From the NCBI RefSeq assembly GCF_041587335.1, contig NZ_JBFGYP010000002.1, forward strand, positions 3,928-67,927: a stretch of 64,000 nucleotides of DNA. Direction: 5' to 3'. The notes below the pieces were generated by a model. It saw only the letters and a list, made by a program, of their open reading frames with translations, had not been told where the DNA came from and made no database searches. The position numbers were made by a program, and so were the translations under genes. Below are positions 1 to 64,000 of this stretch, piece after piece (position 1 is the first letter of the stretch; the number at the start of each line of letters is the position of its first letter). This DNA comes from Halobacteriovorax sp. (lineage in GTDB: Bacteria; Bdellovibrionota; Bacteriovoracia; Bacteriovoracales; Bacteriovoracaceae).

Positions 1-259
1 TTAAATACACACCAATTTTATTAAGTCTGTACTGAAAACTCCTTAGAGAGAACTTCAATATAAAGCTTACTAAAGTAACAATACTTATAAATAATATAAT
101 ATCCATGTCCTTCATCATAACTACTCTCAGAAACGAGAGAGATGTCACTGTGGCCATAAAAATGAAGATTGAAAATATACTACTGAATAATAGGCTTCTC
201 TTATAAAGGTAGAACTTCTTTTTCTTTTTTAACTCTATGTTTTCTTCTACAACACTCAT
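1..259 (-). CDS. hypothetical membrane protein, N-terminal part only (gene runs off the left window edge)
   Basis: Hand translation of the minus strand: ATG at 259-257, open to base 2 (MSVVEENIELKKKKKFYLYKRSLLFSSIFSIFIFMATV...). Two hydrophobic segments. Absent from the ORF track because no stop lies in the window. No clear SD. Confidence 0.3.
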   Translation of the reverse strand, partial: MSVVEENIELKKKKKFYLYKRSLLFSSIFSIFIFMATVTSLSFLRVVMMKDMDIILFISIVTLVSFILKFSLRSFQYRLNKIGVYL

Positions 260-300
260 TATTACTCGATATGTTAATTATTATTTGTTAATATTTTTAA

Positions 301-1020
301 ATGATTATACCAAATAATATTCAACACATTGTCATCTTAACTGGAGCAGGTATTTCTGCCGAATCAGGAATAAAAACCTTCAGAGATCAAGATGGACTCT
401 GGGAAAGTCATGATATTATGGAAGTAGCATCTTTAAATGGCTTTAAGAAAAATCCAGACTTAGTGTTTGATTTCTACAATGCTAGAAGAGATCAGCTCCA
501 GTCTGAGGAAGTCCATCCAAACGAAGCCCACTTAGCATTGGCCAGACTAGAGAAGAAATTTCAAGGAAAAGTAACAATAATCACTCAAAATGTAGATGAT
601 CTTCACGAACGTGCAGGTTCAACCAATATTATACATATGCACGGTGAACTATTAAAAATGCACTGTAAAAAGTCACTTAAAGTATTTAGTATCTCAGGAA
701 AGCTTAATCAAAGTACTATTTGTTCATGCTGTAGAGAGGCCGGAAATCTAAGGCCTCACATCGTTTGGTTTGGAGAAGTACCTTACAGGTTAGACGACAT
801 AGAAGAAGAGCTAAAGTCTTGTGATTTATTTATTTCAATTGGAACATCAGGAGAAGTTTATCCTGCAGCTGCATTTGTTTCAGAGGTTAAGCACCACGGA
901 GCAGTAACTATTGAGCAAAATATTGTTCCAACGAAACAATCAAGACTATTTGATTCTCAACTCACCGGACCTTCAACAATAGAAGTGCCTAGACTCGTAA
1001 AAATTATATTGAATCCTTAG
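301..1020 (+). CDS. cobB: NAD-dependent protein deacylase (Sir2/CobB family sirtuin)
   Basis: GAGISAESGIKTFRDQDGLW Rossmann/NAD motif, QNVDDLHERAG, catalytic HG, Cys cluster (CKKS...CSCC) for Zn, GTSGEVYPAA. Size is typical of housekeeping CobB. Confidence 0.9.
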   Translation: MIIPNNIQHIVILTGAGISAESGIKTFRDQDGLWESHDIMEVASLNGFKKNPDLVFDFYNARRDQLQSEEVHPNEAHLALARLEKKFQGKVTIITQNVDDLHERAGSTNIIHMHGELLKMHCKKSLKVFSISGKLNQSTICSCCREAGNLRPHIVWFGEVPYRLDDIEEELKSCDLFISIGTSGEVYPAAAFVSEVKHHGAVTIEQNIVPTKQSRLFDSQLTGPSTIEVPRLVKIILNP

Positions 1021-1580
1021 GGCACATCACCCCAAAAGTATCCGATTCTAAAAATGAAGGTATATTGTTCAAAGGCTGTTTTGTAATACCTTGGTCCCAT
1101 CATTAAGAATACTCGATCACTTAAGAAAACATTATATGCAAGGTCAAACTTTCTTATCTCTCTAGTTTTGATTGTATCAAGGCCATGACCATCATCTAAG
1201 CTATAAATTCCACCTCCAAAGCCAGCAGTAAAAACAAACTGACCAATTGGAGTGAAGAAGCCAACCTTTAAATTTCCTAGAGCTGATAATCTTCTATATT
1301 TTAAATTCGTATTAACTGAAGAGATGGGCTCAAAGTTGAATCTATCGAAATGAAGACTTGGAGAGAGTTTTACTAGGTAATCCCATGTTCTAAGTCCCTT
1401 GGGATGCTCTACTTGTCTAATTGAAGCAGATACGTTTCCTAGCTTCTCTTTTAATTCATACTTATTCCCTTCAATTCCAGCATCTATATCACTGTACTTT
1501 AAATGAACAGTACCTGCATTAAAGATAGAGCAAGAACTTAAAGCTATTGTAATCAAGAGTAAAAGAATTTTTTCTAACAT
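1017..1580 (-). CDS. hypothetical lipoprotein, possible small outer-membrane beta-barrel
   Basis: ORF track opens at a TTG (1595), but AGGAG sits 5 nt upstream of the ATG at 1580. MLEKILLLLITIALSSC lipobox signal. Alternating beta-strand-like pattern with aromatic-rich C-terminus. Confidence 0.6.
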   Translation of the reverse strand: MLEKILLLLITIALSSCSIFNAGTVHLKYSDIDAGIEGNKYELKEKLGNVSASIRQVEHPKGLRTWDYLVKLSPSLHFDRFNFEPISSVNTNLKYRRLSALGNLKVGFFTPIGQFVFTAGFGGGIYSLDDGHGLDTIKTREIRKFDLAYNVFLSDRVFLMMGPRYYKTAFEQYTFIFRIGYFWGDVP

Positions 1581-1596
1581 AAAACTCCTGATCAAT

Positions 1597-3516
1597 TTAA
1601 AGTAGGTCCATAAACTTTTTACTATACTTCTTTAACTTGGCCCTACCAACACCATGAAGCTCTGAAAACTCTTTAGCATTTGTTGGTCTATTCTTCACTA
1701 TTTCAAGTAACGTCGTATCGTGAAATATCTTATAAGCAGGAACTTTCTTAGTCTTCGCAATAGACCTCCTAAGCTCTCTTAGCTTTTCAAATAAAACTCT
1801 TTCTTGAGTATCCATTGTGAAGTCAGTGGCAGGAGAAAAGCTTTTCACTCTGGGAGTCCTCGCCTTTCTAGAAGCTCTCTTCTTTCTTGGTTTTGAGACC
1901 TTTTTTATCTTTGGAGGTGTTGATCTTGTAAGGTCTGTCCTCATAAAGACTTTATCTTCACCTTCAAGAACTTTAAGACTTCGTTTTGTTAAAACAAGAG
2001 CTGAGCCTTTATCAAACTTTACATCTACTAGCCCAGAAGCGAGTGCATTTCTATGAATTTCTTTCCACTTGGCAAGCGAAACCCCGGAGCCTTGTCCAAA
2101 GTTTGGCAAGTTCATATACTCTTGATACTTGAAATCCTCATCACCCATTAGAAAAGACAGAACTAACTCAATACTCATTTTTTGATCAACTCTATAGATA
2201 GAGCTTAGATATATAACCATTTCATCTGTAATATCGAGTAACTCTTTTCCTTCAAGAGAGCCTTGGCAAATATCACAATTTCCACAGTACTCAGGATAAT
2301 CCTCATCTAAATAATTAAGAACAACCTCTCGCCTACACCTAGTTGTTTCACATAACCCAAGCATCAGTTCAACATGGTGTTCCTCCACCCTTCTTTGAAC
2401 AATACTTCTCGTACCTTTCCTAATTAGATGCTTTAATACAGCGGAGTCTCTTCTACAATAAACCATCCAAGCACAGGCACTAAGTCCGTCCCTTCCCGCC
2501 CGACCTGTTTCTTGATAATAAGACTCAATACTCTTAGGTAGATCTAAGTGAGCAACAAATCTAACATCAGGTTTATCAATCCCCATTCCAAATGCAATAG
2601 TTGCAACAATTATGACTCCCTCCTTAGAAAGAAACTCATTTTGAACTTTCTTCCTTTTAGAAGAGCTCATTCCTGCATGATAGCCATAGGCAACAAAACC
2701 ATTCTCAGATAAAAAGGCCGCAGTCTCTTCTACCTTACGCCTAGAAAGGCAATATACAATTCCAGAATCTTCAACATCAAATCTTTCTAAAAAATTTAAT
2801 AGCTGTATTTGTGGGTCATCATTTTTAAGTTCTATTTCGTATGAAATATTTTCTCGATCAAAACTACTTAGAAATACTCTCGCATTTTCAAGTCCTAGCT
2901 CTTTTGCGATAGTTTTACGTGAGTTTATATCTGCTGTTGCAGTCAAAGCAATACGAGGAACTCCCTCGAAGCTAGTTTTTAAAATAGATAGATTCATATA
3001 CTCTGGCCTAAAGTCTGGTCCCCATTTTGAAACACAATGGGCCTCATCAATGGCGATAACAGAAACTTTAAGCGAAGAGAGCAGTCTTAACGTATAAGGT
3101 TGAAGTAAGCGCTCAGGGGCAAGATACAGTAGGTCTATCTCTTCATTTATGAGGTCTTCTTCAATTTCTCTTCCCTCATCTCTTGAAAGAGAACTATTTA
3201 AGTATGCGGCCCTAACACCCATCTCATTAAGAGTTGAAACTTGATCCTCCATAAGAGAAATAAGAGGAGAAATTACAATCCCTACACCATCTCTAACAAG
3301 GGCTGGAATTTGATAACAAAGAGATTTCCCACCGCCTGTAGGCATAAGAGCGAGGACGTCTCTGCCCTCTAAGATCTCATTAATGATTTTCTCCTGATGA
3401 AGACGAAACTCCCTATGCCCAAATACACTTTTAAGAACTTCCAGCGCACTGTCTTTGTACTTATCTGCATTAAAAAATGAGAAACTTAAATTTTCAAATT
3501 GATCAGAATCATTCAT
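1597..3516 (-). CDS. recQ: ATP-dependent DNA helicase RecQ
   Basis: Motif I MPTGGGKSLCYQIPAL, DEAHCVSKWGPDFRPEY, LTATA, QETGRAGRDG, Zn-binding CGNCDIC, C-terminal HRDC-like segment. Confidence 0.95.
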   Translation of the reverse strand: MNDSDQFENLSFSFFNADKYKDSALEVLKSVFGHREFRLHQEKIINEILEGRDVLALMPTGGGKSLCYQIPALVRDGVGIVISPLISLMEDQVSTLNEMGVRAAYLNSSLSRDEGREIEEDLINEEIDLLYLAPERLLQPYTLRLLSSLKVSVIAIDEAHCVSKWGPDFRPEYMNLSILKTSFEGVPRIALTATADINSRKTIAKELGLENARVFLSSFDRENISYEIELKNDDPQIQLLNFLERFDVEDSGIVYCLSRRKVEETAAFLSENGFVAYGYHAGMSSSKRKKVQNEFLSKEGVIIVATIAFGMGIDKPDVRFVAHLDLPKSIESYYQETGRAGRDGLSACAWMVYCRRDSAVLKHLIRKGTRSIVQRRVEEHHVELMLGLCETTRCRREVVLNYLDEDYPEYCGNCDICQGSLEGKELLDITDEMVIYLSSIYRVDQKMSIELVLSFLMGDEDFKYQEYMNLPNFGQGSGVSLAKWKEIHRNALASGLVDVKFDKGSALVLTKRSLKVLEGEDKVFMRTDLTRSTPPKIKKVSKPRKKRASRKARTPRVKSFSPATDFTMDTQERVLFEKLRELRRSIAKTKKVPAYKIFHDTTLLEIVKNRPTNAKEFSELHGVGRAKLKKYSKKFMDLL

Positions 3517-3570
3517 GCATAAATACTAACATGTCTGAATATTGAAGGACTAGAGTATGATGGAAAAAAC

Positions 3571-4131
3571 TTAAGAGGCCATACTTGTCGGAGAGGATTT
3601 TGTAAGAATATGTAAGATTGTGGTCTCTAATAGTGGATTTGCCTCTCGGAGAGACTCAACATCTACAAATAGCTTCAAATCATCTTTAGAGTTTATTAAA
3701 GAACTGCCCTGCATCAACTTCTTCCAAGTGCACTGTTCATCATTATATTTTAAAACAAAGTAGTCTTTATCCGCAACTATAGTACTGTTAAAGTGAAAGC
3801 TTCTCCACTCAGATGAATCTATTAATAATTGAAAGTCTTCATCAGATACATCTTCAAAGTACTCGTTCCATACTTCTGTTTCAACATCTTCATATTCATT
3901 ATTTATTAAGCTATAGCTTCTCCAAAAAAATAGGTGACATAGAACAACACAACTTGACCAGACTTGCCATGTAATCCCGTCTTTAGAGCTTAGAGTTAAA
4001 AAAGATCCTAGTGCTAACACAGTGAAGACCTGAAGAATTCTTGTAATTTGAGGCAGCTTTGTAACCGCACTTAGTAAGAGGAAAGCATATGTTAAATGAA
4101 AAAATATCTGATCAATATCCATAAAGTCCAA
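3571..4131 (-). CDS. hypothetical membrane protein (about 3 TM plus an acidic soluble C-terminal domain)
   Basis: Three N-terminal hydrophobic helices, then an acidic region (EYEDVETEVWNEYFEDVSDED). No motif I recognise. Confidence 0.55.
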   Translation of the reverse strand: MDFMDIDQIFFHLTYAFLLLSAVTKLPQITRILQVFTVLALGSFLTLSSKDGITWQVWSSCVVLCHLFFWRSYSLINNEYEDVETEVWNEYFEDVSDEDFQLLIDSSEWRSFHFNSTIVADKDYFVLKYNDEQCTWKKLMQGSSLINSKDDLKLFVDVESLREANPLLETTILHILTKSSPTSMAS

Positions 4132-4152
4132 ATTGTTATTAACTAATACAAG

Positions 4153-5091
4153 CTAATCTGTTTTTAATTTTGAACAAATAAAACTCAATATTTCTAAAAT
4201 AGAGACAATTGAGATTGGGTAACCTACCTGATTACATACTAACACATTTCTATATTTAAATTTATTCATGTTCTTTATTGCCACAGCTAGGACTTCTTGC
4301 TCTAAAAGCTTATGAGGAGCTGCGGTCATAATCTCAGATACGGGGGTATTTTCAAGGTTAACTTGACCGTAGCACTTATTTAATAAGTCTCTAGCGGTTA
4401 ATATACCTCTCATCTCAGTTTCATACTCCATCAGAATAATACTTGAGGTAAGCTCTTTTTTCATTAGTCTAACGGCTTCACCCAAGCTTAGTGATACATC
4501 ACAGAAGATGGCCTCATTAAACATTACTTTTCGAATAGGAGTTTCAAAGATGTGAGTTGTTAAATCTAGCTCATCTTCACTTGATTCATCAAAGTTAGTC
4601 CGCTCTTGTAAGTAGACTCCATTTTCAGACCAATTAACCTTAACATCATACCCGTCTAAATCTTTTTCAAACCTACTCGAGGCAAATCGAAGAAGGTCTT
4701 TAAGTAAAAGAACTCTAACCTTCTCACCATCCTGTACAAGCATATGCCTAAGCTTCTTAGAGCCCATAGTTAAAATCGCTTCTAGTATGGTTTGGTTGAT
4801 ATCTAATACGCGTGGAGAAAAATCTGCTATATCAGCAAGTGTTCCGTTCTTTTTTTCTTCATAATTGCTACCAATGTACTTTAAAAACTCATCTTCTGTA
4901 GCGATACCTTCGATTCTCTCTTCACCAATAGCAAAAGTACTTATCTTGCTAGACGCTGCTATTTCAACGGCCTCGTAAATTAATGTACTTCTAGGAAAAA
5001 GTTTAATCTCTGCAAGGTTAAGCTCTGAGAGAGGGGTCGAAAACTCCTCTCTCTCTATTACCCTAAATTTATCAGAATAAGAATCAAGCAT
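4153..5091 (-). CDS. CBS-domain protein (four CBS motifs, two Bateman modules, no other domain)
   Basis: Four repeats of the CBS pattern (for example GILTARDLLNK, LLLKDLLRF). 3-nt gap to the upstream thiolase gene. Confidence 0.75.
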   Translation of the reverse strand: MLDSYSDKFRVIEREEFSTPLSELNLAEIKLFPRSTLIYEAVEIAASSKISTFAIGEERIEGIATEDEFLKYIGSNYEEKKNGTLADIADFSPRVLDINQTILEAILTMGSKKLRHMLVQDGEKVRVLLLKDLLRFASSRFEKDLDGYDVKVNWSENGVYLQERTNFDESSEDELDLTTHIFETPIRKVMFNEAIFCDVSLSLGEAVRLMKKELTSSIILMEYETEMRGILTARDLLNKCYGQVNLENTPVSEIMTAAPHKLLEQEVLAVAIKNMNKFKYRNVLVCNQVGYPISIVSILEILSFICSKLKTD

Positions 5092-5093
5092 AT

Positions 5094-6368
5094 TTATTTC
5101 TCAAGAATTGCTGTCACACCCATTCCCCCTGCTGTACAGATTGAAATAAGTCCCTTACCTGATCCATTTTGATTAAGCATTTTTGCTAAAGAAGTAAGAA
5201 TTCTTGTTCCAGTAGCAGCAAATGGATGCCCTAGAGCAACACTTCCACCTTTAACATTTAACTTATCTCTATCAATTGTTCCTAAGGCCGACTCAAGTCC
5301 AAGTTTTTCTTTGCAAAAACTTTCATCTTCCCAGGCCTTTAAGGTACATAGAACCTGTGCTGAAAAGGCTTCATGAATTTCATAGAAATCAAAATCTTGT
5401 AATGACATATTTGCATTTTTCAACATTTTTGGAACTGCGTACGCAGGGGCCATAAGAAGACCTTCATCATCTATATAGTTAACAGCTGCTGATTGAGAGT
5501 AAGATAGGTACGCCATGACATTTAAGTTATTTTCTTTTGCATACTCTTCACTACAAAGAAATACACAAGAAGCGCCATCGGATAAAGGAGAACTATTTCC
5601 GGCCGTAAGAGTTCCATTAGAACTTTTATCGAAAACTGTTCTTAATTTGTTCAACTTCTCTAAAGAGGTATCACCACGAACAATATTATCTTTTTTTACT
5701 CCAGCACAAGGAGTGATAAGGTCGTCGAAGAATCCCTCCTGGTAAGCAGCTTCTGCTTTTTGATGTGACTCTAGAGCAAGTTGATCCTGTTCGAATCTAG
5801 AAACCTTCCATCTCTTAGCCATTTCCTCACAACTCTCCCCCATAGATTTACCCGTACGAGCTTCCTTCACAGCGGGAAGCTTAGGTAAAAGCTCTCCTGG
5901 TGAAAATCCTTTAAGAACTGATAACTTTTGACCAAATGTTTTTGCTCCATTTAATCTTAGAAGTCTATCTGAAAACTTCTTAGAAAATTCAATTGGAACA
6001 TCACTATTAGTGTCTACACCACCAGCTATTGCGCAATCAATTTGTCCAAGAGCAATTTTATTACCAAGGAGTACCGCGGCCTCTAGAGAGGTTCCACACG
6101 CCATCTGAATGTCAAAAGCTGGAGTATCAAATGAAAGACCACTTTCTATTGCACACTCTCTTGCTAGAGCGAAATCTGCTGCATGTTTAGATACCGCGCC
6201 TAAAGATACTTCACCAACAGTTTTACCTTGCAATGAAAGTTTTGAAACAAGTGCTTTCATCGCAGTACTCATTAATTCTTTGTTAGAAAGTCCCATATAC
6301 TTTGAGCCTGAACGACAAAAAGGAATTCTAGAACCGTCAATAATACATACTCTTTTAATTTCTGACAT
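5094..6368 (-). CDS. acetyl-CoA C-acetyl/acyltransferase (thiolase)
   Basis: Thiolase active-site Cys context (QMACGTSLEA), NVKGGSVALGHPFAATG and CTAGGMG C-terminal signatures. About 420 aa. Confidence 0.9.
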   Translation of the reverse strand: MSEIKRVCIIDGSRIPFCRSGSKYMGLSNKELMSTAMKALVSKLSLQGKTVGEVSLGAVSKHAADFALARECAIESGLSFDTPAFDIQMACGTSLEAAVLLGNKIALGQIDCAIAGGVDTNSDVPIEFSKKFSDRLLRLNGAKTFGQKLSVLKGFSPGELLPKLPAVKEARTGKSMGESCEEMAKRWKVSRFEQDQLALESHQKAEAAYQEGFFDDLITPCAGVKKDNIVRGDTSLEKLNKLRTVFDKSSNGTLTAGNSSPLSDGASCVFLCSEEYAKENNLNVMAYLSYSQSAAVNYIDDEGLLMAPAYAVPKMLKNANMSLQDFDFYEIHEAFSAQVLCTLKAWEDESFCKEKLGLESALGTIDRDKLNVKGGSVALGHPFAATGTRILTSLAKMLNQNGSGKGLISICTAGGMGVTAILEK

Positions 6369-6445
6369 AATAACCTCGTATAAAACTATGATATAAATCC
6401 AAATTATTCTATAAACAATATTTACTAACTACCGATATAAGCCTT

Positions 6446-7723
6446 ATGAATAATGTATCAGTAGACAGTATTAGAGAAAAGACATGGAAGAAAAAGGCTA
6501 CAGTTCTAGGGATTAGTCTTGCCGCAACAATTCTATTTATAAGATTCATAACAGATTTCTTTTTGATGAACTCTAATGATGTCTCTAATTATACCATCCT
6601 TTTATATCTTATTGCTTTAATTTCCCTACTCACTTATATAAAGCGATCAAAAGAGTATGATAATGCCATATACTTCACTGCTCTTTTTTCATTTTTACCA
6701 ATCTACACAAGAGCAAGCTTTACTGGAGGAATAGACTCACCAGTAATCGCTTGGTTTACTATCTTACCTGTTGTTTCGTCCTTTCTATTAAGTAAGAAAA
6801 GAACTTATACCATTTGTATTATTTCATTAATTTTTATAATTATCACAGAACAGTTTCCATTACTTAATTTTATAAATATGCCAGCAGAGCAACTATCTCC
6901 AATATCAAAGGTACTCATCTATATTTCAGTAATAGTAACAAGTACTATTTTCTGCATTGGTCATGGCAGAAAGCGCGAAGAAATGATGAATAAAATTGAA
7001 GATCAAAAAATGAGTATTTTGAGTTCCTCAAGAAATATTGAACTAAGTGAACTCGCTTCAGGGATCGCTCACGAAATCAATAACCCACTTACTGTCTTGA
7101 AAGTGAAGGCTAAGAAGATAAAAAAAGAATCTAACGAAAATATAGAGATACAAAACTCTATCGATAAAATTCTTACAATGTCGGAGAGAATATCCAAAGT
7201 TGTTAAATCTATGAAGAATCTCTCAAGAGCACAACAAAATGAGAATGAAATACCAAGCGAGTCTTTAGATTATATATTTGAAAATATTATGACTCTTTGT
7301 GAGACCAAGCTCAACTACTCAAATATAGAATTCAAAGTTAAAAATGAAGTTAAAGATATAGATAACTATAAAATTCCGGTTCAACTAGGTCATATCCTTT
7401 TAAATCTTATTAACAATGCTTACGATGCCGTATTAACAGTTGGTAGAAAATGGATTGTTATTAATATTGAGGAAGAGACTGGTCTTCTTATCTTTAAAAT
7501 AAGTGATAGTGGAGAAGGCATTCCAAGAGAAAAAGAAACCATAATATTTGATCCTTACTTTACAGATAAAACAAACCGAACTGGTCTTGGCCTAAGTATA
7601 AGTAAAAATAATCTCGTAAACCTCGGTGGAGAACTCACTCTAGACACAAGAGAAAAGCATACAACATTTGTCGTAACCATTCCTGTTGTTACGGATGATA
7701 AAAATAACACGATAAGAATATGA
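6446..7723 (+). CDS. sensor histidine kinase with multi-TM membrane-embedded input
   Basis: About 5-6 N-terminal TM helices, H-box GIAHEINNPL, N-box LLNLINNAYDA, G-boxes DSGEGI and GLGLS. No adjacent response regulator. Confidence 0.85.
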   Translation: MNNVSVDSIREKTWKKKATVLGISLAATILFIRFITDFFLMNSNDVSNYTILLYLIALISLLTYIKRSKEYDNAIYFTALFSFLPIYTRASFTGGIDSPVIAWFTILPVVSSFLLSKKRTYTICIISLIFIIITEQFPLLNFINMPAEQLSPISKVLIYISVIVTSTIFCIGHGRKREEMMNKIEDQKMSILSSSRNIELSELASGIAHEINNPLTVLKVKAKKIKKESNENIEIQNSIDKILTMSERISKVVKSMKNLSRAQQNENEIPSESLDYIFENIMTLCETKLNYSNIEFKVKNEVKDIDNYKIPVQLGHILLNLINNAYDAVLTVGRKWIVINIEEETGLLIFKISDSGEGIPREKETIIFDPYFTDKTNRTGLGLSISKNNLVNLGGELTLDTREKHTTFVVTIPVVTDDKNNTIRI

Positions 7724-7777
7724 ACCTAATTAAGTGCAAATAAAAGATATGTATAGTGATCTTAACAGGAGAAAAAA

Positions 7778-7921
7778 ATGAAAATAATAGGACACTTACA
7801 TGATATTTTTTTAGAACTCTATGCATTCATCATATTAACTGTAGATAAAAGAGATGATGAGCTAAATCTACTATTAGATAATGAAGAGAGTAATCATTTC
7901 TCAGTAATTACTCAAGAGTAA
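7778..7921 (+). CDS. possible small ORF (47 aa), hypothetical
   Basis: Hand-read ATG preceded by AGGAGAAAAAA. MKIIGHLHDIFLELYAFIILTVDKRDDELNLLLDNEESNHFSVITQE. Below the ORF-track cutoff. Its 3' end overlaps the convergent gene. Confidence 0.2.
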   Translation: MKIIGHLHDIFLELYAFIILTVDKRDDELNLLLDNEESNHFSVITQE

Positions 7922-8621
7922 CAATTGACGGAAAATCAGTTCCGATATAATCAACGCCCATCTGTACAAAAGTATCTAAATCTTCGACTTTGTTAACATT
8001 CCAAACCGTAACACTATAATTATGATGATGACAAAGCTCTACTAGGGCCTGGTCAACAGTAGAGACAGATATTGAGATACCATCTGCTCTAGAAGCTTCA
8101 ATTATATTTACTGCATTAACAGGTAAACCATAGATTAAACAAGCAGTCCTAATCTTCGGTGCTATTTCTTTTACTTTTTTAACAATTCTATGATTGAATG
8201 ATTTTACTACTATTTTGTGATGAATTTCTCTTTCGTTAATCATCTCTGTAAGTAACTTTTCACAGCCGACTGCTTTGACCTCTATAAATAGAGTGAAGGA
8301 ATATTGATTTAATAAATCAAGAACCTCTTCTAGGTAAGGAACTTTTTCTCCATCTCCAGCATCCAGGGCCCTGATATCAGTACTTGTGGCCTCTTTCACT
8401 TTACCAGTACCATTAGTTGTCCGATCCAAAGTGTCATCATGAATAACAACCAATCTATTATCAGAACTTAAATGAATATCAATCTCAATGGCCTTTAATC
8501 CAAGATTTAGGGCGTAAGTAATACCTCCAATTGTATTCTCTGGCTTCTCACCTTTGGCGCCTCTATGTCCAAGCATTTTTGTACCACTAAACAAGTTAAT
8601 CTCCTTAAGTATTTTCTCCAT
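7908..8621 (-). CDS. glycerophosphodiester phosphodiesterase (GDPD family)
   Basis: GHRGAKGEKPENT motif, IEIDIHLSSD, DDTLDRTT. Typical size for UgpQ-like enzymes. Confidence 0.85.
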   Translation of the reverse strand: MEKILKEINLFSGTKMLGHRGAKGEKPENTIGGITYALNLGLKAIEIDIHLSSDNRLVVIHDDTLDRTTNGTGKVKEATSTDIRALDAGDGEKVPYLEEVLDLLNQYSFTLFIEVKAVGCEKLLTEMINEREIHHKIVVKSFNHRIVKKVKEIAPKIRTACLIYGLPVNAVNIIEASRADGISISVSTVDQALVELCHHHNYSVTVWNVNKVEDLDTFVQMGVDYIGTDFPSIVTLE

Positions 8622-8692
8622 ACTACCTAATTAAATTACAAATGAAAACGATAGCACTTGAAGTTCTCAATATTTAAATCAATAATTGATAG

Positions 8693-9421
8693 ATGAAAAT
8701 TTTTGCATTACTTATATTCTTATTACCATGTATTTCCTCTGCGCAACAAAGGTCTACTTACTCCTTTTCTTTAGGGGGAGGTGCCATATGGAAACAAAAT
8801 ATTCGAAATGACAATCAGTACGACAAATCGGATGAGAATACTGAACTTCGTGCAATTCCTATGGCAAGGATAAAAATAGGTCCACTAGAGATAGCAGGTC
8901 CAAACATAAAGTTAAAACTCCCTCGCTATAAATTTATTGCTCCTTACATATCCTTGAAAAGGTCTGGTGAAAGATACTACGGCCCAGGAATGGACTGGCG
9001 GAAAGACTCTTGGTTTGGAGAAGCCGGACTGAACATCATGATGTTCAAACTCTCCTACTCTAAGGATATTCAGGGAAGGTCTTCTGGTGAGATATTTAGC
9101 ATCTCCTATAGTGGTAGATATTTTCTAGGACCAGTAATGCTTAGTTACACTCTTTCTCATAACTTTTTAGACAGAGAGTTTAGTAATTACTACTATGGCG
9201 TAAGATCACATGAAGTCACATCAACGAGAAATTACTACTCACCAAGTAGCGGTGGAGCAACAAGTGTGGCCTTAAGTCCAATTTGGATTATAAATAAGAA
9301 TTGGAGTCTATTCAACTCAGTCAAACACACCTTTTTAGGAAGCAAAGTTAAGAACTCTCCCACCGTAGCTAGAGACTCGTATCTAACAATTGTCTCAGGT
9401 CTTACTTATAAGTTTAATTAG
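8693..9421 (+). CDS. outer-membrane protein, MipA/OmpV-like
   Basis: Signal peptide MKIFALLIFLLPCISSAQQ, alternating beta-strand pattern, terminal ...GLTYKF beta-signal. Family assignment is by resemblance only. Confidence 0.55.
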   Translation: MKIFALLIFLLPCISSAQQRSTYSFSLGGGAIWKQNIRNDNQYDKSDENTELRAIPMARIKIGPLEIAGPNIKLKLPRYKFIAPYISLKRSGERYYGPGMDWRKDSWFGEAGLNIMMFKLSYSKDIQGRSSGEIFSISYSGRYFLGPVMLSYTLSHNFLDREFSNYYYGVRSHEVTSTRNYYSPSSGGATSVALSPIWIINKNWSLFNSVKHTFLGSKVKNSPTVARDSYLTIVSGLTYKFN

Positions 9422-10776
9422 GTAATTATGAGTCGACTCAGAGTATCTACGACTTTCTTATAGCTTGGTAAGTGAAATTCATTATATAATCGATTAATAA
9501 TAAGTTTTCTAACTGCAATATCTTTTAAATCCTCTATTTTTTCCTCTAATACATAGTAGGCATACTTCTCAACTACAATAAAGACTATCGCCATAGGAGA
9601 AATATTCGATGAGTAGTTCTCTACAAAACCAACTCCTGTAGAAACTCCATGATGTTGCTTAATTAAAATATCTAGCCCAGAGGGAGTTTTCGGATAAGAC
9701 TGAATTAGGTTTGCTGCCATATTAGCATGATTTAAAACAAGGTCTCCTGCAGAAATATCGAGGTTTCTGGTATCTGAGTTTTGAAATATTTTTAAGTGAG
9801 CTTCTTTTCGGAGGTAAATATCATGAAAGAAGCTTAGGTATGTCATTTTCTCTAATTGATTATTTAATTGATCCCCACTTCCCCAGTTCATAAAAGGAGA
9901 AATCTCACGGCATAAAGCAGAAATCAAGTAGTTTCGCTTATAAGCGTAGCTACCTTTATTCTCTAGTATATCCCTCAATAAAGAAGACAGCTCTTTATGA
10001 GCTTCAATTGATTTAGACATCACTGCTATCGCAATATTTGAAAGTCTAACAGTTTGTTCTGTAACCCCTACGGCATCGACTAAATTTTGACTTATACTAT
10101 ATGTTTCAGAGTTTATTTCATGAATACTCTTGCCACTCTTAGCAACCTTCACAATTTTCTCTAAAGACTGATGAAGTAATTCATCTAAAAGGTGTGAATG
10201 ATCTTCTTTCTTTATATAGAAATTCTCAATCAGGTTATCTTCATATTTTTGAATAACCTTATGATCAATTACATCTCCACGATTTATTCTTTTGATGTAC
10301 CTTTCTTCATCTTTAGAATCTAATTTAATGTAGATGTCAGATGAAGCAGTATCCATTAAATGAAAATTCTGAATTGCCATTGGAACATAATCAGGTAACT
10401 TCATGAGTCTTAATTGCTCTGGAGTAATCTTCAATGATTTTATAATCAATCTTTTAAGCTCTTCAATTCTAAAGCGATCAGGTAATAACTCATAGCCACC
10501 AGAAGGAAATTCAAAATCTCCAAGGATTATGACAGGTACTTTTGAGCGAATATCGTAAAGGTGATTCATTATAATATTTGCTATATTTATAACTTCACCG
10601 TCAATCTCATAACTATTTCTAATGATTATAAGATCTGGTCTTTCCCTATCAATTAACTCTTTTGAGTCAAATGGTCTGAAGCAGCTTAATATTTTGGCAT
10701 CAAAATCCAAACCTAGACTCTCTCCGAGAAGCCTTAGAACTCTTTCATTTGATTCAATTAGTAATAATTTTAACAT
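9418..10776 (-). CDS. degenerate receiver domain fused to an HD/HD-GYP-like domain
   Basis: N-terminal CheY-like fold lacking a phospho-Asp at the expected site (PDLIIIRNSYE). C-terminal FFHDIYL (HD) and KQHHGVSTGVGF in place of the HHE...GYP region. Confidence 0.65.
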   Translation of the reverse strand: MLKLLLIESNERVLRLLGESLGLDFDAKILSCFRPFDSKELIDRERPDLIIIRNSYEIDGEVINIANIIMNHLYDIRSKVPVIILGDFEFPSGGYELLPDRFRIEELKRLIIKSLKITPEQLRLMKLPDYVPMAIQNFHLMDTASSDIYIKLDSKDEERYIKRINRGDVIDHKVIQKYEDNLIENFYIKKEDHSHLLDELLHQSLEKIVKVAKSGKSIHEINSETYSISQNLVDAVGVTEQTVRLSNIAIAVMSKSIEAHKELSSLLRDILENKGSYAYKRNYLISALCREISPFMNWGSGDQLNNQLEKMTYLSFFHDIYLRKEAHLKIFQNSDTRNLDISAGDLVLNHANMAANLIQSYPKTPSGLDILIKQHHGVSTGVGFVENYSSNISPMAIVFIVVEKYAYYVLEEKIEDLKDIAVRKLIINRLYNEFHLPSYKKVVDTLSRLIIT

Positions 10777-10839
10777 ATTAGTATTATAGTATACTTCTGT
10801 GTCGATAAATATTCATTTTATCTAAATTATTGTAATAGA

Positions 10840-11898
10840 ATGCTAAATATGAACTTTATTAGAAAAAGCAAAGACCTACATCAAAAACATCCAAATATAC
10901 TAATCGCAGTATTCTTTATTTCTGGCTTTCTTTTCGATATTTTCACTCTAGGCCAAGTGGATGAATTTGGTAATTTTGTGGGTCATTCTATATATCTAAG
11001 CATGCTTATTTTGGCATTCTTAAGTATTGATAAAGAATACAAAAGAGAATTCACCCAGAAGCTCTCTATATATCAAAAAGATATATTTCACTTTCTTGCG
11101 GGTGGGCTGCTAAGTGGTTTCGCAATATTCTTTTTCAAAAGTAGTTCCCTGTCTACATCGGGAATATTTATACTATTAATCCTTTTACTTCTTTTAGCAA
11201 ATGAATCTCCAAAATTTCAAGAAAGAGGAATGTTGATAAAATTAAGCCTCGTTCAGTTTTGTATCTCTGCTTACTTTATTATTTATATACCTGTCTTAGT
11301 TGGAGTAATGAATGTTTCAGTATTTCTTTTGACCCTTGCGGTAGCAACAGTAGTTCTTCCTATAGTATTAAATAGACTAAACCACCCTGCTAAGAATGAA
11401 TCTAAGTTAATTGCATTTGCACTAAGTATATTTTTAATAGTGGGTTACTTCTCAAATCTACTTCCACCAGTTCCACTCAGTGTTAAAAAGATTGGAGTTT
11501 ACCAAAATATTGAAAAGCAAGGAGATGATTATCATCTTTACCGAGAGAAATCCTTCTATGATTACTTTGGACTTCAGAGTACAAATTTTAATTTTTTGCC
11601 AGGAGATAAAGTCTACGTCTTTGCTCGAATATTCGCCCCTAGAGGACTTAAAGATAAACTCTATATTCAATGGGAGAAATGGGATAAGAGATGGAAAGTA
11701 AGTGATAGAATCTCTCTTACAATCAAGGGAGGAAACTCTTGGGGCTATAGGGCCTATACCTATAAGCAAAACTACACTCCAGGACTGTGGAGAGCTAAGG
11801 TTATGAGTTCTGACAATAGAGAGATTTCTCGAATAGATTTTACTATTACTCCGTCGACAAGTGACAAGAGAGAATTAATCAAAGAAATAGAAAACTAG
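10840..11898 (+). CDS. multi-pass membrane protein with beta-rich C-terminal domain (DUF2914-like)
   Basis: About 6 TM helices, then a soluble domain (GYRAYTYKQNYTPGLWRAKVMSSDNREISRIDFTI) resembling DUF2914, from memory. Confidence 0.55.
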   Translation: MLNMNFIRKSKDLHQKHPNILIAVFFISGFLFDIFTLGQVDEFGNFVGHSIYLSMLILAFLSIDKEYKREFTQKLSIYQKDIFHFLAGGLLSGFAIFFFKSSSLSTSGIFILLILLLLLANESPKFQERGMLIKLSLVQFCISAYFIIYIPVLVGVMNVSVFLLTLAVATVVLPIVLNRLNHPAKNESKLIAFALSIFLIVGYFSNLLPPVPLSVKKIGVYQNIEKQGDDYHLYREKSFYDYFGLQSTNFNFLPGDKVYVFARIFAPRGLKDKLYIQWEKWDKRWKVSDRISLTIKGGNSWGYRAYTYKQNYTPGLWRAKVMSSDNREISRIDFTITPSTSDKRELIKEIEN

Positions 11899-11983
11899 TG
11901 CCATAAAGTCCTTGGTTTCAATATATCCCCCATGCGCAGCGCAGCTTTTACCTGATTATACACAAAATTAAACGGCATACATT

Positions 11984-12388
11984 TTGCTAAGTATTACTCA
12001 CGACTATTTAAAACGAGTAAAACTAGTGTCAAAAAGAATTCTGATTATATTATCTCTAATCTTTTGTTTTTCAACCAAAGGATCTATCTCTAAGGACCTG
12101 AAGCTACAGGTCTCTCTTGAGCAAATAAATGTGAAAATAACAAAGAGTTTCTCTATACGTGTGAACTCAATAAATCAAATTACATTGAATATATCTAAGA
12201 ATGTCTCTATGGAAGATATCTACTTAGAAAGAAGCAATGGAACATTTTTTAAATTAGATGTTGCTAAAATTAAGGGAAAAACAAAGGTTCACTGGGAACT
12301 AGATGACCAACATATAAAAACTATCACCTTCACAGCAAGAACAAACTCTACAGATAGTAATCATGTAGAATTTGCTCTGAAGAAGTGA
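11984..12388 (+). CDS. hypothetical secreted protein
   Basis: ORF opens at TTG. An in-frame GTG at 12026 would give a signal peptide (SKRILIILSLIFCFS). No recognisable domain. Confidence 0.4.
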   Translation: MLSITHDYLKRVKLVSKRILIILSLIFCFSTKGSISKDLKLQVSLEQINVKITKSFSIRVNSINQITLNISKNVSMEDIYLERSNGTFFKLDVAKIKGKTKVHWELDDQHIKTITFTARTNSTDSNHVEFALKK

Positions 12389-12389
12389 A

Positions 12390-13202
12390 TTAAATTTCTT
12401 TTCTTGAAAAGAGTAGTCCAAAAAGTGAAAAGAGAATGACGAATGCTACAAAGTAGTGACCAAAGAAGGCCAAACTACTTATATCAAAGTCTACTCCTTC
12501 AAGGAATCGTTTTGAGTAGCTATCCATCTCTTGCATTCGAGGAAAGAAGAAATAGAAAAATAAATTAATGACTTTAAATACCGAAAGATCCGCAAATAGT
12601 TTATCTGGACCTAAGCTCATAAGATAAGAGCCCGTTGCTGCAGTGTAAGTTCTAAAAACCATAAGAATTATAAATGAGAATAGCTTTGGAATATATAACG
12701 ATATAAATGCAGAAAGTGTTATAAGAGTTAACATATTTGCACCCATCGAAATAGTCGCCAGAAAAAGAGATCCATTTATAAATGTTCCAGAACTTGTAAG
12801 CGAAAACATCAAAATAGTATAGCCAATCGAGAACAAAAAGAAGATGAGAGCAATAATCCAAGCTCCAAAGACTCTAGCAATTAAGAACTCTATCCTCTTG
12901 ATAGGAAAAGCTAAGATTTGAGATATTGAGGATGACTCAAAGTCAGATTTTATACAATTTAAACCTAGTATTATTGAAGTAACAGTAGAAATTGCTGATA
13001 TGGCCAAGAACATTATAAAAAAGCCCTTATCACCAATTTGAGCTCCCTCTGTAATGTTAAAGTTTTTATTTATAAAGTCTAACAACATTGTAGAAAGCGT
13101 AATTACACCCAGAGTGAAAATAAAAATAAAGAGTAGTGCCTTATTTCTATATTCTTTAGCTATAGTATTTTCAGTTAATATTTTAATTATACCTAAGTTC
13201 AT
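12390..13202 (-). CDS. ABC-2 type transporter permease
   Basis: Six hydrophobic helices. 1-nt overlap with the upstream ABC ATPase gene. Confidence 0.7.
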   Translation of the reverse strand: MNLGIIKILTENTIAKEYRNKALLFIFIFTLGVITLSTMLLDFINKNFNITEGAQIGDKGFFIMFLAISAISTVTSIILGLNCIKSDFESSSISQILAFPIKRIEFLIARVFGAWIIALIFFLFSIGYTILMFSLTSSGTFINGSLFLATISMGANMLTLITLSAFISLYIPKLFSFIILMVFRTYTAATGSYLMSLGPDKLFADLSVFKVINLFFYFFFPRMQEMDSYSKRFLEGVDFDISSLAFFGHYFVAFVILFSLFGLLFSRKEI

Positions 13203-13909
13203 TAGACATCCTTCACTAATTTATAAAAGTAATCTTCTAAGCTAGCACCTGAGAGAAGCTCACCCATTTTGCCACTGACTAAAACTTTACCTTTATCTAA
13301 AATCGCCATTGAATCACATATCTTTTCCATCTCAGATAAAATATGTGAATTAATGAATACTGTTCTCTCACTATCACTAGCAAGCTTAGCAATAATATCT
13401 TTTAGCTCTTTAATAGCTAGAGGATCTAGACCAGAAAATGGCTCATCTAAAATAATGAGCTGATTGTCTGAAACAAGTAATGTTGCAATACCTGTTCTTT
13501 GTAACTGTCCTTTAGATATAGAATCGAGTTTTTTTGTAGATATTTCTGCAACACCAACCTTATCAAGTGCCTCTAGAGTTTTATCCCTTAGTTCAGAACC
13601 TTTTAACCCATTCATTTTACCAAAGAACTCAACACAGCCATAAACAGTGTAATAATTATGAAAAGAAAACTTCTCAGGAAGGTAGCCTACACCAACCCTA
13701 CTTTCAGCATCAGAGACTTCCTTACCTCTCAAAAGTAATTTACCTTCAGAAAGGTGAACTAGACCCAATAGCGATTTAACAAAAGTCGTTTTCCCTGCTC
13801 CGTTTGGACCAAGAAGAGCAAAGACCTCTCCTTTCTTAACACTTAAACTAACATTATCTAGGGCAAGATATTTTCCATACTTCTTAGAAATACTTTCCGC
13901 AACAATCAT
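13202..13909 (-). CDS. ABC transporter ATP-binding protein
   Basis: Walker A GPNGAGKTT, signature LSKGQLQR, Walker B LIILDEPFSGLD. Confidence 0.9.
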   Translation of the reverse strand: MIVAESISKKYGKYLALDNVSLSVKKGEVFALLGPNGAGKTTFVKSLLGLVHLSEGKLLLRGKEVSDAESRVGVGYLPEKFSFHNYYTVYGCVEFFGKMNGLKGSELRDKTLEALDKVGVAEISTKKLDSISKGQLQRTGIATLLVSDNQLIILDEPFSGLDPLAIKELKDIIAKLASDSERTVFINSHILSEMEKICDSMAILDKGKVLVSGKMGELLSGASLEDYFYKLVKDV

Positions 13910-14302
13910 TTAATTATCCCTCGAGCTATCTAGAGGTGTTGGCTTTCCATCTTTATCAATTCTTACGTATGTAAATTGGCCTTCAGTTACCTTTACTCTC
14001 TCGCTCTTAAATCTTTTAATTACAAAAACTTCAATTTTAATACTGAGAGACGTTCTCCCTTTTTTAGTTAATTCGGAATAACAGCACACAATATCGCCAA
14101 CATGTACTGGAGAATGAAATACCATTGAATCAACTGCAACAGTAACAACTCGACCACCGCACTGACGCATGGCAAATATACTTCCTGCAATATCCATTTG
14201 AGACATTAACCAACCACCAAAGATATCTCCATTTGGGTTAGTATCTGCGGGCATTGCCATAGTTCTAAGAGATAATTCTCCCTTATTTTCATCATTAGAC
14301 AT
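13910..14302 (-). CDS. yciA: acyl-CoA thioesterase, YciA-type hotdog fold
   Basis: LRTMAMPADTNPNGDIFGGWLMSQMD and VGDIVCCY closely follow E. coli YciA as I recall it. No gap to the downstream ABC ATPase gene. Confidence 0.85.
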   Translation of the reverse strand: MSNDENKGELSLRTMAMPADTNPNGDIFGGWLMSQMDIAGSIFAMRQCGGRVVTVAVDSMVFHSPVHVGDIVCCYSELTKKGRTSLSIKIEVFVIKRFKSERVKVTEGQFTYVRIDKDGKPTPLDSSRDN

Positions 14303-14321
14303 AAGTTCCTCGTCGTAAAAG

Positions 14322-17300
14322 TTGAGACAGTTTCTAGTTAATATGGTATCAAATCCTGTGAGTTTTTCTAATAAATGTGCCTATTACTTTAACAATAATC
14401 AAAGAAAAATTGGAGATTCTCTCCTTTCTAGTAAGTTAATACGCATTTTTCATTCACAAGCTAACGAAATTAAAGCATATACGCTCTCCGATAAGATACA
14501 TAATATATCATTAGAATGGGTACAGTTAAAATCATATCAAGCAATAAAAGCAAGTTGCGACTGTAATGAGTTCCAAATAACCGAGTCCTGCCCTCACCTT
14601 TGGGCAGTGATAAAGGCAACAGATCATGAACAGTTTCCTCAGATGGGACAGTCCCTAGATAAGATAGACTTTATTAGTTCATTCACAGATATCAATCCAT
14701 TTGAGCAAAATAGAATAGATGTTTTAGATAAACTTAACCATGCCTTTGAAAAGCAAAAAATTGAACTTGAAACTCAATATAGTTTAGAAGAAGAGAAAGA
14801 AAAGAAACTAGGTTTCAAATTATTTGAAACCTATCCCATGCAAAATGGATTACTTAGAATAGACTTCACGATTGACAACAAAGTAGTTCAAGTTACCGAT
14901 AAGCTTATTGAAGGACTCTCAAGTTCTGATAAAGGACTAGTAGAGATTTTTCGAAGAATGACTACCGTTCAATCTAAAACGTATTGGCAAAGAAAAAATA
15001 TTCGAGGAAAAAATTCATTTTTTGAAATTCCTTACGAGAGTTTAGACTATTTACTTCCACTAATAATAGATTGCACACTAATAGATATATCTAATAATAA
15101 GCTCAAGTTTAACTCTAAAGAGTTATTAATAGCTCATAGTAAACTAGAGGACTCTACTGATTGGGAATTTATCCCCTATTTCAACTTCAATGGAGAAATA
15201 CTAAATATTGAAGAAGTAAAAATGATTGAAGGACTTGACCTTGCTCTATTTAAGAATCAAGTTTTAAAGGTAAATTATAGAGGATTAAAGCCACTTTTTA
15301 ATGAGTACTTAAGTGGTAAGACAAAATTCAACAAAGAGCAGCTGCCAAAGAAGGAGTTGAAAAGCTTTATTACAAAGCACCCTAATCTTGCAAACGTAGA
15401 AATCCCAAAAAGTATAAAGATTGATAGAGAAGAGATTGACCCTATTATTAGAATGAATTTAGATATCTCATCGGGACCTATTGGTACAGTGATCTGGGCC
15501 CAAATAATTTCAACATTTGAAGAGAATTGGCACTCTCCACTTAGCCCTCTTCCTCTTGATCAAATTGACCAGCGTATATTGAGGGTAAAGAACACTACTA
15601 AAGAAGAAGAGCTCCTTAGTTTAATTGCCACAACACTAAACTTAAATCTAAAAAATAAAGACTTTAGTAGAAAAATTGAAATCACAGCTGATGATTTTAA
15701 CAATAGAATATCTAAGCTCATTGAGAATAAAATAGAAATCTTTGCTAAGAATAAAAGAGTATCAGTCCCTAGAAGTATGGGTATAACACTTAAAACAGAA
15801 GATGACTGGTTTGAAGTAAAATCAAATCTGGAATTTGATGAAGAAAGCTTTCATACTCCTCAGATACTTGCGATGGCAAAAGACTCACAGGCACTCATTC
15901 CATTGAAGAATGGAGAGCTAGGCCTAGCTCCACTTGATTGGCTACAGAGGCATTTAAGATTAGAACATATGAGTTATATGGCTGATGAAAAAGTCATGCT
16001 AGCAAAGGATCATGTGCTCTACATGGATCTTCTCTTTGAAGAAAAACTACTTGAAACAGATACACCAAGTTACAGTACTCTTTTAACAAATCTAAAAAGT
16101 GCCAAGTCAGCTCCTGAGAAAGAAATTCCTAAGTCATTTAATGGAGAACTAAGAGACTACCAAAAGCAAGGGGTGGAATGGCTCAACTTTATAGACTCTC
16201 TCTCATTGGGAGGGTGTCTAGCTGACGAAATGGGTCTAGGAAAGACAGTTCAAATATTGTGTCACCTAGAAATACTGAGAACTCAAGGAAGAACAAAACA
16301 TCTAATTATTGTTCCTAAGTCTTTGATACATAACTGGAAAAAAGAAGTAGCAAAATTTTGTCCAAAAATGACTACAGTTGTCTATGAAGGACAAAGAGAA
16401 TCAAGAATAAAACTACTTGAACAAGATTTTGATATCATGTTTTGTACTTATGGAATTACTCGTAATGACTATGAAATACTTAGAGAAACAAGATTCGACA
16501 CGATTATTTTAGATGAGGCCCAGCATATAAAAAATGAATCCTCACTCACTTCAAAAAGTGTTCTACTACTTAATTCGAAAAGTCGCTTCATCGTAACAGG
16601 GACTCCTATTGAGAATAGTTTAAGTGAACTATTCACTTTATTTAGGTTCTTATCGCCAAAAGTTTTCAATCAGCAAAAAATATCAAAAGAAAACTTAACC
16701 GATGGAAATGAAAGTGTTGTTGAAAATATATTAAAAGGTTTAAGGCCTCTAATTCTTCGAAGACTAAAGAAAGATGTTTTAAAAGACCTACCAGATAAAA
16801 ATGAGTCAATTCTTCCAGTTTCACTATCAAACGATCAAACTAAAATCTATAATGAGTTAAAAGAGCACTATAGAACTAAGTTAATGGATAAAGTTCAAAA
16901 AGTTGGAATAAAGAAGAGTAAGGTGCATATACTAGAAGCTCTCCTCAGACTCAGACAAGCGGCTTGCCACCCAGGACTAATCAATCCACTGTATAAGGAT
17001 AGTGAAAGCTCGAAGTTAGAAATTTTGATTGAAAAACTTAAGGTTATTTCAAAGTCAGGAGAAAAAGCTCTTGTCTTTAGTCAATTCACCCAATTTTTAA
17101 AAATTGTACAAGAAAGACTGATAAAAGAAGGCATCGAATTTTCTTACTTAGATGGTCAGACAAATAATAGAGAAGAAGTAATAGATGAGTTTAAAGAACA
17201 AGAAAATAAAACTGCTTTTCTAATCTCACTAAAAGCTGGAGGATATGGCCTAAACCTAACTGAAGCTAGATACTGTTTCCTGCTAGACCCATGGTGGAAC

Positions 17301-17513
17301 CCTGCCGTTGAAGGCCAGGCGATAGATAGAATCCACAGAATTGGTCAAAAAAGTGAAGTTTATGCCATTAAACTACTCAGTGAGAATACAGTAGAAGAAA
17401 AAATCGTAGAGATGCAAAAAAGAAAGAAGCAACTGATCGATAACCTCTTCTTCTCAAATGCAACGACTCTTAAAGACATTGACTCAAGTGATTTAGTCTT
17501 TCTCTTCTCTTAA
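14322..17513 (+). CDS. SNF2-family helicase with N-terminal SWIM zinc finger
   Basis: SWIM CxC...CxH (CDCNEFQITESCPHLW). SNF2 motifs LADEMGLGKT, DEAQHIKN, TGTPIEN, SLKAGGYGLNLT, DPWWNPAVEGQAIDRIHRIGQ. ORF opens at TTG, alternative ATG at 14343. Confidence 0.9.
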   Translation: MRQFLVNMVSNPVSFSNKCAYYFNNNQRKIGDSLLSSKLIRIFHSQANEIKAYTLSDKIHNISLEWVQLKSYQAIKASCDCNEFQITESCPHLWAVIKATDHEQFPQMGQSLDKIDFISSFTDINPFEQNRIDVLDKLNHAFEKQKIELETQYSLEEEKEKKLGFKLFETYPMQNGLLRIDFTIDNKVVQVTDKLIEGLSSSDKGLVEIFRRMTTVQSKTYWQRKNIRGKNSFFEIPYESLDYLLPLIIDCTLIDISNNKLKFNSKELLIAHSKLEDSTDWEFIPYFNFNGEILNIEEVKMIEGLDLALFKNQVLKVNYRGLKPLFNEYLSGKTKFNKEQLPKKELKSFITKHPNLANVEIPKSIKIDREEIDPIIRMNLDISSGPIGTVIWAQIISTFEENWHSPLSPLPLDQIDQRILRVKNTTKEEELLSLIATTLNLNLKNKDFSRKIEITADDFNNRISKLIENKIEIFAKNKRVSVPRSMGITLKTEDDWFEVKSNLEFDEESFHTPQILAMAKDSQALIPLKNGELGLAPLDWLQRHLRLEHMSYMADEKVMLAKDHVLYMDLLFEEKLLETDTPSYSTLLTNLKSAKSAPEKEIPKSFNGELRDYQKQGVEWLNFIDSLSLGGCLADEMGLGKTVQILCHLEILRTQGRTKHLIIVPKSLIHNWKKEVAKFCPKMTTVVYEGQRESRIKLLEQDFDIMFCTYGITRNDYEILRETRFDTIILDEAQHIKNESSLTSKSVLLLNSKSRFIVTGTPIENSLSELFTLFRFLSPKVFNQQKISKENLTDGNESVVENILKGLRPLILRRLKKDVLKDLPDKNESILPVSLSNDQTKIYNELKEHYRTKLMDKVQKVGIKKSKVHILEALLRLRQAACHPGLINPLYKDSESSKLEILIEKLKVISKSGEKALVFSQFTQFLKIVQERLIKEGIEFSYLDGQTNNREEVIDEFKEQENKTAFLISLKAGGYGLNLTEARYCFLLDPWWNPAVEGQAIDRIHRIGQKSEVYAIKLLSENTVEEKIVEMQKRKKQLIDNLFFSNATTLKDIDSSDLVFLFS

Positions 17514-17577
17514 TTTCCCCCTTTTTCAAACTCTAATTCTAGATTAAAATAATTAAGTATCAAATTCTGAGGACCTT

Positions 17578-18324
17578 ATGAAAGTAAACGAAAAACTTGT
17601 TGATCTAACAAAAGCTGCAACAATATCTATAGTATTCACATTACTAATGTCTATTGGCTTTCACTTTACAAGCACTGGTCTATTCCATAGGATCTTTATT
17701 CTACTGGGGGGTAATTTCCTTGGAGGTGGTTACATTCAATGTTTAACCTATATTGCCTTCTTTTGGGCCTTCTTTGAGATTAGATTACTTCTAAGTAAAA
17801 TAAAAAATGAAAATAAAGCATTTAAAACAAAGCTACTACCTACTGGAGAAAAGCACTTAATTATTCCTTCGGAAATTAGCGATCTTCACCTGAAAGTTAC
17901 ATCACTAGATAAGAAGAAAGAACTTCTTCTATTTAGGATGATAACAAAAGCATGCCTGAAGTTTAGGGCCACGAAATCAATTCCGGAGATGATTGAAATA
18001 ATAAGTATTCAGACAGATATAAATAAAGAACTATCAGAGTCAGATCAATCAAACATTAGATATCTAACGTGGGTTATCCCATCGATAGGGTTTGTAGGAA
18101 CTGTACTGGGTATATCCCAGGCCTTAATGATTGCAAATAGCGGTGATATGGAGTTAATAACAGCAACACTGGGTGTGGCCTTCGACACAACTTTAGTAAG
18201 CCTACTACTTAGTATAATCATAATGTGGTTCTATCATAATCTTCTAAAAGAGAATGACTTACTTCACGCCAAAATAAAAGAGCACGTAATAGAGAATTTA
18301 ATCAACAGAATTGAGATAGAATAA
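17578..18324 (+). CDS. MotA/TolQ/ExbB-family proton-channel protein (small, about 4 TM)
   Basis: C-terminal channel signature IPSIGFVGTVLGISQAL...ATLGVAFDTTLVSLLLSIIIMWF. SD GAGGA upstream of the ATG. Stop overlaps the next start (TAATG). Confidence 0.8.
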   Translation: MKVNEKLVDLTKAATISIVFTLLMSIGFHFTSTGLFHRIFILLGGNFLGGGYIQCLTYIAFFWAFFEIRLLLSKIKNENKAFKTKLLPTGEKHLIIPSEISDLHLKVTSLDKKKELLLFRMITKACLKFRATKSIPEMIEIISIQTDINKELSESDQSNIRYLTWVIPSIGFVGTVLGISQALMIANSGDMELITATLGVAFDTTLVSLLLSIIIMWFYHNLLKENDLLHAKIKEHVIENLINRIEIE

Positions 18325-19181
18325 TGTCATCAAGAAGAGAAGTGAATGCCTTCAATATTTCATTCTTAGATTTACTATCCGGTGCACTTGGAGCCGTCAT
18401 CATTTTATTTGTGGCGGTACCAAAAGCAAAACAAGAAACTGAACACATAAAACCTCCCTCTCAAGAAAAAGAGCTGAAGGCAAAAAATCATGCATTACAA
18501 GCAGAAATTGAATCGCTAGAGATTAAGCTTGCTAAAATAAAAGCTGAAGCACCTCCTGTCATTGAAAAAGTTGAAACACCAAAAATAGATGAAGTTCCTA
18601 AGGTAGAAGAAGTTAAGCAAGGCATCCTTGATGTGGATGTTGGATTTAAATTTAAGGGTAAAAAGATTGTATTCTTAATAGATGTGTCTGGCTCAATGCA
18701 AACAATGGATAAAATGGGGCAAGTAAAGGCCGGACTCAAGATGCTCATAACCTCTATGCCTAAAAATTATGAAATAGACGTCATTCACTTTCCAGGAAGA
18801 TACAGTGCTAAGTACAGCTCACTTTGGAGCTATACTCAAGCACTCGGAGAAAGACAAAAAGGTGATGTCTACAGGTTTCTTAATAAGCTAAAACCAAAAG
18901 GAGCTACTCCAACTAGAAGTGCTCTAAAGTACGCCATAACTGCCTATCCAGATATAACAGATATTGTTCTACTCTCAGACGGGGCGCCAACGAAAGCTAA
19001 TTCAAGAGGGTACGATAGCATAGAAGAAATTCTTTCGGCCGTCAGAAAAGACAACTATAAGAAGATTCAAATTAACACTATTGGAGTGGGACCTGCCTTT
19101 TCGTTAAGATCGACAACTGCGGCCTCAGTCTTTCTTAAAACCTTGGCCGAAGAATCAGGTGGCTTCTTTTACGGTTTCTAG
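18324..19181 (+). CDS. MotB/ExbD-like Asp-TM anchor fused to coiled coil, Pro/Glu/Lys spacer and VWA (MIDAS) domain
   Basis: Single TM FNISFLDLLSGALGAVIILFV with Asp16. Heptad-like LQAEIESLEIKLAKIKAE. APPVIEKVETPKIDEVPKVEEV spacer. MIDAS D120-x-S-x-S (DVSGSM), GATPT, LLSDGAPT. Confidence 0.85.
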   Translation: MSSRREVNAFNISFLDLLSGALGAVIILFVAVPKAKQETEHIKPPSQEKELKAKNHALQAEIESLEIKLAKIKAEAPPVIEKVETPKIDEVPKVEEVKQGILDVDVGFKFKGKKIVFLIDVSGSMQTMDKMGQVKAGLKMLITSMPKNYEIDVIHFPGRYSAKYSSLWSYTQALGERQKGDVYRFLNKLKPKGATPTRSALKYAITAYPDITDIVLLSDGAPTKANSRGYDSIEEILSAVRKDNYKKIQINTIGVGPAFSLRSTTAASVFLKTLAEESGGFFYGF

Positions 19182-21682
19182 TTTATATCACCAAAAACAT
19201 CTGCTGCATTTCTTCTTAGCATCGACTTCGTCGTAAAATAAGTAATTAGAATACTTATAGATGTAACGACTACTATAGGTAAAATAATTAGAGGTAAGCT
19301 AAATACAAAGCTCGACTTAAATGCCACCTTTGAGAGAATAACACCTAGACCTAAGCTTAGTATACTTCCAATAAAAGATGAAAAAGCGCTAATTAAAGTC
19401 GTTTCAGTTAATACTATCTTAATAATTTGAGAATCTTTAAGTCCTAATATCTTTAGAAGGTTTAAATCTCTAAGTCTTATTATAAGCTGATGTCCAATTA
19501 GTGAGTAAAGAACCAGTACACCTACAAGGAAAACAAGAAAAGTCATCGATGTAAGAATTAGAACCATGCTCTCCATAATATTTGTGATTCTGCCAATAGT
19601 TCGAGTAATATCAATAACAGAAATATTTGGAAATTTCTTAAAGAGCTTTTGCTGTATTGTATCTATCTTAGTTCTATCTGCACTCACAGCTGACACAAAA
19701 GTCTTTGGGGCATCTTCAAGAACACCCTTTTGAAATTGAATGAAGAAATTTGGTCTAAAACTAGTCCACTTAATATCTCTTAGACCTACGATTTTAGCAG
19801 GTAGAGGAATACCAAAGATTTCAAATTCAAGTGTATCCCCGACGTCAACACCTAGCCTAGAAGCATACCTGTGCTCTAAAGTAATCTCTGCTGCTTCATT
19901 TTTATCAGGGTCGAATACACCTTTAGTTAAACGACCATCAGTTAATGATTCTGAAATATCTAATCCATCGCGGTAACTAAGATTAACGCCTCGATTTCTC
20001 ATTCGAATTGCTCTTTCTTCCTCTCTCGTTGTTGATTCTTTAACAGAAGATTGAACAACTTCTCCCTTAATCTTAGAAAGTCTTGATCTAATCATAGGGG
20101 CCATAACTAAGACTTCACTGTTGTCTTGTTCTTTAATAAATACATTTAAGTCTTCAACTTGCTCTGGTTGTATATCAAACAAAAAGAGTGATGGACCCTC
20201 ACCTTTTAACGGTCTTTCGAGTTCACTTAAAAGAACGTTTCTAAGAGTCGGTATCAACGTGATCATTGTTGTAGATATCATTAAACTTGAGAATATAAAA
20301 AGAGTCGAAACTCTATACCTAGTTAAAAAACCCCATGCGAGCTTAGAAGTGAGGCTTCCCTCTGTTGAGAGTCTTCTCAGTCTCTTTAAAAGAAAGCTAC
20401 CACCAAGAAATAAAAGTCCAAGTGATATGAAGAGAAAAGATGAGAAGATTGAACCTATTATAACAGAGTGACTAATATTAATAGATATAATGTAGAAAAA
20501 AACAATCCATGGTAAATATATAAGCCAAGACGAAGCTTTAGACTCTCCCTCATCTTCATGAGAAAATAAAAACTTATAATCTATATGTAGATAAGGGTAA
20601 ATAAGAGCAACACCTATAAACATAGGACTTAATACTCCTATTATTATAGGGAGAAGTAATGATGAATATGTATAAGTGAGTTGAAGGTTATATCCTAGTT
20701 GATTATTAAATAGATCAATAATAAACGGTAAGATAATTGGACCAAATGAAACAGCAATAAGCGAACTGATAATACTTAAAGTAAAGAGCTGTCCAATGAG
20801 TATACAAAAAACAGTCGACTTTTTAAGTCCTAAAAATTGAAATATTGCGATCTCTTTTCTTCTTTTATAAAGAAAACTTCTAAAGAGGTACATCATCGCC
20901 ATTGTTGCTAAAAATAACCCACTCAAACTAACAAGACCTAGAAAGTCATTTAAATAATTCAGGATACGACTAACTTGTTGGGATGATTTTTCTGGGGTTA
21001 TTACTCTAGCGCTACTGTCATTAATAGAAAGGCTCAATTGCTTTAGTTGTTCTTTTGTGACTTTCTCTTTAATTTTAAATGAATATGTATTGGTGTAAGT
21101 ACTTCCTTCTTTAATTAAATTTGCGAGCTTTAAACCTTCTGGAGATATGTAGACTCTAGGAGCAATCCCTCCCATTTGAAAACTTTGCTGTCCATCATCA
21201 ATGACAAGACCTGCGACAAGAAATTCTGCATCTCCGATCTTTATATTATCTCCGACAGATATATCCAGTTGTCTTTGGAGTTCAGGGTAAATATAAGCTT
21301 CCTTATCACTAGAGAACTTAAGAGGACGCTGATCCTTTAATAGAATTTGTCCATAGAATGGAAACTTACTCTCAATAACTCTTATACTGGCTAATCTGGA
21401 ATTATTATTTGCTCCCGCCATTGAGAATAAGCGAATACTTTTTGCGTGATCACTTATGCTCACCACAGAAGTGACATTTTTTAAATCAATTTCTTGTCTA
21501 GATGAAATAGCAAGGTCAGCTCCTAAAATAGACTTAGATCGACTATCTAGCTCTTCGGAAAAGGACGTTTTAAAAGACTGAATAGATACTAGACCTATAA
21601 GACCAATTGATAAGTTTAGAATAAAAATTAAGACAAACTTAGGAGAACTTTTTAACTCACGAAATATTAGCTTAAGTATCAT
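19178..21682 (-). CDS. FtsX-family ABC transporter permease, YbbP-like (two FtsX modules)
   Basis: 834 aa with about 10 TM in two repeated FtsX-like blocks separated by large loops. 1-nt overlap with the upstream YbbA-like ATPase gene. Confidence 0.85.
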   Translation of the reverse strand: MILKLIFRELKSSPKFVLIFILNLSIGLIGLVSIQSFKTSFSEELDSRSKSILGADLAISSRQEIDLKNVTSVVSISDHAKSIRLFSMAGANNNSRLASIRVIESKFPFYGQILLKDQRPLKFSSDKEAYIYPELQRQLDISVGDNIKIGDAEFLVAGLVIDDGQQSFQMGGIAPRVYISPEGLKLANLIKEGSTYTNTYSFKIKEKVTKEQLKQLSLSINDSSARVITPEKSSQQVSRILNYLNDFLGLVSLSGLFLATMAMMYLFRSFLYKRRKEIAIFQFLGLKKSTVFCILIGQLFTLSIISSLIAVSFGPIILPFIIDLFNNQLGYNLQLTYTYSSLLLPIIIGVLSPMFIGVALIYPYLHIDYKFLFSHEDEGESKASSWLIYLPWIVFFYIISINISHSVIIGSIFSSFLFISLGLLFLGGSFLLKRLRRLSTEGSLTSKLAWGFLTRYRVSTLFIFSSLMISTTMITLIPTLRNVLLSELERPLKGEGPSLFLFDIQPEQVEDLNVFIKEQDNSEVLVMAPMIRSRLSKIKGEVVQSSVKESTTREEERAIRMRNRGVNLSYRDGLDISESLTDGRLTKGVFDPDKNEAAEITLEHRYASRLGVDVGDTLEFEIFGIPLPAKIVGLRDIKWTSFRPNFFIQFQKGVLEDAPKTFVSAVSADRTKIDTIQQKLFKKFPNISVIDITRTIGRITNIMESMVLILTSMTFLVFLVGVLVLYSLIGHQLIIRLRDLNLLKILGLKDSQIIKIVLTETTLISAFSSFIGSILSLGLGVILSKVAFKSSFVFSLPLIILPIVVVTSISILITYFTTKSMLRRNAADVFGDIN

Positions 21683-22353
21683 TAATTAGTACCAGCTTCT
21701 AAGTGACCATGACTTAAGAGTAAAGATTTCTTACATCTCGCAGCTAGTTGTAGTTCATGAGTCACAAGAATTAGTCCCATATTTTCTTTCTCAACTAAAT
21801 CAAATAGTAGATTCATAATAGTAGTTCCAGTATCTTCATCTAAGCTACCACTTGGCTCATCTGCAAGGATAAGTTTTGGTCGATTAGACATGGCCCTAGC
21901 AATGGCCACTCTTTGCTTCTCACCTCCACTCAATTGATTAGGAAAATGATTTGCACGCTCTCCTAAACCAACACTAACTAATAATGACATGGCCTTTTCT
22001 TTTGCATCAGGTTCATTAATAATTTCTAAAGGAAGCATTACATTCTCAAGAGCGCTCAAATGCTCAATCAAATGAAACTGTTGAAAAACTACACCGATAG
22101 ACTTAGCTCTTAACTCAGTCATCTCTTGTTGAGAGTAATGAGTTATATCCTTATCTAAAAAGCTTATTTTCCCACTATCCACACTCTCTATTCCACTAAG
22201 AATTGATAGAAGAGTTGATTTACCGCTACCAGACTTACCAACAATAGCGAGAGTGTCCTTTTCTTCTAAAGACAGTGAGGCGCCTTTAAGGACGTTTATA
22301 ACATTGCCACCTTGGCTAAAGCTCTTATGTAAATTATTGCATTCTAAAATCAT
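21682..22353 (-). CDS. ABC transporter ATP-binding protein, YbbA/LolD-like
   Basis: Walker [12 protein letters not shown], signature [14 protein letters not shown], Walker [13 protein letters not shown]. Confidence 0.9.
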
Positions 22354-22949
22354 TTCAGTGACCTAAAGTAAGGTAACAAGTTTTCGGCCATTTTTTTATG
22401 ACCTAACTCATTAGGGTGAATTCCATCAGATAAATTGAGCTCTTTCTTAGCTGCTACACCCTCAAGAAGAAATGGTATAAGTGTTATTTTGTATTCTTTT
22501 TTCAATTCTAAAAACATATCTCTGAACTTTTTAGTATAGTCTGCCCCATAATTAGGAGGCATCTGCATTCCTGCGAGGATAACCTTCATCTTCTTTTCTT
22601 TTGCAAGAGAGATTATAGAGGCTAAGTTCTTCTTAGATGAGCCTAGCTCAATTCCTCGAAGTCCATCATTAGCACCAAGGGCCAAAATCAAAACTTCAGG
22701 CTTAGATCGAAGAAACCACTTTAATCTAGAGAGACCACTAGCTGTAGTTGAACCGGAAACACTTCCATTGATTATTTCAACTTTAGTATCATGCTTGGAT
22801 AATAGTAAATCTTTTAAAAGATACGGGTATGATTTCTCTTTAGAAATTCCATAACCTTCAGTTAGGGAATCTCCAATAAAGAGAATTTTAGTATCTGCTA
22901 GGACCGAAGTAGAAATAAAGAATAGTAGAATAATAATTTTTTTAGCCAT
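22350..22949 (-). CDS. tesA: SGNH/GDSL hydrolase, TesA-like arylesterase/thioesterase I
   Basis: Signal peptide, GDSL block ILFIGDSLTEGYG, GANDG, catalytic DGIHPN. 4-nt overlap with the YbbA-like gene. Confidence 0.85.
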   Translation of the reverse strand: MAKKIIILLFFISTSVLADTKILFIGDSLTEGYGISKEKSYPYLLKDLLLSKHDTKVEIINGSVSGSTTASGLSRLKWFLRSKPEVLILALGANDGLRGIELGSSKKNLASIISLAKEKKMKVILAGMQMPPNYGADYTKKFRDMFLELKKEYKITLIPFLLEGVAAKKELNLSDGIHPNELGHKKMAENLLPYFRSLK

Positions 22950-24939
22950 AGATTAAAATTTTAAAGGCCTTGAAAAAGAATGACAACTCTTTAAAAGCTG
23001 ACTCATTGCGACTATACCTTAGACGTTGATAAACCAATATAAGTTCAACCAAGTTTGATGAGCTATCCTCAATTAGTTCAATAAGTTGTGGCTCAGTGAG
23101 AACAGTATAGTTTGACCATTTGAGTGAACGATACTTATTTACACAGATAAAAAGTAAGAAACTTTTAATTTTCTCCCTAAGAAATAGAACTAAAACTAGC
23201 AACAAACAAAGAATTAGATATGGAAAATAGAAGAATAGTGAAGAAGTGTGCTTAAAGCTAACAAATTTCTTAAATAAGTTTCTCTGTGTCTCTAAATCAT
23301 AGTTAAAAAAGAGCGTTCCTGTCTTATAGTAGATATTTTGAATATACTGCTTCCAGTCACTTAATATTCCTGATCGACTTGAAACAAAATCTTCAATATC
23401 TGTATCTCTACTGCCAAGCTTTTCAAATTCAAAGAATGTATCTGCCCCATACATTATTCTAGCAGGAGATACGACACTGACAGCGTCAAAGCGTGTCCAG
23501 ATTCCATTCTCATCAAGATACTCTACCCACGCGTGTGCATCCTTCTCTGTAACAACATAGAAAGTTCCAACTTCATTGAAAATTCCTCCCTGATATCCAA
23601 GAACGACTCTTGAAGGAATACCAAATAAGCGAAATAAGGTCGCACTAGCAGATGCATAATGACCACAAAAGCCGACCTTTCTTCTAAATAAGAACTCATC
23701 AAGAGGATTTTTACTCTTATAAACCCCTGGAGAAGTAGAATAAGTAAAACTACTCCTGAAGAAGCTTTTTAAATGTTTTGCAACAAGAGTAGGTTTATTC
23801 ACTAAAGAGAGGTGCGAATCTCTATACTTAATGACTTCAGAATCAGCGGGTAAATCTGTTTGTAAATAAACGTCTTTATAGTTATCTAAAAGCTTCGCTG
23901 GCAAATCAGGTCCAAGCCATCCTTTATACCTAGATTTTTGATTTCTAAATGTATTTGAACGATACAGGTTTCCTTTAAGATTTATTAAAGAGCCCATAGA
24001 ACTAAGTGCCACTTTCCTAGTTTTCTCTAAGGTAAATAATGGACCACTCGTAAGGGTGTCATAAGTAACAAAGTAGTCAAATTTCTTGAAGATTTTTTCA
24101 GTGTTTCTCTTTTCCGGCAACTTAGATTTTTCCCAACTAAAAAGTTTATTTTTAGCCAAAATCTGCCCTCTCCAGTACATATCAAGTCTTTTAATTCTCT
24201 TAGTAAACTTCACATGAAAAACAGCACTAGGATCCTTTATTATTTCAGAGATATCTCCCGGACTTAGTTCTTCACTAAACCCTGTTGTTGCTTTACTTGT
24301 AGAAAATAAAAATCCTCCAAAGTTAATTCTCGGAAATGAAAGAAAGAGAATAACTACTAATGGGGCTCCAAATAAAGAAAATCGAAGAATGTTCTTTATA
24401 CTCTTTCTAAAAACTAATTTCTCGACATTAACTTGCTGTACTAGGTAGAGGTTGCAGAAACAAACAAGCAAACTAATAAAGATGATAAATAAATAATAAA
24501 AATCCTCTACTAATAGACTCAGAGATGTGACATGTAGAAACTGAATAAGTATTAGAGAATATATATCTCTCTTAGTTTTCAATTCAAACATCTTAAGTAA
24601 GACAAGAGTTGAAAATAATATACTTGCAGGCTCAAAACCTCTCCATGAGCCATATTCACTATAAATTATGAAGATTGAACCAATGAGAAATGGAACTCTC
24701 AAAAAAGTTAACAAGCGACTATTAGTCAATTTGAACAAGAGTATAGTAATTATAATTGAGCTAAATAAAGTCAGTGAATATATAGAAAAGTAAGGAATAA
24801 AGAATATAGTCAGTAAGATATAGAAAACAAGAGAAATTTTTGTAAATAGCTTACTCACACTTTTCTCCAAGTCTAGCAAGGATACGAAGGCACTCATACA
24901 GATGGACTTTATTATTTCCTTTAGAAGTAACTTCACCAT
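22942..24939 (-). CDS. membrane transglutaminase-like protein (TgpA-type: N-terminal multi-TM, TGase core, C-terminal TM)
   Basis: Cys-His-Asp core: GFCGHYASASATLFRLFGIPSRVV, DAHAWVEY, then D. ORF-track start overlaps the DUF58 gene by 89 nt. An in-frame GTG at 24858 (8-nt overlap) is a plausible true start. Confidence 0.85.
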   Translation of the reverse strand: MVKLLLKEIIKSICMSAFVSLLDLEKSVSKLFTKISLVFYILLTIFFIPYFSIYSLTLFSSIIITILLFKLTNSRLLTFLRVPFLIGSIFIIYSEYGSWRGFEPASILFSTLVLLKMFELKTKRDIYSLILIQFLHVTSLSLLVEDFYYLFIIFISLLVCFCNLYLVQQVNVEKLVFRKSIKNILRFSLFGAPLVVILFLSFPRINFGGFLFSTSKATTGFSEELSPGDISEIIKDPSAVFHVKFTKRIKRLDMYWRGQILAKNKLFSWEKSKLPEKRNTEKIFKKFDYFVTYDTLTSGPLFTLEKTRKVALSSMGSLINLKGNLYRSNTFRNQKSRYKGWLGPDLPAKLLDNYKDVYLQTDLPADSEVIKYRDSHLSLVNKPTLVAKHLKSFFRSSFTYSTSPGVYKSKNPLDEFLFRRKVGFCGHYASASATLFRLFGIPSRVVLGYQGGIFNEVGTFYVVTEKDAHAWVEYLDENGIWTRFDAVSVVSPARIMYGADTFFEFEKLGSRDTDIEDFVSSRSGILSDWKQYIQNIYYKTGTLFFNYDLETQRNLFKKFVSFKHTSSLFFYFPYLILCLLLVLVLFLREKIKSFLLFICVNKYRSLKWSNYTVLTEPQLIELIEDSSSNLVELILVYQRLRYSRNESAFKELSFFFKAFKILIYG

Positions 24940-25741
24940 CGACTAAGAGTATTGTCTCTATAGACGAGTCATAAGATTTAAATAGTTGATCTGTGACTTT
25001 ACCAAGATAGTTTATATTATCTTTATGATTAACTGATAGAACTACTGCATTCGAGTCTTGTCCAGAGAAGTTCTTCGTCAAAAGACCCCTTCCTCTAGCA
25101 AATGCTTTCCAGTCAATATGCTTCCAAGAATCTGTATCTCTGAACTTCCTATGATCTAAGAATTCATCTTTTGTTTCAATATTATAAATATTTTCACTTT
25201 CAGATCCTTTACTATAGAGAGATTCTCTATAGATGTCTCCAGCGACTACTCTCTTTGGATATACAATGACCTGTTTATTTGAGTCAATATACTTCCAGGC
25301 CCTAAATATCCCTAAAGGAAATGTCGTGTGAATCTTTATACGAGACATCTTTAATATTCCACAGTGATCAGATTTTAGAGAAAACCTTAACTTGTTGTTC
25401 TCATTACTAATAATGGTCGCCTTCTCATTTACACTCAATTCAGAAGTCGTATAAAGAGACATCGAACTTGAGTATTCCCTATTTGAAATATTTACTGAGA
25501 CTAATTCCTCATTACCACACTCAATGAATTCATCGTGAAAATGAAAAGTCTTCAACTTTGAGATTGTAGAATTTGTTGAAAATGCACAAACCACAATAAT
25601 AGAAGTTAAAAAGAAAGTAATAAAATAAGAGAATGGATGACCAAACGTAATAGCAATTATAAAAACTAGGAATGTTATAAAAATAAGCCCTAGACCAAAT
25701 CGAGAAGGTAGAATATATGTCTTATTTGAAGATAACTTCAT
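24851..25741 (-). CDS. DUF58-domain protein (MoxR-associated)
   Basis: DHRKFRDTDSWKHIDWKAFARGRGLLTKNF matches the DUF58 core pattern. N-terminal 2 TM. Directly abuts the MoxR gene. Confidence 0.8.
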   Translation of the reverse strand: MKLSSNKTYILPSRFGLGLIFITFLVFIIAITFGHPFSYFITFFLTSIIVVCAFSTNSTISKLKTFHFHDEFIECGNEELVSVNISNREYSSSMSLYTTSELSVNEKATIISNENNKLRFSLKSDHCGILKMSRIKIHTTFPLGIFRAWKYIDSNKQVIVYPKRVVAGDIYRESLYSKGSESENIYNIETKDEFLDHRKFRDTDSWKHIDWKAFARGRGLLTKNFSGQDSNAVVLSVNHKDNINYLGKVTDQLFKSYDSSIETILLVDGEVTSKGNNKVHLYECLRILARLGEKCE

Positions 25742-26671
25742 TTATCTAATGGCCACATTCTCAAGCGCTTCTCTAATAATATCCTGAGAAGCAGTGAGCC
25801 CTTCTCTTAAGTTAAGTCTATGAGAAAGAACATAAGGGGCGATAGACTGTACATCGTGAGGTGTTACATAATCTCTTTTTTCAAAGAATGCAGAGGCTTT
25901 AGACGCCAGCAGTAGATCCCTACCTGCTCTTAAAGATAACTTCACACCATTATCGAGGTTTTCTCTAACGTATTCTAAGAAGTCTAATACATAATCTATA
26001 AGAGAGTCTTCAATATGAGTCTTTTGAATCATTTTATATATAGATAAATACTCATCTAAACTTACAAATGAATGTAGCCCATTAATTTGTTCACGAATGT
26101 TTTCGCCCATCAAGATCTTCTTTTCATACTCTCTAGTAGGCAGACCAATAGTTAAGCTCATAAAAAATCTATCTAATTGAGACTCTGGTAATGGGTTTGT
26201 TCCAATTTGATCGAGAGGATTCTGAGTGGCCACAACAATGAATGGCTCATCTAACTCATACTCTCCTCCGTCAACCGTAATATACCTCTCCTCCATGGCC
26301 TGAAGTAGTGCACTTTGTGTTTTAGGAGATGCTCTATTGAGCTCATCACCAAGAACCATTCGGCTAAAGATTGGACCTCTATTAAATACAAAGCTAGATG
26401 TTTCTTTATCAAAAACAGATGTCCCAAGTATATCCGACGCAAGAAGATCATTTGTAAACTGTATCCTAGACAGATTTAAGCCAAAAATATGAGAAAGTAG
26501 ATAAACTAAAGTGGTCTTCCCAACCCCAGGAACATCCTCTATCAGTAAATGTCCCTTTGATAACATACTAATAAAAGCAATTTTGAGCTGCTCCTCTTTC
26601 CCAAGAAAGATAGAGTTACAAGTATCAAAAGCATGCAAAATTTTGTCATTTAAATATGTAGATGTTTTCAC
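25742..26671 (-). CDS. MoxR-family AAA+ ATPase
   Basis: Walker A EDVPGVGKTT, Walker B/sensor LGDELNRASPKTQSALLQAMEE, VVATQNPLDQIGTNPLPESQLDRF. Confidence 0.9.
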   Translation of the reverse strand: MKTSTYLNDKILHAFDTCNSIFLGKEEQLKIAFISMLSKGHLLIEDVPGVGKTTLVYLLSHIFGLNLSRIQFTNDLLASDILGTSVFDKETSSFVFNRGPIFSRMVLGDELNRASPKTQSALLQAMEERYITVDGGEYELDEPFIVVATQNPLDQIGTNPLPESQLDRFFMSLTIGLPTREYEKKILMGENIREQINGLHSFVSLDEYLSIYKMIQKTHIEDSLIDYVLDFLEYVRENLDNGVKLSLRAGRDLLLASKASAFFEKRDYVTPHDVQSIAPYVLSHRLNLREGLTASQDIIREALENVAIR

Positions 26672-26857
26672 TAATTCTCCTATAACTATATTCTATAGAA
26701 GAAATGCACTTTAGTGTAACTTTTGGCCCAATTTCTAGGCAAAATCTAAGAAAAGCTTAAGGTAGATGCCAAGTTTAAAGGTCAAATTTAGTCCCTAATA
26801 TACTAGAAATACGATAGAGATATTATTTAAAAATTCTTGTGAGAATCCTTGGTATAG

Positions 26858-27961
26858 TTGATCAATACTATCGCTTTCAACTTATATATCTATAAAAAAG
26901 GGCATATTTTGAAATTTGCTTATTTTGGTACATTATTCATTATTACAAGTTGCGCTGGTCCTTATCATCCATTTGGATCAAACTATTCAGTATCAAAAAT
27001 AAGTAATGACTTATTTAAAAAATCTAAACAACATAAAGCTGGGCAAGACCTAGATAGTAAAAATATAATCTTTTCACCAAAGTATCAGGTTCTCCATGAG
27101 AGTCGAAACTTCTCTATAGAGATTAAAAGAAATGAAACCTCTTCAGAAGAGAAAATTTACTTTTTTTACAATAATGTTGATATCACAGACCAAGTTGAGG
27201 CCATTTCAAATGTAGACAGAACAAGTACTAAGATCATTTATACAATAGCAAACTTAACACTTCCTCCAGTAGAGTCTCACAACTTTAGTGTGATCTACAA
27301 ATCTTCACCTGAAGCAGCTCCTATTGGAAAAACTTATCCTTTCCCAGACTGTGATATACAGGACAACCCGTTGCTATCTGCTGCAAAGATCAAGGCAAGA
27401 AGATCTGTAAAGAATGCACTAAAAAAAATAGCTGAAGAAACTGAACTAAATTCAGCTCTGATGGCAGGTCTCATAGAACAAGAGTCAAGCTTTAACCCTA
27501 AGGCTGTGAGTTGGGCAAAAGCAGTTGGTCTAACTCAAATTACCCCAGTAGCGGAGAAACAACTATTAGAAAATAAAGAGTATTATGCATATCCCAAGTG
27601 GGGTCGCTTACCAGCTTCAGTCTTAAAGACCTATATTGAAACAGGAAAAATTAATAAAGATAACGACTGGAAACTAGACCCAATACAATCAATAAAGGGT
27701 GGTTTTGACTACCTGGAGTATATTTCTAACTATTGGAAAAAGCCTCAAAATATAGAAGCATTCCCAGAGCAAATTAAGAATAATGATGAAGAGCTCACTT
27801 CAATAATTCTTGCAAGTTATAATTCTGGTCCTAGTAGAGTTAAAAGAAATTTACTTAAAAGAGGAATGTACTGGCTGGAAGCAAGAGAGCTGAAAGAAGC
27901 AAGAAAGTATGTCTATAAAGTTAAAAGTTACTGTAGGCAGTATGCCATAGAGAGAGATTAA
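26858..27961 (+). CDS. lytic transglycosylase (SLT domain), probable lipoprotein
   Basis: SLT catalytic block GLIEQESSFNPKAVSWAKAVGLTQITP, then YNSGP. ORF opens at TTG. An in-frame TTG at 26909 gives KFAYFGTLFIITSC, a lipobox-like signal. Confidence 0.8.
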   Translation: MINTIAFNLYIYKKGHILKFAYFGTLFIITSCAGPYHPFGSNYSVSKISNDLFKKSKQHKAGQDLDSKNIIFSPKYQVLHESRNFSIEIKRNETSSEEKIYFFYNNVDITDQVEAISNVDRTSTKIIYTIANLTLPPVESHNFSVIYKSSPEAAPIGKTYPFPDCDIQDNPLLSAAKIKARRSVKNALKKIAEETELNSALMAGLIEQESSFNPKAVSWAKAVGLTQITPVAEKQLLENKEYYAYPKWGRLPASVLKTYIETGKINKDNDWKLDPIQSIKGGFDYLEYISNYWKKPQNIEAFPEQIKNNDEELTSIILASYNSGPSRVKRNLLKRGMYWLEARELKEARKYVYKVKSYCRQYAIERD

Positions 27962-27962
27962 T

Positions 27963-28700
27963 ATGACAAAACGTCCAACACTTCTCATTTTCACATGTCT
28001 TGTAATGATAGGAATAATTATCTCTATTCCACTCCAAATCTTAGCTCAGACAGAGGTTACAGCTATTAACTATAATATACTCTTGCAGCAGATTACAGTC
28101 TTCAACTGGCTCGTAATGATCTCTTGCTTTATGACAATGATGTTTGCCATCAATGGACATAAGCTACTACCTGTATCTGTTATATTCTTACTTTTATCAA
28201 TTCATATTAATAACTACTTTGTTTTCAAGTATGCTGTAAATATAGATTGGTACATCCCCCTCATCGCATCTTGCCTATCGAGTATTCTTGCATTTTCCTT
28301 TTTATTAAATAAGAACATAAGATATACAGCAAATAATCAGGACAAGAGATGGTGGTTAATTCCAAAGAGGCATCAAAAAACACTTCCGATCTGGATAGTT
28401 CTAGATGATAGTCGTTGCGTCCTAGCACATACTTTTGATCTATCTAAAACAGGTACATTTATTTCAACAATAGATGGTCTAGAGAATAAACTTCAAAGCG
28501 AACTTGAACTTGGTAGAGATGTAAAAATATTAATCGGAGATAAAGATGATATTGAATTTCACTGCAATGCCTCTGTTGTAAGAAAAACACAAGCAAAGGG
28601 CAACTACCCTAGCGGTATTGGGCTTCACTTTCATAACATCCCTATTATAGAAAAGTTCCACTTAAGTAGAATTCTCAATAACCCTAGTCTTGGTCTTTGA
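27963..28700 (+). CDS. membrane-anchored PilZ-domain protein
   Basis: About 4 TM helices, then a PilZ pattern: KRHQK (degenerate RxxxR), DLSKTG (DxSxxG), VVRK...SGIGLHF. ATG lies 1 nt after the SLT gene stop. Confidence 0.7.
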   Translation: MTKRPTLLIFTCLVMIGIIISIPLQILAQTEVTAINYNILLQQITVFNWLVMISCFMTMMFAINGHKLLPVSVIFLLLSIHINNYFVFKYAVNIDWYIPLIASCLSSILAFSFLLNKNIRYTANNQDKRWWLIPKRHQKTLPIWIVLDDSRCVLAHTFDLSKTGTFISTIDGLENKLQSELELGRDVKILIGDKDDIEFHCNASVVRKTQAKGNYPSGIGLHFHNIPIIEKFHLSRILNNPSLGL

Positions 28701-30972
28701 AGCAAAATATTATTGCAGGTAAAAGAAGTAAGTCTGTAATAAGAGCTATCGATAGAACTAGAGCACAAAGAATACCAAAATTTATGTTTGGAGTTAAGTT
28801 CGCAAACATAAACAACCCAAAACATGACACTAGAATAATAGTAGTAACTATTAAGGCAAGCCCAGTTGAAGTAAATACTTTAACCATCGAATCATAAATA
28901 TTGAGTCCACTTCTTCTTAATAAATTATAATGGCTTAAAAAGTGAATTGTATCATCAACAGCAATCCCTAAAGTAACACTAGCAACAATTGCACAACCAA
29001 TGTCTATAGGCTTATCGAGTAACGTTAAGGCCCCAGCGCCAAAGATGATTGGTAACACATTAGGTATAAGGCTAAGAAGACCTAACTTAATATTTTTGAA
29101 TATCAAAATCATTATTATAGTTATTAAAGTCAAGGCCATAGCAATAGACGTAAAGAAAGTATAGACAACATAACTATTCATTCTATGAAATAGAATTGGC
29201 TTTCCAGTTGTCTTTATATCTAGTCCCATTTCCTGGGCCTTTTTCTCATAATCCTCAACTCCAAGAAGAGAATCTTTCGACGTCTGCAGAGACCACAAAA
29301 TGGATAGCCTCAACTTTTGCTGAGAAAGGTCCATTCTATTATTTAAATCCATTCCAACTGGAAGAGACATTGTATACATGAATAACTCTTGAGCAATTTG
29401 ATCTTTACGTTCAGGAATTTTAAAGAACTCCTTCTTGCCTTCATTTAAGGATTGATTCATTTCCTTGAGAATGTTTATTACACTAAGGGATTTATTTACA
29501 TACTCTTTTTCCTCTAACCAATCTTGGAAAGACTCCACCTTATAGAGAAACTCTGGAGACGTAACTCCTCCTGGAACTCCTGAGTCTACAATCAACTCTG
29601 GTCCTCCTACTCCACCATATGACTTTAAAACAAATCGGTTACCTTTTGAAATAGGGTCATCTTTAGAAAAGTAAGTATAGGGATCAGAGTTAATTTCATT
29701 TTTTATAGCAAGATAAGTAAACAAACTAGATACAACAAGGAAGCCAGCAATAATATAAAGTCTATATGACTTAACAAAATCTAAATAACTTCTAACAGAA
29801 TCCTCTGAGAGAACCTTCCCTTTTAAACTTGTAGGAGTCTTGTTCTTGTTGAATATAATTAGCAAAGGCACTGCTGTTAAATAAGTATAGAGAAAAGCAA
29901 AGAAGGTCCCTATCCCTGCAAGGACCCCTAGGTCTGCGACAGGTTTAATATCACTAGATGTAAGCGAGAAAAATCCAATCATTGTAGAAAAAGTAGTGAG
30001 AAAAATAGGCCACAAATTCTTTCTTAATGTATGTGTACATGCATGAAACCTATCACCTGTCTTAGCAAACTCATCATAAAAGGAGGCCATAAGGTGCACA
30101 GAGTCTGCAACAGAGATAGCAATTAATATTGATGGAAGCACAAATGTTAAACTATTTACAGTAAAGCCAAAAAGTCCAATTAAGCAAGTTGTAGATATCA
30201 AAGATAGAGCGATGATCACTGTTGGTATAACAACACCAATGACACTTCTAAAGCAGTAGACAAGATAGAGCATTACTAATAAGAGAAGTAATGGCGACAT
30301 AGTGAAAAGATCATCAAAAGAAACTTTTTGAAAACGATCAGATAAAGGGGGTTGCCCCATATAATGAAAAGTAATCCCCTCTTCATCTCTATATTCTTCA
30401 GTGATCTTTTTTAGACCCTCAGTAATAACAGCATAATCAGGTGCTTTATCTGGATTGTGCGAAATGAAGGCATAAATAGAGGCACTCTTACCGTCATCAC
30501 TCACATAGTAACCAGGAATTACTTTATGTGCTAAGGCCTCTTCTCTTTTTTGTAGAAGATATCTCTCATCTGAGAGTTTTTCAGGATAGAGAAATTCTTC
30601 TGTAAGAATTTCATCTTCAAAAGATCTAGTCCAATAGAAGTTTGTGAGAGATTGCACCCTCATAACCTCAGGAACTTTCCACATCTTTTGAGTAAGGTCT
30701 TCTAGCATAGTCATGAATTTAGGGTTAAACACATCTGTATCTGACTCAATAATAAGAGTTGCCGACTCATCATTTCCGAATGTTTTTTCGAAAACTTCTA
30801 GAGTTTTAATGTTTGGGTCATTACTGGCAAACCAAACTTTTGCAGAAAAATCCATTTTTGTATTTACTAGAAAAGGTAACCCAGAAAGGAAGATCAGTGC
30901 TGCTAAAAGCAAGCATATATGTTTATGGAGAACAACAAAATTAACAAGTCTATTTCTTATTTGATTATGCAC
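28684..30972 (-). CDS. RND-superfamily exporter (MMPL/SSD-type, 12 TM, two periplasmic loops)
   Basis: 762 aa with two repeated halves, each a large soluble loop followed by 5-6 TM. Sterol-sensing-like blocks (SVADSVHL, GIAVDDTIHF). Confidence 0.8.
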   Translation of the reverse strand: MHNQIRNRLVNFVVLHKHICLLLAALIFLSGLPFLVNTKMDFSAKVWFASNDPNIKTLEVFEKTFGNDESATLIIESDTDVFNPKFMTMLEDLTQKMWKVPEVMRVQSLTNFYWTRSFEDEILTEEFLYPEKLSDERYLLQKREEALAHKVIPGYYVSDDGKSASIYAFISHNPDKAPDYAVITEGLKKITEEYRDEEGITFHYMGQPPLSDRFQKVSFDDLFTMSPLLLLLVMLYLVYCFRSVIGVVIPTVIIALSLISTTCLIGLFGFTVNSLTFVLPSILIAISVADSVHLMASFYDEFAKTGDRFHACTHTLRKNLWPIFLTTFSTMIGFFSLTSSDIKPVADLGVLAGIGTFFAFLYTYLTAVPLLIIFNKNKTPTSLKGKVLSEDSVRSYLDFVKSYRLYIIAGFLVVSSLFTYLAIKNEINSDPYTYFSKDDPISKGNRFVLKSYGGVGGPELIVDSGVPGGVTSPEFLYKVESFQDWLEEKEYVNKSLSVINILKEMNQSLNEGKKEFFKIPERKDQIAQELFMYTMSLPVGMDLNNRMDLSQQKLRLSILWSLQTSKDSLLGVEDYEKKAQEMGLDIKTTGKPILFHRMNSYVVYTFFTSIAMALTLITIIMILIFKNIKLGLLSLIPNVLPIIFGAGALTLLDKPIDIGCAIVASVTLGIAVDDTIHFLSHYNLLRRSGLNIYDSMVKVFTSTGLALIVTTIILVSCFGLFMFANLTPNINFGILCALVLSIALITDLLLLPAIIFCFKDQD

Positions 30973-31040
30973 TTTTTTACTCTATATTTATGTTCAATTA
31001 TGACAATTAATTCAATAACTATATAATTATCCTCTATTGA

Positions 31041-32402
31041 TTGCATATTAACAACACTACTGATAAACGACAAACTATGAAAAAAACATACTTATCTACT
31101 ATTAAAGAGATCTTCATATTCTCTATCCCCTTGATTGCAGGCCAAATAGGCCAGATGCTTTTTGGAATTGGTGACATTGTCGTCGCTGGTAGATACTCAA
31201 ATGATGTTGTTGCAGCACTCGGTGTGGCAAATGGACTACTTGCTCCTTTAATGATGTTTGGACTAGGTGTGACATTCGCAGTAGGCCCATTATCGAGCCA
31301 ATTCAGAGGTAAAAAGCAAAAGGATAACTCACTATTTGCTAATGCTCATTATTTAATGCTGTCCTTAAGTCTTCTCTTATTAATTGGTATAGGAGGTTTA
31401 ATTCTTCTACTTCCTACATTTAACTTCAACCCAAATATAGCACCGCTAATTCTAGACTATATATTAATAGCAGGTCCTAGTATTATTCCGGCCATATTGT
31501 TTCAAGTATCTAAAGAATACTTACAAGCATGGGATAGAAATGTTTTTTCAAACATCTTAATTCTTATATTCAATGTCATAAATATAGCGATGAATTATAT
31601 TTTGATATTTGGAGAATTTGGCCTACCTGAACTTGGAATAAAAGGTGCGGCCATTGCAACAACGATATCTAGAACATTAATGTTCCTTACATTATTCTTC
31701 TATACTAAGTCTAAGTTCGAGATCGACTGGAGTTTCAATAAGGTATTATTCAAAAGAATTTATAAATTTGGTATACCTATTGGGCTAGGAACTTTGAGTG
31801 AGATACTTATGTTCTCGGCGGTGACTGTACTAATTGGGAAGATGTCTATTATTGCTTCAGCTTCACACAATATAGTTTTGAACCTAGCAAGTTGTACATT
31901 TATGATTCCTCTCGCGATCTCCAGCGCTGCTTCCGTAAAGGTTGGAAAAGAATATGGAGCAGGTAGCCAGCAAGGGGTACTACTCTACTCACTTTCATCA
32001 ATAATTATGGTTGCTTTAATAATGATTGGAACCTGTGTGATGTATCTCACTATTCCAAATATTCTCGTTAGATTTGCAACAGATGACCCAGAACTAATCA
32101 GTTATAGTGCAGGTCTTTTACTCTACGTTGGGCTTTTTCAAATTCCAGATGGAATTCAGGTCACTCTTTGGGGAGTATTAAGAGGACTTGAGGAAACAAA
32201 ATACCCAATGATACTTTCACTCATCTTCAACTGGTGTGTTGGAATACCAATTGGTTACTGGCTTGCGACATCAAAAGAGATGGAAGCAGCTGGGCTCTGG
32301 GCCGGTCTGGCCATAGGGCTAACGATTATGTCTGTAGGCTTAAGCTGTGTATTTTTCTTTAAATATCGTGTAGTTAAGGCCAATCTAGTCCCTATCGCCT
32401 AA
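31041..32402 (+). CDS. MATE-family efflux transporter
   Basis: 12 TM. N-terminal PLIAGQIGQMLFGIGDIVVAGR is typical of NorM/MATE. ORF opens at TTG, ATG alternative at 31077 (MKKTYLST). Confidence 0.85.
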   Translation: MHINNTTDKRQTMKKTYLSTIKEIFIFSIPLIAGQIGQMLFGIGDIVVAGRYSNDVVAALGVANGLLAPLMMFGLGVTFAVGPLSSQFRGKKQKDNSLFANAHYLMLSLSLLLLIGIGGLILLLPTFNFNPNIAPLILDYILIAGPSIIPAILFQVSKEYLQAWDRNVFSNILILIFNVINIAMNYILIFGEFGLPELGIKGAAIATTISRTLMFLTLFFYTKSKFEIDWSFNKVLFKRIYKFGIPIGLGTLSEILMFSAVTVLIGKMSIIASASHNIVLNLASCTFMIPLAISSAASVKVGKEYGAGSQQGVLLYSLSSIIMVALIMIGTCVMYLTIPNILVRFATDDPELISYSAGLLLYVGLFQIPDGIQVTLWGVLRGLEETKYPMILSLIFNWCVGIPIGYWLATSKEMEAAGLWAGLAIGLTIMSVGLSCVFFFKYRVVKANLVPIA

Positions 32403-32501
32403 CACTGTCCTAACAAAAACTTGTTAGGTAACACTTACATGCTCACTAGACTCTTCCCTATAAGTGTTTTATTTTTCCAACAAATATTTATAGGGGAAAA
32501 G

Positions 32502-33548
32502 ATGAAATACTCAATGATGCTCTTAGTAGCAATATCACTTCTCACTTCATGTGGTGATAAGCACACTTTTGATACTCCAGTAGGGAGTGATAGCAGTGGA
32601 AACTTTCAACAAACAGGAACTCAAAACCTTAGCTCAATTGTTGAAATAACTCCTCATGATGATCCTTCTGACTATTACAATGACGCTTTTCACGCGAAGT
32701 ACTTATCTAACCTATCTAATCCAAGTAAAATTTCTGATAAGGATTTAAAAAATCTAAAATCAGAGCTTAATAAGGTTTTAAAATGGGAACATACAAGAGT
32801 TCCAGGAAAAAGAGATTCTTCAAAAAGATGCCCAAAGGGTGCTAAAGAATCTAACTCATGTTACTCACATGACTTCGACACATACAGAGATTATAGTTTA
32901 GCTAGAACTTACCTCTACGGTAAGATTCATCTTCAAGTTACAGATGAGGGAGAATACGCCCTTGATACACTTTATTGTCAGAAGGTATTTACAAGCAAAG
33001 ACTTGAAAAACCCTCAGTATTCAATTGGTGTAATGAAAAAGCCTGACTACAATACAATTAATGCTGAACATATTTGGCCTAGAAGTAAGTTTGAAGAAGT
33101 TAAAGAATCTAACTTCTACAATCTGAAACTAGCAGACATACACAATCTTTCACCTTCGTTTGCAAAAACAAATCAAGAAAGATGGAACTATCCTTTTGGT
33201 AACTTAACTCCTGATGCAAGTGTAGTTAAGAACTTCTCAGAGTACTGTGACACATCAGATGCAGTCGTATTTACTAAAAATAATAACAACTACATTGAAG
33301 CCCCTGATGCTGTTAAAGGTGATATCGCTAGAGCAATGTTCTACATGTCTGCAAGGTACTTCAACTACAAGAAACCTCAATCTATGAATATTGATGCTGA
33401 ACAAGAGGCAGTATTAAGAGGATGGCATAAATTAGATCCAGTATCTGATGAAGAAAGAGAGAGAAACAATAAGATCTTCTCTGTTCAACATAATAGAAAT
33501 CCATTTGTAGATTACCCAGAGTTAGTTGACCTAGTCGACGACCTCTAG
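32502..33548 (+). CDS. extracellular endonuclease I family nuclease, lipoprotein
   Basis: Start placed at MKYSMMLLVAISLLTSC (lipobox); the ORF track opens at 32421. NAEHIWPRSKF, GDIARAMFYM, NRNPFVDYP motifs shared with the paralogue at 44933. Confidence 0.85.
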   Translation: MKYSMMLLVAISLLTSCGDKHTFDTPVGSDSSGNFQQTGTQNLSSIVEITPHDDPSDYYNDAFHAKYLSNLSNPSKISDKDLKNLKSELNKVLKWEHTRVPGKRDSSKRCPKGAKESNSCYSHDFDTYRDYSLARTYLYGKIHLQVTDEGEYALDTLYCQKVFTSKDLKNPQYSIGVMKKPDYNTINAEHIWPRSKFEEVKESNFYNLKLADIHNLSPSFAKTNQERWNYPFGNLTPDASVVKNFSEYCDTSDAVVFTKNNNNYIEAPDAVKGDIARAMFYMSARYFNYKKPQSMNIDAEQEAVLRGWHKLDPVSDEERERNNKIFSVQHNRNPFVDYPELVDLVDDL

Positions 33549-33557
33549 TCAAAAGAT

Positions 33558-33585
33558 ACGCCTGAGTAATCTCTTATTCAGGCGT
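33558..33585. terminator. bidirectional hairpin terminator between convergent nuclease and dsbA-like genes
   Basis: acgcctgagtaa-tctc-ttattcaggcgt: 12-bp stem (one G-U), 4-nt loop. Lies 10 nt after the plus-gene stop and abuts the minus-gene stop. Confidence 0.6.
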
Positions 33586-34376
33586 TATAGTTTTAAGCTT
33601 CCCCTCTCAACTAACTTAGAAATAATCATATCAAAGTGCTCTAAAGGGTACGCCCCTCGAATTGGGATTCCGTTTACTAGAAATCCAGGAGTTCCCTCCA
33701 TACCAAATCGAGAGGCTTCAGATAGGTCCTCAGCAATTCTAAGCTTTATAGCTTCAGAATCTAAGTCACTACTCAACCTCTTCATATTTACGCCAAGTTT
33801 CTTACTCAGCTCTTTCAAGAACTTTTCCCCGCTCTTTAAATCACTTTGATTATTGAAAATATAGTCATGAAACTCTATTGCTAACTTCTCATCTTGAAGC
33901 CTAACAGCTTCATAGTACTTTGCTGCAATCACTGCATTCTCATGAAAGCTTAATGGTAGATGCTTAAAAACAAACTGAACCTTTCCATCGTATTTCTTTA
34001 ACAATGACTTAACCGTCTTAAAGCCTTTTGAGCAATATGGACATTCAAAGTCACTATACTCAACTACAGTGATAGGAGCTCCCTTAGTTCCACGAATGAG
34101 CTCATCTTTTCTAATGACTGGTTTAAATGGATTATCAAAGGCCTTCTTTAGAAGTATTTCTTGATCAAGTTTTCGTTGCTCAACGATTTTTTGCTGACCT
34201 CTTCTCACTGCATTTTGAAATGCAATAACAAATTGATCAGGATTACTTTCAATAACCTTTGTTAGAATTTCTGGTCTATCAATCAGGGTCTTTGTAAGTT
34301 TCTCTTCGAAACGTTCTTGAGTAGTACAAGAAGCGAAGATTAAAAGTGGCGTCAAAAGTAATAATTGTTTTTTCAT
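33585..34376 (-). CDS. DsbA-family thiol:disulfide oxidoreductase, lipoprotein
   Basis: Thioredoxin CPYC active site (DFECPYC). Start placed at MKKQLLLLTPLLIFASC; the ORF track opens at 34427. Confidence 0.85.
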   Translation of the reverse strand: MKKQLLLLTPLLIFASCTTQERFEEKLTKTLIDRPEILTKVIESNPDQFVIAFQNAVRRGQQKIVEQRKLDQEILLKKAFDNPFKPVIRKDELIRGTKGAPITVVEYSDFECPYCSKGFKTVKSLLKKYDGKVQFVFKHLPLSFHENAVIAAKYYEAVRLQDEKLAIEFHDYIFNNQSDLKSGEKFLKELSKKLGVNMKRLSSDLDSEAIKLRIAEDLSEASRFGMEGTPGFLVNGIPIRGAYPLEHFDMIISKLVERGSLKL

Positions 34377-34445
34377 AGTTATCCCCTGTGATAATAATTT
34401 AACCACAGGAGATTTATAAAGTGTCATACCAATGTTAACTCTTAG

Positions 34446-35120
34446 TTAATTCTCATTGAATCTGAAACGATAACCAATTCCACGTACAGTTTCTATCAGC
34501 TCATCACTTAGTTTTTGTCTGATCTGAAGTACGTGAGTATCTACAGTTCTAGTAGAAGGATAATTCTCATACCCCCATACTTTATTTAAAATCTCTTCTC
34601 TTGAGAATGCTCTGTTTGGACTTTCTGCAAGAAGAGTAAGGAAATCAAACTCCATCTTAGTAAACTCTGTAACTTCACCGTGCCAACGTATTTCTCTTTC
34701 ATTTTGATTTATGACTAAATCTCCACGAGTAAGTACACCACTACTTGTTTCAGTGTCTTTTTTACCATGATCACGAATCTGTACTCTAATACGTGCAATG
34801 AGCTCTCTTGGCTCAAAAGGCTTAGTCATATAGTCATTAGCACCGGCCTCTAGACCAATAACCTTATCGATTAAGTCTGTTCTTGCTGTAAGCATAATCA
34901 CTGGTTTATTGAGGTCACTTTCTCTAACTTCTTTTAAGAAATCGACTCCCTGACCATCAGGTAACATCCAGTCTAGAATAATGAGCTCTTCATCACTTTT
35001 TAATTCCCTTGCTTGTGCCAAAGACTGTGCCCACACAACCTCATGACCCTCTCCTGTTAAATAACTCTTAAGTGAAGATCCTAAACTATCATCATCTTCT
35101 ACTAGTAACAATTTACTCAT
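34446..35120 (-). CDS. OmpR-family response regulator
   Basis: Receiver (LLVEDDD, ILDWMLPDGQG, MLTART, MTKPF) plus winged-helix output (SREEILNKVWG...TVDTHV...GIGYRF). 8-nt overlap with the upstream kinase gene. Confidence 0.9.
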   Translation of the reverse strand: MSKLLLVEDDDSLGSSLKSYLTGEGHEVVWAQSLAQARELKSDEELIILDWMLPDGQGVDFLKEVRESDLNKPVIMLTARTDLIDKVIGLEAGANDYMTKPFEPRELIARIRVQIRDHGKKDTETSSGVLTRGDLVINQNEREIRWHGEVTEFTKMEFDFLTLLAESPNRAFSREEILNKVWGYENYPSTRTVDTHVLQIRQKLSDELIETVRGIGYRFRFNEN

Positions 35121-36717
35121 GACTGACCTTCTCCTTCTGAGGGCGTCTATTTTTTAAGACTATACGGAAAGTTGTAGGATTTGGAGTGAAGCTAATTTCT
35201 CCCCCCATCTCTTTAACAACTTGTTTTACAATATTTAAACCAAGTCCTGTTCCAGAACTCTTATTTCCTTTTGCAAACTCTTCAGACATTTCTGTGAAAG
35301 ATTGAAACTCGCACTCTCCATGGTCTATGATACAAACCTCTACCGCTTCCTTTAAGTACTCAACTCTAACTTCAACAGGAGGCTTTCCATGAAAGAATGC
35401 ATTTCCAATTAGGTTTTTTAGCACTATCTGTGTCCAGTAAGAATCTAACCTTACGCTCTTATCTTCTATAGGTAGATTTAAAATTAAGTCGTCACCGTGC
35501 TCATCAACAAATGGTAATGCCAATTCATAAACAAAGTCATTCATTGAAGTGATCTCTTCGCAGTTGAGATGAATGAGCTTCTTACCTTTATTTGCCTTTA
35601 GATAATGCCTTGATGTTTCTGTAAGCCTTTGTAGTCTATAGACCTCACTAGACATCCTTAAAAAAGTTTCCTGAACATCATCATCCATTGTCTCATACTT
35701 CTTATTCAGTTTCTCCATCAAGAGCAGCATACTAGTGATAGGAGTTCTAAACTCATGACCTAAAATTCGTAGGGCAAGTCTTCTTTTTTCATCTTCATGC
35801 TTTTGATTTTGGAGTCGAATGATTAAGAGACGAACTACAATTACACATATTAAAACAAGTCCAAATAAGAATATTATTGTTCCTTTATTGGCAATTGTTA
35901 ATATATGTCCTACTCGATACTCCCAGCACAGCTGACCATCTTGATAAAAACAACTTCTACCAAATTTATGATTATGGAGAAAATACGGAGAATCTTTTAA
36001 AAATCCCTCTAGATCTTCTCTAGAATAAAAACGATATTCTAATATTGAAAAAAATGATGGATAAGTAATTCTGGCAAGTAAGAACTCTTCGGTAAGAATT
36101 GTTCCTCTACCTCTAGCGACTTTCCTAAGAGAGTCAGTATCTAGCTTTGCGAGTAAAGAAAACTTTCCACCCAGATCCCCAATTGATTTAGTAATCAGAG
36201 CAAGCTCTGTCACGTGAAAATATGGAAGGTTCTGTAAAACCCATTCTCTATTGTTTTGGTTATTTTTATTTAAGAGGTATGCAAGATAAGCGTAACTTTT
36301 CCCACTTGGATGCATATATGGAGCTTCTCTAAAAAAGCTGTCATTAATATTTGATATCTTACCACAGCGAAACTCTTCCCAAACCCAAACCTTCTCAAAG
36401 TTCATTCTACTCAATAGAGACTTAAGTCCAGTGAAACATCCACGACTAGAGAAATATTGAACACTTTTATCTGAACCAGGCTCTGGTAATGTATAAATAG
36501 GGTCAATGAGCTGAAACTGCTCTGGTGAGTAATATAGAGAGTTAAAGTTTATAATTGATTTTGGTGCCACAGACTTTTGAAAGTTCAATTTAAGACGAGT
36601 AATATTCTCTTCGTCTTCTGGCGTAGAGGTATAAGTTCCCTTTAAAAGAAGAGATACATAGCCTGTAGCAAAGGCCATTGATATTGCTGTAAATATGAGG
36701 ACTAAATATAATTTCAT
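35113..36717 (-). CDS. sensor histidine kinase (periplasmic sensor between two TM)
   Basis: H-box LGHEFRTPITSM, N-box NLIGNAFFH, GTGLGL. The ORF track opens at a TTG (36771); I place the start at the ATG giving MKLYLVLIFTAISMAF. Start uncertain. Confidence 0.8.
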   Translation of the reverse strand: MKLYLVLIFTAISMAFATGYVSLLLKGTYTSTPEDEENITRLKLNFQKSVAPKSIINFNSLYYSPEQFQLIDPIYTLPEPGSDKSVQYFSSRGCFTGLKSLLSRMNFEKVWVWEEFRCGKISNINDSFFREAPYMHPSGKSYAYLAYLLNKNNQNNREWVLQNLPYFHVTELALITKSIGDLGGKFSLLAKLDTDSLRKVARGRGTILTEEFLLARITYPSFFSILEYRFYSREDLEGFLKDSPYFLHNHKFGRSCFYQDGQLCWEYRVGHILTIANKGTIIFLFGLVLICVIVVRLLIIRLQNQKHEDEKRRLALRILGHEFRTPITSMLLLMEKLNKKYETMDDDVQETFLRMSSEVYRLQRLTETSRHYLKANKGKKLIHLNCEEITSMNDFVYELALPFVDEHGDDLILNLPIEDKSVRLDSYWTQIVLKNLIGNAFFHGKPPVEVRVEYLKEAVEVCIIDHGECEFQSFTEMSEEFAKGNKSSGTGLGLNIVKQVVKEMGGEISFTPNPTTFRIVLKNRRPQKEKVSHE

Positions 36718-36939
36718 TTTCAGTATATAAGTTAATCTAGTTAAGTGAGACAATTGTCCGTAAACAGTCAATTCTTTGTCATTATACTAGGATAATTAAT
36801 GCATAATTTCAAAACCTTATAATAGTCAGCAATAAAAAATAGTTAAATTTATGACTTATAACATAAAAGGCATTTGTAAAGATGCGTTACGGCCGATATA
36901 AGTACAACTCATTGTTATCATTATATTAAAGGGACAAAG

Positions 36940-37710
36940 ATGCTAATTCTTGGAATTGATTTAGAAGGAATGAATGAAAACCTTGTTGAGAATGGGGTTA
37001 ATTTAGCGAAAGATAGAGTTACTGAAATTGGTGCTGTTCTTTGGGATACTGAATTTAATCAACCTATTCAAATCTATTCAGAGTTAATTCACGAAGAAGA
37101 TAGAATACCAATCTCTGATGAAATTGAAGAGTTAACTGGTATTAACGACATCATGTTAATTAAATATGGTCTAAAGGGCGAAGAAATAAAAATGGGATTA
37201 GAAAGACTTTCATTAATAATGAAAAAGTCTGATTTCATTATGGCACATAATGGACCTAACTACGATATCCCTATGCTTAGAGCACTATTTGAAAGATTTA
37301 GAGTTCCATTCCCAGAAATGAAATGGATCGACTCTAAGACTGATATTGAGTTCCCAAAGAGAATCATAGCAAACTCACTCTCAGCACTCGAGCATGCACA
37401 TGGTTTTATAAATCCATTTCCACATAGAGCAGTTACTGACGTTCTATCGATGCTAAAAGTTGCAGCTCATTATGACTTTGATAGAATTGCAGCTCTTGCG
37501 AGTTCTCCAAAAGTTAAAGTCGTTGCAGACCTACAAGCTCCAAACTGGAAAAATCAAAGAGATGTAGATGAGTTCAATAAGATAAAAAGTAAAGTTTCAA
37601 GAGCACGCTTCTCATGGAATCCTTCAAACAAGAAATGGTCAAAAAGTGTTCATAGAATACTTATTGAAGAAGGAAAGCTTGGCTATGACTTTGATTGGTA
37701 TGTTGAATAA
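36940..37710 (+). CDS. DEDDh 3'-5' exonuclease (DnaQ-like fold)
   Basis: ExoI LGIDLEG, ExoII HNGPNYDIPML, ExoIII HRAVTDV. Confidence 0.8.
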   Translation: MLILGIDLEGMNENLVENGVNLAKDRVTEIGAVLWDTEFNQPIQIYSELIHEEDRIPISDEIEELTGINDIMLIKYGLKGEEIKMGLERLSLIMKKSDFIMAHNGPNYDIPMLRALFERFRVPFPEMKWIDSKTDIEFPKRIIANSLSALEHAHGFINPFPHRAVTDVLSMLKVAAHYDFDRIAALASSPKVKVVADLQAPNWKNQRDVDEFNKIKSKVSRARFSWNPSNKKWSKSVHRILIEEGKLGYDFDWYVE

Positions 37711-37712
37711 GA

Positions 37713-38165
37713 ATGCATAGATATGCACCCAAGCGTAGCTTTCCTAGCTACGCTTTTACTCCGGGAAAAAATAAACATCCAAATAAAGAAGGCGGCCACA
37801 GCTTTGGTCTTGATGAAATAACATCCGACAAACTCTCTCTAAGCAATACTGACTACCTCTTTGCCATTGATCTCATTAATTATGAATACTACTGGGAAGC
37901 CCATGTCTACCTTGAAGCTATTTGGAATGCTCACAATAGAAAAGGTCCTGAAGCAGACTTCTGTAAGGGCCTAATAAAAATGAGTGCTGGTGCTCTAAAG
38001 TATAGGCTTAATTCAATCCCATCATTTGAAGGTCACCTTGATAGGGCCATAGAGCTTTTCGAATCACTTGTGGGCACTGAGATAGACTCAGGAGTTCAAC
38101 CGGGTAGTTTAATTTTGATATGTGAAAAATGGAAGAATGAAGAGTTTGTTCAAATAGAAATCTAG
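37713..38165 (+). CDS. DUF309-domain protein
   Basis: YYWEAHVYLEAIWN core resembles DUF309. 2-nt gap after the exonuclease gene. Confidence 0.65.
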   Translation: MHRYAPKRSFPSYAFTPGKNKHPNKEGGHSFGLDEITSDKLSLSNTDYLFAIDLINYEYYWEAHVYLEAIWNAHNRKGPEADFCKGLIKMSAGALKYRLNSIPSFEGHLDRAIELFESLVGTEIDSGVQPGSLILICEKWKNEEFVQIEI

Positions 38166-38593
38166 TGATCTTTATTTCTCATATGCTCAGCAAAACTAGT
38201 GAAGCTATTCCATAAGTAACCATCAAACTCTTTATTCAGCTTTAGATCGTCCATAGACTTACGCATACAAAGTAGCCACTCCTCTCTTTCAACAGTTGAA
38301 ATCTCAAATGGCAAATGACGTGCTCTCATTCTAGGATGACCGTATTTCTCGATATATAAAGAAGGGCCACCAAACCAACCGGATAGAAACATTTTAAGTT
38401 TTGCTTTAGATGGTTCTAAGCTTTTCCCATGGAGTGCTCTACACTTTTTGGCCTCAGGTAGAGTGTCCATATAAAAGTAAAACTTCTCTACAAGCTTATC
38501 GATCCCCTTTTCTTCACCAACGAGTAAATAAGGAGTAATGTCTTCTTCTTTTAGCTTTTTAGGTAATATATATTGAAAGATTTTCTTAAACAT
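38162..38593 (-). CDS. group 2 truncated haemoglobin (trHbO/YjbI-like)
   Basis: KYGHPRMRARHLPFEISTVEREEWLLCMRKSM matches the proximal-His region of group 2 truncated globins. Confidence 0.8.
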   Translation of the reverse strand: MFKKIFQYILPKKLKEEDITPYLLVGEEKGIDKLVEKFYFYMDTLPEAKKCRALHGKSLEPSKAKLKMFLSGWFGGPSLYIEKYGHPRMRARHLPFEISTVEREEWLLCMRKSMDDLKLNKEFDGYLWNSFTSFAEHMRNKDH

Positions 38594-38639
38594 ATTCCCC
38601 TTCTATCACAATGCATGAATATTAGCTATAATTAGCGCC

Positions 38640-39773
38640 ATGATCTTATTAATATTAGTATCCATTTTACAAATATTCTTCATGCTTTATATGGCCCTTC
38701 AATGGAGCATAGGAGAAAAAACAAAGAGCATAGAGCAAGACTATAGCTCTGTGATACCAAAAGAATGTTCATACCATTACAAGAAATTTTCTATAGAAGA
38801 TATTGATACTAAAGAAATCAATCGAAATATAACAAAATTGAAGATAGATCATATTTACTTTATACATGGAACTTTTGTTGGAGATGACCCCTTTGATATA
38901 CTTTCATTTCTAGAAAGGGCCTTCCCTAGTTTAGCTGGAAATATAATAGATAAACTGAGAGCACAAATAAAAACTGGAAACAATCTCTTTGCTAGAGAGT
39001 TAGGAAACTTTCATCCAAATTTAATCAAGAGACTGAAAGAAATTTGTCCAAAAGAGACACGTTTTGAAAACTTCACATGGTCATCGTCTAACCACCATAT
39101 AGCAAGACTACGCGGCAGTTTAAACTTAATGAAGTCTATACATATGAATACTTCTCAAGATGAGCGCATACTCCTCTATGGCCACTCCCATGCAGGTCAA
39201 CTATTTACACTTTTAAGTCAGCTACTAAGTAAAAGTATAGTCTCTTCACAGTTAAAAGAAATTTTACTAAAGAATGATATCTCTAATGAAGAACTTGAAG
39301 GACTCATAGCGAGCTGTAAAAAAAGAAAGTTTGATTTTGTCACCCTTGGAACACCTGTTCGCTACACTTGGAATAATAAATCTTTTTCTAACTCTACTCT
39401 ACTACACTTTATTAACCACAGGGGTAGTACTCCCATGGGAGGAGGGCTAACGAGCTCTATCTCAACTAAGAATGGTGATTACATACAACAGTGGGCAGTC
39501 GCTGGGAGTGATTCTAAAAGCCCAGTAAAAGAAGATCAAAAGCTTAACGAAGAACTTGATTTAATACTTGGTATAGGACGTGATTCAACAATGCTAAGAA
39601 GAAATATAAAATTTAGAAAGAGACTACATAAGTACGGAGAGCATATATTAGTAGATTTTGGTGATAACTCAAGGGTTCCAAATTCATTTCTCACTGTCTT
39701 TGGACACGGTATTTATACCAAAAAAGATCCTATGCTTTGGATCATCCATCAATCTTTAAGAAAGATAAAATAA
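38640..39773 (+). CDS. hypothetical membrane-anchored protein with lipase-like GHSxG motif
   Basis: N-terminal TM. LLYGHSHAGQLF nucleophile-elbow-like motif. No family recognised. Confidence 0.5.
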   Translation: MILLILVSILQIFFMLYMALQWSIGEKTKSIEQDYSSVIPKECSYHYKKFSIEDIDTKEINRNITKLKIDHIYFIHGTFVGDDPFDILSFLERAFPSLAGNIIDKLRAQIKTGNNLFARELGNFHPNLIKRLKEICPKETRFENFTWSSSNHHIARLRGSLNLMKSIHMNTSQDERILLYGHSHAGQLFTLLSQLLSKSIVSSQLKEILLKNDISNEELEGLIASCKKRKFDFVTLGTPVRYTWNNKSFSNSTLLHFINHRGSTPMGGGLTSSISTKNGDYIQQWAVAGSDSKSPVKEDQKLNEELDLILGIGRDSTMLRRNIKFRKRLHKYGEHILVDFGDNSRVPNSFLTVFGHGIYTKKDPMLWIIHQSLRKIK

Positions 39774-39776
39774 AAA

Positions 39777-39797
39777 AGGGAGGCCAAAGACCTCCCT
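39777..39797. terminator. bidirectional hairpin between convergent genes
   Basis: agggagg-ccaaaga-cctccct: GC-rich 7-bp stem, flanked by an A-run upstream and a T-rich stretch downstream. Confidence 0.55.
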
Positions 39798-39823
39798 CAT
39801 TATTTGCAGTTATTTAAATGAAA

Positions 39824-41098
39824 CTAGTTTCTTTCATTAGTTAGCATTCTAAACGCGTCTACTCTACCAGCAGCAGAATACTTAGTTAGAGAGCTATTAA
39901 GAACTGTAGACTCCATTAATCTTTCTTTAGCTTCTGTAATTGAAATTCCTGGCTCATTAGCAAGTAATAGACCTAGAACTCCAGAAACAAATGGTGTTGC
40001 CATTGATGTACCAGACATTTTCTTATAACCACCATTTTTTACAGTAGATAAGATATTTGAACCTGGAGCAAATACATGAACACTAGTTTTTCCGTAGTTA
40101 GAAAAGCTAGATCTATTCCCTTTACCGTCCATTGCACCAACAGTAACAATTCCATCAACCTTGTAGTTCGCTGGGTAAGTTGGTCTTGCATCGTTATCAG
40201 CTCTAGAGTTTCCTGCAGCAGCTACAAACATTGTACCAGCATCTTGAGCAGCTTGAATAGCTTCTTTTAAAGCTTCAGATCTTTCTCCTCCACCCCAAGA
40301 GTTAGAAGTTATATGTGCACCCATCTTAGTAGCATACTCTACAGACTTGATTGCACCAATTGTTTCACCCGAACCACTATCAGTTAGAAATTTAATTCCC
40401 ATTAGTTTTACGTTGGCCATTACACCTTTAACACCAATTGAGTTATGTGAAGCACCAATTACACCTGCACAGTGAGTACCGTGAGAGTGACCATCTGTTG
40501 GATTACCGTCATTGTTTGCAAAGTCATATCCGTAGATATCATCAACAAATCCGTTTCCATCATCATCAACACCTTCGATACCATTTAACTCAGCATCGTT
40601 CGTCCACATCTGATCTTTAAGGTCAGGGTGAGTAAAGTCGATACCAGTATCAATTACTGCAACAACTATATCTTTACTACCTTTAGTAATGTCCCATGCT
40701 TTTTCAGCATTAACATCTTCACCGGCCTTCCCTCTTGAGAACCAACCACCAGAGTTTTTACCATCATTTACTAGTCCCCACTGTTGGGAGAACTTAGGGT
40801 CTAAGATTTCTTTATTAGTATCTACTGGGTCAACTTTAATAATCCAGTTAGGCTCAACATATTCAATCTCAGGGTTATTCATTAACTCTGAAATAGCTTT
40901 GTTAGATAAATCAACATTTGATAGTTTTGCAAAATCTCCAAAAGAGAGATTTAACTTTTCAAAATCACCAATTGATTTAAAAGCTTTTTGCTCAAGTAAC
41001 TTGGAACCTTTTTTGAACTTTACTATGTACCCGTTAAAATCTTGAGCAACAGTATTTACTGAAAGTGCAAGAGCGCACGATAAGATTAATTTTTTCAT
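39824..41098 (-). CDS. secreted subtilisin-family (S8) serine protease
   Basis: Signal peptide. Catalytic triad blocks VAVIDTGID, HGTHCAG, SGTSMATP. N-terminal inhibitor_I9-like propeptide. Confidence 0.9.
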   Translation of the reverse strand: MKKLILSCALALSVNTVAQDFNGYIVKFKKGSKLLEQKAFKSIGDFEKLNLSFGDFAKLSNVDLSNKAISELMNNPEIEYVEPNWIIKVDPVDTNKEILDPKFSQQWGLVNDGKNSGGWFSRGKAGEDVNAEKAWDITKGSKDIVVAVIDTGIDFTHPDLKDQMWTNDAELNGIEGVDDDGNGFVDDIYGYDFANNDGNPTDGHSHGTHCAGVIGASHNSIGVKGVMANVKLMGIKFLTDSGSGETIGAIKSVEYATKMGAHITSNSWGGGERSEALKEAIQAAQDAGTMFVAAAGNSRADNDARPTYPANYKVDGIVTVGAMDGKGNRSSFSNYGKTSVHVFAPGSNILSTVKNGGYKKMSGTSMATPFVSGVLGLLLANEPGISITEAKERLMESTVLNSSLTKYSAAGRVDAFRMLTNERN

Positions 41099-41213
41099 AA
41101 CATCATCCTTGATAGTTAAATAATTTCCGTATTAATACTTTTTCAGACACAAAATCATCTGACAAGGCAAAAAAAAGGCTGTAAGATTTTGTCATCTTTA
41201 ATAAGGGAATATA

Positions 41214-41909
41214 ATGAACGCTGAAACTGCGCCAAAAAAGAAACAAGAAAACTCATTTTTAAATATTGCTTTAAACGTAATTATACCATCAGTTATTCTT
41301 ACAAAATTTAGCTCTGATGAACATTTAGGACAAGTATATAGTTTAGTACTCGCACTTAGTTTCCCTATTGGTTATGGGGCTTACGACTACTTCAAGCAGA
41401 AAAAAGTGAACTTCTTTTCAGCTCTAGGCTTGTTCTCAGTCATCATGACAGGCGGTATAGGTTTATTCAATTTAAATAGAGATTGGATGGTTGCAAAAGA
41501 AACTCTAATTCCATTTTTTATGGGTATTGCTGTCATCATAAGTCAGTATACGAGTAAGCCTCTTGTGAAAACTTTTTTAGGTCAGATGATTGATATTGAG
41601 TTAATTGATAAATCTTTTGCAGATCATGGTCATACAGGTCTATTTGAAAAGAATCTAAAGATTGCCTCACTTTGTCTAGGAGGGACCTTCTTTGTTTCTG
41701 CAGTTTTAAATTATATACTGGCAATTAAAATACTAGTTGGAGAACCAGGAACTGTAGAATTTAATGAAAGCCTTGGGAAGATGACTGCATTGAGCTTTCC
41801 AGTGATTTCTGTGCCAATGGTAATAATGGTTGGGTTAATAATTGCTTATCTAGTGATGACAATTAAAAAAAATACAGACTTAGAAATAGAATCGATTTTA
41901 AAACAATAG
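41214..41909 (+). CDS. multi-pass inner-membrane protein, hypothetical
   Basis: About 6 hydrophobic helices. 6-nt gap to the next gene. Confidence 0.6.
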   Translation: MNAETAPKKKQENSFLNIALNVIIPSVILTKFSSDEHLGQVYSLVLALSFPIGYGAYDYFKQKKVNFFSALGLFSVIMTGGIGLFNLNRDWMVAKETLIPFFMGIAVIISQYTSKPLVKTFLGQMIDIELIDKSFADHGHTGLFEKNLKIASLCLGGTFFVSAVLNYILAIKILVGEPGTVEFNESLGKMTALSFPVISVPMVIMVGLIIAYLVMTIKKNTDLEIESILKQ

Positions 41910-41915
41910 GAAATT

Positions 41916-42953
41916 ATGAAGTTTAAAAAGCTTGGAAGTACTGAAATAGATATTAGTCTAATATGCATGGGGACAATGACCTATGGTGAACAGAATACTG
42001 ATTCTCAAGCTTTTGAAATGCTAAACTATGCATTCGATCAAGGCGTAAATTTTTATGACACTGCTGAGATGTATCCTATTCCACCAAAACCAAGAACTGT
42101 TCACAAGACTGAAGAAATTCTAGGAAGGTGGGAGTTATTTCAAAAGCAAAGAGATAAAATTATTATGGCCTCTAAGGTTGTTGGTCCCGGTGAGTTTGTA
42201 AAACATATAAGAAATGGTCCTAGATTAAAGAAAGAACATATTATTGCAGCACTTGAAGGATCATTAAGTCGCTTAAGAACAGACTATATTGACTTGTATC
42301 AACTGCATTGGCCTGATAGAAATACAAACTTCTTTGGTAAAAAAGAATATACTCATGACTCTTTAGAAGACATTGTTCCTCTTGAAGAGATTCTTGAAGC
42401 CCTTACAGAACTAAAGAAAAGCGGAAAGATTAGAGAAATTGGTGTTTCAAATGAAACTTCGTGGGGAGTGATGAAGTACCTTTCGCTAAGTGAACAACAA
42501 GGCTTTGCTAGAATGCAAAGTATTCAAAACCCTTACAATCTTTTGAATAGAACATATGAAGTAAATTTAGCAGAAGTAGCTCATAGAGAAAATGTTGGTC
42601 TACTCGCCTACTCACCACTAGGTTTTGGTGTTCTCTCAGGTAAGTATCTAAATGGACAGATGCCTGAAGGTGCAAGGATAACAAAATGGCCTCACTATAG
42701 TAGGTATTCAAATGTTCAAGCTGTTGAAGCTACAAAGATGTATGCAAAAATAGCTAAAGACCTTGGTATATCTCTAGCAACCTTAGCGCTATCTTTTGTA
42801 AACTCAAGATCATTTTTATCTTCTAATATAATTGGTGCAACTAATATGGAACAATTAAAAGAGAATATTGATTCTATTAACTACGAGTTAAGTACAGAAG
42901 CACTTGATCAAATAAATCAAGTACATCAAATTTACTCAAACCCTGCACCATAA
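41916..42953 (+). CDS. tas: aldo/keto reductase, Tas-like
   Basis: LGTEIDISLICMGTMTYGEQN, NFYDTAEMYPIPPKP, LYQLHWPDR resemble E. coli Tas. Confidence 0.85.
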   Translation: MKFKKLGSTEIDISLICMGTMTYGEQNTDSQAFEMLNYAFDQGVNFYDTAEMYPIPPKPRTVHKTEEILGRWELFQKQRDKIIMASKVVGPGEFVKHIRNGPRLKKEHIIAALEGSLSRLRTDYIDLYQLHWPDRNTNFFGKKEYTHDSLEDIVPLEEILEALTELKKSGKIREIGVSNETSWGVMKYLSLSEQQGFARMQSIQNPYNLLNRTYEVNLAEVAHRENVGLLAYSPLGFGVLSGKYLNGQMPEGARITKWPHYSRYSNVQAVEATKMYAKIAKDLGISLATLALSFVNSRSFLSSNIIGATNMEQLKENIDSINYELSTEALDQINQVHQIYSNPAP

Positions 42954-42972
42954 CAGGAGATAGAATTGCCTA

Positions 42973-43006
42973 GTATTATTAAAATCTATTAAACGATTAA
43001 TAATAC
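42973..43006 (+). terminator. weak AT-rich hairpin downstream of the aldo/keto reductase gene
   Basis: gtattattaa-(14 nt)-ttaataatac: 10-bp all-AT/GC-poor stem, with a T-rich tract further downstream. Low stability. Confidence 0.25.
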
Positions 43007-43099
43007 CCGATAGGTTATTTAATATTTATTTATTTTTTGGATAATTTCCGAAAAATAAACTAAAATAAGTTTATTGTATGCGTAACAAGGATAGTACAC

Positions 43100-43720
43100 A
43101 TGTCAATGATTGAAAGATTTTTTAAAGATTCAAAAAAGAATACTGAAGTTGAATCATCTCCGGTTTCTCTTGCTACTTATTTTCACGAGTTAGAAGGTAG
43201 TCCAGATTTTCCGTACACTCTAGCACTTAAGGCCTATGATAACTTAAAGGCCTCAGCAAATGGACAAGAAGAGTTATTCTATTTCCTTATGGAAGATTGT
43301 ATCTTTACTTCGCTCTATGCAACTTTCTACGAAGAATTATTAATCACAATAAAGAAAAATAATGATGTAGCAATTCCACTGATTGACAGATTTGCAGATG
43401 ACTCAGAAGATAGAGAGAGAATGATTGCTGAGCAAACACAGTATCATTTAAGCTTTATTGAAAATAAAGGTCTATGCCCAGGTTGTCCTTGTTGTGATAA
43501 CCATCAAGATGTTGCAGAGCTAATTCAGTATTGGCAAAAAGGTGATATAGATTTTTTTACAAATCTTTATATAGGGATGCAGACAATTCAGTTTTCAATG
43601 GAAAACTTAATCTATGACATTATCCCATCAACTAATAATGTCATTACATTATTAAATCACAAGAATATTCTAGAATTTAGACAGTATATATTTGATTACG
43701 CAGAAGAAAAAAGCTTATAA
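43100..43720 (+). CDS. hypothetical protein with Cys cluster
   Basis: 206-aa ORF. CPGCPCCDNH motif. No family recognised. Followed by a perfect 10-bp hairpin. Confidence 0.5.
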   Translation: MSMIERFFKDSKKNTEVESSPVSLATYFHELEGSPDFPYTLALKAYDNLKASANGQEELFYFLMEDCIFTSLYATFYEELLITIKKNNDVAIPLIDRFADDSEDRERMIAEQTQYHLSFIENKGLCPGCPCCDNHQDVAELIQYWQKGDIDFFTNLYIGMQTIQFSMENLIYDIIPSTNNVITLLNHKNILEFRQYIFDYAEEKSL

Positions 43721-43728
43721 AAGATCAA

Positions 43729-43752
43729 GAACCTCTTCATAAGAAGAGGTTC
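43729..43752. terminator. bidirectional hairpin between convergent hypothetical gene and fabH
   Basis: gaacctcttc-ataa-gaagaggttc: perfect 10-bp stem with 4-nt loop. Confidence 0.65.
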
Positions 43753-43761
43753 ACTAATTTC

Positions 43762-44775
43762 TTAGTATCTCCAAAGACTAGAGGCCCAAGTAAAACCACT
43801 TCCAAAAGCGGCACTAGCAACTAACATTCCTTCCTTCAATTTACCTTCTTTAATGGCATCATGCATACCAAGAGGAATCGTAGCAGCAGTCGTATTTCCA
43901 TATTTTTGAATAGTATTAAATATTTTTTCTTCTGGAATGTTTAGAACTTCTGCCACTTTTGAATTTATTCGTAGATTAGCTTGGTGAAATAGGAAGAGAT
44001 CAATATCTTCAATCTTAACACCCATTTCAATACATGATTGAGTTAATGTTTCGGCCATTCTCTTTACGGCATGGACAAAAACAGTTTTTCCATTCATCTC
44101 AGGAAAGTGTAGCCCTTCATCTAAAAGAGCGTGACTAATTCTATCTGCACCAACATCAGTACCAGGAGCAGGAACCCATAACTCTTTTGCAAATGTTCCA
44201 TCTGCATGGAGGTTTGTTGTCATGATGTGAGAATCTTTAGACTTATCTTTTACTTCAGTTCTAGATACAACCACTGCACCGGCTCCATCACCAAATAGAA
44301 CAGACACAGATCGTCCAGCAGGAGTTTTATCAAGCCCTTTAGAGTGGACTTCAGCTCCAACAACAAGTACGTTCTTATGTCCACCAGACTGCACAAATTT
44401 ATCAGCCAAACTTAGACCATATAAAAAACCTGTACACTGCTGTCTAATGTCAAAAACAGTAATGTTAGGAATTCCTAACTTCGTTTGTAGAAAACATCCA
44501 GTTCCAGGGAAGTCGTGATCAGGACTTAGTGTTGCAAATACGATCATATCAATATCTGAAGCCTGTAGACCTGCATCAGCAATAGCAATATTCGAAGCTT
44601 CAAGAGCAAGGTCCGAAGTACAAGTATTCTCATCAACCCAATGTCTTTGCTCTATACCAGTTCTTTGAATTATCCATTCATTAGAAGTATCCATCATTTC
44701 TTCAAGATCACTATTCTTATAAATTTTTGGTGGAACGTAAGAACCAACACCAGTAATTCGACTATTAAATGCCAT
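43762..44775 (-). CDS. fabH: 3-oxoacyl-ACP synthase III
   Basis: Active-site Cys context QQCTGFLYGL, HQANLRI, GNTTAATIP, C-terminal GSGFTWAS. Confidence 0.9.
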   Translation of the reverse strand: MAFNSRITGVGSYVPPKIYKNSDLEEMMDTSNEWIIQRTGIEQRHWVDENTCTSDLALEASNIAIADAGLQASDIDMIVFATLSPDHDFPGTGCFLQTKLGIPNITVFDIRQQCTGFLYGLSLADKFVQSGGHKNVLVVGAEVHSKGLDKTPAGRSVSVLFGDGAGAVVVSRTEVKDKSKDSHIMTTNLHADGTFAKELWVPAPGTDVGADRISHALLDEGLHFPEMNGKTVFVHAVKRMAETLTQSCIEMGVKIEDIDLFLFHQANLRINSKVAEVLNIPEEKIFNTIQKYGNTTAATIPLGMHDAIKEGKLKEGMLVASAAFGSGFTWASSLWRY

Positions 44776-44932
44776 AGCTATTCCTTTTTCTATAAATATC
44801 GGATCATTAAATGATAACAGCTGAATGAATTAGTGCAAATGGAAAGAAATGTAAGAAAAAAATACGATAATTTCTTGGCCATAAGAGAAAGCTTTGTTAG
44901 ACTTAATTTAACCTTTAATCCAAGGATGGATA

Positions 44933-45781
44933 ATGAGTTTAATTAGAATAGCTATTTGCTCGACATTTTTATTTAGTATCAACTCTTTTGCTCTTTTAAA
45001 AGACTACGATTACTACCCTGCTTCTTTAATAGAAAGTATTGAGAGCGGAGAGCTAAATTCTTCTGAAGTTAAAGAAGAGCTTTTTAAAGTATTAAGCTAC
45101 ATTCACATCAAAACAGATAATAAAGATCTCCTTACTGAAAAATGTCAAAAAGATCAGATTTGTTACTCTCAGGTAAGGACAATTTCATATAAGGAAGCCC
45201 GCATTGAGCTTTTTGGAAACTTACATCTAAAGAGAGATTATAGAGGAAGCTATACAGTAAAAGATCTGTACTGCGAAAAAGACTATGGAGAGAATCAAGG
45301 AATTGGCCCAGGTAAAATACCTTCAGCATCAGTGATGAACTGTGAGCACACCTGGCCTCAAAGTAAGTTTAACCCTAACCTAAGTAAATCTCTTCAAAAA
45401 ACAGACCTTCATCACCTATACCCGGTAAACAATAGGGCAAATAGCTCAAGAAGTAATAACATATTTGCAGAGGTTAATGGTCGAGCAATCAATAACAACT
45501 GTACGGCCTCTAGTAGAGGAAATGCAATTGGAACGAATATCACGGCCTTTGAGCCTCCAACAAATCATAAAGGAAATGTAGCGCGAGCAATGTTTTACTT
45601 TTCAGTAAGATTTAAAATGCCAATTGGTGAGTTACAAGAGAACTACTTAAGAAACTGGAATCAAGAAGATCCTGTTGATGAAGAAGAAAGAGTTAGAAAT
45701 CAAAAGATATATGAATTTCAAAATAATAGAAATCCTTTTATTGATCAACCAGACTTGATAAATACTATCCATGACTTTTAA
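44933..45781 (+). CDS. extracellular endonuclease I family nuclease
   Basis: Signal peptide. NCEHTWPQSKF, HHLYPVN, GNVARAMFYF, NRNPFIDQP. Paralogue of 32502-33548. Confidence 0.85.
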   Translation: MSLIRIAICSTFLFSINSFALLKDYDYYPASLIESIESGELNSSEVKEELFKVLSYIHIKTDNKDLLTEKCQKDQICYSQVRTISYKEARIELFGNLHLKRDYRGSYTVKDLYCEKDYGENQGIGPGKIPSASVMNCEHTWPQSKFNPNLSKSLQKTDLHHLYPVNNRANSSRSNNIFAEVNGRAINNNCTASSRGNAIGTNITAFEPPTNHKGNVARAMFYFSVRFKMPIGELQENYLRNWNQEDPVDEEERVRNQKIYEFQNNRNPFIDQPDLINTIHDF

Positions 45782-46259
45782 AAATATTGCCATATTAGTT
45801 TCTGCTTTAGCTCTTACAGCTTGTACTTCCGTAAAAATGAAGGATACTCCAAAGCAATACTCAAAAGAGACAGTCAGAAGCTTTGAAGAAATTGAACGAG
45901 AGAATGCCTTAGAGAGATATAGACAGCTTCGACTCCAAAACTGGGAAAGAACAAAGAAGGGAAAGGTTTCTAACACTAGACCTAGACGCTACTACTCTCC
46001 TAGCAAACCGAGAAAGAAGACTGCACCTAAAAAAATTGTAGCTCCAAAGAAGATAATTATTCCTACAAACCCAGAAGAGCAAAAGATTGAAGTAGATCAA
46101 AATATTAAATTCTTCTGTATGGAAAAAAGAAAAGACCCGAGATTTAAAAGCTCAATGAGCTGTGAGTCTTATACTGCGAATATACTTAGTGCTTGTGAAG
46201 ATTCTTACCAATGGAATGATAAGAAGCTTACAAACTGTGTAAAATCTAAATTAAAATAG
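45771..46259 (+). CDS. hypothetical lipoprotein, Lys/Pro-rich middle
   Basis: MTFKNIAILVSALALTAC lipobox. 11-nt overlap with the nuclease gene. Four Cys in the C-terminal part. Confidence 0.55.
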   Translation: MTFKNIAILVSALALTACTSVKMKDTPKQYSKETVRSFEEIERENALERYRQLRLQNWERTKKGKVSNTRPRRYYSPSKPRKKTAPKKIVAPKKIIIPTNPEEQKIEVDQNIKFFCMEKRKDPRFKSSMSCESYTANILSACEDSYQWNDKKLTNCVKSKLK

Positions 46260-46277
46260 AGTCACACCTTCAGAGAT

Positions 46278-46430
46278 TTATAGTTTAACTTTTATGTCTT
46301 CGCTTAATACTTCTTCAGGCGCTTGAGTTGACTCAACTTCAATTTCTTCTTCTTTAACAAACCATTGTGGTTTTCTTAGTAATGATTCACCTTCTATTTC
46401 TTCCAGTCTCATTCTTTCTCTTAAGCTCAT
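46278..46430 (-). CDS. possible small acidic protein (50 aa)
   Basis: Hand-read ORF MSLRERMRLEEIEGESLLRKPQWFVKEEEIEVESTQAPEEVLSEDIKVKL, with AAGGAG about 6 nt upstream of the ATG. Below the ORF-track cutoff. Confidence 0.3.
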   Translation of the reverse strand: MSLRERMRLEEIEGESLLRKPQWFVKEEEIEVESTQAPEEVLSEDIKVKL

Positions 46431-46687
46431 AAACACTCCTTGCTAGAACCTTATTCCTTTGAGAGTTCTTTTCGTTCTGTAGAACATAACTCAATCAAAG
46501 ATATTTAGAATATCAGTAGTAATACTTAAAGTCAATGTAAGAACTATTAATACCACTTATACAAAAGTAGTTAACTAATTGAATATACTAATTTTAGCAA
46601 TAAGATATGATCATGTAAGAAAGAATGAGATTCTAGACATTAAAGAAAAATACGCCTAGCTTAAGATTTGGGAGATTAAGGTAAAAA

Positions 46688-47254
46688 ATGAGTAGAGAAT
46701 ATTGTGAAGTATGTACTAGAGCACTTAGAGGATGTATTTGTAAATATACAACAACCACTCTTAATAAGACTCCAGTAACGATCTTACGCCATCCTAGTGA
46801 AATAAAAAGTTTAAAAGGAACTGCTCAGCTTCTACTACTCTCTCTTAGTAATATTCGCTTATTTGACGGGGAAGAGTTTAACCAAGTAGATATCATACTT
46901 CCCAATGTAGAAAACATCCTAGTATTTCCAAGTGAAAATTCGATTAGGCTAAAAGACTTTGCAAACAAGCAAGAAACAGATAACAAAAAGCATTTTATTT
47001 TTATCGACGGAACTTGGAAGAAAGCTTACAAGATTCTACAACTGAATACTTACTTAAAAGATATTACTCATATGTGCTTAGAGCTAGAGTCAGACTCTCC
47101 ATATGCTGAAGTCAGAAAGCAGAAGAGTGGTGGCCTAAGCACCCTTGAAGCCGTTGTGATGACGCTTAAAGAATTCGAAGGTGATGAACTCTATCGTCCA
47201 CTTGAAAAGTCTTTTAATCAATTTATAGAGTATTTAAAGAAATTATCTACTTAA
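46688..47254 (+). CDS. DTW-domain protein (tRNA acp3U transferase family)
   Basis: N-terminal CEVC...CIC cluster and DGTWKKA (DTW motif). Confidence 0.8.
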   Translation: MSREYCEVCTRALRGCICKYTTTTLNKTPVTILRHPSEIKSLKGTAQLLLLSLSNIRLFDGEEFNQVDIILPNVENILVFPSENSIRLKDFANKQETDNKKHFIFIDGTWKKAYKILQLNTYLKDITHMCLELESDSPYAEVRKQKSGGLSTLEAVVMTLKEFEGDELYRPLEKSFNQFIEYLKKLST

Positions 47255-47615
47255 CGTTTATTGATTTAATCTTATCAGTTATAGCAGCATTCTTTCTTGT
47301 TCCTGGACAATTTGTTTCTTCATAAACAAGACTAGATCTATTTGAGAAGTAATTCGATTTCTTCTTACCTTGGTACAACCAACTTCTTCCATACCAAAGA
47401 GAAACCTTAAAGGATCTATCAACAATTTCTTCTATTCTATAGATTCTTTCATTTTGTTTAGCATAGCTTGCGTAATTTGTTCTTGTCTCTTTAAAGCACT
47501 GTCCCGCTTCATAATCATCTAACTCAGACTGTCCAATGCAGGAGGTAAGAAAAGCGATTGGTAATAAATAAGTGATTAAAGAAGTTTGGTTCATAGGCCC
47601 TTTATTTAAGATCAT
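47247..47615 (-). CDS. hypothetical lipoprotein
   Basis: LLPIAFLTSC lipobox. No domain recognised. Confidence 0.5.
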   Translation of the reverse strand: MILNKGPMNQTSLITYLLPIAFLTSCIGQSELDDYEAGQCFKETRTNYASYAKQNERIYRIEEIVDRSFKVSLWYGRSWLYQGKKKSNYFSNRSSLVYEETNCPGTRKNAAITDKIKSINVK

Positions 47616-47733
47616 ATTCGTTTTAATATAACGGTAGTCTTAAAATAAGTTATTAGTATTATTTTCTATAAAATGAGCAAATCATATAAAGTTCATTAGT
47701 TATCTAAGTTAGATAAAAAGAGTTTATTAAATT

Positions 47734-48429
47734 ATGTACTTGCTAAGTCAACCAACTCTTTCCCCCCCTACAAACTGCCCTTATATAAAGGGGCAAGAGT
47801 TTACTCAGGAATATTTTTTTGCTACAGAGTTAGACAAAAGTGAACTAGATATCATCTTAGAAAATGGCTGGAGAAAGTTTGGGAGATACTACTTCAGACC
47901 TAACTGCTCAAACTGTAAACAGTGTTTACCTTTGAGAGTATTAGTTAACGAAATTAACTTTAATAAAAAGCAAAGAAAGATATTAAAGAAAAATGAAGAT
48001 ATCGTAATATCAAAAGAGCCCCTAAGCTTTAGAGAAGAATATTATCAAATATATATTCAGCACAACAAAAGATTTAATACCTCAAAGAATACTTCAGAAG
48101 ATCGCAATGAATTTACTGAAGGCTTCTTCACCAAGTCCTGCTCAAGCTTTATTTTATCTTACTCACTAAATGGAGTCATCATTGCTTGGGGAATATTAGA
48201 TGAGGGAGCCAGTGGCATAAGTAGTGTTTATTTTGCATTCAATCCTGAACACTCTGCTAGGAGTCTTGGTCACTTTGGCGCATTAACTGAGATAAATTAT
48301 GCTAAAGAAAACAACTACGACTATTACTACTTAGGTTACTATATTGAATCTAATCCATCTATGGCCTACAAGGCTTCTTATAGGCCTCATCAACTATTCA
48401 ATTGGAGTTCAAGGCAGTGGGAAGATTAG
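47734..48429 (+). CDS. bpt: arginyl/aspartyl-glutamyl-tRNA--protein transferase (Bpt/ATE family)
   Basis: NCPYIKGQ, GWRKFGRYYFRPNCSNCKQCLPLRV, YYYLGYYI are typical of bacterial Bpt. Confidence 0.85.
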   Translation: MYLLSQPTLSPPTNCPYIKGQEFTQEYFFATELDKSELDIILENGWRKFGRYYFRPNCSNCKQCLPLRVLVNEINFNKKQRKILKKNEDIVISKEPLSFREEYYQIYIQHNKRFNTSKNTSEDRNEFTEGFFTKSCSSFILSYSLNGVIIAWGILDEGASGISSVYFAFNPEHSARSLGHFGALTEINYAKENNYDYYYLGYYIESNPSMAYKASYRPHQLFNWSSRQWED

Positions 48430-49361
48430 CCTTGTCCAAGCTCCTTTAGACAATTATCTAAATGAAAGAGATCCGAAATTGCTCTAAACTTAGTTTCGTT
48501 TAAAACGGAGCTGTTTTTAATATTATCTACACCACTCACCCATAGCTCCCTATCTGCTCCAATTTTTCTATAGAGCTCTTCAATATAGCTTTGAGAAGAA
48601 TTACTTTTGATTGAGAGTAATAAAATATTTGCTTCAAATGAATTAGTAGCATCTATTAATGGAGTCAGCGGTAAATTCGCTCCTAAATAGAAGAATTTAA
48701 CACCGTAATGTGAACATAGAAGAGAGAATAAAATAATATCAAACTCGTCTAGTTCTCCACTTGGTGAGGCAATAGAGATAAGACTAGGATTTTTATTCTT
48801 ACACTCGTAGCTCTCATATATTATATCTCCCACATGAAACTTCACCATAGAAAGTAAAGCATGCTCCTGTGCAATAGATAAGTTTCCTTGCTCAACCTTA
48901 TGCCTTAGTTCAGATAAAAGTGGAGAGAGTACTTTAAGTGCTAAATCACGAGTATTAAGTGACTTTTTAAGTGAGCCAATCTCTTTTGATAAAACTTCAA
49001 TCTGATAATTTTCAATAGCCTCTAAAAGTAATTTTAGAGATTGAGTGACTTCAGCAGTACTACTCGCCTTATACTTTACTGGACGAATATTCTGCTTAAC
49101 TTTTCCAAGTCTCTCTAACATCTCTTTTAACTCAAGTGAGTCTTTATTAGCGATTGAGCCAATACTATTTCCAAGAGAGCAAAGTTCACTTAAGAGCTGT
49201 AGCTTCTCAATATCACTATCGCTATATAAACGACGACCAGAACTACTTCTAGCAGGGACAACAGCAAGGTAGCGCTTTTCCCAAGCTCTTAAGGTATGAG
49301 TTCCAACACCTGATAAATTTGAGGCAATTTTGATATTATACTTACTCATTGCTTTCTCCAT
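48426..49361 (-). CDS. MerR-family regulator with CarH/LitR-like B12-binding-type C-terminal domain (axial His not conserved)
   Basis: MerR HTH YNIKIASNLSGVGTHTLRAWEKRY. C-terminal SGELDEFD...YLGANLPLTPL aligns by eye to the CarH PGERHEIG...[11 protein letters not shown] region. Confidence 0.75.
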   Translation of the reverse strand: MEKAMSKYNIKIASNLSGVGTHTLRAWEKRYLAVVPARSSSGRRLYSDSDIEKLQLLSELCSLGNSIGSIANKDSLELKEMLERLGKVKQNIRPVKYKASSTAEVTQSLKLLLEAIENYQIEVLSKEIGSLKKSLNTRDLALKVLSPLLSELRHKVEQGNLSIAQEHALLSMVKFHVGDIIYESYECKNKNPSLISIASPSGELDEFDIILFSLLCSHYGVKFFYLGANLPLTPLIDATNSFEANILLLSIKSNSSQSYIEELYRKIGADRELWVSGVDNIKNSSVLNETKFRAISDLFHLDNCLKELGQG

Positions 49362-49405
49362 GAAGACATAAATAATGTATAAGAGTTGTCTAGGCTAATC
49401 AAGAA

Positions 49406-49999
49406 TTATTGGTGAACAAAACGAAAAGTTAAACTTATTCTCTCACCAGTTATAGATTTACTCTTATTAATTTGATGCTCCCAGTCTTTCTGAGTTGGAG
49501 GTAGCATAACGAGTAGGCTTCTATCCTCTAAGTTTAGAGAGAATTTTTCTTTGGATATTTTATTTCTAAAAGAAAAGACCCTTGAAACTCCAAAGCTAGC
49601 ACAGGCAATAGTTGGCCTTTCACCTAGCGACACTTCATCGTCACTATGCCAAGAGACGTAATCTTCTCCATTTCTGTAATAGTTTCCAAGCATTCCATTA
49701 AAGCTTTCACTGATCTCGGCTTCGATCATTTTCTTAATCTTAATAAGTGAGACATTCCATGAGTTGTGCTCTATTTGAATATTGGAATACTCATAAGAAA
49801 TATTCTCATCACCATACCAGCACTGAAGCCTTGGTATAGGATGGGTCTTACCGAACATACTTATCTTATCACTTCTCCAGTGCAACTCTTCTTTTAACAG
49901 TGGTAAATAATCAGATGAAAAGAAATTTGGATAATAAAGAATCTCTCCATTATTAAATGAATGAACCTCTTTATCGAATTTGAATACACTTTGATTCAT
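49406..49999 (-). CDS. alkB: Fe(II)/2-oxoglutarate dioxygenase AlkB
   Basis: HSDDE (HxD), WEHQI (distal His), RISLTFR. Confidence 0.85.
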   Translation of the reverse strand: MNQSVFKFDKEVHSFNNGEILYYPNFFSSDYLPLLKEELHWRSDKISMFGKTHPIPRLQCWYGDENISYEYSNIQIEHNSWNVSLIKIKKMIEAEISESFNGMLGNYYRNGEDYVSWHSDDEVSLGERPTIACASFGVSRVFSFRNKISKEKFSLNLEDRSLLVMLPPTQKDWEHQINKSKSITGERISLTFRFVHQ

Positions 50000-50003
50000 T
50001 AGA

Positions 50004-50999
50004 TTATTTCATCGGAGGAGAATAAAGAAGCCCGCCATTTTTCCAGAGAGAATTTAACCCCCTATCAAGTTTCAAAGAACTCTTACCACCTAAGTTTCTA
50101 CTGAAAATCTCACCATAGTTACCGACTTTAGAGATAACTTCTCCAGTCCAATCATTTGATACGCCTAGAATTTTCTCAAAGTTAAAAGACTCACCAAAGA
50201 ATCTCTTTACTCTAGGATCAGGACTCTTTCTCATAGCTGAAATATTAGAAGAGTTAATACCTAACTCCTCGGCCCATATTAATGAATAGATTGTCCAAGA
50301 AACAAGGTCTTTCCACCTCTTGTCTCCGGCCAAAAGGGCCGGGGCAAGGGGTTCTTTCTCAATTCTCTTTTTCAATAATCTGAAAGATTCAGGGGATGAA
50401 AACTGATTTCTTTCAGAAGTTAAAGTTGTAACATCCGAAGTAACTGCAACACACCTCTTCTTTAAGAAGGCTAAAAACAATTGATCATTATTATCAAAGC
50501 GAACTTGTCTTAGTCTCATCTTATGTAACTTAAAGTAATCTATTAAATTTTCTTGAGTTGTCGTATTATTTTTGACGCAAATCTTCTTATTATCTAAATC
50601 TAAAATACTTTTTATCCGACTGTTTTTTCTAACTAAAACACCTTGAGTATCAAAATAAACAACAGGAGCAAATTCAATATTATGAGTGACATCTCTAGAG
50701 AAATTCTTAGAAGTATTTCTACTTAGTAGATCAATTCTTTTTTCATTAAGAGAGCTAAATCTATCTTTTAAAGAGATTGGAAAATATTTTACTTTGGATG
50801 TATTGCCAAATAGAGCTGCAGCTACTGCCTTACAGATATCCACATCAAAACCACTCCATTCCCCTTTTTCATTTGGAGTTGAAAAGCCATTTAGACCTTC
50901 ACTAACACCACAGTTTAAATGGCCTCTTTTCTTAATTGTTTCGATAGTATCTGCAAATGTAGGTAGAGAAAAAAGAAGGAGGATTAACATTAACTTCAT
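50004..50999 (-). CDS. periplasmic amino-acid-binding protein (AapJ-like ABC substrate-binding protein)
   Basis: Signal peptide. IKKRGHLNCGVSEGLNGFS...WSGFDVDICKAVAAALFG. No cognate permease or ATPase genes adjacent. Confidence 0.75.
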   Translation of the reverse strand: MKLMLILLLFSLPTFADTIETIKKRGHLNCGVSEGLNGFSTPNEKGEWSGFDVDICKAVAAALFGNTSKVKYFPISLKDRFSSLNEKRIDLLSRNTSKNFSRDVTHNIEFAPVVYFDTQGVLVRKNSRIKSILDLDNKKICVKNNTTTQENLIDYFKLHKMRLRQVRFDNNDQLFLAFLKKRCVAVTSDVTTLTSERNQFSSPESFRLLKKRIEKEPLAPALLAGDKRWKDLVSWTIYSLIWAEELGINSSNISAMRKSPDPRVKRFFGESFNFEKILGVSNDWTGEVISKVGNYGEIFSRNLGGKSSLKLDRGLNSLWKNGGLLYSPPMK

Positions 51000-51011
51000 A
51001 AAAATCCTTAA

Positions 51012-52181
51012 TTAGTTACAGCAGTCTGCTCCATTATGGACATGATCATTACTTAATATATGATCAACTCTTCTCTTTACGTCAGACTTAAATTTTATGT
51101 CATGGAAGTTTGTAGCAATATTATAGAGCTTTCTTCTATCATATGTATGATAAAGATTATTCATATCCTTAATTGCATCAATTAATTCAGATGAACTACC
51201 GTTAGTCCAAATTAAACCAAACTCTCCTAGATAGCTTTTAAAGAGCTCACTATCTTTTGCAATAACAGGTCTACCACTTGATAGTGCTTTTAAAATATCT
51301 TCAGGGAAAGCCGTTTCTGATATATCAATAAGGGCCCTTGCATTTCCTAACATAGGAGCAAGTTCTCCAGAACATCTAACACCCATAAATCTAGGATCTT
51401 CCTCTCCTAGCTTTATCTCATCTAAATGAGCATCCTCTCCAAAGAAAACATATTTCATATTATACTGATCTAAAAAACTAATAAGTTCATTTGCACAATT
51501 CTCATCAACGCCCTTGGCATTAATAGCGTAATAATCAAACTCTTTGCCCTCTTTTGGAGTAAGAGGATAATCAGAAATATTAAAAGGAGGTGCGACAATA
51601 CTAACTGGTCCTTCATAGAAAGTTTCAACGTATTTTTTCACGCTTTCATTTGGAACCCAAATTTCATCACTCATACAAAGTGCTGCTTTAGACCACTTTG
51701 TAATGTATGATTTGAATATCTTTTCTCTTAAGACTTTATCTTTTCTATTTAAATAATAGTGATCATAGAAGTAAGTAATAAGTTTAGTATTTTCACACTT
51801 TCTAATACCGCTAGACATACCATTTGAAATATTAATAATTAAATCAACAGAACAAGGAATAAAAAGATTGGAAGCGGCATTTGGAATTAAAAAAGAATTC
51901 TTAGCTAAGTGCTCTCTATCTTTAATTTTATGAGATAGATAAGTTGAACGTATCTTTCTTAGTTCGATAGTACCAAGCATGGCCTTTTCTTTATGAACAA
52001 GAGTATAAATAGTAGAGTCTTCATAGACCATGCCTAAGGTCTCTACTATTTCAGTATAATGATCTCTGATTAGTAAATCGTCACAACTAAGAGCTATATT
52101 CAAGTTACACCTATATAGATTTAAAGAACTCAGTAGTTCTTCTGATCCCTTCTTCAAAAGTAACTTTTGGTGAGAAATCAC
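51012..52181 (-). CDS. glycosyltransferase (GT-B fold, GT4-like)
   Basis: C-terminal FPEDILKALSSGRPVIA resembles the GT-B EX7E region. The ORF-track start overlaps the upstream gene by 71 nt. An in-frame TTG at 52103 sits just after that gene's stop. Confidence 0.6.
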   Translation of the reverse strand: MISHQKLLLKKGSEELLSSLNLYRCNLNIALSCDDLLIRDHYTEIVETLGMVYEDSTIYTLVHKEKAMLGTIELRKIRSTYLSHKIKDREHLAKNSFLIPNAASNLFIPCSVDLIINISNGMSSGIRKCENTKLITYFYDHYYLNRKDKVLREKIFKSYITKWSKAALCMSDEIWVPNESVKKYVETFYEGPVSIVAPPFNISDYPLTPKEGKEFDYYAINAKGVDENCANELISFLDQYNMKYVFFGEDAHLDEIKLGEEDPRFMGVRCSGELAPMLGNARALIDISETAFPEDILKALSSGRPVIAKDSELFKSYLGEFGLIWTNGSSSELIDAIKDMNNLYHTYDRRKLYNIATNFHDIKFKSDVKRRVDHILSNDHVHNGADCCN

Positions 52182-53082
52182 TCACACTTTGTAACTTCGT
52201 TAAATCTGGGCGTCTTCTCTTAGGATCATCTTTAGGAAGATCTAAGAATACGATCTTAGACTTTGAACCTAAAGCTTCAATGATAAACTTAGCAGTATCT
52301 AATATAGTGTACTCATCTGGGTTACCACAGTTAAATGGAGTTGGATCATCTGAGAACATAACAGTGTGAATAGCATCTACTAAGTCAGTAACGAAGCAAA
52401 ATGATCTTGTCTGACTACCATCACCATAAACAGTGATATCTTCATTTCTCATAGCTTGGTTAATAAAGTTTGGAATAACTCTTCCATCATTAGGTCTCAT
52501 TCTTGGACCATAAGTATTGAAGATACGAATAATACGAGTGTCTAATCCAAATTTTCTATGAAAGCTCATAGTCATTGCTTCAGCAAATCTCTTTGACTCA
52601 TCGTAACACCCTCTTGGACCAAGAGTGTTTACATGACCTACATAGTCTTCTGTTTGAGGGTGAATTTCAGGGTCACCATAAACTTCACTTGTAGACGCTT
52701 CTAAGAATCTAGCTTTCTTTTCTAGAGATAACTCAAGAAGAGCTAGAGTTCCTTCACTATTTACTCTCATTATTTCCATTGGAATTAATCCAAAATCAAT
52801 TGGAGATGCAGGAGAGGCCAGAGAGAAAACGTAGTCAATATCAACACCTGTAAAGTCAGGTAGCTGCTCATAAATATTACATTCATGAAAAGTGAAGTTT
52901 TCATATTTCTCTAATAATTCAATATTTGACTTACTTCCAGTGATGAAGTTATCAAGACCGATGACTTTAGCATCAAGGTTTAAATAAAACTCGCAAAGAG
53001 TTGATGGAACAAATCCAGCTGCACCTGCAACAAGAATTGTTTTGCCTTTTAGAGTTGTCGGTAGTTGAACCTTTGTACTCAT
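52111..53082 (-). CDS. UDP-glucuronate decarboxylase (UDP-xylose synthase), SDR family
   Basis: GAAGFVPS glycine loop, catalytic YDESKR, overall UXS-like blocks (RIFNTYGPRM, DGSQTRSFCFV). Confidence 0.9.
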   Translation of the reverse strand: MSTKVQLPTTLKGKTILVAGAAGFVPSTLCEFYLNLDAKVIGLDNFITGSKSNIELLEKYENFTFHECNIYEQLPDFTGVDIDYVFSLASPASPIDFGLIPMEIMRVNSEGTLALLELSLEKKARFLEASTSEVYGDPEIHPQTEDYVGHVNTLGPRGCYDESKRFAEAMTMSFHRKFGLDTRIIRIFNTYGPRMRPNDGRVIPNFINQAMRNEDITVYGDGSQTRSFCFVTDLVDAIHTVMFSDDPTPFNCGNPDEYTILDTAKFIIEALGSKSKIVFLDLPKDDPKRRRPDLTKLQSVSDFSPKVTFEEGIRRTTEFFKSI

Positions 53083-53102
53083 TTTATATCTCCAAAATTA
53101 TA

Positions 53103-54002
53103 TCAATAGTGTTTTAATTGTATCACAGTTGAACCGATAAGTAATAATACCCCACCCATAATCTGTTGAAAAGTGAGGGCCTGATTTAGAAAGATCCAAT
53201 TCACAATAACTGCGCAAAATGGAAAGAACATCTCAGCGAGGGCGCCTACTCTAGCGGAAACAAGTGTTAAACCTTTATAGTAAACAAACATTCCCAATAG
53301 CCCTGAAATGACTACCATTGCAATAATCTGACCCCAGATATTAACATCCATATCCATTTGAATATCACCAGTTAATAGTATTGGAATCAAACATATGAAG
53401 CCCATAAAAAACCTACCGGCCATTATTTCTTTCTCTTTAAATCCACATGTTGTGAGCTTCTTTCCAAAGACAGTTGAGCAACCCCAACTAAATACAGCAA
53501 GAAAAGTAAGAGCATAACCAAGAAGAAATTTTTGATCAAATAGACTTCTATCAAAGTCTACACTTCTCAGTCCACTAGCTATATCTTCATAAGAAATGAG
53601 AAGTCCACCGGCTAAACAAATTGCGGCCCAAATAATAAAGTCTTTTCTCATTTTCTCTTTTAAAATAATTGCGGCCAGTGATATTGCAATTATCGGCTGA
53701 AATTTCTGTAAAAGGATCACGAGAGAAGGATTAATTAATGAGAACGCCCTTGTAAAAGCAAGAGTTCCAATCGCAGAGCCTAAACCACCAATGATCAGAA
53801 AGTAAAAAACATAAGCAACCTTTGATTGCCAAAAGAGTTTTATTTTCTTAACAAATAATGGAATAAAAAATATTGTCAAAATAAGATGTTCAGTAAAGAC
53901 AATACGGCTAGCAGAAATACCCTCACCTAATAGAGGGTAACGAATCAAAGTATCTATCGCCCAAAGAAAACAGGCTAAAAGTATATAAAGTATTCCCTGC
54001 AT
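53103..54002 (-). CDS. EamA/DMT-family transporter
   Basis: 10 TM in two 5-TM repeats. Abuts the trmFO stop. Confidence 0.8.
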   Translation of the reverse strand: MQGILYILLACFLWAIDTLIRYPLLGEGISASRIVFTEHLILTIFFIPLFVKKIKLFWQSKVAYVFYFLIIGGLGSAIGTLAFTRAFSLINPSLVILLQKFQPIIAISLAAIILKEKMRKDFIIWAAICLAGGLLISYEDIASGLRSVDFDRSLFDQKFLLGYALTFLAVFSWGCSTVFGKKLTTCGFKEKEIMAGRFFMGFICLIPILLTGDIQMDMDVNIWGQIIAMVVISGLLGMFVYYKGLTLVSARVGALAEMFFPFCAVIVNWIFLNQALTFQQIMGGVLLLIGSTVIQLKHY

Positions 54003-55370
54003 TTATTTACTCTCGTCCATAAATTTATCAAAGGACTCACGGGCCCGCGCAGAGGCTTTTGCTTTCTTTATCTTCTTTCTGAGTTTTCTATTCTTTCTTT
54101 CTTCTTTGTCTAACGCAATGGTTGGAAGTAGACCAAAGTTGATATTTGATGGACTTGGCTTAGGTACTGTCATTATATAGTTAACAAGAGCTCCAATTCC
54201 AGTATCTACTGGCCAAGAAGCAGGAGATTTTCCTTCTAACTTTCTAAGTACTTGCCATGCAACATAGAGTCCCATTGAAGCGCTTTCAGTATAGCCTTCA
54301 ACTCCAGTAATTTGGCCTGCAAAATGGATAGTTTCATATTTCTTAGAACTTAGATCAAAGTTTAGAAGCTTTTTTGAATTTAAAAAACTATTTCTATGAA
54401 CTGAGCCAAGGTGAATAAAGCTAGCCTCTTCAAAACCAGGAATTTTTCTAAAAACTCTAACTTGCTCTTTATATGTTAGTCTTGTTTGAAAACCTACCAG
54501 GTTAAATGCACTTCCAAGTAGGTTCTCTTTTCTCAGTTGAACACATGCATATGGAAGAGTTCCATCTTTCTTTTCAAGTCCAATAGGCTTCATGCAAGAA
54601 AACCGTGCTGTATCAACACCACGCTCGGCCATTATATCTACAGGTAAACAGCTTTCAAAAAACTTATAGTCCTCAAATTTTTGGGCCGGAACCTTTTCCG
54701 CCTTAACAAGTTCCCCAATGAACTCTTCGTATTCATCTTTAGTCATTGGCGCGTTTAAGTAATCAGCAGACTCGCCTTCCTCTTCGCTCAACTCTTTGTG
54801 ACGATCTTTAAAGTATAACTTTGAATAATCTAAAGTATCAGCATCAACAACCGGAGCAATTGCGTCATAGAAGTAGAAGTCGTCTTCAGATAAATCAGTT
54901 GTTAGCCACTTCTCTAGCTTTTCAGTTGTCAGAGGTCCAGTCGCTACAATTGTATAAGAACACTCAAATTTCTTTTGAAGTTCTAGCGGATTTTCAGCCT
55001 CAACCTCATGAACTTCAATATTTTCATGTGATCTAAGGCCTTCTGTAATTGCCTTTGAGAATTCTTCTCTATTTACAGCTAGTGCATCTCCCGCAGGAAC
55101 TGCATACTCCATACCTTTATCTAGGATATATGAGCCTAACTCTTTCATTTCATATTTTAAAAGACCATGCCCTGTATCAGGAGACATACTCTTTAATGAG
55201 TTAGTACAAACAAGCTCAGCATATGTTTTCATTTTTTGAGCGGGGTTTAAAAATAGAGTTTTACATTCTACAAGAACCACTTTGACGCCATGATTGGCTA
55301 AAAATATTGCTGCATCTGTTCCTGCTAGTCCTGCACCAATGACAAGAACTTTCTTACCTTCAAATTTCAT
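54003..55370 (-). CDS. trmFO: methylenetetrahydrofolate--tRNA-(uracil-5-)-methyltransferase TrmFO
   Basis: Start placed at MKFEGKKVLVIGAGLAGTDAA (FAD loop near the N-terminus, as in TrmFO). The ORF track extends to 55472 and would overlap nadE. CTNSLKS, FAGQITGVEGY motifs. Confidence 0.9.
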   Translation of the reverse strand: MKFEGKKVLVIGAGLAGTDAAIFLANHGVKVVLVECKTLFLNPAQKMKTYAELVCTNSLKSMSPDTGHGLLKYEMKELGSYILDKGMEYAVPAGDALAVNREEFSKAITEGLRSHENIEVHEVEAENPLELQKKFECSYTIVATGPLTTEKLEKWLTTDLSEDDFYFYDAIAPVVDADTLDYSKLYFKDRHKELSEEEGESADYLNAPMTKDEYEEFIGELVKAEKVPAQKFEDYKFFESCLPVDIMAERGVDTARFSCMKPIGLEKKDGTLPYACVQLRKENLLGSAFNLVGFQTRLTYKEQVRVFRKIPGFEEASFIHLGSVHRNSFLNSKKLLNFDLSSKKYETIHFAGQITGVEGYTESASMGLYVAWQVLRKLEGKSPASWPVDTGIGALVNYIMTVPKPSPSNINFGLLPTIALDKEERKNRKLRKKIKKAKASARARESFDKFMDESK

Positions 55371-55442
55371 TTTCCACTCTGCTGTTTTTTCGACTAAAAT
55401 ATGATAAATACAAAGCGAGAATTTACCTTTTAGGACACGTAC

Positions 55443-57179
55443 ATGCAAATAAACATACGCCAAACACACCATACAATTGGTGATTTTGATAACATTTTTA
55501 CATATCTAAAAAATTTAATAGAGAAAAACGAAGATTCTAAGGATCTTTTTGTTTTCCCAGAGCTATTCCTGACTGGATATCCACTGCAAGACCTCTGCCT
55601 TCAAAGATCATTTATTGAGAGATATGAGGAGCTTTTAGATAAGCTAGACGCACTGAGAAATCCAAAGATGCCTACAATGTTACTTGGTGGTCTAGAGTAT
55701 AAGATGGATCAAGATGGCATCCCTCTTAAGATTCGAAATGTAATATATGAATATAGCTCAAAAGGGCTAACTCCCCTCTACACTAAGAAGCTACTTCCTA
55801 ACTATGACATCTTTGATGAACAAAAATACTTTTCAGCAGGAAGTGAGAACTCAATCTATAATTTTCAAGGAAAGTCTTTTGGGCTTCTTATTTGTGAAGA
55901 CATGTGGATGAGTAGTATGCACACCACTGATCCTGTCAAAGAGCTTTTTGAAGAGGTTCAAGAAAAGAATATCCAATTAGACGGGGTCATTAACCTGTCT
56001 GCCTCACCGTTCTACCTTGGAAAAGATAAAACACGCTTAATTAGGGCCTCAGAAATTTCTCAACTCTTTGCTTGTCCATTCATCTATACCAATAGAGTTG
56101 GCGGAGAGGATGAGATTTTATTTGATGGCTCAAGCTTTGTTGTTAATGGTGCCCAAATTACACATAGAGCAAAGTTCTACCAGGAAGATGTTCTATCATA
56201 TCAACTGGAGACCTTTTCAGGTGAGGTTGATCAAAAGAAAGCACTGAACGATAAAGTAAACTCTTGGGAATCCTTATTTAAGGCAAATATTACTAAGAAT
56301 AAGGAAGGTAACTTTAGATTGCCCGAACTTACAGATGAAGATTGTGAAGAGATTCTCCAGTCACTTCGTTTTGGTATTCAAGAATATGCTAGAAAATCAG
56401 GTTTTAAAAACTTCGATGTGGCCCTTTCAGGAGGAATTGACTCAGCTCTTGTTCTTGCAATTATGAAACTCTCTCTTGAAGAAGGGCAAAACTTAGAGGC
56501 CATCTTTATGCCGGGCTTTTTCTCGGCAACTATGAGTTACGACCTCTCTTTTGAAATGTGTAAGAAAATTGGCGTAAAACTCTCTACATTTCCAATAAAG
56601 TTCGCTCACAGCTCACTTCGAAACCAGTATAACGATGTGTTTAAAGATCCGATGGAAGGTCTTTGTGATGAAAATATCCAAAGTAGACTAAGAGGTGCAA
56701 TTCTTTACGCAAGGTCTAATCAAAGAAACTCAATGGTTCTCAATACATCTAATAAGTCTGAGTTAAGTGTTGGTTACTCAACTCTTTACGGTGACAGTGT
56801 AGGAGCAATAAGCCCACTAGGAGATCTATATAAAACAGAAGTATTCGCACTCTCTAGATATATTAATAAGAAGTATGGGGAGATAATACCTAACGGAATT
56901 ATAGATCGTCCTCCTTCAGCAGAATTAAGAGAAGATCAAGAAGATTCCCAGTCTCTACCTGAGTACCCTATCCTTGATACTATTCTTGAGGGAATCCTCT
57001 CCTATAGACTTAGCCCTAAAGATCTCATTGAGATGGGCTTAAATAATGAAGAAGTAAGTAAAGTTTTCAAACTTTATTCACGAAGTGAATATAAGAGAAA
57101 ACAATTCTGTCCAATTATTAAAATAAAGGCTAAAAGCTTTGGAACAGGTTACAGAATTCCAATTTGTAAAATAAATTAA
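55443..57179 (+). CDS. nadE: glutamine-dependent NAD+ synthetase
   Basis: N-terminal CN-hydrolase domain (FPELFLTGY, ICEDMW) plus C-terminal synthetase with P-loop ALSGGIDSA. Confidence 0.9.
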   Translation: MQINIRQTHHTIGDFDNIFTYLKNLIEKNEDSKDLFVFPELFLTGYPLQDLCLQRSFIERYEELLDKLDALRNPKMPTMLLGGLEYKMDQDGIPLKIRNVIYEYSSKGLTPLYTKKLLPNYDIFDEQKYFSAGSENSIYNFQGKSFGLLICEDMWMSSMHTTDPVKELFEEVQEKNIQLDGVINLSASPFYLGKDKTRLIRASEISQLFACPFIYTNRVGGEDEILFDGSSFVVNGAQITHRAKFYQEDVLSYQLETFSGEVDQKKALNDKVNSWESLFKANITKNKEGNFRLPELTDEDCEEILQSLRFGIQEYARKSGFKNFDVALSGGIDSALVLAIMKLSLEEGQNLEAIFMPGFFSATMSYDLSFEMCKKIGVKLSTFPIKFAHSSLRNQYNDVFKDPMEGLCDENIQSRLRGAILYARSNQRNSMVLNTSNKSELSVGYSTLYGDSVGAISPLGDLYKTEVFALSRYINKKYGEIIPNGIIDRPPSAELREDQEDSQSLPEYPILDTILEGILSYRLSPKDLIEMGLNNEEVSKVFKLYSRSEYKRKQFCPIIKIKAKSFGTGYRIPICKIN

Positions 57180-57194
57180 CATTAGGAGTAACAA

Positions 57195-57731
57195 ATGGAT
57201 TTTAAAGTTCAAGATTTTATGAAGCAATTAAAGAATATCGGAAAAGATATTGAAGACATTGTAAAAAACAACGAGCTAAAAGAAGTACAAAAGCAAGTTA
57301 AGTCTTTTGTGAAGAAAGCAGAAAAAGACGTTAAGAACCTTGTAGAAAAAGATGTAAATCTTCTTCTTAAAAAGTTTGAAACTGAAAAGAAGAGAATTGA
57401 AAAAGTCGTTGATAAGACTGTTCAAGCTGAAGTTAAAAAAGCTAAGGCCTTTGTTGACGATCAGATGAAAGAGCTTACTAAACTTCAAAAGCAAGTTGAA
57501 AAGTATGTTTCAAAACCAGCTCCAGCAGCTAAGACAACAAAGAAGAAAGCTAAAAAGACTACTGCCAAGAAAACAGTAACTAAGAAGAAAGCTACTAAAA
57601 AAGCTCCGGCAAAGAAGAAAGCGACTGCCAAAAAAGCTGTCTCTAAGAAAACAACTAAAAAGGCCACACCTAAGAAGAAGCCTGTTGCTAAGAAGACTCA
57701 ATCGAGCAAAGCACCTGCTAAAAAGAAATAA
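57195..57731 (+). CDS. phasin-like coiled coil fused to a Lys/Ala/Thr-rich histone-H1-like tail (PhaF/AlgP-like architecture)
   Basis: N-terminal amphipathic repeats (KQVKSFVKKAEKDVKNLVEKD...). C-terminal 70 aa of KKAxKK repeats. Followed by a strong terminator. Confidence 0.6.
   Translation: MDFKVQDFMKQLKNIGKDIEDIVKNNELKEVQKQVKSFVKKAEKDVKNLVEKDVNLLLKKFETEKKRIEKVVDKTVQAEVKKAKAFVDDQMKELTKLQKQVEKYVSKPAPAAKTTKKKAKKTTAKKTVTKKKATKKAPAKKKATAKKAVSKKTTKKATPKKKPVAKKTQSSKAPAKKK
57513..57728 (+). repeat. low-complexity coding repeat (AAG/AAA/GCT-rich) encoding a KKAxAKK tail
   Basis: Repeated aagaagaaagc/aaaaaagct units visible in the DNA. They generate three spurious antisense ORFs in the track. Confidence 0.7.
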
Positions 57732-57742
57732 ATTAGTAATTT

Positions 57743-57770
57743 AAAAGAGAGGAGAAATCCTCTCTTTTTT
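57743..57770 (+). terminator. rho-independent terminator of the phasin/H1-like gene
   Basis: aaaagagagga-gaaa-tcctctctttt, then a T-run. 11-bp stem. The T-run overlaps the stop of the convergent receiver gene. Confidence 0.75.
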
Positions 57771-58140
57771 ATCCTGCCGCTTTTATAGAAAACTTTTCAA
57801 TATATTCTAAAAATTCATTACGTAAAATAGGTTTTTGTAAATAATCATTGAATGAAGATTTATTTATCTTTTCAACTTCATTTTTAGAAGTGTGTGCAGT
57901 TAGAGCGCAAACAAAAAGGTCTTTTGCTTTCTCAGATTCACGAACGTCTTTAAGTACTTCAAAACCATCTTTAAGTGGCATTTGAATATCTAAAAAAAAC
58001 ATATCAAAATGTTCTTCATTAATTTTTGTAAGGGCCTCGTCTGCATCAGACACCATAACAAACTCATCAGAAGACTTCTTAACATAGAGCTTGAGTAAAT
58101 TTAAATTATCTAAACTGTCATCAAGTAGTAATATGCGCAC
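57769..58140 (-). CDS. single-domain CheY-like response regulator
   Basis: LLLDDS, phospho-Asp context FFLDIQMP, ALTAH, LQKP. Confidence 0.85.
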   Translation of the reverse strand: MRILLLDDSLDNLNLLKLYVKKSSDEFVMVSDADEALTKINEEHFDMFFLDIQMPLKDGFEVLKDVRESEKAKDLFVCALTAHTSKNEVEKINKSSFNDYLQKPILRNEFLEYIEKFSIKAAG

Positions 58141-58143
58141 AGT

Positions 58144-59610
58144 CTACCTTCCCTTTAGAAATGTTAAAGTAAAAGTTGTCCCAATTTTTTCTTGGCTCTC
58201 TACTTCAACGCGTCCTCTATGCTTCTCAATAATATCTTTTACAATACTTAACCCTAAACCGGTACTCTTTTGACCTTCAAGTCCTAAACGTCCGAGTCCA
58301 GACATTTTAGAGAAAACCTTTTCCATATGCTTCTCGGGAATCCCTATACCAGAGTCAGTGATACTACACTTAATATAGTCTCCCTCTTCCCAAACTCTTG
58401 TAACTATCTTACCACCACTTGGTGTAAATTTAAGAGCATTTGAATAAATATTTGAAAACACTCTTCTCAACATTGGCTCATTGCCAAGAATAATAGGCTC
58501 TTTTACGTCAATTTTTAAGTCATACTCAAGCTGCTTCTTAGAAATCCCCTTAACCTGCTTGAGAATATACTCAACAACCTTAGTAACCTTAAGGTTTTTC
58601 ATAGCGACTTCACCGCTCAAGTGCACTTCACTACAAGTTAGGATGTCATCAACGAGTGAGAGTAAATCTTTAGATGCATTATTAATAATATCTAAGATCT
58701 CAACGCCCTCTTCATCTAAATGAGTGTCTGACTTAAGAACATCTGTATAGCCAATAATTGAATTCAGAGGAGTTTTTAAGTCATGAGAACAAACAGCAAG
58801 AAACTGGTCTTTAACATTACTTAGATTCTTTAACTCTTCAATATATACATTAAGAGCTCTCGTATTTTGAGAACTTTCCAATTGTAACTTCATTTTTGTA
58901 TAGAGCTCTTCTTTAAGAAATGGCTTAGAAATATAATCATTACCACCACTTCTATAAAACTCTAAAATCTCTTCTTTATCTAGCGTTGAAGAAGTAAAAA
59001 TAATGGGAAGCTCTTTGAGTCCTAACTCATTTCTAATCTTCTTTGTTAACTCTGCCCCATTCATAGCAGGCATAATATAATCGACCAAGAGTAAGTCTGC
59101 TGACTCTTCTTCGAGATACTTTAAGCACTCCTCACCAGACATAAACCACTTAACAACAGAACCCATATTCTCGACATAGGAAGAGATAATTCGAGCAGAA
59201 GTCTTATCATCTTCTACTACTACAACCTTTGCCCCCTTCCACAATAAATCGGGCTCAAGGAGGTTTCTTGAGATTTTTATAATTTTAGCTAAATTGGTTC
59301 TATCTACAAAATCACTCCCACCATTTGAAATCGACTCAATTCGCTGGGATATGACATCATTCTCACCAAGAAATAAAATAGGAGTAGACGAAAGATTATA
59401 ATCAATAACTCTTGAACTTCTTATAAAACGAGATATAGAAAACCCCACCTCATCAGCAGGCAAGAGAAAGAGACTTGGGCACCTCAGTTCTACAAAATCA
59501 GCGACTTCACTCTTAGTTGAGCATATAAATACGTTATATCCATTACTTATAAAAGTCTCTTGGATACGCTCAACTGAAAAATCTTGATGTTTTATAATTA
59601 GTACATTCAT
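58144..59610 (-). CDS. cytoplasmic hybrid histidine kinase: pseudo-receiver, receiver, HisKA, HATPase
   Basis: First REC lacks the Asp (LFLLPADE). Second is intact (VVVEDD, LLLVDYIMP, ISKPF). H-box CSHDLKTPLNSI, N-box NIYSNALKF, DSGIGI, GLGLS. No TM segment. Confidence 0.85.
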   Translation of the reverse strand: MNVLIIKHQDFSVERIQETFISNGYNVFICSTKSEVADFVELRCPSLFLLPADEVGFSISRFIRSSRVIDYNLSSTPILFLGENDVISQRIESISNGGSDFVDRTNLAKIIKISRNLLEPDLLWKGAKVVVVEDDKTSARIISSYVENMGSVVKWFMSGEECLKYLEEESADLLLVDYIMPAMNGAELTKKIRNELGLKELPIIFTSSTLDKEEILEFYRSGGNDYISKPFLKEELYTKMKLQLESSQNTRALNVYIEELKNLSNVKDQFLAVCSHDLKTPLNSIIGYTDVLKSDTHLDEEGVEILDIINNASKDLLSLVDDILTCSEVHLSGEVAMKNLKVTKVVEYILKQVKGISKKQLEYDLKIDVKEPIILGNEPMLRRVFSNIYSNALKFTPSGGKIVTRVWEEGDYIKCSITDSGIGIPEKHMEKVFSKMSGLGRLGLEGQKSTGLGLSIVKDIIEKHRGRVEVESQEKIGTTFTLTFLKGR

Positions 59611-59745
59611 CGTTCTCTATTTATCGGATTATTAAGATTAAACTAAATTGATTTTACCACATAAAGATACGTAAACATTTATTAGTTAGCAAATCTTTAG
59701 GAAAAATTGTTATTGCCCATTCTTACTCATGGCAAAATAGTAATA

Positions 59746-59756
59746 TGGTATATAAT
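59746..59756 (+). promoter_or_regulatory. candidate -10 element upstream of the Hpt-RR-RR operon
   Basis: tggtatataat contains TATAAT at 59751-59756, about 45 nt upstream of the GTG start. No convincing -35 element. Confidence 0.3.
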
Positions 59757-59800
59757 GAAAACTATAACTATTTAGAAACCTAAAATACAGGAGAAAAAGT

Positions 59801-60109
59801 GTGGACTTAATCTACGTGGAAATTGACGAGGAACTTGAGGATATAGTGCCTGGATTTTTAGAGAATAGAAGAAACGATATTGTGAAGCTTCTTAGTTTTT
59901 ACGAAGAACGAAACTACGAAGAATTAGAAAGAATAGGCCATAAAGTAAGTGGAAGCGCTGGAGGTTATGGTTTTCATGAACTAGGAAAGATTGCAAAATC
60001 TATAGAGGTCAACGCCCCAAAAAGCAATGACGATACCCTAGGTCAGTTAATAAATGAGTTTAAGAGTTATGTGGAGAACTTAGAAATAAAATATATCAAG
60101 GTGGATTAA
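59801..60109 (+). CDS. Hpt-domain phosphotransfer protein
   Basis: GTG start with AGGAGAAAAA upstream. HKVSGSAGGYGF matches the Hpt HxxKGxxxxxG site. About 100-aa helical protein. Confidence 0.75.
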   Translation: MDLIYVEIDEELEDIVPGFLENRRNDIVKLLSFYEERNYEELERIGHKVSGSAGGYGFHELGKIAKSIEVNAPKSNDDTLGQLINEFKSYVENLEIKYIKVD

Positions 60110-60790
60110 TTGAAAGAAACAAAGAAGTACATTCTAGTTGTTGATGATGATCTAGATATACTAGTCTTCTGCGAAAAAATTCTTTCAAATATGGGCGCCG
60201 TAGTACTAAAGGCGGTTAATATTGAAGATGCACTTGTCAAAGTTCTTGAATATGCTCCCCATATAATTTTTCTAGACTTAGATTTAGAAAATGACTCAGG
60301 ATTTAAACTCTTAGATACTTTAAAAGAAAAAGGGATCTTAGATAAAATCACAGTAAATATTATCTCAAATAAACAGACTAAAGAGTCGATAATTCTATCT
60401 AAGAAATATGGTGTTCAGAATTACTTAATAAAACCATTTAGCAATAACACCCTTGTTAACACTGTAAAAAAGTACTCACGATCATCAGATCTCCCTACTT
60501 ATGAAGCAGAAAGTAAATACATAAAGGCAAAGATGTTCATACCTGGAGAGCTCGTTAAGTTTAATGAGATATCACTCGTATTTAGGTCTCGAGTCAAATT
60601 TATGGAGAAAGAGAAAATAGAGATAAGTAGTAGCTTCTTAAATGAAATGAAAATAAAGAAAGGTCATATAAAAATATATCAAAAATCGAGAGATATAAAT
60701 CCCGGAATATATGACACTGTGATGCAGCTAATAGGACTGCCAGAAGCAATGCTTCAAGCAATTAGAAAACGACAAAAAAGAAGGGTCTAA
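60110..60790 (+). CDS. response regulator: receiver plus about 100-aa PilZ-like C-terminal domain (motifs degenerate)
   Basis: TTG start directly after the Hpt stop, SD AAGGTGG. LVVDDD, IIFLDLDLEN, LIKPF. The C-terminal beta-rich domain is paralogous to that of the next gene. Confidence 0.8.
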   Translation: MKETKKYILVVDDDLDILVFCEKILSNMGAVVLKAVNIEDALVKVLEYAPHIIFLDLDLENDSGFKLLDTLKEKGILDKITVNIISNKQTKESIILSKKYGVQNYLIKPFSNNTLVNTVKKYSRSSDLPTYEAESKYIKAKMFIPGELVKFNEISLVFRSRVKFMEKEKIEISSSFLNEMKIKKGHIKIYQKSRDINPGIYDTVMQLIGLPEAMLQAIRKRQKRRV

Positions 60791-60791
60791 A

Positions 60792-61493
60792 TTGGACAAG
60801 AGAAAAATACTTACTATTGATGATGACAATGACATAAATGTATTTCTTAAAGAAATACTTTCTGAAGAAGAATACTTTGTTAGAACGTCAAAAACAGCTC
60901 CAGAATTCTTTGAAGAGTTCAATAAGTATGTACCTGACTTATGTGTAGTTGATCTAAACCTAGAGGCTTCAAAAGGCGCTGGCTACGAAATTCTAAGGGC
61001 CATCAGAAAGAAATTTGGTAATCAAATAAAGATTGTCATTGTTTCAAGAAGATCTCAAGAAGAGGACATACAGAAAGGTCTTGATTTAGGAGCTGATGAC
61101 TATATTACTAAGCCACTAGATAAAACCACTGTCCAATGTAAAATTAATGCAGTCCTTGGAGATATGTATAAAGATTCATCATCACTTCCCTATTTTGCGG
61201 TTCCTTCAAACTCACGAGAGTCACATATAGAACTAGACCTTGAAGTAGTGAAGCTAACTGAGGAAAGTGTCACATTTAAATCATCTAACTTTATCTCAAA
61301 AGGAAATAAAGTAAGAATGACTGGTGAACTTTTTGAGAAAATATCTACATCAGCGAGTGTTTTTGGAACAATTTTTTCAACGACCAAAGATGAAGGTTCC
61401 CTAACTTACACAGTAACTGTAAAATTTGATTTTGAAGACTTAGAACTTATGACAAATATTAGAAAAGTTCTATTTGGGATAAAGACCATTTAG
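60792..61493 (+). CDS. response regulator: receiver plus about 100-aa PilZ-like C-terminal domain (motifs degenerate)
   Basis: TTG start 1 nt after the previous stop. LTIDDD, LCVVDLNLE, VSRRS, ITKPL. C-terminal domain similar to that of 60110-60790. Confidence 0.8.
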   Translation: MDKRKILTIDDDNDINVFLKEILSEEEYFVRTSKTAPEFFEEFNKYVPDLCVVDLNLEASKGAGYEILRAIRKKFGNQIKIVIVSRRSQEEDIQKGLDLGADDYITKPLDKTTVQCKINAVLGDMYKDSSSLPYFAVPSNSRESHIELDLEVVKLTEESVTFKSSNFISKGNKVRMTGELFEKISTSASVFGTIFSTTKDEGSLTYTVTVKFDFEDLELMTNIRKVLFGIKTI

Positions 61494-61861
61494 TCGATAT
61501 TCGTCATTTTCTTAATCACAGATTCAAAAGTTTCTTTATCAAAAGGCTTATTCATAAAGTAAGTATTTCTCTGATCAATATCATAAAACTCTTTTAAGTA
61601 GAGATCATTAGAAGAGATATAGATTATAGGAACTTCTATTTTGAGCATATCCCTTAACATTCCTCCAAGCTTAAAACCATTAACATGCTTTAAGTTCACA
61701 TCAATGACTAGGACATCTGGTTTATTTTCTGAAACAAAGTCCATAGCTTGAAATTCATTTTCAAATGAATGCCCATGACCAAGGTCACAATTTTCAATGA
61801 AGTTATTTAAGAGGGCAACCATCTCAGATGAGTCATCTATTACTATAAACTTCAAGTTCAT
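61490..61861 (-). CDS. single-domain CheY-like response regulator
   Basis: FIVIDDS, VLVIDVNLKHVNG, YISSN, MNKPF. Confidence 0.85.
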   Translation of the reverse strand: MNLKFIVIDDSSEMVALLNNFIENCDLGHGHSFENEFQAMDFVSENKPDVLVIDVNLKHVNGFKLGGMLRDMLKIEVPIIYISSNDLYLKEFYDIDQRNTYFMNKPFDKETFESVIKKMTNID

Positions 61862-61872
61862 CTGCGCTCCTC

Positions 61873-63381
61873 CTATGTTTCACTCCCAACTGGTAAGTAA
61901 TACTCTAGTTTATACTTTTTAAGATAGTAATTAACATTGAAACCATTACTGTCTCTTGTTTGTAGAGATATTCCTTTTGAAAGTAGATACTTAAATATTA
62001 CTTCATTGCGTTTAGCGACAGCAATCATTAAATATGTACGTCCCTTAACTCTCCGATTTAATGGAGCTCCAGCCTCTACTAGCATTTTAACAATATTGAA
62101 TCTTTCTTTAAATATGGCAAAATATAGAGGCTCTCTGCCATCATTATCTTTAACTGTAAGCTTAGCTCCTTTGGAGATTAAAAACTCAACAATTTCGGGT
62201 AAATCTTTAACCACAGCAAAGTGAAGAGCTGAATATCCTCCACGACAAAGAGTATCGACCTTCTCTCCTGCTTCAAGTGCAAGCTTAGCTTCTTTCATAT
62301 CTTCTAAAAATACGGCCAACATAAGTCTGGTATAGCCTGCATCGCTTCTAGCAAGAGGACCCTCATCTTTTAAGGCCTCAAGATCGCTAATATGCTTAAT
62401 TCTAAGGAGTTCTTTTTCATCACTACTGAGCCCTTTTCCAGATATAATAGTTAGCTCATCACCAATACTTTCTTCTAGTTGATTTTCAATATTCCCTAAA
62501 GTGCTTTCTTCTTCCTCGCCTGTAACAAGGGTAACTTCTTCGGTTAAATCTTCTTTGGAGCCTTTGATTATTTTCTTTCTCTCTTTCCCTTCTTCTTCTT
62601 TTTTACCAGCAATGTGTTTAATATCATCTGCTAGATCTTCTTTCTCTCCTCGCACAAGTTGGCTACTTGATTGATCATCTTCACCACCGGATAGGACATA
62701 TTTAGAGTTATCAGTTAAGCTATCCCCTAGGCCCTTAACGATCTGCTTAGACTCCTGAGAATCTTTTTCTCCTGAAACAACTTCAGACGTATCTGTTAGA
62801 TTTTCTTTAGCGCCTTTGACAACTTGCTTTCCATCTTTATTATTTTTTTTTCCAGAAACAACTTGTGTCTCATCATTAAGATCCTCTTTGGCACCTTGAA
62901 CAACTTGGCGCTCATCGCCACCTTCATCGAATCCTTTGATATCAAAAGACTCATCTCCAATATCTTCACCTTTACCTTTAACCGTATGGGTGTCTTTGCT
63001 CGAATCGAATTTAGTACCTCCATACTCAAATTCTTTATATTTTTCTAGGAGATTTAGGATTTCATCTTTAGTAAAAGGCTTGGGAAGACAATCCAATATG
63101 GTGACATTCTTTTCTAGTACTCTCTGACAATACGCATCAGTCAAGTATGAGCTCATCAAGAAGATAGGTCGTCGACCACTTTTCTTTAAGACCTTATGAC
63201 TAGTTTCATTATTGCCAATAACAATATCTAAAAATATAAAGGCTATATCTTCATGCTCTAAGTGAATTAAAGCTGTTTCATTATCAAAGGCAAAATGTAG
63301 CCTATAATCCAAACCTTTAAAGTGGATTTTTAGAAGCCTATGAATGTCTAAGTCATCATCTACGATAAGAATATGTTTCAT
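61873..63381 (-). CDS. response regulator: receiver, acidic tandem-repeat linker and four ankyrin repeats
   Basis: IVDDD, FIFLDIV, LPKPF. About six 27-aa repeats. ANK repeats (GYSALHFAVVKDLPEIVEFLISKGAKL, GREPLYFAIFKERFNIVKMLVEAGAPL, and others). Confidence 0.85.
   Translation of the reverse strand: MKHILIVDDDLDIHRLLKIHFKGLDYRLHFAFDNETALIHLEHEDIAFIFLDIVIGNNETSHKVLKKSGRRPIFLMSSYLTDAYCQRVLEKNVTILDCLPKPFTKDEILNLLEKYKEFEYGGTKFDSSKDTHTVKGKGEDIGDESFDIKGFDEGGDERQVVQGAKEDLNDETQVVSGKKNNKDGKQVVKGAKENLTDTSEVVSGEKDSQESKQIVKGLGDSLTDNSKYVLSGGEDDQSSSQLVRGEKEDLADDIKHIAGKKEEEGKERKKIIKGSKEDLTEEVTLVTGEEEESTLGNIENQLEESIGDELTIISGKGLSSDEKELLRIKHISDLEALKDEGPLARSDAGYTRLMLAVFLEDMKEAKLALEAGEKVDTLCRGGYSALHFAVVKDLPEIVEFLISKGAKLTVKDNDGREPLYFAIFKERFNIVKMLVEAGAPLNRRVKGRTYLMIAVAKRNEVIFKYLLSKGISLQTRDSNGFNVNYYLKKYKLEYYLPVGSET
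62437..62991 (-). repeat. in-frame tandem repeat, about 81 nt / 27 aa, about 6 copies
   Basis: Units such as QVVQGAKEDLNDETQVVSGKKNNKDGK, QVVKGAKENLTDTSEVVSGEKDSQESK, QIVKGLGDSLTDNSKYVLSGGEDDQSSS, QLVRGEKEDLADDIKHIAGKKEEEGKERKK, IIKGSKEDLTEEVTLVTGEEEESTLGN. Confidence 0.75.
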
Positions 63382-63531
63382 AACTCTACTTCGGTATCTT
63401 TCTTAAAATTCGTAAGTATTTATTTACTTCTTAAGAAAATCTAATGCTTAAAATAGACGCGACGCTCAATATGATTTTCTGACTTATTAAGTCTTTTATG
63501 TCAAAATAATAGACTTAATTTGAGAGGTATT

Positions 63532-64000
63532 GTGAAGGCACTTGAAAGAAGATTAGGACTTATGTCTGTTGTAGCTATTAGTATTAGCGCCATGCTTGGA
63601 AGTGGAATATTTGTTTTACCAAGTTTGGCCATAGAACAGACTGGTCCATCAGTATGGCTAGCATATCTTTTAGCTTCACTATGTGTGCTTCCAGCGTCTA
63701 TGTCAAAATCAGAACTTGCAACGGCAATGCCTACATCAGGCGGAACTTATGTGTACCTTGAAAGAACATTTGGACCTCTCGCCGGAACTGTAGCTGGCCT
63801 CGGTCTTTGGCTATCACTACTATTAAAAGCGGCCTTCGCTCTCGTAGGTTTTGGAGCTTATCTAACAATTTTAGCTGACGTACCACTTATTCCAACAGCG
63901 ATAGTCTCTCTACTTTTCATAACAGTTTTAAACATTTTTGGAGTTGGTAAAGTAAGTAGTGCACTAATGGTTGTAGTGGCCATTGCAATTACATCATTAT
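63532..64000 (+). CDS. APC-superfamily amino-acid permease, N-terminal part (runs off the right window edge)
   Basis: Hand-read GTG start with GAGAGG upstream. KALERRLGLMSVVAISISAMLGSGIFVLP is typical of the APC N-terminus. Open to the window end. Confidence 0.75.
   Translation, partial: MKALERRLGLMSVVAISISAMLGSGIFVLPSLAIEQTGPSVWLAYLLASLCVLPASMSKSELATAMPTSGGTYVYLERTFGPLAGTVAGLGLWLSLLLKAAFALVGFGAYLTILADVPLIPTAIVSLLFITVLNIFGVGKVSSALMVVVAIAITSL

Follow-up and report, generated by a model that had tools for sequence, protein, structure and literature searches.

The question raised by this locus is what two overlapping genes of the predatory marine bacterium Halobacteriovorax sp. (contig NZ_JBFGYP010000002.1), here called ORF-A and ORF-B and contained in the 64,000-nucleotide stretch of DNA that we analysed (the window), encode together. 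An initial annotation had described them as a stator-like pair in which the subunit with an Asp-bearing transmembrane helix (Asp-TM) carries a VWA head with a MIDAS metal site, had recognised in it no described stator class and had read its spacer as TonB-style and rigid. That anatomy is supported by the analyses reported here, while the novelty of the class and the rigid spacer are not. We consider it fairly probable that ORF-A and ORF-B constitute a self-contained two-gene operon for an ion-driven, and probably proton-driven, A5B2 motor of the TolQR/ExbBD type. The genes and their junction are laid out as follows:

17569-17573, forward strand: GAGGA ribosome-binding site, 4 nt before the ORF-A ATG, read from the sequence.
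17578-18324, forward strand: ORF-A, 248 aa, a TolQ/ExbB-fold channel subunit and putative pentameric 'A' component.
18322-18326, forward strand: TAATG stop/start overlap of ORF-A and ORF-B (translational coupling), read from the sequence.
18324-19181, forward strand: ORF-B, 285 aa, putative dimeric 'B' component (axle), made up of an Asp-TM anchor, a coiled coil and a VWA head.

Both reading frames lie where the initial annotation had placed them and have the lengths it gave, and the coupling is visible at the junction GAA-TAATG-TCA as a 1-nt overlap of stop and start. Promoter-like hexamers at 17523-17553 were no more frequent than in shuffled sequence, and no promoter is therefore claimed.

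Two segments of the channel subunit are needed for what follows:

17590-17667, forward strand: extra N-terminal hydrophobic helix of ORF-A, aa 5-30 (hydropathy 1.69; AF2 helix H5-30).
18058-18243, forward strand: pore-forming C-terminal TM hairpin of ORF-A, aa 161-222 (P168, G171, G174, T175 and D203-T204-T205).

The MotA/ExbB channel signature that had been assigned to the 248-aa protein was recovered, both as a Pfam MotA_ExbB match over the gathering score (E = 2.8e-10) and as the two motifs quoted for it, IPSIGFVGTVLG and AFDTTL, which are present in the window copy; PSxGFxGT and AFDTT are kept in all 114 full-length homologues. Foldseek searches with the AF2 model (mean pLDDT 83) returned TolQ as the best match (TM-score 0.66-0.73), followed by ExbB (~0.5) and then MotA (~0.4), so that the fold is TolQ/ExbB-like instead of MotA-like. 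In phmmer searches TM3-TM4 was linked to MotA and PomA (E ~ 0.007-0.15), and NCBIfam matches fell far under their cut-offs (tolQ 20.8 bits versus 221, exbB 23.9 versus 135, and MotA/PomA families 14-20 versus 340-380). With a cut-off of E ≤ 1e-10 the ORF-A profile collects 1,216 clusters (at 50% identity), whereas E. coli TolQ reaches no more than 11 bits against it; we therefore regard ORF-A as belonging to a distinct subfamily. Some A-like representatives are long (500-600 aa); that they might be A-B fusions was considered and rejected, the additional length being coiled-coil tails.

Conservation within ORF-A is highest in the C-terminal hairpin (aa 161-222, entropy 0.72 bits). In a profile-guided alignment, P168, T175 and T205 correspond to TolQ P138, T145 and T178 and to ExbB P141, T148 and T181, the last three being conserved pore residues that surround the essential Asp of ExbD in solved structures (PMC12215075). 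Both pore threonines, T175 and T205, are invariant among homologues, as is Asp203, which stands beside the pore Thr. By its hydropathy the segment at aa 5-30, weakly conserved in sequence (2.23 bits), is probably a fourth TM helix that TolQ and ExbB lack; together with three TolQ-like TM helices it makes the roughly four-TM topology first proposed for ORF-A plausible.

The second protein divides into five parts:

18324-18356, forward strand: short basic N-tail of ORF-B, aa 1-11, MSSRREVNAFN (family consensus M-x-K-R-R-E).
18357-18425, forward strand: TM/trans-pore helix, aa 12-34, ISFLD16LLSGALGAVIILFVAVPK, with the Asp16 codon at 18369-18371.
18468-18551, forward strand: four-heptad coiled coil, aa 49-76, KELKAKNHALQAEIESLEIKLAKIKAEA (heptad score; AF2 helix 47-75).
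18549-18614, forward strand: Pro/Glu/Lys/Val spacer, aa 76-97, in this copy only and missing in most homologues.
18639-19178, forward strand: VWA domain, aa 106-285, with a complete MIDAS (D120-x-S122-x-S124, T195/T197, D219) and an invariant C-terminal GFFxGF.

ORF-B has 608 homologues, whose names in public databases are all generic; the counts given below are taken over the best 120 of these 608, all of them full length. The single Asp-bearing TM claimed for the 285-aa protein is well founded, as there is only one strongly hydrophobic segment (aa 14-32) and Asp16 occurs in 120/120 of these homologues, along with the TM motif [SA][FL]LD[LI][LI][ST]GALGAVIIL (again 120/120). A cytoplasmic N-tail is predicted both by the positive-inside rule and by analogy with ExbD, TolR and MotB, whose N-termini face inward. 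The helix ISFLDLLSGALGAVIILFVAV contains neither His nor SHLS. It is the most constrained region of the protein, with 12 of its 23 positions invariant across 77 species and an entropy of 0.16 bits in the TM core, compared with 1.39 in the VWA head and 2.70, the highest value, in the linker. To judge from sequence, constraint of this kind would not be required of a passive anchor.

Profile searches did not place the N-terminus of ORF-B among MotB/ExbD/TolR-like anchors, where the initial annotation had put it. No kinship with ExbD, TolR or MotB emerged from Pfam (no ExbD at E ≤ 1) or NCBIfam, a 45-position anchor profile had no match among all PDB sequences, and direct hmmsearch against E. coli ExbD, TolR and MotB gave negative bit scores; the only match was a marginal one to ZorB (E = 0.035). 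We do not count this failure against the motor model, since a single TM helix is too short and poor in signal for such profiles. The AF2 monomer is of low confidence at the TM and the linker.

Beyond the membrane, the heptad-like coiled coil that had been noticed proved to have a clean four-heptad register (aa 49-76), scoring 0.82 in the window copy against a family median of 0.70 and 0.30 for shuffled linkers; the AF2 helix at 47-75 has a pLDDT of 63-71. The Pro/Glu/Lys/Val spacer is present in the window copy as described but is not a family-wide feature, for the family linker varies from 52 to 100 aa (median 81 residues) and has a median Pro content of 5.6%. A TonB-style rigid spacer is thus peculiar to this copy; the family conserves a coiled coil, set in a linker whose length varies. 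At its median of 81 residues, ~12 nm if helical, this linker may not span the distance to the outer membrane.

The VWA domain with a full MIDAS was upheld by three Pfam families over their cut-offs (VWA_3, 2.9e-15; VWA_2, 4.5e-11; VWA, 2.6e-08) and by complete motifs (DVSGS at aa 120-124, GATPT at 193-197 and SDGAPT at 218-223); the MIDAS residues are invariant, with DxSxS in 120/120 of the best 120 homologues. The domain was modelled with a pLDDT of ~90 or higher, and its Foldseek matches were ITIH1, the VWA domain of Cav alpha2delta, CLCA1, the SpaC pilus adhesin and an integrin I-domain. As modelled, the head is a canonical MIDAS VWA whose nearest structural relatives are adhesion and ligand-binding VWA domains.

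We compared the pair with 80 related loci from different species, nearly all labelled Bacteriovoracia. Conservation of the two genes as neighbours had been set beforehand as a test, and it was found throughout: in 80/80 loci A directly precedes B in the same orientation. The two genes overlap by 4 nt in 41 loci and by 1 nt in 13, and most of the rest have a gap of 0-11 nt. The pair is conserved across 124 species genomes. One B gene is present in the window, which has no accessory genes and a housekeeping context, and B is also single in the 79 related loci where it could be called. Clustering of the flanking genes of the 80 loci yielded housekeeping synteny only and no third conserved gene. 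Within the window there is no other MotA/ExbB-type or anchor-type ORF; Pfam detected no ExbD, TolR or MotB domain among the scanned neighbouring ORFs, several of which had no match of any kind, and no candidate ligand gene is encoded near the pair. The A-B pair is a vertically inherited single-copy core unit of Bacteriovoracia, located among housekeeping genes. Mutual information between the B TM and A columns did not depart from the background distribution, and phylogeny was its dominant component.

An A5B2-type anatomy is supported because adjacency is conserved, the Asp-TM is invariant, the pore Pro and Thr residues of ORF-A are retained and no other B-type gene is nearby. We infer the 5:2 stoichiometry, ion flow via Asp16, rotation, a periplasmic head and the transmission of force to a ligand. 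In the proposed mechanism, five TolQ-fold copies of ORF-A would ring an ORF-B homodimer, whose invariant trans-pore helix would set Asp16 beside the T175/T205 ring of ORF-A. Passage of ions at the Asp16 site would then rotate the ORF-A ring relative to the ORF-B dimer. In place of a peptidoglycan-binding or TolR/ExbD-type domain, ORF-B would have a dimeric shaft of coiled coil, followed by 52-100 residues of flexible linker and then by the VWA head, which, in the periplasm, may use its metal site to hold on to an acidic residue of an envelope partner. That partner would be pulled or twisted by the motor, or would serve as its anchor.

The closest established systems are TolQ-TolR(-TolA) and ExbB-ExbD(-TonB), with which ORF-A shares its fold (TM-score up to 0.73) and pore Pro/Thr residues. 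ORF-B resembles TolR and ExbD in its short basic N-tail, its single TM, the position of the Asp near the cytoplasmic end and a helix that ends in a small-residue-Pro motif, although the TM sequence is unrelated at the profile level. Unlike these systems, ORF-B has a coiled coil and VWA domain rather than the TolR/ExbD periplasmic domain, and there is no separate TolA/TonB transducer; ORF-A differs from TolQ and ExbB in its extra N-terminal hydrophobic helix and in the invariant Asp203 by the pore Thr. GldLM/PorLM, the motor of gliding and type IX secretion in Bacteroidota, has a dimeric single-TM subunit with a long periplasmic output shaft and no peptidoglycan binding. Its likeness to the window pair is a mechanistic analogy only: the GldL and GldM families gave no Pfam match at E ≤ 1 and no sequence or profile similarity, and the head domain and charged residues differ. 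With MotAB/PomAB the pair has the general A5B2 logic in common, whereas ORF-A matches the MotA fold poorly (TM-score ~0.4), ORF-B has no Pfam match to MotB_plug or an OmpA-like domain, and there is no flagellar gene context. Nor is the pair the Tol or Ton motor: for Halobacteriovorax marinus, a tol-pal locus of its own and a protein of the TonB family are listed elsewhere in the genome (PMC12204202 supplement).

The initial annotation's view that this stator class was undescribed does not hold, as such a class was put forward from computational analysis in June 2025 and ORF-B is homologous to proteobacterial proteins that fit it. In that study, 'TPH-vWA' proteins paired with tolQ-like genes, with no tolR or exbD, were modelled as 5:2 motors (PMC12204202, Mol Biol Evol; section 8, Fig. 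4c-d), the AF3 models placing an Asp pair inside the Thr ring of a TolQ-like pentamer. Whether the pair might be an already named component had also been asked; the class has indeed been described, but not as a component of any cluster of the gliding, Tol, Ton or Bat type. Literature searches on H. marinus accessions and on MotA with FGE-sulfatase, FHA and vWA returned nothing beyond the same paper.

Homology was found through loci of Gammaproteobacteria and marine metagenomes in which A-like genes are followed by two paralogues that both have the anchor, coiled coil and VWA of ORF-B. For these paralogues, E values were 1e-9 to 1e-11 with the anchor profile and 1e-14 to 1e-18 with the full-length ORF-B profile; against the pairs from Haliea, Woeseiaceae and marine sources the anchor profile reached 24-33 bits. 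The anchor profile scored 24-35 bits against the proteins that partner A-like genes in Gammaproteobacteria, L088 and L089, compared with 7.3 bits for the best background ORF, and in the opposite direction the distant A-like profile scored the window ORF-A at 207 bits. These gamma-type loci were equated with the Idiomarina-seeded family of PMC12204202 by matching descriptions only.

The window shares with the published class a tolQ-like gene tightly linked to a gene for a TM-tethered vWA protein without tolR, exbD or motB; a B-type TM with a conserved Asp and without the SHLS/His motif of TolA and TonB; a C-terminal vWA fold; and a Thr ring conserved in the TolQ-like subunit (T175 and T205 in ORF-A). 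In contrast to the usual heterologous pair (B1 ~363 aa, B2 ~333 aa), the window has a single B, which implies a homodimer; the published description of the genes as 'predominantly' a heterologous pair (PMC12204202) means that this trait is not strictly defining. In the window A and B overlap directly, whereas the gamma type has a ~425-aa gene between them, and the TPR, PEGA-FGE-sulfatase, small secreted ORF and lipoprotein genes of the gamma operons have no homologues in the window or the related Bacteriovoracia loci. The host clade also differs, Bacteriovoracia (Bdellovibrionota) being absent from the main text of PMC12204202 for this family. On the basis of these sequence comparisons, the window pair appears to be a minimal, single-B, accessory-free version of the TPH-vWA/TolQ-like class.

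If the motor model holds, no simpler example is known of this recently proposed kind of proton-driven envelope machine: it would consist of two small genes, one B subunit and no accessory genes, and its TolQ-like 5:2 motor would have an axle that carries an integrin-like, metal-dependent adhesion domain directly at its end. Such simplicity would suit the pair to the study of how 5:2 motors convert rotation to periplasmic force. That the pair is conserved in 124 species genomes suggests that it serves a core function in the envelope of these predatory bacteria. The idea of the class has already been published as a computational proposal (PMC12204202); what sets the window apart is the minimal form, with one B and no accessory genes, in a housekeeping context and vertically inherited in Bacteriovoracia.

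A broader reading, which as a whole we put forward tentatively and consider doubtful, joins a portable Asp-TM module, a large, unnamed branch of 5:2 motors and a minimal Bacteriovoracia form. Its first element takes the invariant anchor (consensus basic tail-F-x-[LI]-[SA]-[FL]-L-D-x3-[GC]-[AG]-[LF]-G-A) for a trans-pore module that is portable. The heads seen on such anchors are VWA and, in L089, one with a weak DUF2135 match, and the TolQ-like ring with P[ST]xGF[IV]GT...AF[DN]TT (at least 1,200 clusters at 50% identity) may drive interchangeable periplasmic heads. The Bacteriovoracia pair may then be a minimal homodimer, retained throughout this clade of predators, that uses PMF for some task in the envelope; it might, for example, grip or pull on a partner in the wall or outer membrane in prey attachment or invasion. 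Invariant Asp203 of ORF-A, as a second pore acid, could point to ion-coupling chemistry unlike that of TolQ/ExbB.

Among the alternatives to a motor that works on a periplasmic partner, the one that survives best, though we consider it unlikely, is an anchored stator, in which the VWA head fixes ORF-B to a static envelope component, as the OmpA-like domain does for MotB, and the output is rotation of ORF-A on a cytoplasmic or inner-membrane partner via aa 73-160. That cytoplasmic domain shows moderate conservation (1.42 bits) and includes invariant residues such as C126, K128 and E137, VWA domains serve as adhesion and anchoring modules, and the short ORF-B linker fits the reach of peptidoglycan better than that of the outer membrane. 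However, the domain is of the small TolQ/ExbB type and not the enlarged torque interface of MotA (PMC12505986), and no cytoplasmic partner gene is conserved near the pair.

We judge it quite unlikely that the pair is a ligand-gated ion channel or envelope sensor, in which ligand binding by the VWA domain or release from the wall would open an ion leak through ORF-A, signalling stress or depolarising the cell. Distant A-like genes do lie in signalling-rich clusters (FHA, PP2C, Ser/Thr kinase, kinase-FGE-sulfatase, diversity-generating retroelement), yet these accessory genes have no homologue in the window or related loci, where the pair is single copy, vertically inherited and surrounded by housekeeping genes. 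PADLOC gave weak ZorA (E = 1.4e-4) and ZorB (E = 0.035) matches on the pair, and a SWIM/SNF2 helicase with ZorD-like similarity lies upstream of it in the window. Zorya itself combines a long-tailed ZorA, a ZorB with a domain that binds peptidoglycan, and conserved ZorC/ZorD or ZorE. A Zorya-like defence reading was rejected nonetheless: the SNF2 gene is adjacent in only 2/80 loci, ORF-A has 248 aa and lacks the long ZorA tail (ZorA ~500-700 aa), there is no ZorC, the context is housekeeping, the pair has no homologue in viral contigs and no defence-system family occurs among the scanned neighbours.

A part in gliding or focal adhesion of the AglRQS/Glt-CglB type, with ORF-B as a CglB-like VWA adhesin on an Agl-like motor, strikes us as very unlikely. 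It has a precedent in Myxococcus, where the VWA adhesin CglB is coupled to the TolQR-like Agl motor (PMC9946355), and the authors of PMC12204202 speculated on a gliding role for vWA transducers. The NCBIfam gliding_CglB match to ORF-B is weak, however (15 bits versus a cut-off of 200), CglB is an outer-membrane lipoprotein whereas ORF-B is an inner-membrane Asp-TM protein, and no glt or agl genes are conserved beside the pair.

One further cluster lies close by:

22942-26671, strand opposite to the pair: MoxR (AAA_3, E = 3.5e-55), DUF58-like and TgpA genes, 3.8 kb downstream.

MoxR ATPases classically act with VWA proteins, and ORF-B has a weak NCBIfam BatB match, but the idea that ORF-B is the VWA partner of this AAA+ cluster in Bat/MoxR-VWA style, its adjacency to ORF-A being incidental, is hardly credible and was rejected, as the cluster is syntenic in 11/80 loci, lies on the opposite strand beyond an ABC-transporter and lipase operon and contrasts with an A-B adjacency of 80/80 with translational coupling, and as BatB scored 13 bits against a cut-off of 350. 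The upstream SNF2 helicase and the MoxR cluster are chance neighbours, outside the system.

A convergent lipoprotein gene stands beside the pair in ~35/80 related loci and is absent from the window. Plasmid records contained one match, which is unannotated and from Rhizobium.

Two overlapping open reading frames on the forward strand make up the unit:

17578..18324, + strand: ORF-A (A), 248 aa, TolQ-like channel subunit
18324..19181, + strand: ORF-B (B), 285 aa, membrane anchor, coiled coil and VWA head

A GAGGA ribosome-binding site lies 4 nt 5' of the ATG of A, and the stop and start codons of the two genes overlap by 1 nt in the window sequence (GAA-TAATG-TCA). Residues 131-231 of A match Pfam MotA_ExbB (E = 2.8e-10). 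The sole strongly hydrophobic segment of B (aa 14-32) holds Asp16 and is preceded by a basic N-terminal tail, with which it forms the anchor. Beyond it lie a clean four-heptad register at aa 49-76 (score 0.82; family median 0.70 versus 0.30 for shuffled linkers) and a region matching Pfam VWA_3, VWA_2 and VWA, all above gathering scores (aa 114-282), with a complete MIDAS (DVSGS 120-124, GATPT 193-197 and SDGAPT 218-223). The initial annotation's coordinates, TAATG junction, MotA/ExbB signature, Asp16 helix, coiled coil and full MIDAS were all borne out. It had also read the Pro/Glu/Lys/Val spacer (aa 76-97) as TonB-style, but this spacer is confined to the window copy; across the family the linker ranges from 52 to 100 residues, its median Pro content is 5.6%, and conservation is lower there than anywhere else in B.

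Entropy computed across 77 species showed that the constrained parts of the pair are its membrane parts. Mean entropy in B was 0.16 bits for the TM core (aa 15-28), compared with 1.39 in the VWA head and 2.70 in the linker, 12 of 23 TM positions were invariant across these species, and the motif [SA][FL]LD[LI][LI][ST]GALGAVIIL occurred in 120 of 120 B homologues. The most conserved part of A was its C-terminal TM hairpin (0.72 bits). In a profile-guided alignment, P168, T175 and T205 of A align with P138, T145 and T178 of TolQ and with P141, T148 and T181 of ExbB. Structural work identified these ExbB positions as conserved residues of the pore that surround the essential aspartate of ExbD (PMC12215075). 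The AF2 model of A (mean pLDDT 83), which includes an additional hydrophobic helix at the N-terminus (aa 5-30), superposed best on TolQ (TM-score 0.66-0.73), then on ExbB (~0.5) and clearly more poorly on MotA (~0.4), so that the channel is TolQ-like rather than MotA-like. An invariant Asp203 (nt 18184-18186) in the last TM helix, just before the pore Thr pair (AFDTT), occupies a position held by Ile176 in TolQ, Leu179 in ExbB and Asn in part of the wider A-like family, and may have a role in ion coupling or in contact with B.

Profile searches did not place the B anchor in a classical family. Pfam and NCBIfam models did not link it to ExbD, TolR or MotB, a 45-position anchor profile found no stator anchor in the PDB, comparison with the E. 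coli proteins gave negative scores, and the sole match was a marginal one to ZorB (E = 0.035). Likeness to ExbD, TolR and MotB is confined to motifs, in the form of basic tail residues, hydrophobic-L-D-L-L and A-x-P at the end of the helix. The AF2 model of B is a monomer whose TM and linker parts are unreliable, and the covariation signal between A and B is dominated by phylogeny.

With one genome scanned per species, members of the B family turned up in 124 species genomes. Among the best 80 of these 124, nearly all are labelled Bacteriovoracia and a few carry generic labels only; one MAG is labelled Sphingobacteriaceae, which we take to be mis-binned. The B family was not found in the viral contigs searched. 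Among named organisms, the nearest relatives come from Halobacteriovorax marinus (B, 72% and 58% identity; A, 82% and 71%), whose strain SJ has the orthologues CBW26221 and CBW26222; public names are all generic. The supplement of PMC12204202 lists for H. marinus a tol-pal locus distinct from the pair and a protein of the TonB family, and the pair is therefore not its Tol/Ton motor.

In 80 of 80 related loci fetched around the pair, A lies directly upstream of B on the same strand, overlapping it by 4 nt in 41 loci and by 1 nt in 13. Clustering of the flanking genes of these loci revealed housekeeping synteny only and no further gene conserved with the pair, and a scan of the window for other MotA/ExbB-type or anchor-type genes found none. 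A and B form an obligate and self-contained module of two genes. Its neighbours in the window are as follows:

14322..17513, + strand: SWIM/SNF2 helicase (1063 aa) upstream of A, in which a SWIM-like Zn-finger motif (CDCNEF...CPHLWA) accompanies an SNF2 helicase core
19178..22949, - strand: FtsX/ABC/GDSL operon downstream of B, three co-directional overlapping genes
22942..26671, - strand: MoxR cluster, comprising a TgpA-like transglutaminase (TgpA_N + Transglut_core), a DUF58-like protein (296 aa, no Pfam match) and a MoxR AAA_3 ATPase

The helicase matches PADLOC DpdE and ZorD, NCBIfam 'pilus_reg_Snf2' and other SNF2 models, all far under cut-offs. Because it adjoins A in only 2 of 80 loci, we regard the Zorya-like look of the locus as coincidental. 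The downstream operon encodes a MacB-type permease (834 aa; two FtsX domains and MacB_PCD), whose stop overlaps the 3' end of B convergently, an ABC ATPase (223 aa) and a GDSL lipase/thioesterase (199 aa), a set that corresponds to E. coli ybbP, ybbA and tesA. This operon and the MoxR cluster are syntenic with the pair in only 10-11 of 80 loci (11 for the MoxR cluster). Further along (26858..28700, + strand) are an SLT-domain lytic transglycosylase (367 aa) and a polytopic membrane protein (245 aa) with a C-terminal, c-di-GMP-binding PilZ domain. One Bacteriovoracia locus (L009, 10846-11466, - strand) and about 34 others carry, convergent to B, a gene for a 206-aa putative lipoprotein with no Pfam match; it overlaps the B stop by 3 nt in most such loci and is missing from the window.

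The class to which the pair belongs has already been described, in silico only. TM-tethered vWA proteins that co-occur tightly with tolQ homologues, with no tolR/exbD gene nearby and no SHLS/His motif, were reported to carry a TolR/ExbD-like "trans-pore helix" (TPH) with a conserved Asp, which AF3 models place within a TolQ-like pentamer, surrounded by a Thr ring (PMC12204202; Mol Biol Evol, June 2025, section 8, Fig. 4c-d). The paper places these proteins mainly in Proteobacteria and Verrucomicrobia, describes them as occurring "predominantly in heterologous pairs" and gives their function as unknown. The initial annotation's architectural inference is sound and agrees with this independent proposal, but its view that the stator class was undescribed does not hold.

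An exhaustive A-family profile search recovered a large, distinct subfamily (80 clusters at E <= 1e-30 and 1,216 at E <= 1e-10) with the signature P[ST]xGF[IV]GT...AF[DN]TT, against which E. coli TolQ scored only 11 bits. Members from Haliea, Woeseiaceae and marine metagenomes lie in operons of fixed order: TPR protein, PEGA/FGE-sulfatase protein, small secreted ORF, A-like gene, ~425-aa protein, VWA paralogue 1 (~363 aa) and VWA paralogue 2 (~333 aa). In the gammaproteobacterial (gamma-type) operons, two of the accessory genes were located in individual loci:

Small secreted protein gene, directly upstream of the A-like gene: L084 4773-4991, L085 4725-4988, L087 4447-4839
Gene for a ~425-455-aa protein, between the A-like gene and the two VWA paralogues: L084 5800-7071, L085 5840-7126, L087 5817-7184

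The secreted protein (72-130 aa) has a low-complexity middle and a conserved acidic end (...SE[DE]L[SA][VI]xFP[VT]DI) that could be a ligand of the MIDAS heads; nothing corresponding to this protein is encoded in the window. The ~425-455-aa protein is conserved and has no Pfam match, with a C-terminal FHA domain in L087, and in metagenome loci A and the first partner gene are nearly always 1.25-1.4 kb apart. Both VWA paralogues start RRxxxFSLSFLD[IVC]xxCGFGA, score 24-33 bits against the window anchor profile (top background ORF, 7.3 bits) and align with B over their full length; the MIDAS is full in paralogue 1 and partly degraded in paralogue 2. We equate these loci with the Idiomarina-seeded family of PMC12204202 because the descriptions match. 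Whereas they carry two VWA paralogues, the window has one B gene directly overlapping A, and the gamma-type accessory genes have no homologue in the window or the 80 related loci. Together, the homology, the single B, the direct overlap and the lack of accessory genes make the window pair a homologous, minimal form of the TPH-vWA class. What is new here is this minimal, single-B Bacteriovoracia clade, in a class known from computation only; the pair may lend itself, as a simple model, to experiments on this class.

The best-supported reading, which we consider probable, is an ion-driven unit of five A and two B subunits (A5B2). The Asp16 helices of a B dimer would occupy the TolQ-like pore of A, and two MIDAS VWA heads would project into the periplasm on a dimeric coiled coil and a flexible linker. 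Structural comparison matches these heads most closely to ligand-binding VWA domains such as ITIH1, Cav alpha2delta VWA, CLCA1, SpaC adhesin and integrin I-domains, and the heads might grip an acidic residue of an envelope partner, which the motor would pull or twist, or through which it would be anchored. The median B linker of 81 residues would span ~12 nm as a helix, which makes the peptidoglycan layer, or those domains of outer-membrane proteins that lie in the periplasm, likelier targets than the cell surface. An anchored stator with cytoplasmic output is an unlikely alternative to the A5B2 motor acting on the envelope, a ligand-gated leak or sensor is somewhat less likely again, and a component of a gliding machinery is improbable. 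A partnership with the MoxR cluster, given its sparse synteny with the pair, we consider very improbable indeed.

Other branches of the subfamily show that the anchor is modular. In L088 a single 332-aa partner follows the A-like gene and combines the anchor with a VWA-like head. The 225-aa partner in L089 (1-6433) shares the anchor (35 bits) and also has a coiled coil, but its head of ~100 aa is a different one, weakly matching DUF2135, in place of the VWA. The L089 pair adjoins a diversity-generating retroelement (bAvd, RVT_1) as well as a fusion of Ser/Thr kinase to FGE-sulfatase, a fold that such retroelements typically target. In L090 (1648-9915) the A-like gene lies amid FHA-domain proteins, a PP2C phosphatase, a Ser/Thr kinase-FHA protein, a trypsin-FHA protein and two VWA proteins, with no anchor-bearing partner detected in the cluster, which suggests that some branches of the A-like subfamily are wired into phospho-signalling systems.
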